The notes beneath the pieces were generated by a model. The model was not told where the DNA came from, ran no database searches, and was given only the letters and a program-made list of their open reading frames with translations. Of a stretch of 64,000 nucleotides of DNA, positions 1-64,000 are shown one piece after another. A program made the position numbers and the translations under genes. The stretch covers positions 478,258 through 542,257 of the forward strand of contig MNCI01000721.1 of assembly GCA_015680685.1 (NCBI GenBank), written 5' to 3'. Position 1 is the stretch's first letter, and the number at the start of each line of letters is the position of its first letter. The stretch comes from Gnetum montanum. Taxonomy: Eukaryota > Plantae > Gnetophyta.

Positions 1-271
1 CATTCACCACACTGCGGGCAGACACGGGAAAATTCTAACTCTGGAGGGATCAAACTGCCAGAGCTTCGCTACACTAAAACTGGGATCCCCAAACAAGGGA
101 GAGCTGCCTCTTATTTATAGACATGGCGGCAGACTACGATATCGCGTACGCGATATCGCATCGCGTACGCTATATCGCAGGGAAGGACGCGATATCGCAG
201 GGGATGCGCTATCGCATCAACTGTGATATCGCGTATGCGATATCGCGGCTGATGCAAACCGCATCTCATCA
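1..271 (-). mobile_element. 5' part of a young Athila-like Ty3/gypsy LTR (continues left of the window)
   Basis: Reverse complement of about 12864-13098: cattcaccacactgcggg here vs cccgcagtgtggtgaatg at 13081. Ends ...gcatctcatca (TGATGAG terminus on the minus strand) and has a GCGATATCGC array. Confidence 0.85.
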
Positions 272-3008
272 ACCAACATCTATGTCACTATGTCACCTAT
301 GTGCTCCATGGTAATCCTAACATCATCTACAATCTATCAACTCAATCCTAGCACTTGTGTAACTAGTACATGTAAGCACACTAATGTTCTAGCATGAATA
401 TCACCACTACAAACATCACTACATCATCTAGTATCATCATTAGAATAACATTTGGTAACTTTGTTTGACCTTTGAATTATCTCTAATAGCACCAACAATA
501 GTCTCATTTATTCATAAACTTGTAAGATATTAGATTCATCATTTATATTTTATTTTTTCTCATCAATTTATATCTATTTATTAAGTTTCAAACTCCAATT
601 TGTATCCCATACATTGAAGCTCTTGGCCCTCCATAGAAGGTGAACTTTATTATTTTATTTTATAAAGTACTTTTATTTACTAGGAAAAAAATTGAAACCT
701 TGTTCCATATATCAGTATCTCTTCTATTTTTCAACTTATACTTCTTACTTATATGTATAGTTATATCACTTATATTTTATCAAAAATTACTCAAATTTTA
801 TCAAATCTCTTATTAAGTTCATCACTATTCATTAATTTTCCTATGGATCCTAATCATGATGAATAGGCTAAGTTCATGTTCAATTGGAGAATTGTGTCCC
901 TTCATCTCATAATTATTGATTTACTAATCAAAATATCATTTTGAAGAATATTTATGGCCGTAGACCATTTACTTCAATAAACAATATGTTGACATGTTCA
1001 TATAGATCTGTATGAGAACATTTTTGATGAAACAATTACAGCATTCAATTACGAACTTGAAGATTTTATTTTGCATAGTGAAAGATCCTAATAACAATAG
1101 TAATTTGGATGTTAAAACATAAACTTTATTAACATCCAATCTCCTAAGTGCCCACAAATACTTTGTAAGATGGTTATATAAGGACATTTCAAGTAGAAGC
1201 CTGCTTTGCTAAGGACTTATATAACTCTTGGAGATTCATCCTTTGAACTACCTCCACATGCCCAAAAAAATATCAAAGCTATTAGTTTTGTTATTATGAA
1301 TCCTCATTTATTCATTTTTCTTCAAATTTAAGGCATAACATTAAAAGAATCCCTTTTCTTCATATTTTGAGCTTTAAGTATCTATTTAGTCATACCCTCA
1401 ACATTCACATATTCTTCATGGCTAAAGATGCTCCTTTTGGCTCTTAATCACTTTTAAGTCTATTTAAAATCCTTAAAAATAGAAACAAATTTCAAAGAAA
1501 ATATACAACAATAGCCTTATCAATGTTACTACATTAATGCAGGGAGATTTATTAATGAAGACTTGTTAATACATTAGTATTGACACAAGCTGCAATAACT
1601 ATATATATGTATCAACGCCTAGCCAAATTTTACACATTTTACTCAATTTACCATGGGAGTTCTTATTATTCCCAAAAGTCTAAACCTTTAACTTGTAATA
1701 TCTTATGAACTATACCTTCAAATTCACCTATTTAAAAACTTGTGAGCTTCCAAAGCTAAGCTCTACATCATGGGGATAGTACATCTATGATTTGAGGCCT
1801 CTTAAAATTCCAAATTTCAAATATTTAAGGTAGTTAATATTAACAAATAATTCAAATAATGTAAATTTAAGATAAAATAGCTAACATAGCATCTCTTGGA
1901 TGTTACACCATAATTACTTAAAGATATTAGTATCATTCTTTTAGAAAATCAAGCAATTTCAAGGATGATCAAAGTTTAAAGAACTTATAGATAGTAAACA
2001 TAGTCTAATAATTGATCATTCATGTGATTGCATATGGCACCTAAAAAATCCTTGAAGGTAGATAGTCCATCCCAAAAAATCAAGAAGCAATCTAGAGATG
2101 AATGTAAATGAGGATGTGGACAACTAGAATCCAAACTAGAAGTCACCCATGTAACGAAGCCCATAAAAGAAGAGCCTAAAGTGGACTCTATTTAGTAGAT
2201 TCTCACTATGGAGATATGGTAATCAAGGCAAGATGAAGTGACTATATCTAGGCCTAGTCATGAAGTCATGCTAATGGATGCTTTCTTGGAGAAAATCAGA
2301 ATAAAGAAGACCCAAAGTTCTATTCTTTAGGAATCAAGCTTTGGAGCTTTCATGAAGTTTGCTCTCTAGGAAGTTTGAGATTAGTTATACACATCTCCAC
2401 TATGGTTCATAATATTAAAAAATGAGAAGTGATACCTATGGGAAAAGTATCTCTTTTGGAATAACTACCAAAGAAATGCTACAACAAAGATCAAGGCCAT
2501 AATTATCTCCTACTTGGTGAAGGTCATTATTGATGCCTTGGAACTTTTGAACATTGGTACATAAGCCATAGAAGTATCTACTCAATAATACTAGAAAGAA
2601 GAAAGAACTAGATGCAAAAGTGCTATAGGATGGGTAAGAAGAAGAATAGTGAACTTACCCAAGCTAAAAGTATCCATTTCAAGATCATGTCATGCCATCT
2701 TAATCCAATGGTGCAATTTCGAAAAAGCACATCCTTCTTAGCTATAGTATGTGCAACACTTAACAGTCGATTCCTTGTCAATCTTTTCTTTTCTTTAAGT
2801 TGTCCAAGTTCAAATATTATGATCACTACATATGTTCTTCATTGTATATAAGACCTTTCACCCATTTTCAACTTGCTATGATATATGATACTTCCACCTA
2901 GAATTCTAAAATAATTTTACTTCCAAATATCTATATATATCTACAATCTCAAGTATTTTATTATTTACCTAACAATTGTAATCTCCCTTATGGGGTGTTA
3001 ATAGTGAA

Positions 3009-3075
3009 GCATTAGCCTAGTAGTAAGACACTTGATTTGAAAGTTCCAAGCTATGGCTTCAATTCTAGTTGGCAA
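3009..3075 (+). other. Degenerate tRNA-like / SINE-head-like sequence
   Basis: tagcctagtagtaagacac resembles an A box (TAGCNNAGTGGT) and ggcttcaattct a B box (GGTTCGANNCC), at tRNA-like spacing. No intact cloverleaf. Confidence 0.3.
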
Positions 3076-4054
3076 TGATAAGTTATAAAGTTCCAAAATT
3101 ACTATATGTCTTGGGATGTACATACATTTCAATTATTTTGGGTTTTAATTTTCTTCCTCCAATTGTTCCCCTCCCCTCTTCCACCCCCTCACCACACCAT
3201 CCCACACCTCCAAAACACACACACACACACCCCCGCCTCCCCCCTCCCTTTAAATCTTATGGGTTATTACAAAAGCTAAGCCCTTTACTATTAATCAATG
3301 ATGAATTATATGCCTCTCTCAAAATATCAAGTTATATAGTCTTTGCAAATAGTCCAATTTTTTTCTTTTTTATATTAAGAAGTACTTGATTTGTATTTTA
3401 TTTGTGGTGATCGTATATAAATGCTTATCATTTTTTAGCAAATAAGTATTTACAATTACAAAATTGCAAATCATTATATTGATATTCATGCACGTTATAA
3501 TTCCTTCCATATCTAATTCTCATTGATCCAACATGACTACTTAAATCATTATGCTTTCTTGCTAGGGAATTCCTTGAAGTACTAGATCCACTAAACTATC
3601 AAAACCTTTAGTAATAGAATTATTCAGAATATTTTGTAAAATATATAGAGTAATGAGGTCAACGTCATTTCCAAATGCAATCTATATACCTATAATTTAA
3701 TCATACTCTACTATATGCATACTACTTTATTAATGTCAAATTGATTAACAATGATGGCCATCTATCTTAAGTCTTTTCTAAATAAAAATGGAAAAGATTA
3801 TAACTTTGGTAGAATTTTCCTTTTTCATTTTACTAATTTAAAGATAAATAGTATTGATTTTCTACCTTTTCATTGCATACTCTTAATTCTTTTTCCATTG
3901 ACCTTAAATATTAGATAAATTGTGCACTACACATGAATATGCATGGACATACGTTTATGATAACTTCACCCTTTAAAGATACATGTTTGTAGGAAAATGC
4001 ATGCCATTAAAAAATTCTTACAAACACTATAATAGCAAGTTTGATTGCCTAAAC

Positions 4055-5985
4055 TACTAAGGTATGTTTCATATTCTAAGCAATGTAACTATTAATCATT
4101 ACAATGTAATGGTTACAAATACTTACTGGAAATTGTAATCATTATTACCAGCTAACCTATCAAACATATCCCATATATGTAACTCCCTAACTTGTATCAT
4201 TTAATATTGCCAACATTCTTGTTTAGCATGTAAATCAATATATAAGTGATGGGTGAAAAAATGAAGAAATGCAATAGCAATAGAATAGCAAAGGCAAAGA
4301 AAATAGTAACCAAGTATATACTAATGATCATTGTATGTAGTAACCAAGAATATAGGTTGATGATGATCCTTGTATTTATCTAAAGAAAGATTCACAAACT
4401 TTTTTGATACTACTATTATATATTGATCACATGTTGATAGCAGGGAATAGTATGCAAGAAATCACTAAGCTAAAATGCTAGTGATCATCTCCAGTTGAGA
4501 TGAAGGACCTTGGTGCTAAAAGGAAAATTTTAAGCATGGAAATTAAAAGAGATAGAAAAGGTTAAAAATTATGGCTTGATCAATCTACATATGTTAATAA
4601 AGTTTTCAAAAAATTTAATATGTAGGATTATAAGTTGGTAAACACTCGATTATCTGTTATCGTAAAATTATCAATGGAGAAATGCCCTAGAACAAATGAA
4701 GAGATAGAGAAAATGACCAAAGTCTCCTATACTAATGTTATATACAGTCTCATGTATGCAATGGTTTGTACTAGACTTGATATTGCATATGCAGTGGAAG
4801 CTATGAGCAGGTTTATGTCTAACCCTAGTAAGGAACATTGGATCATCATTAAAAGAATTCGTAGATATCTTCAAGGTATTGTTGATTTTGCCATCTATTA
4901 TATGAAAAGTTCCTTTTGATTTGCATAACTTTATGAATGAAGATTTAGGAGGTAATCTAGATCACCAAAAATCCACAAGTGAATATGTTTTTAAACTAAA
5001 CATAGTTGTGGTCAACTAGATCAACAAGAGATAAAGTTTTACTGCATTGTCAACAATAAAGGCAGAGTATGTAACAACTTCCCAAGCAAACAAAGAAGCA
5101 ATTTGGCTACAATGGTAGGTAAAATACTTTGGGCAAGAGCAAAAGAAAGTAAGCATCTCTTGTTATAACCAAAGTACAATCTTCCTATCAAAGAATCCCA
5201 TTATCCATGCAAGGACAAGACATATTGAGATAAATTACTGTTTCATTCAAGATGAATTGAACAATGAAAGATTTCTCTAAAAAAGGTTCCTACATCGAAT
5301 ATGTTGACCAAGGTAATTCTTGTGGAAAGGTTCAATTGGTGTAGAAAATAACTTCAATTAATAAAGTATGAAATGTAATGATTGCTCCTAGTTGTAATGC
5401 CTTAAAATAAATAAGTGGGAGAATTGTTGACATGTGTTACTTATTTTAAGCAACATAACTACCAATCTTTGCAATGTAATGGTTGCTAACAATTGTTACA
5501 AATTGTAATCATTATTCGTAGCTAACTTATCAAACACAACCCTTATATGTAACACCCTAACTTGTATTATTTAATTATTACCACCATCATTTAGCATGTA
5601 AATCACTATATAAATGATCAGTGAGAGGAAAGAAAAAGATAATGGTCATAGAATAGCAAAGGTTAGGTAAATAGTGACCAAGTGAGAGAGTGAGCAAGAC
5701 ATTAATAGTTCAAGATACTTTGCCATTGAATGTGTTTTCTTCTCTTGTAATACTTTGATGGAACTAAGACTTTCTAGGAGCTAAAGCTAGTGCTAAGATT
5801 TTTGTGTGCTTTCCCTAGGATAATTTCCTGTGTTCTTGTTGCATTTCTTATAATTTCATAAATAAGTTTTTATTTCTAATATTTACTATTTCTTTATTAT
5901 CCTACTTAATCAAGATATAAATTAATATAAACTTGTATCATTTATATACTTTTAATGTATAAATTTTAAAAGTTGAGGGATTACA
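4055..5985 (+). mobile_element. Internally deleted Ty1/copia element: partial 5' LTR 4055-4316, 3' LTR from 5425 (right end approximate)
   Basis: 4055-4316 aligns to 5425-~5683. PPT aagtgggagaat precedes TGTTGA at 5425. RT/RNase H lie between the LTRs. Confidence 0.8.
4360..5378 (+). pseudogene. Copia RT-RNase H, degenerate
   Basis: DPCIYLKK, LLLYIDHMLI (YVDDMLI), SLMYAMVCTRLDIAYAV, GGNLDHQKSTSEYVF, ALST..AEY, CYNQSTI, HARTRHIE; stops and frameshifts. Confidence 0.92.
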
Positions 5986-6140
5986 ACTCTTAAGTTCAAA
6001 AAAATCTAGAGTCGGATAAAAAAAAGCACTCAACACTTAAGTTTACATAAATCAAAATTTAAAAGTTGCATCCAATTGTGTACACTAGAATTCATTCACA
6101 AAAACCAAGTAATTTTTTTAATTGAAAAGAAAATTCCAAG

Positions 6141-7062
6141 TGATAAACTACTTGTGTCAAAGGACTGTGATACGCTGTGATATCTTATCTATGATATCAT
6201 AGCCCCACTTACATCATCATAGATGTGATGTAGTGGGTCCTAGTCTCCACTATAAATACCAACCCACTATTTTGTCAAATGAACAACTTTGATCCAAAAA
6301 TTAGGAAAATTCTTGCAATTTGTTTCTATGAATTTACACTTAGCAATATAGTGAATGCCTGTAGTGTGGTGTTAAAGAGTTATACAAAATCTTTGGTTGA
6401 GTAAATTGTTCTTGGGCACAATTCATGGCCAAAAATAAAGATCAAGATTATTTTTCACCATTGCAGTATTCTACTTAGTTTACTTTACTTTTACTTTTAC
6501 CTAGTTCACATTTTACTTAGTATAATTTTTACACTTTATCATGTTTACTTTACCTAAGTTGTTTATAGTTTATATGTACTTTATTTTTCCAACATTCCTT
6601 AGTAATGCAATATAAGAATGACTAGTTTCGAGCATGTAGTATAATCGTTAGGTAACTAGTGGTGAGTTCACTTGATTTTCTTAGTGGTGGATTCACTTGG
6701 TAATTGTAGTGACAATTGCATAAGCCCAAGATGTGTATGATAAAATATTAATGGATAATTATTAATCATATGCTAGAATAGTCTTTTTACTCTCAAGACA
6801 CCCAGACTTAATTGTATTATCCCATTTCAACTATGTTTATAATTAGTCTTTGTTTGAGCCAACAACATCAACATATCATATGCCTTATCAAGAGTTAAAC
6901 TATACAACTTGAAGTTCACTAAGTCAACATGAGAAGATAATGATCATGAATTGAACATCAACTGCTCACATACTATACTATCCATCCATGGATTATGATT
7001 TGGTGACACATGAACACTTGTGACTTGCATGGTGGAGTGTTGGAATATACAACCACTTATCA
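6141..7062 (+). repeat. Element A 5' LTR
   Basis: Direct repeat of 19353-20230+50841-50880; TG...CA ends; ctataaata near 6250. Confidence 0.92.
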
Positions 7063-7063
7063 T

Positions 7064-7082
7064 TGGTGTCGTTGCCAAGGAT
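7064..7082 (+). promoter_or_regulatory. Primer binding site, Athila type (tggcgccgttgccgggga-like)
   Basis: tggtgtcgttgccaaggat immediately after the LTR-terminal CA. Confidence 0.8.
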
Positions 7083-7949
7083 GTATCAATGTTTGCTTAG
7101 TAGTTGATTTTACAAAGTCTGTTGTATCTAGTATCATAAAATACATTCTTTCCTACTTAATAATTTCTCACAAGTACATACACTTAAGCATCAAACAATT
7201 CACATAGTTTCTGTAATTAAAGAAAAATCTCCACCTGACATGGAATTTCATGAGAGTCATGACAAGGACTATAATGAAGAAGAATGGAGTGTATCAATGT
7301 AAACTAGAATTTCCTACGATGATATTGATCCCTATTACCTTAATTTCATGATCATTTTTCACCAATATGAACAGCTCTAATGGAGAGATTTATAAGGTAG
7401 CATTATCTTGCCACCAAAACACTTAGCACCGTCCATGCTTCAAGTAGCCCTTATAAGATCCACTCTTGGTCATGTTAAAGAAGGTCTTATTCTCAAACCT
7501 CACTTATCTGCACTGAAGATCTTATCAAGATAAAACTTCATTAAGCTCTTATTGAAACCCCTAGAGGAGATAAGGAATACTCCAAACATAGTACAGATTC
7601 AAGGCCTAAGACCTTCATTAAATCTAAATGAGATGAATCAAGGAGCTATAGGAGGAGAACTAGCTAATATCATTCTCCAACTCTTTTATCCTATTCCTCA
7701 CACTCATCCACTAATTCTGGCAAGAGGGAGTGAATACTAAGGGATCATAATGGGGAAAGACAAAGAGAGCATGACGGCTATGCATATAGAAGAAAGCATC
7801 CTGATGAAGAGGAAGATCACCATGAAGAAAGAAGAGAAAGGATCAAGCAAGAGGAAACAAAGCATTATGAGAATTAGAGGGATCACTACTACAATAGATC
7901 TCACAAACCAAAAGACTATGAAGAACCCCTACCGGCCACTCAAAACATG

Positions 7950-10900
7950 ATCAATATTAGAAAAGTAGTGTACATTCCTACCAGACATGTAAGGGGCAAT
8001 CACATCAAGTGACTAAACATAAATAACATTCCCAAATTTGAAGGTGAATACAATGTAGATCAACAGCATCATCTCCAAGCCTTCCATGATGCCTGTGCCC
8101 TATAAAATATTGAAAATGATTGGTAGAAACTAAACTTGTTTCCTAGAATACTCATAAAGGAAGCAGGAAGCTAGTACAAATACTTAAAACTAGAATAGAT
8201 TTAAAGATGGAGTACCATGCTAGAGCTCTTCAATGACAAATATTAAATCTATTCCAAAATATCTAATTTGAGAAAACAAATTCAAGGATGAAAACAAGTG
8301 ATACATGAATCCCTAATGTGACAATGGGTAGATACTTTTCCTTATTACATACGTGTTTAGACCACAATTTTTTTCAAAGGGAGCAACTACAACACATTGT
8401 TAATGGGCTACAAAACAAAAAAAGAGAAACCATTTATGTCTATGTGAAAGGCAACTTATCTAAGATAATAGCTCATCATATTCAAACTTATTAACAAAGT
8501 GGCAAAAAAACAAGGAAGAAAAAGAAAATTGGCCGAAGAATACAATAGAGATCTTGCCATCAGGGAAAGGGATGTGAGAATATGTGAATCAAAAGAAAAA
8601 GAAACTTTAGAAGATACAATCCAATGGAAGACTCTAGCCATTTAAATATTAATTAATGGCATTACAACCAAGGTAGAGAAAATGTGGGATTCTATGAATG
8701 AGAAATTTTCTATAGCCTTAAAGATAGTTAAGGAAAAAACTAAACAAGCCTTTAACCAAAACAATGAAAAGAAGAAAAAAAAGAGACAATAGACAATAAA
8801 TAAAGGAAAAGTTATTGTAGTAGAGGAATTGACAAACTCTAGTTTTGAGGATGATGAAGGATACAAGGTATGCCACTATGAACATCCTAAGGGGTGTTGC
8901 TTTGTTATGGCCCACTTACAAGAATTTGGGGAACATGTACTTAACCTGATATTTATCAAAAAATAGATGCCCAAAAGATTGCCTTATCTACATGGAAACT
9001 TTCGATAGTCCTACCAAAAATGTATTATCAAAGTGGGGCATATCCTCAATCGTAGAAATAGTACCAACAACAGTGGCAACAACCACGAGTGCAGAGGATG
9101 CCACCACCAAGGCAACAATATCCATATAGGCAACCTAATCCCTATGGAAACTATGTTCAACATCTAATCTCTTGAGAGAATACTTCAGTCCATGCTTTCT
9201 CTCACTACTATCGATTGGAATATCATTGACCCACTACTTCATGAATGGATCCAAATTATTACATGCCTTAATCAGGATTTGGTTATTTACTTCCCACTCC
9301 TAACTTCTTACCACCAGTGTCATCACCAGTCATGCAAGGAAAGCTACCAATGTAACCCAGTAAAAGAGTGCTACTAGGATAGTAACCACATAAGAGGATG
9401 TAATATTAAATGAACTAAAAGCCAAGAAATGCTATTTTTTCAAGACAAGTCCATAAAAGGTTCAAAGGATGGGGACTTTACCTAACTCCACTCCATTCAC
9501 ACACTCTCCTCCAAGAAACACTATGCTTCTAATACCTACAAAAAAGAACATCATATTTTTCATGCTCACATAAAAAATAACACATTAAATTAAGACAAGA
9601 GCACTTCCCAAGAAGAAAACAAATCTAAAAAGTCACTTAGTTTACCTACAAATAATAGGACAGAAACCATGAAACGATCTCTTAGATTCTAGGTCAAGAT
9701 TAAATCTCATTTCACAAGACATGTACAAGGCCTAGAATCTTTCCTTGTTAAAAAAGAATACCATTCTCCTAGATCTTGTAGAGCAGTCAATTATCATTCC
9801 ACTTGAACAAGTCACAGATGTCATCACTACCATAAGTAGCTAGTCTTGTCCTACTCACTTCTTAATCATACATGTGGGAAAAAACAAAGGGGAATTTCTC
9901 ATAATCATAGAAAGAGCATGGCTTAGCACTGTGGATGCTAAGCTTGGGATTAGAGACTTATCCATGGAAATCTCCAAGGAAGACAAAGCTGATATTATAC
10001 AGAAACACAAAGTTTCATATATCTCATATAGTGATAATGGATGCAATTGTGTGTAGAATGTTTGGGCCATAAAAGATGATGCCATAATAGAATGTAATTG
10101 ATGTATAGAAGACATGTATGTATAAAAATGTCTATATGTAGCAACCACTGAACAAGAAGGCACCCAGTGGCTAATTACTAAAGAAGAAATAGAATCCAAT
10201 ATATACATGGAATCGAAAAACAAAATCGCAAGTGCCTATGTTGAAGAAATTAATCAATTATAACAATTAAAAATACAACCTCCTTTTATGAAAACATACT
10301 AGGAGGAAGATATTAAATGAGGGCAATTAAAGATACAAGAAAGTAGGAACCAAAACCCTTAGAGCTAAAAGCCCTACAGGATATGCTTGAATATTATTTT
10401 CTAAACAATAAAAGTAATTATAAATATCAAACCTGATAAAAAATAGAAGAGAAAATTACTGGAAGTCATGAATAAATTGCCAACTACATTTGCATGGTCC
10501 TATGATGAAATCACTAGAATTGATCCACACATCTATCAATACCAAATCTATACTGATCCAGCTATCAAACCATGCTACCAACCTCAAAGAAGCTTGAACC
10601 AAAATCTTAAGAAAGTCATCAAGAAAGAACTAGAAAAACTATTAAAGGCTAGGTTCATCTATCTTATAGTAAATAGTGAATAGGTTAGTCCATTAGTCAT
10701 TGTCCTCAAGAAAGGTGGCAAGTGAAGGTTCTATATTCATTGTTGATTGTTGAACATCGTGACATTTAAGGACCATTTTCCTCTAACATTTGTTGACAAA
10801 GTTTTAGACACCATCGTAAGACACCAATATTACAACTTTCTAGATGGATACAGCAAGTACAATCATACTAAATTACATTAGAAGACCAAGAAAATACCAC

Positions 10901-13900
10901 ATTCACCACTCCATGGGGGATATTTCTATACAATCAAATGCCCTTTGGCTTGCATAATACACTCACTGCCTTTTAGAGACTTGTACATAGCATCTTCCAA
11001 AAGAAAATTGGCAATGGAGTTGAGGTCTTTGGATGATTTCTCCATATATGAGCTAGATTTTAAACAAGCATTGAACCATTTCAAAAAAGTATTGAAAAGA
11101 TGTTTATAAACCAATTTGAAGGTCAACTACTAGAAAAGCCACTTAATGATCTAAGATGATATAGTTCTGGGACACAAAGTCTCTTACCAGGAAATAGAGG
11201 TTAATCCAAAATAGATTAGAGTCATCTAAAATATCACTCAGAGGTCATAAACTGCCAAAGATATCAAATCATTTCTTGACAATACAAGATACTATACAAG
11301 ATTTATTAAAAAAGTTTCAAAGATTGCAAAACCACTAGTGAAATTAACTAAGAAAGATACACCAATTCTATGGAAAAAGTAATGTGAGAAACAATTTAAA
11401 ACATTGAAATACAAATTAATCAAAATACCAATCCTTAGAGCTCTAGATTGATCCAAGCTTTTCCACATTATGACAAATGCTTCAAACTACACACCAGGAG
11501 TAATATTGACTCAACTAGATGAGCAAAAAATACCTTATTATATATACTACACTTGTTGAAGCATCATTGGGACACAACTAAATTACACCCAAATAGAAAA
11601 TAACCTAATAGTTGTGGTGTATGCACTAAAAAAATTTAGACACTATGTGCTCGAGTATCCCATTTATGTCCACACAGATCATAGTGCCATCAGATTTCTA
11701 ATAAACAAACTAGAGGTTAGTACTAGAGTGATAAGGTGGCTAGTTATCATACAAGAGTCCAACATTACCATGATTGATAAGAAGGGAACCAAAAATATGA
11801 TAGCAAATCATTAATCAAGACTTAGATGAAAGCCCCAAGAGAATAATGAACCACTATGAGATCAATTTCCTTATGAAAACTTATTTACCAAAACTACAAT
11901 GGTTGTAGCCTTTGGATAGAATTCATGGCTTACTAATTACATAACGTATCTTACCAAACAAGAACTTCCTATAGAATAAAACAAGAAACATAAAGAATAA
12001 TTTCTCTACAAAGTCAAAAGATATATGGAAATTAATGGAAACCTTTACAAGATATGCACTAATGAATTGATAAGATGGTACATTCAAGAAGAAAGTCAAA
12101 AAAGAGTACTACAAGATGCACATGAAGGACCATGTGGTGATTACTACGTAGGATGAAGCCTAGCACTGAAACTGATTATGGGATATTAGATGCTAGAAAG
12201 ATGGAGGGTTGATAGCCAAAAATGAAGGATCACAATAATGGATACAACCATTGGGACCCTTCGATATTTGGGGAATTGACTTCATGGTCCCCATCGTACC
12301 AATGATAAATATGAAGTCCTACATTATAGTAATTGTTGATTACTACACAAAGTGGGTAGAAGCAACTGCAATCAAAGATTACATAGCCAAAACAATTGCT
12401 AAATTCTTTCAAAAACATGTGGTAAATAGATTTGAAGTACCATGAATTTTCATTTCATATAGTAGGACTTATTTCATAGGAGCTACATTCAAAAATCTAA
12501 TGCAACAACTTGAGGTGAATCACAAACTGACTACATCTTCTCACCCCCAAGCAAATGGTCAAGCATAAGTGACTAGCTGGAAAATCACAAGAATGTTAAC
12601 TAGAATAGTTGGTTGTTATAGGAAGTATTGGAGCATTAAACACAATGATTCTCTATTGGAATATAGATCTACTTCCAAACTTCTTATAGGGTATTCCCCG
12701 TATGAGTTAGTTTATGGTAAACTACCTACTCTACCAATCCAAATAAAACTCAATACCCTTTCCACTGCTAGTACACTTGACCTTGATTTAAGCTTAGCCT
12801 AAAGAGAATGCCTATGAATATGAATCTCTTAGAAGAAAATTGGTTGGTAACTCAAATGAGTAATGATGAGATGCGATATCGCATGGGCCGTGATATCGCG
12901 TATGCGATATCGCGTTCGCCGCGATATCGCCTCCCCCACGATATCGCATACGCGATATCGCAGTCCACCGCAATGTATATAAATAAGAAGTGGCTCTCCC
13001 TTATTCATCATGAGGAATTTAGATTGTAGCTAGACTCTGGTAGTTTGATCCCTCCAGAGTTAGATTATTTTCCATGTATGCCCGCAGTGTGGTGAATGTA
13101 ATTGTACGGCATTTTTTATTCGAGTGTAACGTACTTGGACGTGCACATGACCAGCAATAAATATCGAGATTACTTCATCATTGTAGCATTCACTTTGTTT
13201 ATTTATTTTTTTATTTAAATGTTATTTAATTATTATTTATTGCTTTCTCTCTCATCCTTAAACTCCTAGTGACGCAGAATGAGTACGACTTGATTACGAG
13301 CATTTAAGTGTGACTACTTAGTATCCCAGTGGCATACCTAGGATCTGCGGTTGGTAATCCCAGTGGTAGTCATGCACGAAGTCCAAGATGTGTATGGATA
13401 ATCAAGGAATCGGCTGCTCATCACACTTAGGCTAGATTAGACTCTCTTACCCTTTTCCTCCTAGCTTAGCATAGTTAATATTATTTTCCACTGCCTTCAG
13501 GAGTAGCTTAGATTAGGAACACATCATACACCTCACTCTGGACTAAACCATACATGACAAATATAAATACTAGTCCAGGTGGAAAGATAGCAAACTATGA
13601 CCTAAGGTTAACGATCTAGGTGCCACAACTAGTCCGTCTGCAGAGTTTGACCGGATCGCGCGTGAAAATGCTCGTATTTGTATGGTTGAGTGTAGGGGTA
13701 CCTCGCCACTCATCAAGTAACGAAATGCACAAAAAACACTCTAAATGTAGACATGACATCAAAATAAGACAAGTATCTATCTAGCTAGGTAATAGACTTC
13801 TCTACTATAATCCTAGTCATGTTTCACAAAAGGCTAAGTTCCAAACCTTATGAGAGGGGTCCTATATTGTCCATGCTATATACAAATCTGGTGTCATGTA

Positions 13901-13970
13901 GATCTATCACCCAACCAATCCACAAAAACTGATTTTTGTCAACATTCAACAAGTAAAACCATATCGTGAC
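7950..13970 (+). pseudogene. Element A gag-pol, degenerate (gag ~7950-8700, PR ~9660-9960, RT ~10470-11270, RH ~11440-11820, INT ~12110-12863 + 13721-13970)
   Basis: NIPKFEGEY..HLQAFHDAC; LLDSRSRLNLI; FAWSY; VSPLVIVLKKGGK; KDHFPL; LDGYS; YALKKFRHY, TDHSAI; GPFDIWGIDFM, VDYYTKWVEA, HPQANGQA; YSPYELVYGK. Confidence 0.92.
12864..13715 (+). mobile_element. Young solo LTR (852 bp), Athila-like relative of A, inserted in A's integrase
   Basis: TGATGAG...CTCATCA termini; perfect TSD AGTAA (12859-12863 / 13716-13720); CpG-rich; internal blocks homologous to A's LTR. Confidence 0.93.
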
Positions 13971-14683
13971 TTTTCTTACTCTTCAATGGACTCTACCCTA
14001 TTTATAAAGCAATTTACCATCCATTCAATGTTCTACTTGTTCATTTTTCATAATAGTCATAGGGGTGTCAAAGTTTGACACCTAGGCACTAATTCTAATT
14101 TTAATATTCTTTCAATTTTTACTTCTTTTTACCAATCTTCATATTCTTTAATACCTTTTTCATTCTTTTATACTTTTTTTCTTTCTTAATCTTTTTTCAT
14201 TCTTTAATACTTCTTAAATCCTTCATACATTTTACATTCTTATCATTTTTCATTTTTTTTCCCTTTTTCAATGATTTTTTACTATATTCCATGTACATAT
14301 TTTTGTTGATTTTTCAATAAAGTATAAATGAAGAAGATAAGATTTAATCACAATAATAAGAAGATTGTTTTATGTTATCATATCATTATAGGACTAATTC
14401 TATATACAACGAGACTACATAATCCATCCACTCATTTTTAATAATAAAAGGTTCTTACCATGGTCACAATGACATTATTTCCACAATAAAACTATAATAA
14501 CCTTATGATATAGAAGAGTGAAGAACCAAGTGGGAATATAAAAGATGTGACATCAAGGATATTTGTGGATTCTCTTGAACTACTACTATAAGTATTATCC
14601 TCCTAATAAGTTGTGTTATTTACTTAATTTCTAACAAAAAATGGAAGTATGCCTAAAATAAGTGTTTCCTTACTCATGTCATT

Positions 14684-14895
14684 GGAAAGACATGTTACCC
14701 ATGCCTAAAGGTAGTCCTCTAGCAAGGTTGATATAGTAATAACCTAATAAATGAATAGAATAAACATTTCTAAGGGTTCCACTGGAAAGACATGTTACCC
14801 ATGCCTGAAGGTAGGTGACTTCTCAGAAATTCTAAGGTTTTTTGAACTCACCTTAGTTACAAGGCTAGAAAGACATGTTACCCATGCCTAAAGGC
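14684..14895 (+). repeat. Three copies of gaaagacatgttacccatgcct(a/g)aagg in A's 3' region
   Basis: Copies at about 14684, 14784 and 14868, with unlike spacers. Confidence 0.85.
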
Positions 14896-16338
14896 ACTCC
14901 TTTGTTCAATGGTCAAGTCTCCTTTGAAAAATTAAATGTGCTACTAATAAACTACTTTCTTGGACTTCCTTGCTAAGTGGTAACACTTCTTGCAACTATG
15001 GTAGCCTTATGGTTATTAGTTTTGAGATTATACAATGCAATGTTACTAGTAAGTGGTATGAACTTGATTTGGATCCTAGATGAAAAGGCTAATGATTACT
15101 TTAACCATATATTACACACAAAAATCCATTATTCCTATGGTAAGACACTTCATGTCCCAATTTCTGCTATCCCTACTACTTCTATTCCACCTCACTGGTA
15201 AATAAAATAATAATTTAATGGTTTTGTATAATATAGTAGTATTTTCTTTATTAAGGTAATACTAACATGTGTATTCTAGAAAACATGTTTCACATTTAAC
15301 TCCTTAAGTACCTACACACACTTATAGGTGTGGTTATACAAGGGCACTAAGGGCTAAAGCCTACTTTGGGGATGACCCACTTGTATAACTCTTATTCCTC
15401 ATACATAATGACTAATTCTACATCATCTTATGCCTCAAGAACACTTAAACAATCATTCTCACTTTCTTACTTTCTTACATATGCATATCTAGTCATACTT
15501 TCAGCAATTTCTATTAGCCATCTCCTATAGACCTCATCAACTTACATTGCCTACATTCCTTCTTTCATAATACTTTCAATGATAATTCCTATATTCTAAC
15601 CATCATGTATGATCAAGGATCCTTCAAACTACCTCTTCATCTTTCAAACTTTCCATTTGACTCAATTTTTTCATCAAAAACTACTCAAAATTAAAAATCA
15701 TTTAAGGATGAAATCATAGCTACAATGTATCAGCCCTTGTGATGTCATAGCTATGATGTTACATCTACGATGTTGTCACTACAAAAATCTATATATACAC
15801 ATGATGAGTTAGAAACTTTTAATTCTTCTTATTTGATGCAACCCTCTAACAACCAAACTTCCAAGCTTTCTAAATTCTTCACCGTAGCTCTAATATGCAT
15901 GATTTTCAAACCCTCTTAATCATAGGGTGAACCACTCAGTTGTGGGAGAGAGCACTACACATAGATAAGCCAATTTGAGCCAAATTTTTCTAACACCTAG
16001 AAGAGTACATTAAGTGTAAAAGCACTAACAATCAATTAAATCTTGATCAAATAACTAATTAAAAGCTAAGAAACTTGATCATTCCTCATAATTACTCATT
16101 CAAATACATAATAAATAAGAAAATAACAATTGTAAGAAGTCATAAAAATTAAAAGATAGAATAAATAAGGGTTTCTTTTTCAAGTTTTTCTAACTCTACA
16201 ATCCTAATAAGGGCTAAATTGAATAATAACAAGGGATAGATTTTAGTTAAATCCAAGGACTTGAGAGAGTATTATGAATCATTAGAAACTTATTTAAAAA
16301 TATTGGGTTATCATAGATAAAATTCTCTATGATTGAAA

Positions 16339-19105
16339 ATGGCTCCTAAGAGACCCATAGCTAAAGGGCCCTCACTACAAAGAGGCAAAATACCTAGAGG
16401 AAGGGGACAAGTTAGAGAGTAGACTCTACAAGTTAAGTAAGAAGCTTAGTCTTTCAATATTCATTAGCCCACAACAACAACAAAACAATCCACATAGGCT
16501 AAAGCTAAAGCACCACCCACTCAATAGTAAGGACAACACCTCATGCTCATAAATGAGTGCCTCTAAGCTATCCAAGAAAAGCCCATCATGTCCACAATCA
16601 TTGTGAAACTTAATTTTGAACCATTCATGGAGTTTGCACCTACTAATGTCCAAGAGTAACTCCAAGCCTCTCATCTCTAACTCATAATCTCATGCAATGG
16701 TGAATGGTACTTAGGAGAAGTCTACCAATTTTGGAAGAATAAATACACTGATGTCATAATTAAGATTGAGGGGATCATATTGCCTTACTCAATTGAAACA
16801 ATCACCAAGGCACTGAATCTTCCTAATGTCAAAGCAAACATTGCACAAATATCCCTAAGATCTAACATGGATGCAAATAAGTTGTGATTACAAAAGACTT
16901 ATGGAACAATAGATAAAGAATATAGTGGATTATCCACTGAAGAAAAGATGTACTTCAAGATTGAGACTTATCACATCTTTGCCATCAAGTGACTAAACAA
17001 GATTTCCACCTATGCTATAAGAGGAAGTGTCATCCTCATGGAAACATTCCAAGTAAATATGGCTACTCTTTTTAGATATCCAAAGAAAATTTGAAGAGAA
17101 GAAGATAAGAAAACTCACATTACCATTCCCTTACCTCATAAAAAGACTATGCAAACAAGCTATAATTCTGGGCTATACCAATGATGTTCTTCCCAAAGCC
17201 TAGAATGCATCCTATGCCAAGATGTCAAAGCTAGTGCCTCCCAAGAAAGATCAGCTAGAAAAGCTAGCAGGCACTAAGGGAGTGGTTGGATCCACACTAG
17301 CAGGAAACATCCCAGGTACGAGACAAGAGCAAGCAAGGCCCAGTGGGTCAACATCAACTAATAATAGACCAAGATCAAGTGCTCCACTAGAATAGTAGGA
17401 ATTTAGACCTTCCATGAGCCATCTGTGGTAGATAGTTGAAATCATACGCTAGGAGAATAGAAAACTCTCAAGTATGTATAAAACATAAGACAATCCAAGA
17501 ATGCCTGTAGTATCAATAGGATCCACTAGTGGTCAGATCTCATTATAGGCAAAAGAAGATGAGGATTGGACATAGCAAATATCAAGGAACACTGCATCCT
17601 TCTAGGTTATGCTTGAAACAAGAGAAGGAGTCATAGTTATGGTTATGCAACACTAGGATATAAATACGAGTAGCTAAATTAATTACAAATCATGTTAAAT
17701 AATCTTTTAGTGTTTTTAGTATCCACCAACAGATATTAGTAGAGCCAAAGATGTCGAAACCATAGCTAGAACCTCTATGGCACCGCAAGAGCATGAAGAC
17801 ATCCTGGATCAACTACTACAAATAGGGCAAGTAATGTAGAGTATTTTTAATATCCCTAATGATATCACTGTAGTGTAGTTAGAACTCATTTCAACCAAGG
17901 GTAAGCTAGTGATTGCAAAGGCTAGAGTTGAACATGCAAAAAATGAGATGTAAAAGTTACAAGTAGAATTAGCTGCATCAAAAGTAGAGAAACAAGAGCC
18001 TGCACAATACAAAGCACTAGACCAACTAGTTAAATTCAAAATAGAAAAGGTAGTCCAACTGACAACTATAAAAATTTAACTCAAGATAGTAAAAGAAAAA
18101 GCAACATGGAATGCCTCAGTGGCTAAAGCCCAAACATATGCCCATACCAAAGACCTAACTACCTTGGAGGAAGAAAACAAAAATATTACTACAGAGAATA
18201 AGAGGTTAACAAATATTGAGAAACAAAAGAATCTCCTTAAAGAAAGCATCCATCAACTAAGATAGTAGTTCACAAGGATCAACCTCAATATGAGAAGATT
18301 GGCTAGGGAAAATAGAACCCCATCAATGGAAGAAGTCTGCACAATCCAAAAAAAGTCAACTATTGAGATTAGCATGTGGCAAAATGAGGCAAAGAAGCAC
18401 AAAAGACTCAAAAAACACTTCTACGACTAAGTGGACATGTACAAGAAGATAAACAAGAAAAAAATCCAAATGGCTAGGGCCAAAATCAATTTAATTATAG
18501 TGCAAACACCTAATTGATAGCTAATATTGGATGGACTTGATCATGTGCATCAAGCAAAAGTTAAGAACAAAGACCTATAGATAGAAGATCTCACTGAGTA
18601 CATGGGATTAGCAAACCTTCGTTATGCTAATCTAGCCATGCTCATAATAGGCAAATCCAAAAATGAACTAAAGTAGCAAGTGATCATAGTATATGTGTTG
18701 TATGAGAAGACATTTGTAGACAAGAAGGATGCACAATAAAAGCTACAAATTGCAAAATCCAAGCTCTAAGTGGTCAAGCCTCTCTACCTGGACCAAAAGG
18801 ACATTACAAAAAATCTAGAAAGAAGGATGGTAGATTATCAAGACCTAAGGAAAATAGCTAGAGCATTTGAAGAGGAAAAACAATAGTTCATGGCCTAGTA
18901 TGTGAAGGAAAATAAAATTTTCCCACAGTTGCCTTACCCATGGAAAGTACCGACTCCAGCAAACATTACTAAATTTGTTTGCATGGTACATGATCCAAGA
19001 TCAAAGGAAGGGAAGCTTCACACATTACTCAACTGATACCAATTCCAAAAGTCCAACAATAAAGAAAAGAGACTAATGGAGGAGCCATTTCTATCAAAAA
19101 CTTAA
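16339..19105 (+). pseudogene. Element A 3' extra ORF (Athila eORF/env-like position), degenerate, with a long coiled-coil-like C-terminal half
   Basis: Starts MAPKRPIAKGPSLQRGKIPRGRG; contains IEGIILPYSIETITKALNLP; K/E/Q-rich helical tract ~17800-18900; lies between INT and the 3' LTR. Confidence 0.6.
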
Positions 19106-19352
19106 AGGCTATATCAAGCTTTGAAGTTTTATTTTGTATTATCTTATTTTATTTATCATATGTGTTCATCATGCAATGCATGATAATTTTGTAAACATCA
19201 CTCGAACCATAGTACAACATTCACAGTAGACTTATTCATGTAAATAATTCATAGTATTCAAATATATATATACACCCCCATAAATTTTATAAAGGACTCT
19301 ATCCTTCTTTTGTTTTAACTTAAGGATGAGTTTCCAATCAATCATGGGAGTA

Positions 19353-20230
19353 TGATAAACTACTTATGTCAAAGGATTGTATTATCATATCTATGGTATC
19401 ATAGCCCTACTTATGCCATAGTAGATGTGATATAGTGGGTCTAATCTCCACTATAAATACCAATCACCTATCATGTCAAACAAAAAACTTTAGTCCAATA
19501 CTTAGGAAAATTCTTATAGTTTATTTTTATGAATTTATACTTAGCAATATAGTGAATGGTCACAGTGTGGTGTTAAATAATTTTATGAAATCTTTCTTCA
19601 AGTCAATTATTCTTGGGCATAATTCATGGTCAAAAATAAAGATCGAGATTATTTTTCACTATTGCAACTTTCTACTTAGTTTTCTTTACTTTTACTTTTA
19701 TCTAGTTTATTTTTTACTTAGTATAATTTTTATACTTAAGCATGTTTACTTTACCTAGGTCATATATAGTTTTTAGGTACTTTACTTTTTCAATGTTCCT
19801 TAGTAAGATAGTATAAGTACAACTAGTTTCAAGCATGTAGTATAATTGTTTGGTAACCAAGAGGTAAGTTCAATTGATTCACTCAATGGTAAATTCACTT
19901 GGTAATCCCAATGATGGTTGCATAAGCCCAAGACATGTGTAGTAAACCATGAATGGATATCTATTGCCCATAGGCTAGAATAGTCTTTTTACTTTCATTA
20001 CACCTAGGCCTAGATTGTATTACCAAATTTCAACTATGTTTACACTTAACCTTAGTTTAAGAAAACAACATCAACATATCATATGCCTCACTAAGAGTTA
20101 AACCATATAACTTAAACTTCACTAGCTCAACATGAGAAGACAACGATCATGAACTAAATATCAACTACTTGCATACTATATTGTCAATACATGAATTATA
20201 ATTTGGTCGTGCATGAACACTTGTGACTTC
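19353..20230 (+). repeat. Element A 3' LTR, main part (last 40 bp displaced to 50841-50880)
   Basis: Matches 6141-~7027; preceded by atcatgggagta. Confidence 0.92.
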
Positions 20231-21754
20231 TATTGCAACCAGAAAATTCAATTGCTAGAAACAATCAAAGCAGATCTAATGCACAATAGTTCCTCAACCT
20301 GTGAATTTCCTGAGCCTCCATGAAAAAATGGGATTCAGAGCACCTTGGATAGTCTAGTAGATCAACTAGGGACTTGGGGGATTTGTGAAATAATGTAATG
20401 AAATGAAATGCAAAAACTGATAACAAATCTAAATAATGCACAGAAAAAAAATAGATATATCTTACACACAAAACCCAAAACTTAAAACTTTATTGAGCAA
20501 AAATAAAGAATAAGTTAGAGAAATGTAAACAAATGGTGCCTGAATGGATAGTAGAGGGGTTCACTTGAATAGGGATTTAGGATCCGTTGAAGATGATGTA
20601 TTCAACCCCACAATCCAAATGTCCTACCACTCTCAATGCTACCAAACCTCCTATGCTGCAATCTCAGATCTGTAATGATGGCTATGGTGGGGATGAGAAA
20701 AGTGGGAAGTCTGGTTGTCAAAGTGCTTCACACTAGGGGATGGAAATCCCAAAAGTGCAACATTGACATCCAAAACCCACAAGTCTCAAGGCTATAATGC
20801 TTCCACACTAGGGTTCAAGAGAATGCAAACCTAGGAGATTGCAAGAACTCTTGAATGCTTGAGAATTCCCTAGTGTGCAATCAAAGAAAATTTTTTTTTA
20901 AGTGCTAAACTAAAAATCTTTGCTTATGTAAAAATTCCTAAACTATGTAAAGTGCTAAACCTATAAATGATGTTTGAGGCTAATTTTTATAGGTCTTGGG
21001 CCATGAATGAGGTCACAAAATGGCTATAAAAAGGTTGTAAATAGGCTACCAACTTTCTGCCTTATTTAGCTAAGATGGTTTTCCAAATTTGGAGGGTTAC
21101 TATACATAGTAAGCACCTTTCCCCATGGTCATTATATTTACTATAAATAGTAACTGGGGCACACCTTCCTTGCTGGAGATGAATCTTCCATGCTAAGCTC
21201 TCCACCATGCTTGCTAAAGTGACTGGTCAACGTTGAAGTGCATGAAGTGATGAATTTTTGCTTTTGTGGCTTTCACACTTGGGGAACGTAATTTTCAACA
21301 CTGGGGTGAAGACTCTATGCTAAGAGGGAAAGGTTTCCAAGTAGTGCATGTAGTCTCCACAGGCTATGCATGTGGTCTCCACACTAAAGGGAGAAAGTTT
21401 CCAATACCCCCATCCTTCCATACTAAGAGTAGGTGAGATTTACCCTCCAACTTCTCTTTCTAGTGTAGAAAAGTGTATACCCCCATAAAACCCATCAAAT
21501 TGCCTTTTGGAATTTTGAAAGGAATTTTTGACACCCCCAAGCCCAAATATAGACACTAAGTGACTTTTTCGCTTGGGGAATGAGGCTTTAACCACTTTTG
21601 AGGCATTTTTTAGCTCCAAAAGTATAAAGTATGTGGAATTTCCCACTGTGGCTTACACTCTTCACATTTACAATGAAGTTTTGCCTTGGGTTTCATGGGT
21701 TGAAAGCTATCTGATGAAAATTAGCTATAACATGCAAATTTTTATGGTGTTTCA
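20231..21754 (-). repeat. Element B 3' LTR
   Basis: Direct repeat of 49272-50840; ends ...tggtgtttca on the plus strand, followed by the PPT complement. Confidence 0.92.
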
Positions 21755-22019
21755 ATGGCCCCTCTTTGTTGATGTCTGGATGATTGACCGAAGAGGCACC
21801 AACAAAGAATACAAAACACCACTACATATTATAATGCTTAATGAATATAAGCCACATGCTAATTAGGCTATCTAGGTGACCAAAGTTGCTAGTTTAAGGC
21901 ATGGTGAGCCATGGTACTAGTTTAAGTCCCTGGTAGGCCATGTTGCCATTTTAAGATCATATCGAAACATTGAAAGCAGGCTCACTTGTCAATGATCATC
22001 AACTACATGTAGTATCACT

Positions 22020-25000
22020 TTAGATAAGAATGACTGACTGGATTGGTCAACTAATTTCCATCCATGTTGGCTATTCTAAATGCACCATTCCCATAGGCTC
22101 TAGTAATAAGGAAGGACCCTTCCCAATTAGCTAAGAATTTGTCCACATGCTCATGGACCACCTTGAGAAGCAAGTCACCTTCTTTGATCTCGCACATGGT
22201 CAAGTTATGATGATGTTCCTACTTCTGCCTCTCTTGATAGTATTTGATGTGAGTAGGCACTTGCATACATTGCTCCTCCACCAAGTCTAAGGCTACTATC
22301 CACAACTCCTTATTCTACTCATCGTTGATGAAGTTGGTCAAGGCTTTTCGGAGCAATGAAACCTACAACTCAAGAGGTAAAGCAACTTCCTAACCTAACC
22401 AAAATATCATGGTTCATACCAATTTTCATGTGATAGGTTGTTCTATATGCCCATAATGCATGCACAAGCTTCTCATGTCATTTATGCTTACTGTTGTCAA
22501 GCATCTTTTTAAGCAAGTTGATGATGGCTTTGCTACTAGCCTCTTGATGAGCTAGGCAAAATTTGGTGCTAGATACCTTTAAAATTTATTTTTCTTTTGT
22601 TGTATGACTAGCCCATGAGTCATATCTTGTGATGGAATGGTTTAAAAGTCAAAAGAAATCATCAAGACAATAAATAATTAGAATTGAATCTAAACAAGTT
22701 CCATACTTATGCGTGTCACTCATAAGTAAAATTATGAACCTTTATCCTAACTTCTAATCATAAGTTCAAGAATAAATATTCATAATTAAATCAAATTGAA
22801 GTCAAAGTTACAAGCATAGATGATGATGAGAATTAAAAGGGAGACTTCACCTAAATTGTGATTCTACCTTGTTGTCTGGACAATGTAGCAACCTCAACAG
22901 CCCATAAATGGATTCTAATTGTCTATAATTGGCACAAAGCTCAACAAATCCTCACATCATAATTTTTCAAGTGGAGACTAGACTTCAATTTCATGTGGGT
23001 TTGCTTGGGTATCAGTCCTGGTGCACACCTTGGGTACCTGTTGGATTCACTTGGGTTGTACAAAAGATGTTGCCCTCATATGCAAATTGAAGTCTTATTT
23101 ATACTTCAATTAAGTTAAAATTAAACATTTTAATAATATATGGATCACATTAATCTATCTAATTTAGTGGAAATGCCAAGTTTGGCATCCCAAATGTTGT
23201 GAACACCAATGGAAACAATTGAAAAGGCACCCTGAAATGTAATGGCAAGGAATAGCCCACTACTACCAACTATCCTTGTCATGTCCTATAGTTGCGATGG
23301 AATAGTAAAACCCTTGGCATGTCCTATAGTTGCTATTGCTATGCTTCTAGAATAGTCACCTACCATTGTCACACTTGTTATTTCTACTCTTATGGTCACT
23401 ACCATGCTTGCAATCACCATCACTGTGCACTATCGTTGCCTTGCTTGCCATCACCATCACTTATCATGCTCACCATCACCATTGCCTATGCCTTCTATTG
23501 TTGCTACTCTAGCTACTGATGTTGCTTTAACGTCACCATTGTTATCTGCTACCCTGGCCGCACCACTGCTACCGTCAAATCCTTGCTCCTATTGCTGATC
23601 CACCTTGTGCCACACACTCACCATCAACATTTCCCTGGAAAACCCTTCCTCATGTTACCGATGCAACAATCACTTCCTATTGACTACCACTGTCGTTGCC
23701 TCACATGTGCTGTCACTTACTATAGCCACACCGCACTGTTGTTGCTTTGATTCACCTACCTACAATAGTTAAACCCTCATTCATTTGCAAGAGTGAAACC
23801 CTTGTTCACCAGCAACAATGAAACCCTCACTTACTTACTGTCACCAGTGTCGCCGGTGCCACCAATGCCACCATGAGCATCACCAGTGCCGCAACACGCA
23901 AATGGGCTTGTTGCCCAATAATATTTATTATTTCTTTGATGATAATAACTTTAATATTTATATGAAATATTCAATAGTATTTATATTATAAGGTTTATTT
24001 ATATAATTTTTATAATATATAAACTATTTATATGTAATATAATAATTATAATCATATTGTAATATATAATATTTTTATATAGTTTTTATATATATAATTT
24101 TATAACTACAATGAATATAAATATTTATTTAGATAAGATAATATATCATGTTCTAATAATGTTTTTATAAAATAAATCAAATTAGTTAAGCTAAAATTAC
24201 AGTAAACTAAACTGTATCAATTTACTAATAATAATATACTAATAATAATGAATTAATAATAAGCTTAAAACTTAATCTTACTAAATTAATGTTAATTAAA
24301 TTTCAATAGTAATTAATTACATAAATCAATTAAAATGTATCCCTTTATTATAGGTACTTAGTTAAAAATTGATCCAATTTTGGGGTTTAACACCTCTACT
24401 TGTCCATTAGCTTGAGGGTAATAGGACAACAACAAAGAATGCTTAATGCCTAGGTTATGATAGAAATCTTTCATTTTATGACTACTAAATTATGGTCCAT
24501 TGCCTATAACTATGGTCATGGGTATGACAAAATGGACTATAATATCATCTAGAATGAATTTGTAGACTTGCTCGGATATACTCTTCCTTAGAGGAATAGT
24601 GTTAATCCACTTTGTAAAGTATTTGGTTATAGTGATGATGAAGCTATGCCTTGAGGAAGACTTAGGCATTATGGGGCCAATGAAATCCAAACCCCATTGC
24701 TGACATGACCATCTTATTTAAGTGGTATGCAACTCAGTCGATGAAACATGTATTGGCATGTGTTACACCGCTTCACCTTTTGTAGGTAGTCATTTTACAT
24801 ATGGGGCCTATAATAGCCTAACCATCTAATTTTAGCGGCCATGGCTCTAGGCCTTATATCTCCTCCACAAACACCCTCATGAACCTCCTCTAGGACTATT
24901 TTGGCTTTATTTTTACCTAAGCACTTTAGGAGTCTACCATCATAGGATCGTTGACATAGTGTGTTATCACCTACAATGACATACTGCTTTGATCACTTAC

Positions 25001-27272
25001 GTATAGTGTCCTTTTGAGAAGTAGTCAAGCCTTGCAAGGATTCACCATGCATAATGTAAATTTTGATATAATCATACCACTCCCTAGCAAGAGCAGTATG
25101 AACGAAGGCTACAAAGATATCCTTAGTGTTCTATGTGATAAGAATAGCACAATCCATGGTTCATGCGGGAAACTTACTAAACAGATCTAGTATCACACTA
25201 AGGGCTAACATTGATATTGCATCAGCTATGGTTTTTTCATTTCAAGGTATGTGTTGGATATCAATGTTTATGAATTATTGTAACAATTGCTTTCCTAGGT
25301 CATAGTAAGATTGTAAGTGCTTAGCTTTGCATGCATAGACTTCGGTCACTTGGTTAACCATGAGTTGTGAATCTCCTATGATCATTAAGTGTCTAATTCC
25401 TAGGTCACAAGCTACCATCATCCCTCTAATCAAACCTTCATACTTGGCTATGTTGTTGACACATGGGAACTCAAAACGATAAGTAGAGGGTCAAATTTAA
25501 CTACATGAGAATTTTATGATGGCAATGGCACTGGTCCCATGGGTAGTTAAAGCACCATCAAAGTGCATGATTGCCTCATAATTCTTAAGTACTTGGCTAA
25601 CTGCGTTAATGTATTCATTAGGGAATTCAAGATCTATGGTTGCTTGGTCATCGACAGGTGAAACTATGAGTTATACGGCTATAGCTTAAACTTTTATTGA
25701 GGATTGAGAGATGTAACATAGGTCAAATTCTATGGTTATGGCTTTCCATCAGGCTATATGGCTACTTTTGTAGATGTTGGTTGTTATGGATCTAATTATG
25801 TTATCTTTGCATATGACGTTGACTTGGCTTTTGAAGACATAGTATCTCCACTTCTTCAAGGAGAAGACTAGTGCTAGACAATACTTCTCTACTTCAATAT
25901 ATGAAGTCATGTGGGCTACTAACGTGTGGCTAAGGTAGTACACAAGCATTTCTACTCCATCATCATGCTTCTAATGGAGTAAAGAGGTAATGGATGTGTC
26001 GAAGATGGCAAGGTAAATGTAAAATGATTTACTCTCTTCTAGAGCATAAACTATCAGTAGTTGTGTCAACTCTTGCTTAAGGTTTTCAAAGGCCTCTTGG
26101 CATTGAGCCATTCACTCATGGCAAACTCTTTTCTTAAGAAAATGTTGCATGGGTTGTAACTTATCTATAAGCCTAGTGATGAACCTATGAATAAATTGCA
26201 ATTTGCCTTATAATCCTTGAAGCTCCTTAAAGTTGATAGTTGTTGCTAAATTAGATATGGCCTTAACCTTATTAGCATTAACACATATCCTTACTTTAGA
26301 GACTACAAAGCCAAGAATCTTACTAGTCTTCACTCTGAAGAAATACTTCTTAGGATTGAGCCTAAGCTTGTATTTGAGGCATCATTTAAGCATAAGGTCT
26401 AGGTCATTAGCATGGTCATTGGCCACTTTGAACTTAATGGCTATATCATCTATGTGATCATTAAGTAAACCTAGCATGTAATCACTGAATATTTAGGCCA
26501 TGGCTCATTAATAGGTTGCTCTAGCATTCTTAAGAACAAAGGGCATCATGGTATAACAAAAGGTACCCAAAGCGGTCATGAAGGCTATGCTAAGTTGATG
26601 CTCTGGGTTGATCCTAATCTAGTTATATCCTAAGAAATCCACCCATAAAGGACAACAAGGCATGTCTAGCCATAGTATTGATAAGTTGATCAATACTGGG
26701 CAAAGGAAAGTCATCCTTCATGATTACTTTATTTAGGTCTCAAAAATTGATGTAAATACGTATACTCCCATTTTTCTTAGGGACTACCATTATGTTAGAC
26801 ACCAATTCTGTGTAACCAATAGCCCTAATAAAACCATCTTGGTAGAGTTTAAGATCTCATCATGAACTACCAAGGCCAAATCAAGTCTAATTTTATGCAC
26901 TTTCTACTTAACTGGTCTAATGATAGGGTCTAGTATGATATTGTGCTGGACTAAACATAAGTCTAGGCCTAGCATATCTTCATATGACTAAGCAAAGACC
27001 TTAATGTTGCTTTGTAGGACCTTTGTGATGTCTTGAGCATATTGAGGTTCTAATCAGGAACTTAGTTTAAGGGTTTTCTCCCCAACACTGTGTGTTGTAA
27101 CAGGAACCTCAACTAGAGAGTCTTCAATTATGTCACCTACCTCTAAGTTAAGGGCTTTGACTAGGTTTTGAGGCCATTCTAAAGGATTGTCTATTGAGGT
27201 TATGTGTTCTATAAGACTCTTAGGCTTAAGATCTAGGCAATTAGGGTCAATACACATCACCGTGAGGTCCAT
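22020..27272 (-). pseudogene. Element B pol: RT ~27010-26050, RH ~26030-25600, archaeal-type RNase H ~25570-25190, INT ~24900-24393 + 22544-22020
   Basis: VFA*SYEDMLGLD; WCLT*W*SLRKM-type RT start, KDDFPL; YIEVEKYCLALVFSLKKWRYY; HFDGA, CVNNIAKYEGLI (aRH), IGDSQLMVNQV; MDFIGPI, YFTKWI, PQANGQVEA. Confidence 0.92.
22545..24392 (-). mobile_element. Solo LTR (1848 bp) of the element C family, inserted in B's integrase
   Basis: Perfect TSD CCTCT (22540-22544 / 24393-24397). Minus-strand ends TGTTAAACCCCAAAA...GCTCATCA are the same as C's LTRs. Splits the PQANGQVEA|SSK motif. Confidence 0.92.
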
Positions 27273-28019
27273 GTAGACACAAAAGCAAGCAGATTTGCTT
27301 CCATGTACTCATACTTTGATCCTGCATGTCGACTAAAAGCATATTAAGTGGTACCTAGGTAAAAGTGAATAAATAATGCTAAAATGCTATAAAAGTTTCC
27401 AAACACATGCAAATCTAATGAAAAGAAGATCATCCAAGGTCATTAATGAGGTAAAGACAATTCAGCAAAGTGCAATAAAAGCCAACAAGGGTTAAATGAA
27501 GGTCAAGCAAGGGAAAATACAAGAAATACTACAAATGGTAAACAAAGGTCACAATTTTGCTAGTTCTAGGCCTTAATAGGCCATGATGCTAGCTTAGAGT
27601 CTTTGTGGACTATGATGCTAGTTTAAGGCCTTAGCGGGCCATGGTCACATGGTGTCAAATAGTGGTCAGGGAAGGTCAAACCCCACTATTTAATGTCATT
27701 TAAAGGCCAAACATAGGCAAATAAGGCTATAATAAGACAAATAAAGAACACATAAAGCTTTATAAAGGCCATAAAAGGTCAATAAGTTCAACGATGCAAT
27801 ACAAGCCCAAAAATAAGCCAAAATACTATGTAATAAGGAAAAAATCAAGTAAAATGGGCCATATATGGTAAAATTTGGCTAATATAGGTTAAAAATTATT
27901 AGGTTTTACTAGATTTAGGCCTTAGTAGGACATTTTTTAAGGCTACAAGGCTATTAGATGAGTTTGTGCATCAATCAAGGTTGTTTCTGGGCTATTGGGC
28001 CCTAAAAAAATCAAGTGTT

Positions 28020-30420
28020 TTAAGGCTTCCATGTTGGGCTCAGCATGGAAACAAGAATCCTCAACCTGGAAACCAGTGGAAATAGGTTTTGATTTAATAA
28101 AAGGTCCAAAATTGAGGTTTTGGGACCTTCTAAAGGCAACACAAGGTCAAATCCATAAAAATTAGGCACTTCAGAGGTCTATAAAGGTAAAAAAGTAGGT
28201 TCTAGAGCTTTTCCCCCTTGTTTCTACACTAGCCAACATGGAAGAAAGAGGGCTTAGCATCGAAAATGAAGATTCAAGCCAAAATGTGATCAAACATGGT
28301 CAAAGAGGTAGTTGAGACCTAGATCTAAACGTTGTACATCCTCTAGCTTCATTTTGAGGCAATTTGAGTTGATTTTGAGTGTCCAAACATGTTGAAATGG
28401 CTTCCCCCCTTTTTTCCATGTTGAGCCTAGTATCCTCAACATGGAAGAATGGGGAACACTTGTTTTGTGGATTCAAAGCGATTTAAGAGCACTTTGACTA
28501 GGTTTCTAAGCCCCTAGGGCTGTAGATCATGATTTTGTAAGTTTCTAGCTAATTTCGCAATTCTAAGTACTTCCAAGTGGTTTTGGTGCTTCTCCCCCTT
28601 TTTCACACTAAGATTGAAATGCTCAACATGGAAAATTTGGGGGGATCATCTTTTGGATATTTGACATCAGTTTCTTGAGGTTTGAAGGCTCATATGATTA
28701 CTGATAGGGTTCTAGAGTGAACATAAGGTCATTTGACATCATTCTAAGGTGTTTAGAAGCTTGAAATGAATCCCCCTTGAGTTTCCACATTAGGGATATA
28801 GTACTTAGTGTGGAAAAAGGGGTCCCCAATGTGGAAAAATCATAAATGCTAGATTTGGACTAATTTTGGTCTCAATCGATCATGCATGTGTGTTTCCAGG
28901 GTTGTTGGAGTTGAGGACTAGGATTTGAGCTCAAGTGTGGTTAATTTCAAGGTTTCTTAAAGGGTTTTTGAGCTTCCCCCTATTTTCCACATTGGGGGTA
29001 GTATGCTCAGTGTGGAAGACTAGCAGAAGCAACTTTTTGATGTTTTGCATCATTTTTGATCATGCATGTAGGTCTCTAAGGTTCCTAGTGTCGATTACTA
29101 ATGCCTAGTGTCAAAATTCAATTGTTTCAAGAGCTTCTAAGTGGTTTTTAGGCTTTCACCCCATTTCTCCATGCTAGGGTTTCTATGCTCAGCATGCACA
29201 ACCAAGGGGATAGCTTTTTGACCATTTATGATCACTTTTGTACGGTTTAAGAACTTCAAGAGGTGTGCATATAGCCTATTAGCTCGAGGTGTCTGGATGT
29301 CATTTCAAGGTATCCCAAATTTTTTCCCCTTCTTACATGCTGGCAATGTGGAGGAGGAAATTCCCAGTGTGGAGAAACTTGAGAACCCTACTTTTTACCA
29401 TTTTCTATCATTTCTGACTATGCATGCGAGCTTCCAGGGTTGCTATTGTTGGCTGCTGATACCCAATGTTAAAATTTGGTTGTTTCAATGGTTATTATGT
29501 AAGTTTTAGGCTTTCCCTCTTTTTTTTCATGTTGGGGCTTCCATGCTCAGTGTGGAAGATTGGGGAAGGGCTTTTTAGCATTTATGGTCAAATCAGGCTA
29601 TGCATGAGTGTCCACAGGGTTGCTAGTATTGGTCATAAGTATCTGAGATCAAAATCCAATCATTTTGAAGGCTATTAGAGAGTTTTAGGCTTTCCCCTTC
29701 TAACCACACTAAAAGTGGGAGGCTTAGCATAGATAGGATCTCTCTCAGCATGGAGAACTAAGAGGAGGTAGTTCTAATCATTTTAGTTAACTTCCAAAAG
29801 TCCAGTGGCTTCTGGAAGGGTAGTTTTGTGCCATATTTGACCATTTTTGGAGCTTTCAAGAGTTCCAAAGGGTTCTGGCAGGGTCTAGGCATCACTAGGC
29901 TTTAAGAAATGGCTACTAGGTAGTCAATTTAAATCATTTTTGAATCTCCCCCACCACCCCCCGTCCCCCAATCCATCCATACTAAGGGTGAGATAACCAA
30001 TGTGGATGAAGCCTTCCCTAGTGTGGAAACATCAAATATCAAGGTTTCGGCTAGTTTTGACAAGTTTCAACTAGGATTGGTGAGATTCTAGAGCTCATGG
30101 AGCTGGTTGGAGATGCTCTTGATCATCTAGGGCCCACTTCAAGGGCAAAATTAGGCTACATGCATACTAGTGGATAAGGATAGGTGTTACCCCACTTTAT
30201 CCATGCTAAGAATTATTGCCCCAGCATGGAAACCCATGGTGTCTAGCTTCATTCATGTCTTAACCACTTTTGGAGAACGTGGGGTTGAAAAAGGTAGGTT
30301 TTGGTTATTAAAAAGGGTAAAATAGTTGTATTTTAATGATTTTTTGAAATGGGAGGCATGTTTCCATGCTAGGCATGGTACCCTTAGCATGGATGCATGG
30401 AAGTTAAGGTTGCAACATGG
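28020..30420. repeat. Degenerate tandem array, ~165-205 bp period, each unit with a TTCCACGCTG...CAGCGTGGAA-type inverted repeat (CpG-decayed)
   Basis: Hairpin cores near 28028, 28222, 28415, 28602, 28783, 28986, 29168, 29333, 29526, 29704, 29976, 30199 and 30362. Confidence 0.75.
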
Positions 30421-30710
30421 TTCAAATTGTCAAAATTGGAAAAAAATTTCAATGTTGATGCAATTTTTGATTAAGAGAGAAGGTGCATGGTGGGGCCTAT
30501 GATCCAGCAATTTACAATTTTAAAAAGTGAAGATGTTTCCCATCCAAAATCAATGTGAACTAGACTCTTTTCCCTTTGCACTTCAATGCAATTGGAGTTA
30601 TGGTGCATTGAATTAGCCGCTAGGGCTTCAAGGTGTGCATTTAGGTTTTAAATGAGGTTTATATGTGAAATTTCATAAGTTTTGATCATAACTATCATTC
30701 CTCACCATCA

Positions 30711-33700
30711 ATGGATTGGAGGAGAGCTCTGACAGAGATTTTTGTTATAGAGAACACCAATCTTTAGCATGGAACCCTCCCATCTCCCTTGCAACTAGTG
30801 TAGAACTCCTATTTTCTCTTAATTTCCATCATCCCCAACGTTGAGCTTGCCATGGCAATTAAGCAATGAGGGGAGAAGATATGAAATTCTACAATCCAAA
30901 AGATCTATGAGCATTCTATGGTGCTATCAAAGGTTCCTAGGCCTACCTCCATTTAGGCATCATCCGTCACCATCCCAAGGTAGGCAGTACTACCTATTTT
31001 TGCCTTTGTTTTCTATTGTTTTTCTAATTTTATTTCCTCTGGTGGAGGAATTAAAATGGAATAATGATGAAATCTCACCTCCTATTATGTCTACTTCCAT
31101 GTAAATCCATAGTCATTTCATTGTTTTAGCTTTTGTAGATTTGATTTTGAGAATAGGACTTGTTGTTTCATGTTTTTTTCCCAAAATTTGGGGATAGGGC
31201 CATTATTTTTAGATCTAGGCCTTAGGATTTGTTAAAATTAAATTTTAAAAAAATCCTACCCCATTATTTGATGTGAATTTTAATTGGTTTCAATCATTTC
31301 AACTATTTCAACCTAGTTTCCATGGCTATGTAGAATCTAGGTTTTGAAAGTCTTTTCAGTTTTGACATGGAAAAAAAAAGCAATGGTGTGTATTTTTTCT
31401 TAAGCGAACAACTGCATATTTTCAAAATTTCACCCTTCATTTAATCTTTCTATTGGCTATTATCTTATTTAATTAGGCCTTGAAATGAGGAAGTTATGGT
31501 TGTTTTCCTAGCATTCCATAGTTAGGTTTCTCATGTCATTTTTATAATTTCATGTAAACTTTGCAAATTTTTTCTAAGGAAACGATAAAATTTTTGAGTA
31601 TTTTTTAGCTATTGCTAAGTAGAGCTTGCCTTCATCTTTCCAACAGACATGGAATCACTCTAATTGGACTTAAAACAAACTTTCTACAAATTTTTTACTA
31701 AGCATGTGTAATAACGATGTTTGTCCCATTTTAGGATTGTTTTACAAATTGACAAACTTTTCCTACATAAACAAAAAAGGTTTTGAATTTTTTCTAAACA
31801 TGGGTGCATAGGTCTTGGTTTAAGCTTTCAAATAGTGATGAAATCATTCCATTTGGATCTCAAATTAATTTTTGGTGAATTTTTTACCAACCTTGCGCAA
31901 AAAGAGGTTAATGGTGATGGCTACAGTTTTGGCTAAATTTTGGTTATGTTTTATGTAGATATCATTATACATTTTCAGTTATTATGGTTATGGCTATAAG
32001 GTTCATAATTTCAGGATTATTTTTGTGGTGGAATCAATGAAATTAGAGTTAAAATGAATTTTTTGGCTATGTATGTGTGAACAAGGCAAAATTATGGTCA
32101 TAGCACATTACCCATTTGAAAATGGAAGTGGTTGATATGTATAACTTATGTTTTTCTTTTGTCAACATGCAAAACTAATGCTTAATTTTTATTTTTAAGA
32201 AGAGTAAAAAAAATTTCTATTTTTAGCAAGCTTTTACTATGGCTACATGGTTTTTTTCTAAGTTTATGATGCTCTTCCTAAGTTTGTGCATAGTTTAGAT
32301 GTTTTGTCCAAATGTATGCATGCTTTGCATAATTTAGATGTTTTTTTCTAAACTTATGCTTACTTTTTCTAAATTTATGCATAATTTTGATGCTATTTTC
32401 TAAATTTATGCATAAGTTAGACTAAGGTTTACTTCTGGCTATAATGTTTTGGCTATGATATTTTGGTTATGGTAATAATGCTTTTATGGAATTTCTTAAG
32501 CTAATTTAGATAAACACCTTAGAGCTTTTAATAGAGGCTAATTTCACCTCACTAGATGTTCTTTCCAAATTTGCTTAGTAATTCCATAATGTAAGGCTAT
32601 GCAAGGTTGTAAAAATATTTTCTTGTGAATTCGTTAAGCTAATTTAGATAAACACTTTAGAGCTTTTTACATAGGCTAATTTCACCTCCAACTAGATGTT
32701 TTTTTTTTTCAAAATTTGTTAAGTAATTCTAATTGGTTACAATGTTTTTGCTTTGCCTCATGCAAGGTCTTTTTGAGGCCTATCCTCATCATTGGGGAGT
32801 TGGTGTGTATCCTATGCTACATTGGTCATTGCAAGGCTAACAACCTGTTGCATGACATGCCTTTTGAAAAGCTCTCGTTGTGGTTCCAACCTAGGGCAAG
32901 GGAATTCCTTGCCTACCTTCTCAAGAACTTTAGTGTGATTCTATTATCACACTTGTCTACAAATGTAGCCAGGGTTATAGTGGAGATTCTATTGCCTTGG
33001 GAATCTAGCCTAATTGTCAGATTCATTACTCATAAGCTGCCTCCTAAGACAGCAAGGGGACTAGTAGACACCATAATGATGGTGGTGCATAGAGCTCACA
33101 TGTTATTCCAAAATCCACTTGACACCATGTATTGTCTATAGGGATAAGCATGGTTATTGTAATGCTATTATGTTTTGGCTTAACTACCTTTTCTAATTTC
33201 ATCAGTTTCAAAAATTTCTTGCAAGTACAAGGCCAATGATTAAGATTTGATCATCAATGATAAAATCTTAGCAGTGGCTCAAACTACTTTGGATGAATTC
33301 ACCAAGAGTACTCAAATCAAAACTATTGTATATCAATAGTTAAGAGGGGACTTTGATACATACACCTCAAGATTCAACCTCGTATACAAGTGCAAGGATG
33401 ATATGACAATTCATAGCTAGTGGATAGATGCTGATGGTATGGATCAAACCCTTGTAGCTGGGACCTCCACTCAAACCACACTGAAGAAGAAAAGAAAAGG
33501 TAAGTGTAAATGCTATTCTTTCTAGTGTTTCATGGCTATAACTTTAAGTGTTATATTGCTTTTCCTGGTTGTTGAAGTTGTTCATGTTGATGCTAAACTT
33601 TGGTTGTTGCTTCATAGGGTCTTCCACCTTAGCTGATGTTATCGTACCACTCTTAGGAACACATCACGAGGATACCCTCATCCTAAATTTTGGTGAGGTG

Positions 33701-36253
33701 ACACTAGCACAGGAGTGGCTAATGGGACAAGCACCTTAGTACATTCAAGCAAACGTCTAGTGTGCAAGTTTACTTGATGTATTTATGGCACCTATTTCTT
33801 CAATTCCTAGCGCATATATGTTACATGTCATCAACTCCTTCGATGAGAAGGTTGGTCATTTTAGCAGCATCATCTAGGATGTGAAGGTCAATATGAACAT
33901 AGGTGCAGGCCTCTTTTGTAACTTATTTGATGTCCCTGCTGATGGGGCAAAGGTTTTCACTAGGATAATAAGGGAAATAGGCCATTGCAACAAAGTTCTG
34001 AAGTGGCTTGGTGTCAACATGGACCACTCTAGAATTTCAATGAATAGCTTCATGAACCCTAATGCAAAGGAATCATATCCTTTGTTCAGGTCTCGTGCAT
34101 TTCCCAAATTTTTATCTCAAAAGAAGGTAATCAGCATAGCACAGGGGTGGACCTTTAAGAAGGTCTTGATGAAGGACACTAGATTTGACTAGGTAGCTAT
34201 TTTGGCTACAAGGTTTCAAGAGGAAATCCTTAGACTCTGTGCTGATACCTCTATGACAATCCACATGCACTTTGCATTTTTTACAAGTTATCTAAAGAGG
34301 TTTGTAGTCTTTCTAGTGGTGTTCAAGAATGCATGATGAGTTCCCCAAGACCCAAGCCAACTTTCTAGGCCTTGGATAAAGCACATTTATCCAACGGTAT
34401 AGGCCAACAACCCACCAAAGGGGATGGATGATACATTATCCATCATCACTAAGAATCTTGATGTTAGACAGTATGAGTCTCCTAATAGCACTTATGACAA
34501 TGAGCCTCTCATGTTTCCTACTAGTGTCCAAGATGCTAGACAATGACATGTAAAGGCTAAAGGGGTAGCTAAGGAGAAACTCAAAAGGCCTATAGAGGAG
34601 GCACCACGAACATTAGACTAGCCTACCCCAAAGAGGATTAAGTTTAGGCTTACAACATTGTAGTAGGTAGTCACAAGTAAGTTTTATCCATGCTTGGTTG
34701 TTTTAAGGTTTTATGGCTATGTTGTAATTTCATGTGTTAATTGATCTTTCATGCTTTATGGTTATAGGCAAGTGATAGGTCATGGCAGCCCAAGCTACCA
34801 CAAAAGAAGAACAAAGGCATGTGGAGGAGGCACTCTCACAACCTAAGGTGGACATCAATGATTTGGATGCCTTGTTTGATGAGGCAATGTTGGGTACATC
34901 CTCCATCATCATCTCGAAGGAGCAAGAGGAAGAGCTAGGTATGCCCATGCCTCAATGCTTTCATTTTGTCTCATTGTGATCTGTGGTTTTCATCCTAACC
35001 TTTTGATGATTTTTATGCTTACAATAGTTCTTGAGTCACCAACGCAAGCTCTTATTCTTAAGTTTCATGTGAAACCATGGGTAGAGACTCTAATCAAAGT
35101 GGAGTTCATGTGTCAAATGGCTAAGGACATCATCGATCAGTTGCATCAGATTTCACCTGAGATAGGTAAGTATTCTGTTTCATGCTTCAGTTATATACTA
35201 TGCTTGCATTATGAATATCTTAGGTTATGCATTATGTTTATGGTTATATTTTATGATTGTGTAGTGCCTTCTATGGAGCGGGACCCCAATAGAGACATGA
35301 AGATAGATTCCTTGCCTACGCTTCCCTCTGATGTATCTAGTATACCCTTGAAGTTGTACAAGAATGCTACTAATCTACTAATGTCTTGCGCAAAAACTTA
35401 ATGGGAGCTAGAGAGGTCCAACAAATCCCTATGGGAGGAAGGTGTGACCTTAAGGAAAAAGACTCAATGGTAGGAGAATATGATTAGAGATCTCTAAGAC
35501 TGTAAGGCCTTATAAAAGCCCAAGTGGCTAACTCAAGGGAGCTATGAAATAAGGAGATCATGTGGGCTTGCTACTAGCATATCATTCAAGACAAAGCAGT
35601 GGTCCTACGGGAGATGGTGGAACAATGTATGTAGATGGACGTCATCTCATACAAGGTTGAGGACTGGAAAGATCACTGTGCTTGGGTCCTATAGTGGGGT
35701 TAGAAACACAAGGCCCACAAGTGTCAATACAAGGTGGATCGTGGGGCCTACCTTAAGTGGCTCAAGGAGGAGTTAGTTGAACAACACAAGAAAGAGTTGT
35801 TCATCCGAGGGATCCAACTGAAGAGTGCTTATCAGCATTTTGAAACTACTCTCATGATGGAGTAATCCCCTAATCTTTAAATTACCACTACTGTAGGTGA
35901 GACTTCTATGACTATTACTACCCAAGAGCCTCCTACTTAGATAGCTATAGATAGGACCAACATCCTCTCTAGCATTAATCTTAAGGATGTTGACTAGGTC
36001 AACATGATGGAGGACTAGATCCGCCATTTTTTGGAGGAAGGCCTTTCACATCTACCCCTGGAAGTAATGGAGCCAGAATCTCCATAAGTTAGATGTATTT
36101 TATGCTTTTTTTATTTTTTATTTTTAAAGTATGGTTTTGGCTCTGAGTTACTAACTGGCTATATGTTGTTGCATTTTAGGCCTTAGGAGACACTGGTGAC
36201 CCAAACAGTGAGGGTGAGAATGACCCACCACATCCTTCTCTAAATGCCACTTA
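30711..36253 (+). pseudogene. Multi-exon accessory gene antisense within element B. Exons ~30711-30979, 32766-33143, 33225-33499, 33618-34676, 34768-34938, 35028-35165, 35265-~36087, possibly 36180-36253
   Basis: GT-AG boundaries (three with G>A changes) with matching phases. Frame is continuous apart from decay-type stops and a few frameshifts. FCP1/NIF-like segment, KKKRK, plant-transposon-protein-like segment, coiled-coil-like tail. Confidence 0.72.
32505..32700 (+). repeat. ~65-bp direct duplication within intron 1 of the accessory gene
   Basis: taagctaatttagataaacac..tagagcttttt...ggctaatttcacctc..actagatgtt at ~32497 and ~32635. Confidence 0.8.
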
Positions 36254-37559
36254 GCAACCTCCATCAACTTAGCTTATTTGGCTATCTATTTTTATTTTCA
36301 TGATGATGGCTATGATTAGCCAAGAATATGATATAGATGGTTGTTATTCTTTGATATTCTTGCCACAGATTATGACCATGGCTATTGTTAAACCCCAAAA
36401 ATTGGTTTAGTTTTTAATAGGTATTTTGTCAAAGACATACATTTTAATTGATTTTATATTGTTAATTAGTGTTTAATTAATGATTATTATATTTTAGTTT
36501 AGTGGTAAGTATTAGTTTATTATTATTTTATTATGATTAGTTAATTGGTGTGGTTTAGTTTATTTTAATTTTAGTTTAACTAGTACGATGTGTTATTATA
36601 TATTAATGAGATTATAATTACATGTATGCATTATATATTCATAAATATAACTTTACATATGTAAATATTATGTAATCATATATTATTATATGTGAATATG
36701 ATNCATGTTATATTATATATTATATATATTTTACATAAACTATATTATAAGATATTATACATTGTTATATTATTTATATATTATATGGCAACATGTCTAG
36801 CAGTGGTAGTGATAATGGCAATGGTGGATTCAAGTTTATAAAGGTCGCCAAGGGCTTGCAAATAGTGAATTCACTAACAATGCTAAAGGATTCCACTGTT
36901 GACCAACTCTACCATGCACTCTAAGCTCTCTGATGGGGCTTTATAATAGCAACAAGCGAATCCACCTTAGATGTGAAAACCCCATACTTCTTAGTTATGT
37001 CCAGATCATCAATACCAAGAGGCAGCTTCTGGCTAAATCCTTTGGTTACGCAGAGCTGCATCCAACAAGGGTGATCCAATGGCACCATGTGTTTCTATAA
37101 CAATATCAATGGAATCCCTACATGTGTGGATTACTACCTTCTCATAGTAACTGCAAGAAAAGAATAGGGCCAGCACAGCATGCAGCAATAGCAGCCAAGA
37201 TACAAAGCACGGCACATCTAGATTTTTGCAAGTAATGAGGGTTTGGCAATGGCAAATGTAGCAGTGCATGGTCAAAACAATGTCAGTGTCACATCTTTCA
37301 GCACATGCGTTACTTCACAGAGATCTTATAGTATTCTTCCTAGTAGTGAACTACAAGATTTGGGATGAATTCGACAACAAGATAGCAAAGAACCAACAAC
37401 AAATGTCTCAATCGCAAGGCTACACTTTTCTGTAGGCAATGTCTCTAAGTAGCAAGCCTACTTCTGTGACTAAAGAAGCAGTGCCAACCAAGGTTGAAGT
37501 TCAAGCAGAGTAATTCCTGGGGAGTGATATTGTGATGTCTGCCAAGCATCTGTCAAAGG

Positions 37560-37911
37560 TAGAAATTAAGAAATTAAGGGAAAAAGGACTCCCATATTCA
37601 AGATATTAGGGGATTTCACTAGCTAAGATCACTCATGAGGATGGTTCTCCATGGCCTTGGAATTATTTTATGTGGAGGGATACCTATACTCCAGATCTAA
37701 GCATAAACCTAAAGAAACATCATGTGCCTAGTACAATTCTAGAAAAAATCGCATATTGAATGGTCAAAGCACTGAGAGTACCAATCGACATGTTTTTCTG
37801 GAGAAGATATGGTTATAGAGTAATGATGTTAGAAACTGTCAAAGCCATGCCAGGAATGGTGGATGGAATGTTGTTGCACTACACTAAGGAGGTTTCAACA
37901 CAATGGATGGA
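37560..37911 (+). pseudogene. AOX: Alternative oxidase gene fragment in C's 5' LTR
   Basis: [81 protein letters not shown]. Confidence 0.92.
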
Positions 37912-40900
37912 TGTGATGGTGTAGAGACAAGCAGCATTGTAGCTAGTGGTGCAAGCATCTTGCATATTGACGTAGAAGCATGCAACATCGAAGGAGGTCA
38001 TTGGTGGTGGTGTTGTTGTTATTGCAAAGGAGAGTGAGGCAACGTAACAAATTCTAGGATTGTGTGGTGTAGCAAGGGTCTCTGACTTACAGCATGGAAA
38101 CCTTTCATGTCATTATAGCAAGGTCAAGCTTCAAAAGAATCTGAATTGAGCGTACAACATATTTGCACCTTCATGTGGTTCAACGTGTGATAAGGTATTC
38201 CACCGTTTCCGTCAAACTTCATACTAATCCAAGACATTAAAGATGCCCAACTTAGTAATTACACTAATTTAAATGAATTGGTTTCTCATTCTTTTGTATC
38301 CATCTATTATTAAAATAATTATTTTTAAACATTTTTAAAGTATAAATACTCCTTCAATTTTGTATCTTTTATGCAACCCAAGGTGTGAAACCCCAAAGCC
38401 ACCAAATGTAGTTTTTTGTGCATCTTTTGTATTAAGAAGTGCATCATTTTTGCACCTATCAAACACCAATTGGATTTTTTTTTCAGCATTTGTTTTGTAC
38501 AACTCGAGTGAATCCAACACACATCCAAAATGTGCACTAGGATTGATACCCAATCAAAAACCCTATCATATTGAAATCAGTTTTCTTTGAAGAATTGTAA
38601 TGTGAGGATTTGTTGAGCTTTGTGGCCACTAAAAACCATTAGAGTCCATTATCAGGTTGTTAAGGTTGCTACACTGTGGAAACAGCAAGGGAAAATCACA
38701 CATTAGGTAAAGTCTCCCTTGTAATCTTCATAATTTATGCATGTATTTATGATTTCAATATTGATTTAATCATTAATTTTCATTCTTGAACTTGTGATTA
38801 GAAGTTAGGGTGAAAATTTATGATTTTACTTATGAGTGATAATCATAAGTATGAAATTTAATTGGATTCAATCCTAATTATTTATTATCTTGATAATTTC
38901 TTTGACTTTTTAAACCATTCCTCTATGGGATATGACTTGCGAGTCAATCACAGACAAGGTGACATTCTCCTCAACGAAAGAAAAATAAATTTTAAAGGTA
39001 TCCAACACTGAATTTTGCATGGCTCATCAATTTGGTGCCATTGTCGAGGAGGCCGGCAAGGTTAATCATCATTAAGGGTTCAATATATTTTATTTTATTA
39101 AAATTTAATTGAATTTTCAAAAAAAAAGTATAAATTTTTTCCATTCCATTTCATTTTATTTTCGTTTGTGGTGTCCCTTAATTATTTTGTTTGTAATAAA
39201 AAATAATTTTTAAAAGGAAATTATAAATTTTAATTACATATTATATATAATTAAAGGAAAACCAATAATCTACAACTTTTACCTTGAAAAATGTAAAGGA
39301 CAATAGGAAATAATATTGTTAGTTGGGACTATAAAGAATTCGACAGCATCAAGTATAGAATGCAAGGGAGAAGGACAATTCTTCTTACCTTGAAATAGGT
39401 AGGTTTAAACCCAAAATCCAACTAAGGGTGAGCCTTAGACTAATAAGTGTCTTACACATAATAAATTTCATTGTTATAAAACAATCTTATTTAACCACAT
39501 TGTTCATAAGTCAAGGTAGCAACATAGCTTAGTTTAAGGTAATGCTTATTAGTGTTTGATTTTTATTAAATACTTACTTGGATGAGTCACTAAGGTGGAC
39601 AAGGTGTGTTATATTGAACCTCGTTTCTTCTGTAGTAAAAGGCATATATATATATTAAGCCATGTGAGCAACCCTTACAAAATGAAATTGGCTCCCACAA
39701 GAACCTCATGATTGAATTTCGCGAGAAAAAAGAAGAGAAAAAATGAATTCAAAAAAAACAAAAAAAAAGAAAGAAAAATAAGGAAAAAATAAACAAGGGA
39801 TAAAAGACAAGATAAAAAGTAAGAAATGAAAAAAAATGACAACACAAAAATCTTCAATTATGAGCTGAGCCCCACTCCAACAAGAACCTTATAGTTGGGG
39901 CGATGCTCCAAGTTCATAATTTCAAGCATCCCACAAGAACCTCATTACTGTTTAAGGGTTAGGCACCAATTATCAACCTACTCTCGATGCCTCTACCTTA
40001 GAACTAGGGTATAACATTGGCAGTGAAGAAGTCACTCATCCATAGTTAGTATGTTAATGGACATCTTCACTTCTAATCATTTCTTTTACTTTGTTATTTA
40101 GTTACTTTGCTTATGTTTCTTTGCACTTTTTAGACTATTATTTTTCTTTTCTTTTCTTTTGTACTTCTCATATTATTGTTTTCTTTTATTTTTACCTAAT
40201 TTTTTACCTTTTGCTATTTCTCTTTTCATTTTTGTTGAGTTATCATTCTAATTTCTCTTGCATGGTCATCCCTCTGACTAGTGGTACTTTTGTGCATAGG
40301 TTTTCTTTGTGTTTCCCATCATGTCTTCCATAGGCATCAATGGTCCAGATCCTTACTATGGTAGCCAATGATGGATACTAACAGTTGTTCACCCATTGCC
40401 TTTGGTTCTATCTTAGTCTAGATATATAAAATCTAGGGAAATTCTTGCTTTTGGTATATCCTTTGATCATGTTTCCTTTTAATAATTTATCTTTGCTAAT
40501 TAATGTAGGTATGTTTCATACCTTAGCTTAATTAGGGGGGGAGGATAACCAATTAATAAAGGATATGATAGTAGGGTATAACCAACTTGGAAGCTGAGCC
40601 AAAATCAAGTTAGAGAATGAATTAGATATAAGTAATGCATCTCAAATCCTTAAATCATAGGAAAGGTTTAAAACCTAAGTTTACAAGACATTTTTACACC
40701 TAACAAAGTAGACCTTGTGAGGTGACGTTAAGCCCAATAATCCTAGGTAGAACCTTCCTAACCAAGTTATATGTGAACTCATATCTAAGAATAAGAATTT
40801 ATCATCAAAAGAGGAATAAGCATATATACATATATACATATTTAATAAATAATTAGTAAATAAACATTTGGTTAATAAACAAGTCTAATTTTTGTTTTAT

Positions 40901-42376
40901 GTCTACATGTTTTTAATGTATTTAAATTTTGAATAACTAAAAGAATATTTTGGAATAAATAATAGTAGCATAATTTTTGTTTACCATTATGCATATATTA
41001 ATGTTTTTATAATTATTATTTTTATCACCTTTATAGCTAGGCATTGGCCATAGGCTAGTCAAGGGCTATGTTAAACCCCAAAAATTAGTTTAGTTTTTAA
41101 TAAATATTTTGTTAAAGACATACATTTTAATTGATTTTATATTGTTAATTAGTGTTTAATTAATGATTATTATATTTTAGTTTAGTGGTAAGTATTAGTT
41201 TATTATTATTTTATTATGATTAGTTAATTGATGTGGTTTAGTTTATTTTAATTGTAGTTTAACTAGTACGATGTATTATTATATATTAATGAGATTATAA
41301 TTACATATATACATTATATATTCATAAATATAACTTTACATATGTAAATATTATGTAATTATATATTATTATATGTGAATATATATTCCTAAATATTATA
41401 TATATCTTACCTCTATATATACATTATATATAAACTATATATTCATTACATATAAACATTATATAATAAAGATTATATATCTCATATAAATTATATAAAC
41501 ATTATAGATTATATTATATTATATAATATATATTTTAAATAAAATATATTATAATATATTAAACATTATTATATATATATATATATATAATATACGGTGG
41601 CATGTCCGACAATGGTAGCAACAATGACAATGGTGGATTCAAGTTTCTAAAGGTCACCAAGGGCTTGCACATAGTGAATTCACCGATAATGCCAGACGAT
41701 TCCGCTGCTAACCAACTCTACCATGCACACTGAGCTCTCTTAGGGCTCTATAATAGCAACAAGCAAATCCACCTTGGACGTGAAAAACCAGAACTTCTTG
41801 GTTATGTCCAGATCATCAATACTAAGAGTCATCTTCCAACTAAATCCTTTGGTTATGCAAAGCTGCGTTGAGCAAAGGTGATCCAATGGCATCATGTGTT
41901 TCCACAACAATATCAATGGAATCCTTACACGTGCGGATTCCTACCTTCTCACAGTAACTTCAAGAAAAGAATGGGGCTAGTGCAACATGCAGCAGCATAG
42001 CCAAGATACAGAGTGCAGCACATCTAGATTTTTGCAGCTAATGAGTGTTTGGGGATGGCGAGTGCAATAGCGCGTGGTCAAAGTATTGTCACGCCTTTTA
42101 GTGTGCACATTACTTCGTAGAGATTTTACAGTATTCTTCCTACAGCGAACTACAAGATTTGGAATGAATTCGGCAACGAGATAGCGAAGAACCAGCAATA
42201 GATGTATCAGTCGCAAGCCTACACTTTTCTGCAGGTGATGTCTCTGAGTTGCAGGCCTGCTTCTATGACTGAAGAAGTAGTGTCGGCTAAGGCTAAAGTT
42301 CAAGTGGAGCAGTTTTGGGGGAGTGATCTTGTGATGTCTGCCAAGCATCCATTGCTGACAAAGATTGAGAAATTGA

Positions 42377-42676
42377 GGAATTGCATCAACTAAAATCACT
42401 CGCGAGGATGGTTCTCCATGGCCTTGGAATTGTTTTATGCGAAGGGATACCTATACTCTAGATCTAAGCATCGACTTGAAGAAACATCGTGTGCCCAGTA
42501 CAGTTCTGGACAAAATTGCATATTGGATGGTCAAAGTGCTAGGAGTACCAGTCGACATGTTTTTCTAGAGAAGATATGGTTACAGAGTAATGATGTTAGA
42601 AACAATGGCAACTGTGCCAGGAATGGTGGGTGGAATGTTGTTGCACTACAAATCACTGAGGAGGTTTCAACACAGT
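42377..42676 (+). pseudogene. AOX: Alternative oxidase gene fragment in C's 3' LTR
   Basis: Single frame: [99 protein letters not shown]. Confidence 0.95.
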
Positions 42677-43994
42677 TGACAGGCATGATGGCGTAGAGAC
42701 AAGCAGCATTGCAGCTAGTGGTGCAAGCATCCTGTAGATTGACATAGAAGCATGCAATGTTGGAGGAGGTCGTTTGTGGTGTTGTTGTTGTTGTTGCAAA
42801 GGAGAGTGAGGCGATGTAACAAATTCTGGGATTGTGTGATGTAGCAGGGATCTTTTACTTACGACGTGGCAACCTTACATGCCATTACAACAAGGTCAAG
42901 CTTCAAAAGAATTTGAATCAAGCATACAACATACTTGCACCTTCATGTGGTTCAACATGTGATAAGGTCTTCCCCCATTTCTATCAAACTTCATACTAAT
43001 CCAAGACATTAAAAATGCCCAACTTAGTAATTACACTAATTTAAATGAATTGGTATCTCATTCTTCTGTATCCATCTATTATTAAAATAATTATTTTTAA
43101 ACATTGTTAGAGTATAAATACTCTTTTAACTTTGTATCTTTTGTGTAACCCAGGGTGTGAAACCACAGGGACACCAAATGCATTTTTTTATGCATCTTTT
43201 GTATTGAGGAGTGCATCATTTGTGCACCCATTAGACATTGATTGCGCAAATGTTTTTTAGCATTTGTTTTGTACAACTCGAGTGAATCTAACACGCACCC
43301 AATGTGTGCACTAAGATTGATACCCAATCAAAAACCATATCATATTGAAATTAGTTTTCTTTGAAGAATTGTAATGTGAGGATTTGTTGAGCTTTGTAAC
43401 CACTAAAGACCATTAGAGTCCATTGTCAGGCTATTGAGGTTGCTGCACTGTGGAAATAGCAAGGTAGAATCACAAATTAGGGAAGTCTCCATTGTAATCT
43501 TCATAATTTGTGCATGTATTTATTATTTCAATATTGATTTAATCATTAATTTTCATTCTTGAACTTGTAATTAGAAGTTAGGGTGAAATTTTATGATTTT
43601 ACTTATGAGTGATAGTCATAAGTATGGAATTTAATTAGTTTTGATTCTAATTATTTATTTTCTTGATGATTTCTTTAACTTTTTCAACCGTTCCTCCATG
43701 GGATACAACTCATGAGTCAATCATAGATGAGGTGACAATCTCCACAATGAAAGAAAAATAAATTTTAAAGGTATCCAGCACCGTATTTTGGCTGGCTTGT
43801 CAACTATGTATGTTATGGACATTTTAACTTTAAATTTAAATTTTGGTTTTATTTTTTGGCTATATGTATCCGTAGTTGTAGTAAACATTGTGAACGTTGA
43901 GAATGGCTATGTTGACATTTTGGTTATAACATTAAATAGTTAATTGATGCAATAATAGGCTAAGAAAAAAGAGAGAGATAATAATAAAAGGGAT

Positions 43995-44420
43995 GTTTGC
44001 TAGTTTTAGGCCATCACAGACACAAGTTATATAGTTTTGCCAGTTTAATGTCATGGTGAGTCATGAAGCGTTGTGATTACTTTGCTAGTTTAGGACCATA
44101 GTAGGCCATAATGCCAATTTAACATCTTAGTAGATGGTAATGCTAGTTTAGAGTCTTAGCAGACGACAACGCCAGGTTAGAGTCCTAGCAGACTACGATG
44201 CTAGTTTAGAGTCTTAGCAAACTATGTTGTGTGATTATCTTTGCCAATTTAAGGCCATGGCAAGTCATGATGCCAGTTTAAGATCTTAGCAGACCATGGC
44301 TTAGTTGTGGCTAATTTTGTCAATTTTAGGCCATGATGGGCCATGTAGCATTGTTTTGGTAAACATTGCCAGTTTAAGGTCATGGCGAGCCATCATGCCA
44401 ATTTAACATCTTAGCAAATC
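43995..44420 (+). repeat. Array of ~30-bp tgc(c/t)agttt(a)...tagc(a/g)gac units
   Basis: Roughly a dozen degenerate copies; the same motif occurs at 21889-21960, 27558-27650 and 63807-64000. Confidence 0.8.
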
Positions 44421-44879
44421 GATTACAAAAAAGAAGTATATTTATAAGGCTTTTTTAATGTTTAAATCATAAGTAAAAATAAAGAAAGGTTGTAAAAAAT
44501 AGGTAAAAATGCAAATAAACTTAGGCTACGTGCATAAAGAGTAAAACAACAAATACTTAAAAAGATATAATAAAATGCAAAATAAAACAAAGGCTACATG
44601 GCAATTGGCAATTGATGCATCTGGTCATAGGGGCATGGGAAGGTTAAGGTAAAGTTCACCTATGCAAATTCTTTCTAATCTTTGCAAGATTAGGAAGTAA
44701 GTAAGGCGTACTCTACACAATCTTATATTCACCTTCCCCTTCACTTACGATGTTAAAAGAGAGTTTGCCCCATAATGCATCCTATTGCTTATCGTGGTCA
44801 TTGTTTGGTTGGTGCTCTCTTTTGGGCTGTTGGACTTCATGACTAGGAGCTTCTTTTTGAAGCTCCACTTTGAACCCTT

Positions 44880-47330
44880 ACTTTATGTTTACATTGTTGA
44901 TAGCCAAGGGAACCGCGTTATCACCATGCATAATGATTTCACCTCCCTCACAAGGAACATGAATTTCTTGATGGATGGGAGAGGGCACAGCTCCTAATTG
45001 ATCCAACCAAGGCCTTCTCAAGATAAGGTTGAATCCTAATGTCTCTTGCACCACCAGGAAATTAGCCATTGTGAGGAATTGCTCTCTTACTACAAAATTC
45101 AAGGAGATACACCCCTTGATAACAACTCTTGATCCATTGAAGGATTTGAAAGCTACAATTAATGTAGGTTGTATTTACTTAGTTAAGCCCAAGCATTCGA
45201 TGATGGTGCATGAGACAACATTGGTTGTGGCTCCGTCATCAACATGCATCCGATGTACTTTAAACTATCCTATATGTATGGTTAGGAATAGAGGGGTTGT
45301 AGTTGCTTCATCATTTTGGGGATTAACGTTAATTTCACTATCATGAAATGTTAAGGATGTTGACTTCTTCTACAATGGTGAGAGAAGAATCATCACTACA
45401 TGGATGCCTTCCTCATTAGTGAGGATGTCCTCACTAACAGGGATGGAAGTCAACATTTTGACTAGCACCTCAAGATGTGTGATAGAAGTCATAATAAGGT
45501 CATACAAGCTTAAGGTTGTGTTTTTTTTTTTTTTTCTTCAGGGATTGCCTAACTTGGTCCATCGTATTGAGGAAGTTTTTATCCTTGGTTGTCGACTTGT
45601 CACCTAGTTATGCTTTACTTCCTTTGTGTGCCTTGAAATGTGAACTTTAGCTTTAGGTTATGGATGTTGAGGCTCTTTCTTGTTGTTTTGATTATGGGCT
45701 TTTTGGTCCTCTTGTGGCTTGTTGGTTGAAGAAGTTGGAGTAGAGGAGGTCATGGGTATAGCTAAAATGGAAGTGGGCTTTGGTGGCCCCACTTCCTTTC
45801 GTGCCTCTATCTACTTATCACCCTTGTTGTCAGGCATTTACTTATACTTCTTCCTTTGTTTGGCTGAAGTTTTTTGGTTGTCAGCCATTAGTTATGAGGA
45901 AGAGCCAATAACATTAACTACCACAGGGGGTTGTTGTGTAGTTGTTTGGGCTATGGCTACTTAGGTTGTGTTGGGTTGGGATATCCTAATCACAAAAGAT
46001 TTCTTGGGAGGCACTCGTGATGGTACTCTTATAACAAGGGGGGATCTAGAGCTATTAGAAGCTGAAGAAGCCCTTTCACCAAAGAGGGGTACTTGAATCA
46101 TGAATGATTCCCTTGTAGGTCATTGATCGTCATCAATGTTGAATGTTGAAATAACATAAGGACTATCATTAACATTCAATGGGTCTTTTTAGACCTACAT
46201 CAACTAGCTTTGTGGTCGAACTAGGTTGGAAGCATCTAAGACCAGCTCCTCCCTATCTATCATCCTTTGCATGTCATATTTCAGTGCAAGGTAGAAGTTT
46301 GTGTCATAACTAGGCAATTGATGATAATCGCAAAAGCAGTCTAGTTTGAAGTATCTAGGCAATTGAGGATCATCCATTGTTGGCGAGGTGGAATCTTTGG
46401 CTATTTCGCATAATTGCTTGTGTTTGTTTTTCAAGAAGCTTTGATCATTTATTTATGTTACATGTGTCCACTTTTTAATAGTTGGTCTAGTAACTCGGAT
46501 GGTTTCATAGGTAAGGTAGTGTATTTGGACATGTCCTTTCTTTCGAAGTTAGGTCTAGTTGTTGTTGATGTAGTAGACTGAAAGGTTGATGGTTGGTTAT
46601 TGTAGTCATTAATAGGAGCCTTGGGTGGATTGGCCTTCAACCCCTAGTTTGTAGTCTTTATTACTTTTGTCACAATTGCTACGGTCATGTTGTTTTTTTT
46701 GCTCTTTTCTTTATTTCTCTATGCATGTTGATTCTTGTATACTACATAGGCTAGATCATGGCTAGCCTCCATAGCATCTTATATGTTCTTGGTTTACGAG
46801 AACACTTGGCTAACAAACAACAGATCAAGGTAGTAGAGCTTGGACTTAATAAAGTCACACACTACCCCCTTGAATATGGCTAAAAGATGGGCTTTGACTA
46901 TGGGCTATGATATTTTTTTAAGTAGTGCATTCCATCATTGTATGAACTTTTGTATAGGTTCTAAGGGCCCCTACTTGACCTTCATTAGTGAATCAAGCGT
47001 AGTGTCAAGCTTGAAGCTATACTTGAAGCGATTGACAAACTAGGCAACTAAGTCCTCTAGAGAGGATATGGAACCTCTAGATAATGCGTGGTACCAATCA
47101 AGTGCTTTCTAATCAAAGACATAAGGAAAATCCTCAGGATGACATGAGGTCATGGTTGCAAGAGTAAGCATTTAGATTGAAAGGTGATAAGGTGAGCATT
47201 AGGATCACCTTCTCCATTATATTTGCTAAATTGGAAAATAGGGACACCAAGAGAAAGTGTTAAGGATGGAACTACAAGGCTTATGGGATCTTCTTGATAA
47301 AAATCCATAATCTTGATAATCTATGAGGTA
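44880..47330 (-). pseudogene. Element B gag (~47330-46150) and aspartic protease (~45360-44880), degenerate
   Basis: KYNGEGDPNAHL; CFCDYHQLPSYDTNFYLALK (Ogre/Tat Zn-knuckle-like); VDDGATTNV; FNLILRRPWLDQLGAVPSPIHQ. Confidence 0.9.
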
Positions 47331-48574
47331 GAGGCTTTAAGCCTCTTCAACTCTTCCGTTAGGTCCTGGATCATTTGGAAGGCTTAATCCAAGCCCTGTG
47401 GTGGCCTTGTTGGTTGTGGGGTTTGTACATAGGGTAGTGGTATTTGTTGTGAGGCTTGTTGGCCTTGCTAAGGATTGCATGACAAAAGGAAGAGGTTGCA
47501 TTATGGTTGTGGCTTGTGGGCCAAACAAAGAAAAGGATGTTTGTGCTAGTACTTGAGGCACAAATGGAACAAATGGGGTGTGTGACCCTTGAGTTGCTTG
47601 GGGTCCCATGGTGGATTCCACACGAGTAGTTAATGGATTTGTGGTGGTAAAAACCACCGTTGATGGCTACACAGATTAAGGTCATGTGGAAAATGACATA
47701 GATGGGTTATGGATCATAGTTTGTGGCAATGATTGAGTTTAATGTGTGGCTATGACCAATGTCAAGTCAACTATAGAAGATGGCAACACCATGCCCATGG
47801 AGAAAACAAAGGCATGAGGGGAAGGCTTGGTGGCCTTGGGGGTTTCCTGTTAGAATAATTTTCCTAGGATGTTTTTAGGCTCAAATTCTACCCTAAATTC
47901 ATCCTCCTCTTCCCGTTGTTCCTCAGAGCTATTTTTTCATCCTCTTCCTCCATCTAAATCAATTGGTTTAGTATACCCGCATAGATATTAAATAGAGGTA
48001 TTTGGTCATTGGAGAAAGGATGTACTCCTTACCATTATGGTGGATAAGTTCAAACTCCCTTTTTGGCTTCTGCTTCAAAACATGGAATTAGCATGCTAGC
48101 CTGTATTTTGGCACAAATGAAGTTATATTGATCTTCATTTATGACTGTAAAATCAAGACTTTTCCCTCTAACCCGCAAAGATTGCCTACATTCAATGACA
48201 ATAGGGTCTTTAGGGTCATATGCCCTCATGGCTTGTTAGCTAGGACCTTCTCCAATGAAGGTGAAGGGCAACTTGGTAAATTATTGAAAAGACATGGCTA
48301 TGGTGTTGAGAATGGCTTAAAATAAGGCTATAAATGATAAAATAGAAGTAAATTCTAGTGAATGAAATTCAAAAGCATTTAAAGGAAACAAAAATGATTG
48401 AAAAATAAGTACTTACTATAATTAGTAAGTGGAGGATAAGAGGGGTTTACCCCTTTACCAAAAATGGAAAGTTCAAAACATTGGTGTCAAGTCTTACCCA
48501 AGTTGGCCTTCCAACTACCTCTATGCTGGGTANACACCTTCTAGCTAAACATTGGGGAGAGAAGACTAAAAATT

Positions 48575-48975
48575 AAAGTGGAAAGTTGGATTTTTCCACT
48601 AAAACTTGGTTTTGGCAAGCTGCCAATTTTCTCAACATGGAAAAATGGGGGGAAGCTAACTTTCAAAAGTTTGGTAATTTCCACAAGGGTTGCACCAACA
48701 ACTTTAGAAGTTAAAAAAGATTTAAATTGGCAACAAAAAGAAAAGGGAAAATGCTTCAATGCTAGCCTTACAAGAAAAAATTGAAAGAAACTAACTATAA
48801 TTTCCACACTAAGCTTTGATTACAGGGGGGTATGGGTTGAAAACCAAAGTGGAAAACTAGTGTTTTCCACTAAGATTTGGTTTTGGTAGGCTACCAATTT
48901 TCTCAACTTGGAAAAATGGGGGAAAGCTAACTTCTAGAAGTTTGGTAATTTTCAAAAGTGTTGCACCATCAATGT
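48575..48975. repeat. Two copies of a ~125-bp block, ~270 bp apart, in B's 5' UTR
   Basis: aaagtggaaa...ttttccactaa...ccaattttctcaac.tggaaaaatggggg...ttgcacca at 48575 and 48846. Confidence 0.8.
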
Positions 48976-49271
48976 TGATAACTAAAAAAATTTTGGGAGC
49001 CAAGGGAATTAACAAAGTGCACTAGAAAATCAATGCTAGCTTTGGAAATTCATAGCAACTACTCTAAAAATTGCAAATCCTAAACACCTATCACTCAACG
49101 TTGGGTCTTGGGAGCAGAGGAGGCTCGATGACAGTGTTGATTAAAATGCATATTCAACGGTTTTTGTTGTAAAATGTAGATTTCAATATAACAAGGAATG
49201 TTGGCAACAATGATAATCAAATTTGGCTATAGAAATCAGGTGGAAGCCCTTCTTCTAGTGCTAAGAAAAAC

Positions 49272-50840
49272 TGTTGCAATTGGAAAATTTGATTGCTAGA
49301 AATAATCAAAAGAGATCTGGTGCACAATAGTTCCTCAACTTGTGAATCCCTAGGGCCTTCACGAAAAAATGGGATTTAGGGCACCCTGGCTAGTATGGTA
49401 GATCAACCAAGGACTTGGGGGGTTTGCAAAACAATGTAACAACATGAAATGCAAAAACTAATAACAAATCCAAATAATACACAAAAAATAAACAGATATA
49501 TCTTGCACACAAAACCCAAAAATTTAAAACTTTATTAAGCAAAAATAAAGAATAAGTTATACAAGTGTGTATAAATGATGCCTAAATGGATAGTAGGAGG
49601 GTTCACTTTGATGCAGGTTTAGGGTCCATTGAAGTCAATGCAGTCAACTCCATGATCCAGATGTCTTGCCACTCCTGATGCTATCGAACCTCCTACGTTG
49701 CAATCTTAGACCTATAATGATGGCTATGGTGGGGGTGAGAAAAGTGGAAAATCTAGTTGTCAAGGTGCTCCACACTAGGGCTTGGGAATCCCAGAAATGC
49801 AATGTAGACACCCAAAATCCACAAGTTTGAAGGCTATAATGCTTCCACATTAGAGTTCAAGAGAATGCAAACATGGGAGATTGCAAGAACTCTTAAGTGC
49901 TTAAGAATGCCCCAATGTGAAATCGTAGAAAATTTTGTTTTAAATGCTGAACTAAAAATCTTTACTTGTGTAAGAATTGCTGAACTGCATGAAGTGCTAA
50001 ACCTATAAATGGTGTTTGAGGCTGGTTTTTATAAGTCTTGGGCCATGAATGGGGCTGCAAAATGGCTGTGATTTTTCTACAAAATGGCTACCAAATTGCT
50101 GCAAATTGGCTACCAAATTGCTATCAATTGGTTGCAAATTTTTGCCTTCTTCAAGTGAGATGGGTGTTTAAATTTGGGGGGTTACTATACATAGTAAGAA
50201 CCTTTTCCCATGGCCATTTTGTTTCCTATAAATAGTAACCAAGGAACACCTTCTACACTGGAGATGAATCTTCCATACTGAACTCTCCACCATGCTTGTT
50301 GAAGTGGTTGGTCAACATTGAAGTGCATGAAGTGATGAATTTTGGCTTTTGTGACTTCCACACTAGGGGATGCAATTTTCAATGCTGGGAATGAAGACTC
50401 CACACTAGGGGAAAACTTCCATGCTAAAGGTGGAAGGTGTCTAGGCTATGCACATAGTCTCCACACTGAAGGAAGAAAGTTTCAAAACCTCCATCCTTCC
50501 ATGCTAGGGATAGCTAAGATTTACCCCCTTGCATGTGCTTCTAGCATAGAAAAGTATATAACCGCCATAAAACCCATCAAATTTTCTTTTTTCAACATTC
50601 CAAAAGGCATTTTTGACCTCCCTAAGCCAAAATATAGATACTATGTGACTTTTTTCAGTTGGGGGATGAGGCTTTGACCACTTATGAGGCATTTTTTAGC
50701 CCCAAAAGTATAAAGTATGTGAAATTGCCCATTGTGGCTTACAATCTTGTCATTTACAATAAAGTTTTACCTCAAGTTTCATGGGGTAAAAGATACGTTA
50801 TGAAAATTGGCTATGAAATGCAAATTTTTTTGGTGTTTCA
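49272..50840 (-). repeat. Element B 5' LTR
   Basis: TGTTGC...GGTGTTTCA; matches 20231-21754. Confidence 0.92.
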
Positions 50841-51479
50841 ACTTGTATGGTGAAGTGTTGAAATACTCAACTGCTCATCACCAATCATATTGCATCCAAC
50901 ATTTGCGAGACCAAATAGCCTTAAATGTTTAAGAATTTACATCATAATTGACTTACATCAATTTACATAAATAAGCCATATCTGATGACACTATTTTACC
51001 TATGGCATTATTCTAATTCATTATATTATTATGAGATATTATTTCTTATTTTTAGAAGTTTTTTTAAATATTGAATTATGCTATTTATCATTGGAATTAA
51101 TGAGATTTAAGCCAATACTTTCAATGTGTAAAGTATATGAGTCAACCAACAAAAACCTAGTGTGAATTTATTAAATACACTTATAAATTGCAATTATCAT
51201 GATAAGAAAAACTATTCACTATGTTCTTATGAGAATGTGATTTATCACCTTTAGAACCAAAAGTTTTATTACAATTCATTATATACACTTATAAGTTGCA
51301 ATTCTCAAGGCAAGATAATTCTTTAAAGCAAAAGTACATCTTGAGTGCGAGATTGTGATTGGTATTTCAAGGTAATGGTTGAAAAAATTAAATTGTAAAA
51401 ATCCTAAACCTTACTAATTAGTCAAGCAAAAGGTTTTAATATAGTTATGGTCTAATGTAGAAGGCAAGAAATAATTTTA

Positions 51480-51690
51480 TTTAAATCACATTAGATCTAA
51501 CAAATTGTTTCTATTAAGTATTAGAGTACAATTAGTAAGTTTTTGTTAAGTTAATATCATCTTAGAATTGAAAGTGAAAGATAGATTTAACTCCCCAAAG
51601 AAGAGTGTACCTATAGCTTATGCAAGTCAAAATCCCTTAAGGATGAGTTGCATATCTTTCTTTTGTGTGTTGTGATTACATATTTGAGAT
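51480..51690 (+). pseudogene. 3' end relic of a non-LTR retrotransposon ORF (RTE-X/CR1-like C-terminus)
   Basis: HLRIESER* (cf. HxLxIETGRW) followed by C..C-like residues and DELHIFLLC (cf. EDExHFxxxC). Confidence 0.5.
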
Positions 51691-52699
51691 AGTATTATAA
51701 AATTACAAAAAAAAACTTATATAATTTGTTTTTGTTAACCCCATTGGTACTTGGTTAATTTGTAGAGTGTGTTCTCATTTTCCATGAAAATGTAATATTT
51801 GTCCAATAGATCCTATAGATCTTTGTTTATAATAAATCTTTGATTTCAATTTAGCTATATGTTTATAATATATATCTAAATAATCTGGTTAAGAGAATCT
51901 CTTATCTTTTGAAAAAATTGAATCATAGAAACAAGTCTTAAAAATGTGTACAAGATAGCTTGAAAAATAGGTTAAAATATGAAATTGAAATGTTTTTTTA
52001 TTATGTCTAGATATCCTCAGGATCTATTGGACAAAAGAGATATACATAGTATGTGTAACAAACACTTCAACAATAAAGTTAACAAATTTCCTTGGTACTA
52101 TTTCAAAAAGTACTATAATTTCCTATTTGTGGTGATTTTTCTTTAGAACCATATTCCATAAATATGTTATGCTTATCTTGAATTGTTCTTTGATTACATT
52201 AATGATAGTTCTCTTTTATCTTTTCTTTATTAGTAACATGGATTTTGAGACAAATTCTAAACTTGAAAAGTCAAGGATGAGGGCCTTATCCCCCATATCT
52301 CAATGTTATTTTTATCATGAAATATTCAGGACCTTTTTGATAGGTCTTAAGCAAATATTGTTGAAGAGTATATTTAAAATTGACATTTATCTCTAGATTT
52401 TTTTTCCTACAAGAAATCATGATTTCATATTATGATATTAGTTTTGTTCGTAAATGCATTTTAAAAAATTGCATTGTTCTTCTTTTTTTTTTTTTTTTTG
52501 CCTGCTCATGAAATTAATAAAGGGGTGTTGCTATTATTGTTAATAAAAATTGAACTAGAAAAGTTTTGAATTCTAGTTTTAACAATCTTGAAAATGTTAT
52601 TTGAATTATTTATTATAGTAAAAAAAAGGTAACTTTAGACTTTGTAATATTTATGTTCCTAATAATTTGAAATCTCAAGTCAAGGTTTAGAAATATCTT

Positions 52700-53791
52700 C
52701 TATCTCTACTTAAAGATCCTTGGATTATTAGAGGTGCATTTAATATGGTTAAAAGTAATGTAAATAAACTTGGCGGTCTTCCTCCTAATATGTCTTCTCA
52801 ATAAAAAGGAGATTAATGTAATTTCAAAGAAAAATATTTTCTTTTTGATGTTAGCTCTTTATTTTTATCCTATTTGAATAAGAAGCATTATACTTGGTAT
52901 AATTATCAATAAGGAAATGATAGATTTTACATCTCTAATGTTTTTTTTTTTTTTGGAAGCCTACAAGGAAAATAGAAGTGCATATAGATGCTACTTTATG
53001 AGATCATTTTCCTATTATCATTTTTCTCTCTAGTATTAGTTCTTCGTCCTTTTCAAGGCATGAGCTTTTTCGTATGAATGCTAATACATTCATAAGACCC
53101 AACGGGAAAAATATTTTAAAGTATTTATGAAAAATGTAGGAAAAAAACCTATTGGTACTATTGATTGGATTGACTAGTGGTAGCAAACTACTTATAGAGT
53201 CAAAAATTATGATTGATGATTTAGAAAGTAATTTGCTAAGTGTAAGCCTGAAATTGAAGAAGATCTTATAGAATCTCTAAAGAAAATGCAAATTCTTCTA
53301 GATCATAATCCCTTTGATTTTGAAAATCAAAAAGCCTTGGCTAAAGCTCGTTATCCTAAACAATGTTGGGATACTTTCAATGCTAAAAGTGCTCTCACTA
53401 AAAGTCACATGGGTTTGCTAAAAATTGAAGATGAACCTTACAATGAATTTTTTAAATTTATAAAAGAAATGGGTTAAGTACCTAAACTAGAATCACTTTA
53501 TATAAATGATTCTATCATTAAAAATCTTGAGACTATTAACAGTTTTCAAGAAAATCATTTTTCTTCTATTTTATCTTTTTTGAAGGTTTTAGCAAGGAAT
53601 CCTTCCATGCCTCTACTATACATATTCCTCATCATATAATAGAAGTGCATCAAAGTAGTCTTAAAGTAGAACTCAGAATAGGAAAAATCAAAGTAGCAAC
53701 CTTTAGTTTCACAAATGATAAAGCTCCATTATTTAATGGTTTTTCTATTGAATTTTTTAAGAAGCGTTGGAACATCATTGAAGATTATCTT
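52700..53791 (+). pseudogene. L1-type LINE ORF2 relic (endonuclease end to RT start), cut by element E
   Basis: WIIRGAFNMV (GGDFN), DRFYIS, DHFPI, FRMNA, DEPYNEFFK, DKAPLFNGFSIEFFKKRWNII. Confidence 0.8.
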
Positions 53792-55739
53792 TGATGAATC
53801 ATCGTTAGGTTGCATCAATGGGCATAAGTCAATGGATCCCCGTCGATGCATGATTTGATACATCGATGCATATGTGTCAATGTGGCATCTGTATGTGCCT
53901 ATATAAATGTGTGCACCCACTACATTTATGGCATCGGTTAGACAATAACTTAGATAAGTTCTTGCAGTTTCTTTCCACATAAGTTAGAATATTTTCTAAG
54001 TACCACAATAGGATTCCAAAATTGTATAGATCATTATTTGAGCACCAATGTACTTAGACACATTGATGTGATGGTAATAAAGAAGAGATTCTTGATATAC
54101 CTTGCAAACTTGGAAATAGATTAATGTTTACTTTTATGCAATTTACTATTCATGAACTTTACTTCCATGTTCTTAATTAATTAATGCACTTAATTAATAC
54201 ACATAAGTACGACCACCTCGATCATAACATTACCACTTGGTAATCCCAACAATGTTATCACTTAGTAATCCAGTAGCATTGTAATGTGTTCCAAATGTGT
54301 ACAAAAGGTGGTACTGAATACTTATGCTAGGAAGTAAGCTAAGACATTACTTAGTTACTTAGATTAATGCTTCATTAATTACTTTATTCCACAATTAGGA
54401 TAATTAGATAAAAATATAAAAATAATACAAATCATGTGCCTTGGCTTCACTTAACCATTTACTTGCACTTACACAAGTGTAGCCAAGAAGATAATGATTG
54501 CATCCTTAAGTCACTATCTTTGGCATTTAGAAAGCTAAAGTCCATGGAATTCAACCAAATCACTAGTGAACACTTGTGATTCATATGGTTAGACATAGGA
54601 TCTACTCTACAACTCATCATTGGCACCATTGTGAGGGATTTTAGTTAGATAAGTGCACTACCTAGGAAAGATAGTGAAATAATTCCTAAACATTGTAAAA
54701 GGAACTTAATGCTAACATCATTAAAAACAAAGAAAATAATAAAAGCATACTATTTTCTTAATCACTAGTATGGCTTCCTCTTATAGGGAAGACTCTCTAC
54801 CACCATTCATAAGTGAATCCAATCAACAACAATAAGAAGCCCACAAGACACCAGTTCCTGAACAATTTAACATGGTCTACACTCATCCAGATGACTACAC
54901 TTTGGACTTCACCTTCATCCTACACTAGGATGAGTAGTTGTGGTGGAGGAACATGGAAGGCAACATCGTGTTGTCTCCTGACTAATCTGTTCCTACAATG
55001 TTGTTGAACAATCTTATCAAACTGGGCATTATAGGACTCAATTCTAAGTACGAAGTGCAAGATCATGCTTACCAGGATTATCATTTCACAAAAGCACAAA
55101 AAAGGAAGGATCAATAAATGGAAGCCTGATATGAGGTCACAAAATGTAAGCAATTCCCTACACACTTGTTCTTGTCAAAACACAAAGAAGGTAAGGACTT
55201 CTTTTTAGGGACATCTCAAAACACTGATTCTCCTACTCTCTTTGAAGAGAAGACCCGTAACCAACATTTCTAGTCCACTGTGAACAAACCTAGTTCTAGG
55301 AAGAGTGGATTCCAAGATCAGAGGACCTCAAAAGAGGGTAGCCAAGGTAGGAATGAAGACAAGCATCAAGAAGAGAACGAACATGATGAATAGGGTAAGG
55401 ACCAAAGAAGGGGGAGCAATAGGCACCATTGTGATGCTGGTTCTCCTCCCTCTTCACCTTCTTCATTTTCATCATCTTCCTTCTCCAACTCCAATCGAAG
55501 TCGCAAAGGTAGCAAAAACCATGATGGAGGTGAAGAGTGGGATAAGGATGATCACAGATCCCACCGTAATGACAACAACTGTGTGCATGAGCAATGGGAA
55601 GATGATTAGAGCAAAAAAAGAAGGGACAACAAGACTCATGATAGGCATTGTGGCCATAAAGGGGCCACTAAGACCACTATGACTATGATGAATCCTTGCG
55701 GGCAATAAAAACATGCTAAACAATGTAGAGGTTATAAGA

Positions 55740-58700
55740 ATACCAACTAGGCACATGAAGAATAGCCAAATCAATTAGTTGAATATGAATAATATCCCCA
55801 AGTTTGAAGGGGGATATAATTTAGATCGACAAAACTACTTACAAGTCTTTCATGATGCTTGTGTGTTGCAGAACATGGAGAACAACTAGAAAAAGCTAAA
55901 ATTGTTCCCACGGACACTCATCGAAGAAGTTGAAAGTTGGTACCGATCTTTGGAACTAGAATCTATTCGAAGATGGAGTATGATGCTTGAATTGTTCAAT
56001 GAAAAATATCAGATGTACTCCAAAATGTCCAACCTGAGAAGGTAAATCCAAAGATGGAAACAAGACACTCATGAATCCTTGGATGCAACCTTGGGCAAGT
56101 ACTACTACTTGTTGCATTGATGCATAGGTCATGGCTATTCTCAAATGGATTAGCTATGCAACATCATAGATGGACTCTAAACTAAAACAAGGAGAACTCT
56201 TAGGGTCTATGCCCAAGAAAGGCTATTGGAGCTAAGGGTCCATTAAATCCAAAGGCTCATTGAGTAGGTAGCTAAGGAAGAAGATGAACTAAAAAAATGA
56301 GAAAGTATAGAGGAGTATAATAGGTATGCCTCTCTTTATAAGAGGAAAGTTTGATTCTATAACAATAAGAAGGAGGCACCACTTGATGAAGTGGTACAAT
56401 GGAAAACCTTGCCGATACAAAAATATACCTCTGAAATATCTGTCAAGGTTGATAAAATGCAAGAATCCTTGGATGAACAATTGCAAATTGCTTTGAAAAT
56501 CATAGAAGAGAGTAAAGATCAAAAAGGTAGTGATCATGATAGAAGGAAGAAAAAGGAAGCTAAACATTGTAGTGACCAAAAACATTGGAGGCTTGAATGG
56601 GACACCAAGAGGTCTGCAGCCGCATAGTCTTGACCTCGCTCCCGTGCAAGGACCTACTGGAAAATGGAAGCAGGGTGCTCGAAACAGTCTTGTCAATCAA
56701 ACTGGGACTTACCAGTGTTATAAAAAAATGTGTTTTAAGGTGTTTATGTAGTGTCCGCGATGCTCGCGAGGGTGAGCGTAGTCAAAGTTATAAGTGTGAA
56801 ACAAAGGTGAAAATGTGCAAACAAACATATGAATAGTGAGAATGTAAGTAAAATGCCGTGAACTTGTGGATAATGTAAAACATGCATAGAATGTGAGCTA
56901 AAGGGAAGATGGCACTACCTCAAATGGGAGAGCCTAGTCAACTATAAAGAAGAGGTGAGGAGGTACATAGTGTACAAATAGGCATAGTAGGTAGTGTAGT
57001 CATAGTCTCAAACTGTTTGGCTATGAAGATTGACATCCATTGTGGAGTCTAAGCCTACCAAGTTGGTTGCCACAATGTCCTCTAAGCTTTAGCGATGTGT
57101 GGTGTGTTGGGTGGCATTCAACGATGTCCACCAAGGTCCTGAAGTTTGCCAAAGTGCTAAGTGTGCTTGGGTGCAAGGGTGCTTTGCTAGTTGAGTATTT
57201 GAAAATGCCAATTAGAATGTCAAAATGCCAACCACTAAAACATGAGAAGGAAGGGTATTTATAGGGCTAGGGTTAGTGTGAATCGTGGATCGGGTGCCAC
57301 GTGGCAAAGGGATAGTTGGGACTATGCTGACCCCAACTGTGGTCCCACTAAAGCAAAGTGGTGTGCTACTGGTATGCTCTAACGGGCCCTATAAAACTAC
57401 CAGACTGTGACTACACTACCAAGACTGTATGTAAGAGTGTTGAATAGACTGCAAAGTACCTACAAATAGTGCAAAATAGTATAGTTTGGGAGACTATGCT
57501 CCAGGACTACACTGCCACTTTTTTAAGTGGTGTCAAGCATAGGTACAGTTTGGGGGCAAATGGGGGATGCAAATGAAATGCAAATTGCTAATCTTGCTTG
57601 CTGAAGAAATGTTGAAGCCAAGATGTTAGCTAGTGCTGAGTTCTAGAAGCTTCTGGAGGCAGTTCTGTGTGGCTATGCTAGCTACACTCTAGAGCGTAGC
57701 CTAAGGGATTAGGCAAATTTGGCAAAAAAGGTGAATTTTTAGTGCTGGCTACATTGACTACACTCTGGAGCGTAGTCCAAATAGGGAGAGCATAGCCCAA
57801 ACACTTAGAAAAATCTTGCAAAATTAATGCCTGCATGTAGACTACACTAGCTATGCTCTAGAGCGTAGCAAGGAGCATAGCACCAGGGGTTAGAAAATCT
57901 ACTAAACTATTTCATCCATCCCATACATGCTCAGCAGCATCTAGCTTGACACTTTGGAAAAACTTACAAACTAGTCGTTCCAAGGCTAACTATGCTGGCT
58001 ATGCTCTAAAGCGTAGTCCCAGTAGGATGAGCATAGCCAGAACACTTAGAAAAAATTTGCAGCTACTATTGTCACTTAGAAAAATTTTGTAGATCTAAAC
58101 TGTTAGTGTCAACTACACTGACTACACTCTAGAGCGTAGTCCCAACAATGGGAGCATAGCCTCAACACTTAGACAAAATTTACCAAGTTTTGACACTTAG
58201 CCAAATTTTCAGTTGAGACCCAGGAGCTCCAAATTTGGTGGTGTTTTAAACATGACCATTATAAGGATAATGGCAAGACTATAGGAGTTAAGGAGATTGC
58301 AGATTTCAAGTTAGATGATGATGGTTGTGATATATGCCATTATAAACATCCCAAGTGATGTTACCCTCTGGTATCACACTTGTAGGAATCTGGGGTGTAT
58401 GCTTTGAATCCAAAATTGGCAAAATGGCAAGCACCCAAGAGGTTGCCTTATCCACAAGACAACTACCAATAATAGTTCCACCACCAAACTTACTATTCAA
58501 GTGGAGCGCCACTGTAACCTCATGAGTAATATCAATAGTGGCTACACCCATAGTCATGGGGGATGTTACCTCCAAGGCAATGGTATCCTTACCGTCAACC
58601 TAATCCTTATAGGTACTATGTTCAACAACCCATTTCTCCATGTGACTCTTCCAGTCACGTTTCCTTCCAACAATACTACTACCCTCCTAAATATTATAGA

Positions 58701-60799
58701 GCACCATCACCAAGGGAGTAGTCTTCATTTCCTTACTTTCCTCCTCCTTATTCTACCACTCTCGCACCTCCAACTAAAACTCCTCTTCCACCTACACCAT
58801 ATATGCAAGGTAAGATCCTAGCACAGCCACAGCAAAGAAATGCCACAAGGGTTGTAAACTTACAACCAGCTCCTCAACTGAGTGGTTTTGATGCTAAGCC
58901 ATGCAAAAGATCCTTTTTTAGAACCAACAGCCCCACAAAGCCCTCATAGATACATGTGGTTGTGAACCCTACTCCTACCTCCTCTGCAATACTTATTGAA
59001 CCCCCTTCAAACCAAAACACTCCCTAGCTACATATCATCATGTTGATCCCTGAGGTTACTAATTGGATTAAGATTAATCATCTTCCTAGGAAGAAATCTG
59101 ATCTTGAGAGTCCCCTTATTTATTTGTAGATTGCTAAAAATGAACCTTGTAAAGCTCTTTTGGACTTAGGTTCTTGATTCAACTTGATTTTACAGGAAAT
59201 GTACAAAGCTTGGAACCTATCTTCTCTGAGAAAAAGTAATATCAGGCTGGAACTGGTAGACCAATTCATCACTATCTCTTTGGGATTGGTTAAGGACATC
59301 ATGACCACCATTTGTGGGTGGTCATATCCTACTAATTTCTTGGTGATACATGTGAAGAATGCTAAGGGAGACTTCCCTATCATCATAGGAAGAGCATGGC
59401 TAAGTATAATTAATGCACATTTGGGGATTCAATATCTCTCCTTGAAAATTTCCAAGGAGAACAAGTTCGGCAAGATTGACAAAAAGTGTGCTCCATGCAT
59501 TGTGTATAGTGACATAGGATGCCACTACATGCAAAGACTATGGACTATAAAGAGTACATTCCTTAAAGCATGTAGTAAGTATGCTAATGTCACTAAAATC
59601 CAAAGGTGCCTATACACAGCAACCACTAAGCAGGAGGGCACCCAGTGTCTAATAATAGAAAAAGAGGATGACTCGTCAATGTGCATGGAACTAGTTAAGA
59701 GCCTCACAAGCTCTTATGTGGAGAGCATGGATCAACTAGATCAGATCCGTCACTAACTCTCTATTGAACAAGGAGAAATCAATTGGGGAGAGTTGGAGAT
59801 CCCAGAGACATTCAAGAAAGAGCCCCTTCAAATGAAGGCTTTACTAGCAGGCATAGAGTATGCCTTCTTAAACAATGGTAAGCCAATCATCATCAATGTC
59901 ACACTTACTCGTGAACAAAAGAAGAAGTTACTAGAAGTTATAAACAAATGGCAACCATCCTTTACTTTTTCATATCATTAGCTAACTAGAATAGATCCAA
60001 AGATATGCCAACATAGAATCTATAGAAGCCCCTCCATCAAACCAAAAAGGTAGTCGCAGAAATACGTGAGCCCCAAGCTCAAGTAGATCATCAAAAAGGA
60101 GATTGAACAACTCCTCAAGGCAAGGTTTATTTATCTCATTGCAGATAGCAAGTGGATTAGCCCACTCGTTATAATGCCAAAGCAAGGAGGGAAGTGGAGA
60201 GTCTGTATTGATTTTAGGCTGTTGAACATGGCTACACATAAAGATCACTTTCCTTTGTCATTTTTCAACTAGGTATTAGATACAATCATAGGGCATTGCT
60301 CTTATAGTTTTCTGGATAGCTATAGTGGCTATAACCAAATCTAGATTATGCCATAGGACCAAGCCAAAACAACATTTACAAGTCCCTAGGGAACTTTTGC
60401 ATACAAGAAAATGCCTTTTGGCCTATGCAATGCTCCTACTACTTTCCAACATTTGGTCCTTAGCATCTTCCAACATCAAATTAGTAGTAGGGTGGAAGTC
60501 TTCATGGATGGCTGCTCCACCTATGAGGCTACTTTTGATCAAGTCTTGGACTATTTGGAGCAAGTGCTTTAACAATGTGTGGAGACGAACCTAAGGCTTA
60601 AGTGGTAAAAGAGCCATCTAATGGTCCAAGAGAGCATTATCCAAAGGGGATCAAGGTAGACCCAAAAAAAGTAAGGATCATCCAAGGAATTATAAGGAAA
60701 CCAGAGACTATCAAAGATATGTGGTCATTCCTTGGACACATTGGTTACTATAGCCTTTATCTAGAACTTCTCAAAGATCACCAAATCATTGGTGGAGTT
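55740..60799 (+). pseudogene. Element E gag-PR-RT, degenerate, split by the solo LTR at 56568-58248
   Basis: NIPKFEGGYNLDRQNYLQVFHDAC; KALLDLGS*FNLI, PIIIGRAWL; WISPLVIMPKQGGKWRVCIDFRLLN, KDHFPL, FLDSYSGYNQI, MPFGLCNAP, VEVFMDG, WSFLGHIGYY. Confidence 0.92.
56568..58248 (-). mobile_element. Solo LTR (1681 bp) of a Tat family related to B
   Basis: TSD AACAT (56563-56567 / 58249-58253); TGTAGT...GGTGTTTTA termini like B and the element at 60800; internal ctacactctagagcgtag hairpin repeats at ~57680-58160. Confidence 0.88.
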
Positions 60800-61299
60800 T
60801 GTAACGACAGAAAACGTCGGCAGCTGGAAATACCGACCGATAGTTCCGGCGTACACAGTTTTAGCCATAGATCCGCGCGAGGGCTATGCTGGAGAAAATG
60901 AATCCGCGGCGCCCTGAACGGTCTTGTCGATCAGACAGGGACTTACGGGTCAGTAAAATGATGAGAATTACGCGGAGAGAAAGCGATCTATTTCGAAGAA
61001 TGGTAAAACGAGGGGAAAACGATGTAGTTGGATTGCAACGGCGATAATGCTAAACACGATAAGAAGAGGAGGCTGGCAAAAGGGAAACACGTAGCTTCAA
61101 GATCTGCGCTTTGATTTACAAATGTATATTTCGTATGAGAAATTACACTGGGGAATCCCCGATTACAGGATGTGAAACAAGCATAGAACAACAAGCAAAA
61201 CGGTTTAAACAGAAGTCCGATCTACCTCGTGGGCTAAGCTGAGATGCAAGGCGGGCCAAGCTTTGACGTCTACCGATCAACTATTTCTGATTGATAGAG

Positions 61300-62008
61300 N
61301 NNNNNNNNNNNNNNNNNNNNNNNNNNNNNNNNNNNNNNNNNNNNNNNNNNNNNNNNNNNNNNNNNNNNNNNNNNNNNNNNNNNNNNNNNNNNNNNNNNNN
61401 NNNNNNNNNNNNNNNNNNNNNNNNNNNNNNNNNNNNNNNNNNNNNNNNNNNNNNNNNNNNNNNNNNNNNNNNNNNNNNNNNNNNNNNNNNNNNNNNNNNN
61501 NNNNNNNNNNNNNNNNNNNNNNNNNNNNNNNNNNNNNNNNNNNNNNNNNNNNNNNNNNNNNNNNNNNNNNNNNNNNNNNNNNNNNNNNNNNNNNNNNNNN
61601 NNNNNNNNNNNNNNNNNNNNNNNNNNNNNNNNNNNNNNNNNNNNNNNNNNNNNNNNNNNNNNNNNNNNNNNNNNNNNNNNNNNNNNNNNNNNNNNNNNNN
61701 NNNNNNNNNNNNNNNNNNNNNNNNNNNNNNNNNNNNNNNNNNNNNNNNNNNNNNNNNNNNNNNNNNNNNNNNNNNNNNNNNNNNNNNNNNNNNNNNNNNN
61801 NNNNNNNNNNNNNNNNNNNNNNNNNNNNNNNNNNNNNNNNNNNNNNNNNNNNNNNNNNNNNNNNNNNNNNNNNNNNNNNNNNNNNNNNNNNNNNNNNNNN
61901 NNNNNNNNNNNNNNNNNNNNNNNNNNNNNNNNNNNNNNNNNNNNNNNNNNNNNNNNNNNNNNNNNNNNNNNNNNNNNNNNNNNNNNNNNNNNNNNNNNNN
62001 NNNNNNNN
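61300..62008. other. Assembly gap (N run)
   Basis: Run of n. Confidence 1.
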
Positions 62009-62210
62009 TTACGCTCACTACGCAGCTGTGCGTAACCGTGCATAAATAATGTGTCATTTACGCTCACTACGCAGCCGCGCGTGATGAAGCGCAAACAATG
62101 TGCAACTTACGCTCACTACGCAGCAGCGCGTGATGAAGCGTAAACAATGTGCAACTTACGCTCACTACGCAGCCATGCGTGATGAAGCGTAAACAATGTG
62201 CAGCTTAAAT
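62009..62210. repeat. ~49-bp tandem repeat in the young LTR
   Basis: ttacgctcactacgcagc..gcgtgatgaagcg.aaacaatgtgcaac, about four copies abutting the gap. Confidence 0.9.
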
Positions 62211-63308
62211 GATGACGTACGTAATGGCATGCACCGCCGCTTAACAAGCGTAAATACACATTACTCCTGCATTGCAAGAAAAAGTGTTGAACTGTTGTGC
62301 TTCGCTGGCCTTTGACTATTTTGGAGCTTATCACGCTCATTACGCTGCCGTGCGTAATAGAGCGTAAACTTGTCCTTGAACGAAAAGACTTAGCAGAACA
62401 CACAGGAAATCACATATTACGCTGCTTAGGCTTTTCTCTATGCTGGAGCAACTATCTTTTTGATGCTAGGCTACCTCGAAACATCTATCACGCTGAGCGT
62501 CATTATGTTATGTCGCGTGATATAGGGTGAACAGCAGAATTTGATGTTGCTCGCTTCCCCTGACTCGCAATTTTTAACGGTGTTTCAATGGCCCCTCTTT
62601 GTGGACGGTTGGAGGGCTTACCCGAAAGCCGTCGACAAAGAATACGAAACACCGGAGCGGTAGAAGCAAAACAGCGTAGCTCCATGGCCACTCAAGCATT
62701 GCTCTGTCCATGTGAAAGAGGAAGACTGACGGGTACCGGAGGTAAAGGGATGTAACTGGAAACAGGTTCGGGGAAGAAATGTACGTTTATTCATGTCAAC
62801 AGGAATGCTTTCAGACGAGCGTAGCGCGTCGATCTGAGATGTCTCTGTTACAAATTGTAGCAGGAATGCGTGCAAAAGGAGCGTTGTGCATCACTTTTGC
62901 GATGTCTCTGCTAGCGTGAATGTGGAAGATGAATACTTGTGTATGTAGGTGTTGCGTATGGGTACCGGGTGGTGGGGATGAAGGAGATAAGAGCTAAGGG
63001 TAGGATTGTGCGAGGTATGGACATGCAGGGCCAAGTGGTCAGGCAAACCTGAGTAGCCATTTCAACACGCTGTTGTACTTCACCGCTCAGGCGGATGCAC
63101 CTTTGGACAACATCCTTCGAGGCAGGCAACCTGCAACCACAAAAGAAAGCAGAGGACACCATTGCTCATGAACAAGAGGCGAGGTGCTTGAAACAAACAC
63201 CGTTTGATGTGGGGTAGAGCGCATGAGCTGTAAAGAAGGGGCCGGAGCACTCGGGCGGAGCCGCCAATCCTGACGATCGGCGCTGCATACCTTCGCCAAA
63301 TGGCATCA

Positions 63309-63790
63309 NNNNNNNNNNNNNNNNNNNNNNNNNNNNNNNNNNNNNNNNNNNNNNNNNNNNNNNNNNNNNNNNNNNNNNNNNNNNNNNNNNNNNNNNNNNN
63401 NNNNNNNNNNNNNNNNNNNNNNNNNNNNNNNNNNNNNNNNNNNNNNNNNNNNNNNNNNNNNNNNNNNNNNNNNNNNNNNNNNNNNNNNNNNNNNNNNNNN
63501 NNNNNNNNNNNNNNNNNNNNNNNNNNNNNNNNNNNNNNNNNNNNNNNNNNNNNNNNNNNNNNNNNNNNNNNNNNNNNNNNNNNNNNNNNNNNNNNNNNNN
63601 NNNNNNNNNNNNNNNNNNNNNNNNNNNNNNNNNNNNNNNNNNNNNNNNNNNNNNNNNNNNNNNNNNNNNNNNNNNNNNNNNNNNNNNNNNNNNNNNNNNN
63701 NNNNNNNNNNNNNNNNNNNNNNNNNNNNNNNNNNNNNNNNNNNNNNNNNNNNNNNNNNNNNNNNNNNNNNNNNNNNNNNNNNNNNNNNNN
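63309..63790. other. Assembly gap (N run)
   Basis: Run of n. Confidence 1.
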
Positions 63791-63806
63791 GGACGCGTGC
63801 AAAAGA

Positions 63807-64000
63807 TGCCAGTTTTTCGTCTTGGCGGACCTGTTCAACAGTGCCAGTTTTACGTCGTAGCGGACGGTCACCATTTACCAGTTTAGCGTCGTGGCGAATG
63901 CGTGCAAGGCATGCCAGTTTGACGTCGTAGCGGACGGTCCGTGCCAGTTTTACGTCGTAGCGGACGTTCAGTGCTAGTTTCACGTCGTAGCGGACGTTCA
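63807..64000. repeat. ~30-bp tandem repeat gtgccagttttacgtcgtagcggacg(g/t)tca
   Basis: About six copies next to the gap and the window end. Confidence 0.9.

Follow-up and report, generated by a model that had tools for sequence, protein, structure and literature searches.

An intron-free alternative oxidase fragment in both LTRs of an old retrotransposon, probably of Tat-family LARD type, in Gnetum montanum

Introduction

Transposable elements are known to capture gene fragments and to cause siRNA cross-talk through them (PMC13317346, PMC13477047, 10.1101/777037), and gene-transducing LTR retrotransposons are included in a gymnosperm survey (PMC13477047). Gymnosperm genomes are known to harbour many such captures. 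Maize Bs1 and the gene-transducing LTR elements surveyed in rice, sorghum, maize and gymnosperms are among the closest counterparts of the element described here, being non-autonomous and carrying a truncated, dead host gene obtained via RNA (PMC13317346, PMC3726574). The domains captured by Bs1 are described as lying inside the element and outside its LTRs (PMC13317346), whereas here the captured piece lies in U3 and is present twice per element; a single host gene could also be identified here. BARE-2, whose LTR holds Wis-2 sequence, and the long Veju TRIM are likewise comparable: they are LTR chimeras produced by aberrant template switching, into which foreign sequence entered at reverse transcription, to be inherited by a subfamily (PMC13317346). 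Other retrotransposons or unknown DNA served as donors there, whereas the donor here appears to be the spliced nuclear mRNA of a mitochondrial enzyme, alternative oxidase (AOX).

Large retrotransposon derivatives (LARDs) combine long LTRs, a non-coding internal domain and a primer-binding site (PBS) with reliance on an autonomous partner, and host-gene cargo is no part of the classical definition. Our element resembles them in its LTRs of 2.6-2.7 kb, its non-coding interior, its PBS and the presence in the window (the whole 64-kb stretch of Gnetum montanum DNA analysed) of a relative from the Tat lineage whose LTR is related. Processed pseudogenes made by LINEs are also intron-free mRNA copies, but here the piece occupies the same place in two LTRs and has no target duplication of its own. 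In engineered 'double-copy' retroviral vectors, an insert in the 3' U3 is duplicated to both LTRs by reverse transcription; those vectors are man-made, whereas the present arrangement is natural and non-functional.

A non-autonomous element with long LTRs

Two direct repeats on the plus strand, 86.6% identical over 2600 aligned nucleotides, have the TG..CA termini of LTR retrotransposons (TGTTAAACC...TCA) and delimit the following features:

36381-36385, no strand: left target-site duplication, GCTAT, before the 5' LTR
36386-39029, plus: 5' LTR (copy A), 2644 bp, TGTTAAACCCC...GCTCATCA, termini as in LTR C (below)
38341-38348, plus: TATA box TATAAATA of LTR A, a putative promoter of the LTR that is also conserved in B and C
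39030-41068, plus: internal core, 2039 bp, AT-rich, non-coding
39033-39049, plus: PBS motif TGGTGCCATTGTCGAGG, starting 3 nt past the end of LTR A
41069-43802, plus: 3' LTR (copy B), 2734 bp
43113-43120, plus: TATA box TATAAATA of LTR B, conserved in A, B and C
43803-43807, no strand: right target-site duplication, ACTAT, after the 3' LTR

The preliminary description had placed the element at 37230-42676, a span that proved too short at both ends. Its claim of a non-autonomous element with real LTRs holds, given the TG..CA ends common to A, B and C, the core devoid of ORFs and the PBS after A. The flanking duplications are inexact, agreeing at four of five positions with a G/A transition as the sole mismatch, which plausibly fits an LTR divergence of 13%. 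PBS-type motifs were found twice against 0.02 matches expected by chance, once beside the 5' LTR and once at 7064-7080, behind another ...ATCA LTR end; none follows LTR B. We take TGGTGCCATTGTCGAGG to be a putative match to tRNA-Asp, and a search for tRNA genes in the 64-kb window found none. The polypurine tract ahead of LTR B is weak, consisting of the short purine run AAGGG, and a clearer tract precedes LTR C. Open stretches in the core are of low complexity and at most 91 aa long. We found neither gag/pol nor other domains in the 2039 bp, and no similarity between the core and the rest of the window, including the pol-bearing relative.

A third LTR and affiliation to the Tat lineage

The window holds one more LTR of this family, and comparison with it divides the U3 into constant and variable parts:

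22545-24392, minus: LTR C, third LTR of the family, lacking AOX, 3' LTR of a Tat-lineage element
24493-25970, minus: decayed pol remnants of an autonomous-type relative (RT_RNaseH, RVT_3 and weak rve by Pfam)
36786-38297, plus: family-variable U3 segment of A and B ('cargo slot'), with other sequence in C

Read on the minus strand, LTR C comes directly downstream of the remnants of RT_RNaseH, RVT_3 and rve. A dual RNase H, with RVT_3 as the second RNase H, is a marker of Tat elements. Because a family LTR adjoins Tat-lineage pol remnants, we regard the A and B repeats as true LTRs. Their ends, TATA region and R/U5 are shared with C at 69-81% identity, the matches being confined to 36386-36785, 38298-38360 and 38493-39029 in LTR A coordinates. 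At the place of the cargo slot, C has ~840 unrelated bp (23982-23145). The 36386-43802 unit (plus strand, ~7.4 kb) is probably an old, dead, non-autonomous LARD-type LTR retrotransposon whose LTR family belongs to the Ty3/gypsy Tat lineage.

No partner LTR of C was found in the window. The remaining A/B-specific U3 (36786-37260 and 37915-38297) and the LTR C slot, searched as 19 six-frame pieces, had no Pfam matches, and a 93-aa antisense stretch gave scores of only 0.77 or less against the ESM Atlas. Pfam likewise found nothing in the minus-strand stretches at 44881-48819 taken as candidate protease and gag, and so gave no confirmation that the element sits between the PR and the RT of a single host element.

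A truncated AOX sequence in both LTRs

Each LTR contains AOX-derived sequence in its U3:

37268-37552, plus: probable N-terminal AOX coding remnant, judged from the openness of the frame; no similarity
37553-37911, plus: AOX fragment of LTR A, comprising the end of exon 1, the whole of exon 2 and the first ~40 codons of exon 3, intron-free
42352-42676, plus: AOX fragment of LTR B, with a 32-bp deletion at 42376/42377

With tblastn, residues 102-210 of a Welwitschia AOX protein (P0122) aligned to 37553-37879 in copy A at 68% identity and, after a 5-bp deletion near 37880, residues 211-221 aligned to 37875-37907. In copy B, residues 121-220 aligned to 42377-42676 at 75% identity. E-values ranged from 1e-44 to 1e-46. 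The exon-3 pieces of the two copies scored 25.2 and 38.3 bits against the Pfam AOX family (PF01786), whose curated cut-off is 22.7 bits, covering only positions 27-84 of 216, and a 63-aa piece had 121 library matches at E<=0.001. The E-values and above-threshold Pfam scores rule out chance similarity. These searches bear out an AOX piece in each LTR where the preliminary description had placed it, with similarity in copy A starting at 37553. Its sense orientation and its position in U3 upstream of the LTR TATA were also borne out in A and B: the fragments lie on the sense strand ~430 bp ahead of the TATA box TATAAATA, which is conserved in C as well.

The piece had been described as ending after RRFQHS and lacking the iron-ligand motifs, and indeed tblastn found no similarity past ...RRFQHSG(G)W in either copy, with NERMHL, LEEEA and RADEAH missing. 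A functional AOX needs the complete four-helix di-iron domain with its ligand motifs, which neither copy has. Copy A carries stop codons at 37607 and 37757 and copy B one at 42566, in place of the Q of FFQ, and the 32-bp deletion in copy B puts its upstream AOX part in another frame. Judged by these stops and indels and the missing iron ligands, the piece is dead and without protein function.

AOX-derived sequence in copy A probably begins before 37553. In both copies, the AOX frame upstream of this point contains two stops in 97 codons and the remaining frames five to eight, and an ATG at 37268 lies 107 codons ahead of the EKG motif, compared with 113 in Welwitschia P0122. Low-stringency tblastn and blastx of AOX N-termini against the region upstream of 37553 returned only chance-level matches.

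Parental gene and origin from RNA

In a phylogenetic tree, copies A and B pair with each other (100/96) and the pair joins Welwitschia AOX (94/86), which by itself makes a gnetophyte host probable. The stem leading to them is long, at 0.45 changes per column, and at 12 of 90 aligned residues A and B agree with each other and differ from the Welwitschia protein. Given these shared differences, the piece either derives directly from another AOX gene or from the gene of another species, or resided in the element for a long time before this insertion. With the 63-aa piece as query, a word search turned up one unrelated Camellia exon ORF and nothing from this genome, and the Welwitschia AOX as query brought up no gnetophyte protein that was closer.

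The alignments run ungapped across both sites at which plant AOX genes were said to have introns, namely CFM|PWETY (37672|37673 in A and 42439|42440 in B) and FFQ|RRYG (37801|37802 and 42568|42569), so the claim that both junctions are intron-free in the element stands. The intron sites themselves are corroborated in three ways. Exon 2 of plant AOX genes is conserved at 129 bp (PMC4980395), and these 43 codons correspond to PWETY..FFQ. ORFs containing only exon 2 (P0046, P0048 and P0053), with non-AOX flanks, occur in genomic contigs, P0046 being identical to Pinaceae AOX exon 2. Two Welwitschia transcript isoforms, P0001 and P0122, part one residue past FFQ. The exon-2-only ORFs and the split of the Welwitschia isoforms show that relatives carry these introns, the gnetophyte evidence being for the second of them. 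Since relatives have introns where the piece has none, RNA origin appears to be the best reading, with the parental introns assumed from those relatives.

The fragment comes from the 5' part of the mRNA and stops at codon ~223, in exon 3, with no run of A behind it; the 3' end and poly(A) are missing. A 5'-retaining, 3'-lacking fragment is what reverse transcriptase moving 3' to 5' on an mRNA would leave. A LINE-type processed pseudogene is rejected, as it would have the mRNA 3' end and poly(A) and the opposite truncation. Of the proposal that the piece came from spliced mRNA by template switching during reverse transcription, the spliced source is thus supported by the intron-free piece and by the introns in relatives, whereas template switching itself, whose signature is microhomology at the breakpoints, is a deduction.

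RNA could also have reached the LTR in two steps, with a processed AOX retrogene, a retropseudogene or a filler cDNA at a repaired break entering a genomic LTR that was later retrotransposed. Such DNA-level capture would give the same outcome, an intron-free piece in the U3 of both LTRs, and the long stem and shared differences of A and B would allow a decayed intermediate. We consider it unlikely, however: the AOX block is not surrounded by poly(A), an mRNA 3' end or a visible duplication, a piece truncated at its 3' end and retaining its 5' part is atypical of LINE-type retrocopies, and an insert in one LTR passes to progeny only from the U3 of the 3' LTR.

Divergence of the LTRs and timing of the capture

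LTRs A and B differ by a K2P distance of 0.15, with 276 transitions to 72 transversions. For a single insertion, an LTR identity of 86.6% is low. Transitions have hit 67% of CG, 56% of CHG and 20% of CHH cytosines, suggesting that both LTRs decayed after insertion mostly by C-to-T change at methylated CG and CHG positions. Along the LTR, identity varies between 96.5% and 82%, and the AOX part and its neighbour are the most diverged segments (K2P 0.218 and 0.205). Because the AOX piece has an identical position and identical breakpoints in both LTRs, it was in the template before insertion. The proposal that capture preceded this insertion thus agrees with the shared place and end points in LTRs now at the above distance.

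In an improbable alternative, LTRs A and B did not arise in one insertion and were brought together by unequal recombination between two members of the family or by local rearrangement, in which case their divergence would date nothing. It could account for the low and uneven identity, the weak polypurine tract and the target-site duplication that matches at four of five positions. The uneven identity, however, tracks G+C content and CG/CHG decay, a single transition in the duplication is expected at such an age, and the PBS stands on the correct side of A with none after B. The sequence after B is unrelated to that after A; a simple tandem duplication is ruled out, as the repeats begin and end at the LTR ends and their flanks differ. 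The AOX piece would be LTR-borne either way.

That the piece is functional cargo under selection, such as a regulatory or decoy sequence whose siRNAs damp host AOX or shield the element, is very improbable: an epigenetic-conflict model has been documented for fragments captured in maize (10.1101/777037) and the piece is doubled in every copy, but it carries stops and indels, sits among the most diverged parts of the LTR, and only 5 of about 310-340 24-mers are common to A and B. From its decayed sequence, siRNA cross-talk of this copy with host AOX looks weak.

Proposed history and implications

The history that we favour, and regard as likely as a whole, is capture of spliced AOX mRNA in the U3 of a Tat-family LARD-type element ahead of the present insertion. 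An ancestral element would have gained ~360 to 650 bp of spliced AOX mRNA in sense orientation, beginning inside exon 1 or close to its start, crossing exon 2 and ending ~40 codons into exon 3. The piece would have landed between the constant AT-rich tip of the LTR and the promoter. The likeliest route would be two template switches of reverse transcriptase in minus-strand synthesis, from the U3 of the element to a co-packaged AOX mRNA and back. As reverse transcription copies U3 to both ends, both LTRs would then carry the piece; afterwards they would have decayed, and the AOX sequence has stops and indels.

This is a real but ordinary capture of host mRNA by a mobile element, unusual mainly for its location in U3. 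Its value lies in a clean, well-delimited U3 cargo that is doubled at every transposition, and in a sister LTR in the same window with different sequence in the slot. As a tentative extension, Tat/Athila-type LTR families here may have a fixed U3 slot, lying between the constant AT-rich tip and the promoter, that has repeatedly taken pieces of spliced host mRNA genome-wide, which, if true, would be a retrotransposon counterpart of Pack-MULEs. Were the pattern frequent in the genome, it would suggest that template switching by reverse transcriptase favours one site in these LTRs and would offer a route to high-copy host exons, with possible small-RNA cross-talk with genes such as AOX. Within this window, the U3 slot of one LTR family has two different fillings, one in A and B and the other in C.

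Structure of the element

Two direct repeats, A and B, carry the alternative oxidase (AOX) fragment, and direct-repeat search and self-BLAST found no further full copy of the repeat in the window. The three features concerned are listed here.

36380/36386-39029/39030, + strand, repeat A
41064/41069-43802/43803, + strand, repeat B
37553-37911, + strand, AOX piece in A, within the variable LTR segment

Both repeats start with TGTTAAACCCC and finish in ...TCA, and a PBS motif (TGGTGCCATTGTCGAGG) lies 3 nt beyond the end of A, with none after B. This motif resembles the complement of a plant tRNA-Asp 3' end with four transitions; the window contains no tRNA gene. A second PBS of the same type follows an ...ATCA LTR end at 7064, giving 2 matches against 0.02 expected from shuffles. 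The 5 bp on either side of the unit are GCTAT (left) and ACTAT (right). The 2039 bp between the repeats contains no meaningful open frame and bears no similarity to the rest of the window. The assignment of A, core and B as 5' LTR, non-coding core and 3' LTR holds, and makes the unit a LARD-like, non-autonomous element of ~7.4 kb; its weak points are the poor polypurine tract and an inexact target duplication.

Several minor features accompany this structure. In its 5' domain LTR B is 118 bp longer than A through AT-rich, (TATA)-like sequence (41383-41500), and its AT-rich tip is internally self-similar (41305-41488 versus 41415-41594). The junction at 7055-7080 (+), which reads ...CTTATCA T TGGTGTCGTTGCCAAGG with the same PBS type as LTR A, points to a further gypsy-type element, its 5' LTR ending at ~7061. 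Putative protease and gag stretches were not recognized by Pfam, and the wider picture in the preliminary description, of a host element whose PR and RT lie a giant spacer apart, was not confirmed. Single N positions at 36703 (in LTR A) and 48533, and N runs at 61300-62008 (709 bases) and 63309-63790 (482 bases), look like a gap-filled short-read scaffold.

Identity and extent of the AOX fragment

Translation bore out the earlier claim of clear plant AOX in both repeats. Searching the pieces separately, with no spliced model joined, we found that the exon-3 pieces of A and B score above the curated cut-off of Pfam AOX (PF01786). With the 63-aa piece of B as query, HMMER over the full library returned 121 proteins at E<=0.001, led by an AOX of Welwitschia mirabilis at 70% identity. 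By tblastn, the longer Welwitschia isoform (P0122) aligned without gaps to both copies (E-values 1e-44 to 1e-46), with residues 102-210 matching A, residues 211-221 matching A after a 5-bp deletion, and residues 121-220 matching B. Similarity to P0122 ends in both copies at ...RRFQHSG(G)W with none beyond, and because of this end point the later iron-ligand motifs are absent, as previously proposed.

The fragment had been put at about 100 codons; that many are clear, and the piece is probably longer, judging from the reading frame upstream. Over 95-97 upstream codons the AOX frame has 2 stops in both copies, against 5-8 in the other frames, and in A it extends up to an ATG at 37268. This ATG lies 107 codons before the EKG motif, compared to 113 in Welwitschia AOX. 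No significant AOX similarity was found in the upstream part; the open frame and the ATG position suggest that the entire exon-1 coding part was captured. Antisense to the AOX N-terminal region, B alone has a 157-codon open stretch (41980-42450, -). It is not kept open in A, Pfam matched nothing in it, and it is probably an ORF that arose by chance opposite a former coding sequence.

Evidence for a probable RNA origin

Plant AOX genes have last three exons of conserved length, namely 129, 489 and 57 bp (PMC4980395). Since PWETY...FFQ spans exactly 43 codons, the two intron sites named in the preliminary description are the boundaries of exon 2. The corresponding junctions (37672|37673 and 37801|37802 in A; 42439|42440 and 42568|42569 in B) are crossed by gapless alignment and are thus intron-free in both copies, as had been claimed. 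Relatives do have introns at these boundaries, the gnetophyte evidence bearing on intron 2. Many short library ORFs consist of exon 2 bordered by unrelated residues, including one (P0046) with 43 residues identical to Pinaceae AOX and a terminus of ...FFQ/VRI. Several gene models run from FFQ into non-AOX sequence, and two Welwitschia transcript isoforms diverge one residue past FFQ.

With parental introns judged from relatives, an RNA origin is the best reading of the fragment, if an unproven one. The piece is in sense orientation and retains the 5' part of the mRNA but neither its 3' end nor a poly(A), a shape that a LINE-type retrocopy does not have. It favors instead copying 3'->5' along the mRNA with a switch on and off, in which reverse transcriptase would have switched onto AOX mRNA during element replication and then switched back. 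Template switching is an accepted route by which foreign sequence enters LTR elements (PMC13317346).

Parentage of the fragment

We built a maximum-likelihood tree over a 128-column region, entering X at stops and at the frame break. In it the two copies were sisters (100/96), grouped next with Welwitschia AOX (94/86), and nested in a clade of gymnosperm AOX and some angiosperm sequences. The pieces have the motif EKGL.YSRYWG in common with AOX of Welwitschia, Pinus, Picea and Araucaria. Across 90 ungapped residues, the Welwitschia protein is matched at 63 by A, at 66 by B and at 72 by at least one copy, whereas at 12 of the 90 A and B are alike but differ from it. Several of these 12 require transversions, so the piece probably descends directly from a different AOX gene or from the orthologue in a gnetophyte other than Welwitschia.

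A related LTR and the variable segment

A third, diverged LTR of the family, C, has the same ends as A and B and adjoins remnants of pol:

24392-22545, minus strand, LTR C
25970-25752, minus strand, RT_RNaseH remnant, with C directly downstream on its own strand
25490-25278, minus strand, RVT_3 (second RNase H) remnant, upstream of C
24717-24493, minus strand, integrase core, weak and truncated, ~100 bp from LTR C

From this adjacency C is a true LTR, the 3' one of a Ty3/gypsy element that carries pol, which makes A and B members of a real LTR family; the second RNase H presumably places it in the Tat lineage. The pol remnants (24493-25970, -) are decayed, with the C-terminal part of the integrase seemingly deleted, and the window contains no 5' LTR that would pair with C.

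Three blocks are common to C and A/B: the first 400 bp, which are AT-rich, the region around the TATA box, and ~540 bp at the 3' end. The remainder (36786-38297, ~1.5 kb) is replaced in C by ~840 bp of unrelated, low-complexity sequence. The AOX piece lies ~430 bp upstream of TATAAATA, which all three LTRs retain; its proposed placement in U3 is reasonable but putative. The variable segment of C (23145-23982, -) is G-rich, is made of GGTGATGG/GCAAGCA-like motifs and contains no recognizable gene fragment. Similar short motif runs border the AOX block in A/B (~36790-36850 and ~37915-38030), and beyond AOX we found no identity for the rest of their variable segment. That the AOX piece belongs to a genome-wide habit of filling such a 'U3 slot' seems to us less likely than not.

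Capture of gene fragments by LTR retrotransposons has long been known, both from Bs1 and from rice, sorghum and maize, where cases number in the hundreds (PMC13317346, PMC3726574). A survey published in 2026, covering 23 vascular plants with Welwitschia among them, found it widespread (PMC13477047). The AOX capture is a further case of this phenomenon, with its U3 position as the twist: the cargo sits inside U3 and is hence doubled, and the sister LTR C holds other sequence at that position. Text searches of the literature found no paper on host-mRNA pieces in U3 as such. Chimeric LTRs that arose by template switching are already known, BARE-2 being an example.

Age, decay and siRNA cross-talk

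Between LTRs A and B, 2600 aligned positions show 86.6% identity (K2P 0.151), with 276 transitions and 72 transversions (2.8%). Identity is uneven, at 96.5% in the 5' domain (18% G+C) and ~82% in the middle (40% G+C), because of cytosine decay. Transitions hit 67% of CG and 56% of CHG cytosines but 20% of CHH cytosines, an excess that strongly marks C-to-T decay driven by methylation. With such decay the usual LTR clock overestimates age, making dating by total divergence unreliable in the G. montanum genome. Rates per site per year are 1.3e-8 in grasses and 2.2e-9 in conifers, for which K/2r sets upper bounds of about 6 to 34 million years. This is an old, dead element.

Cross-talk between a captured fragment and its donor gene is an established model (10.1101/777037) and has been examined in gymnosperms too (PMC13477047). 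Few parts of the LTRs have diverged as far as the AOX segment (K2P 0.218 between A and B), and its two copies have only 5 of about 310-340 24-mers in common, which makes siRNA cross-talk from this element today unlikely. Younger family members, if any, would be the relevant siRNA source.
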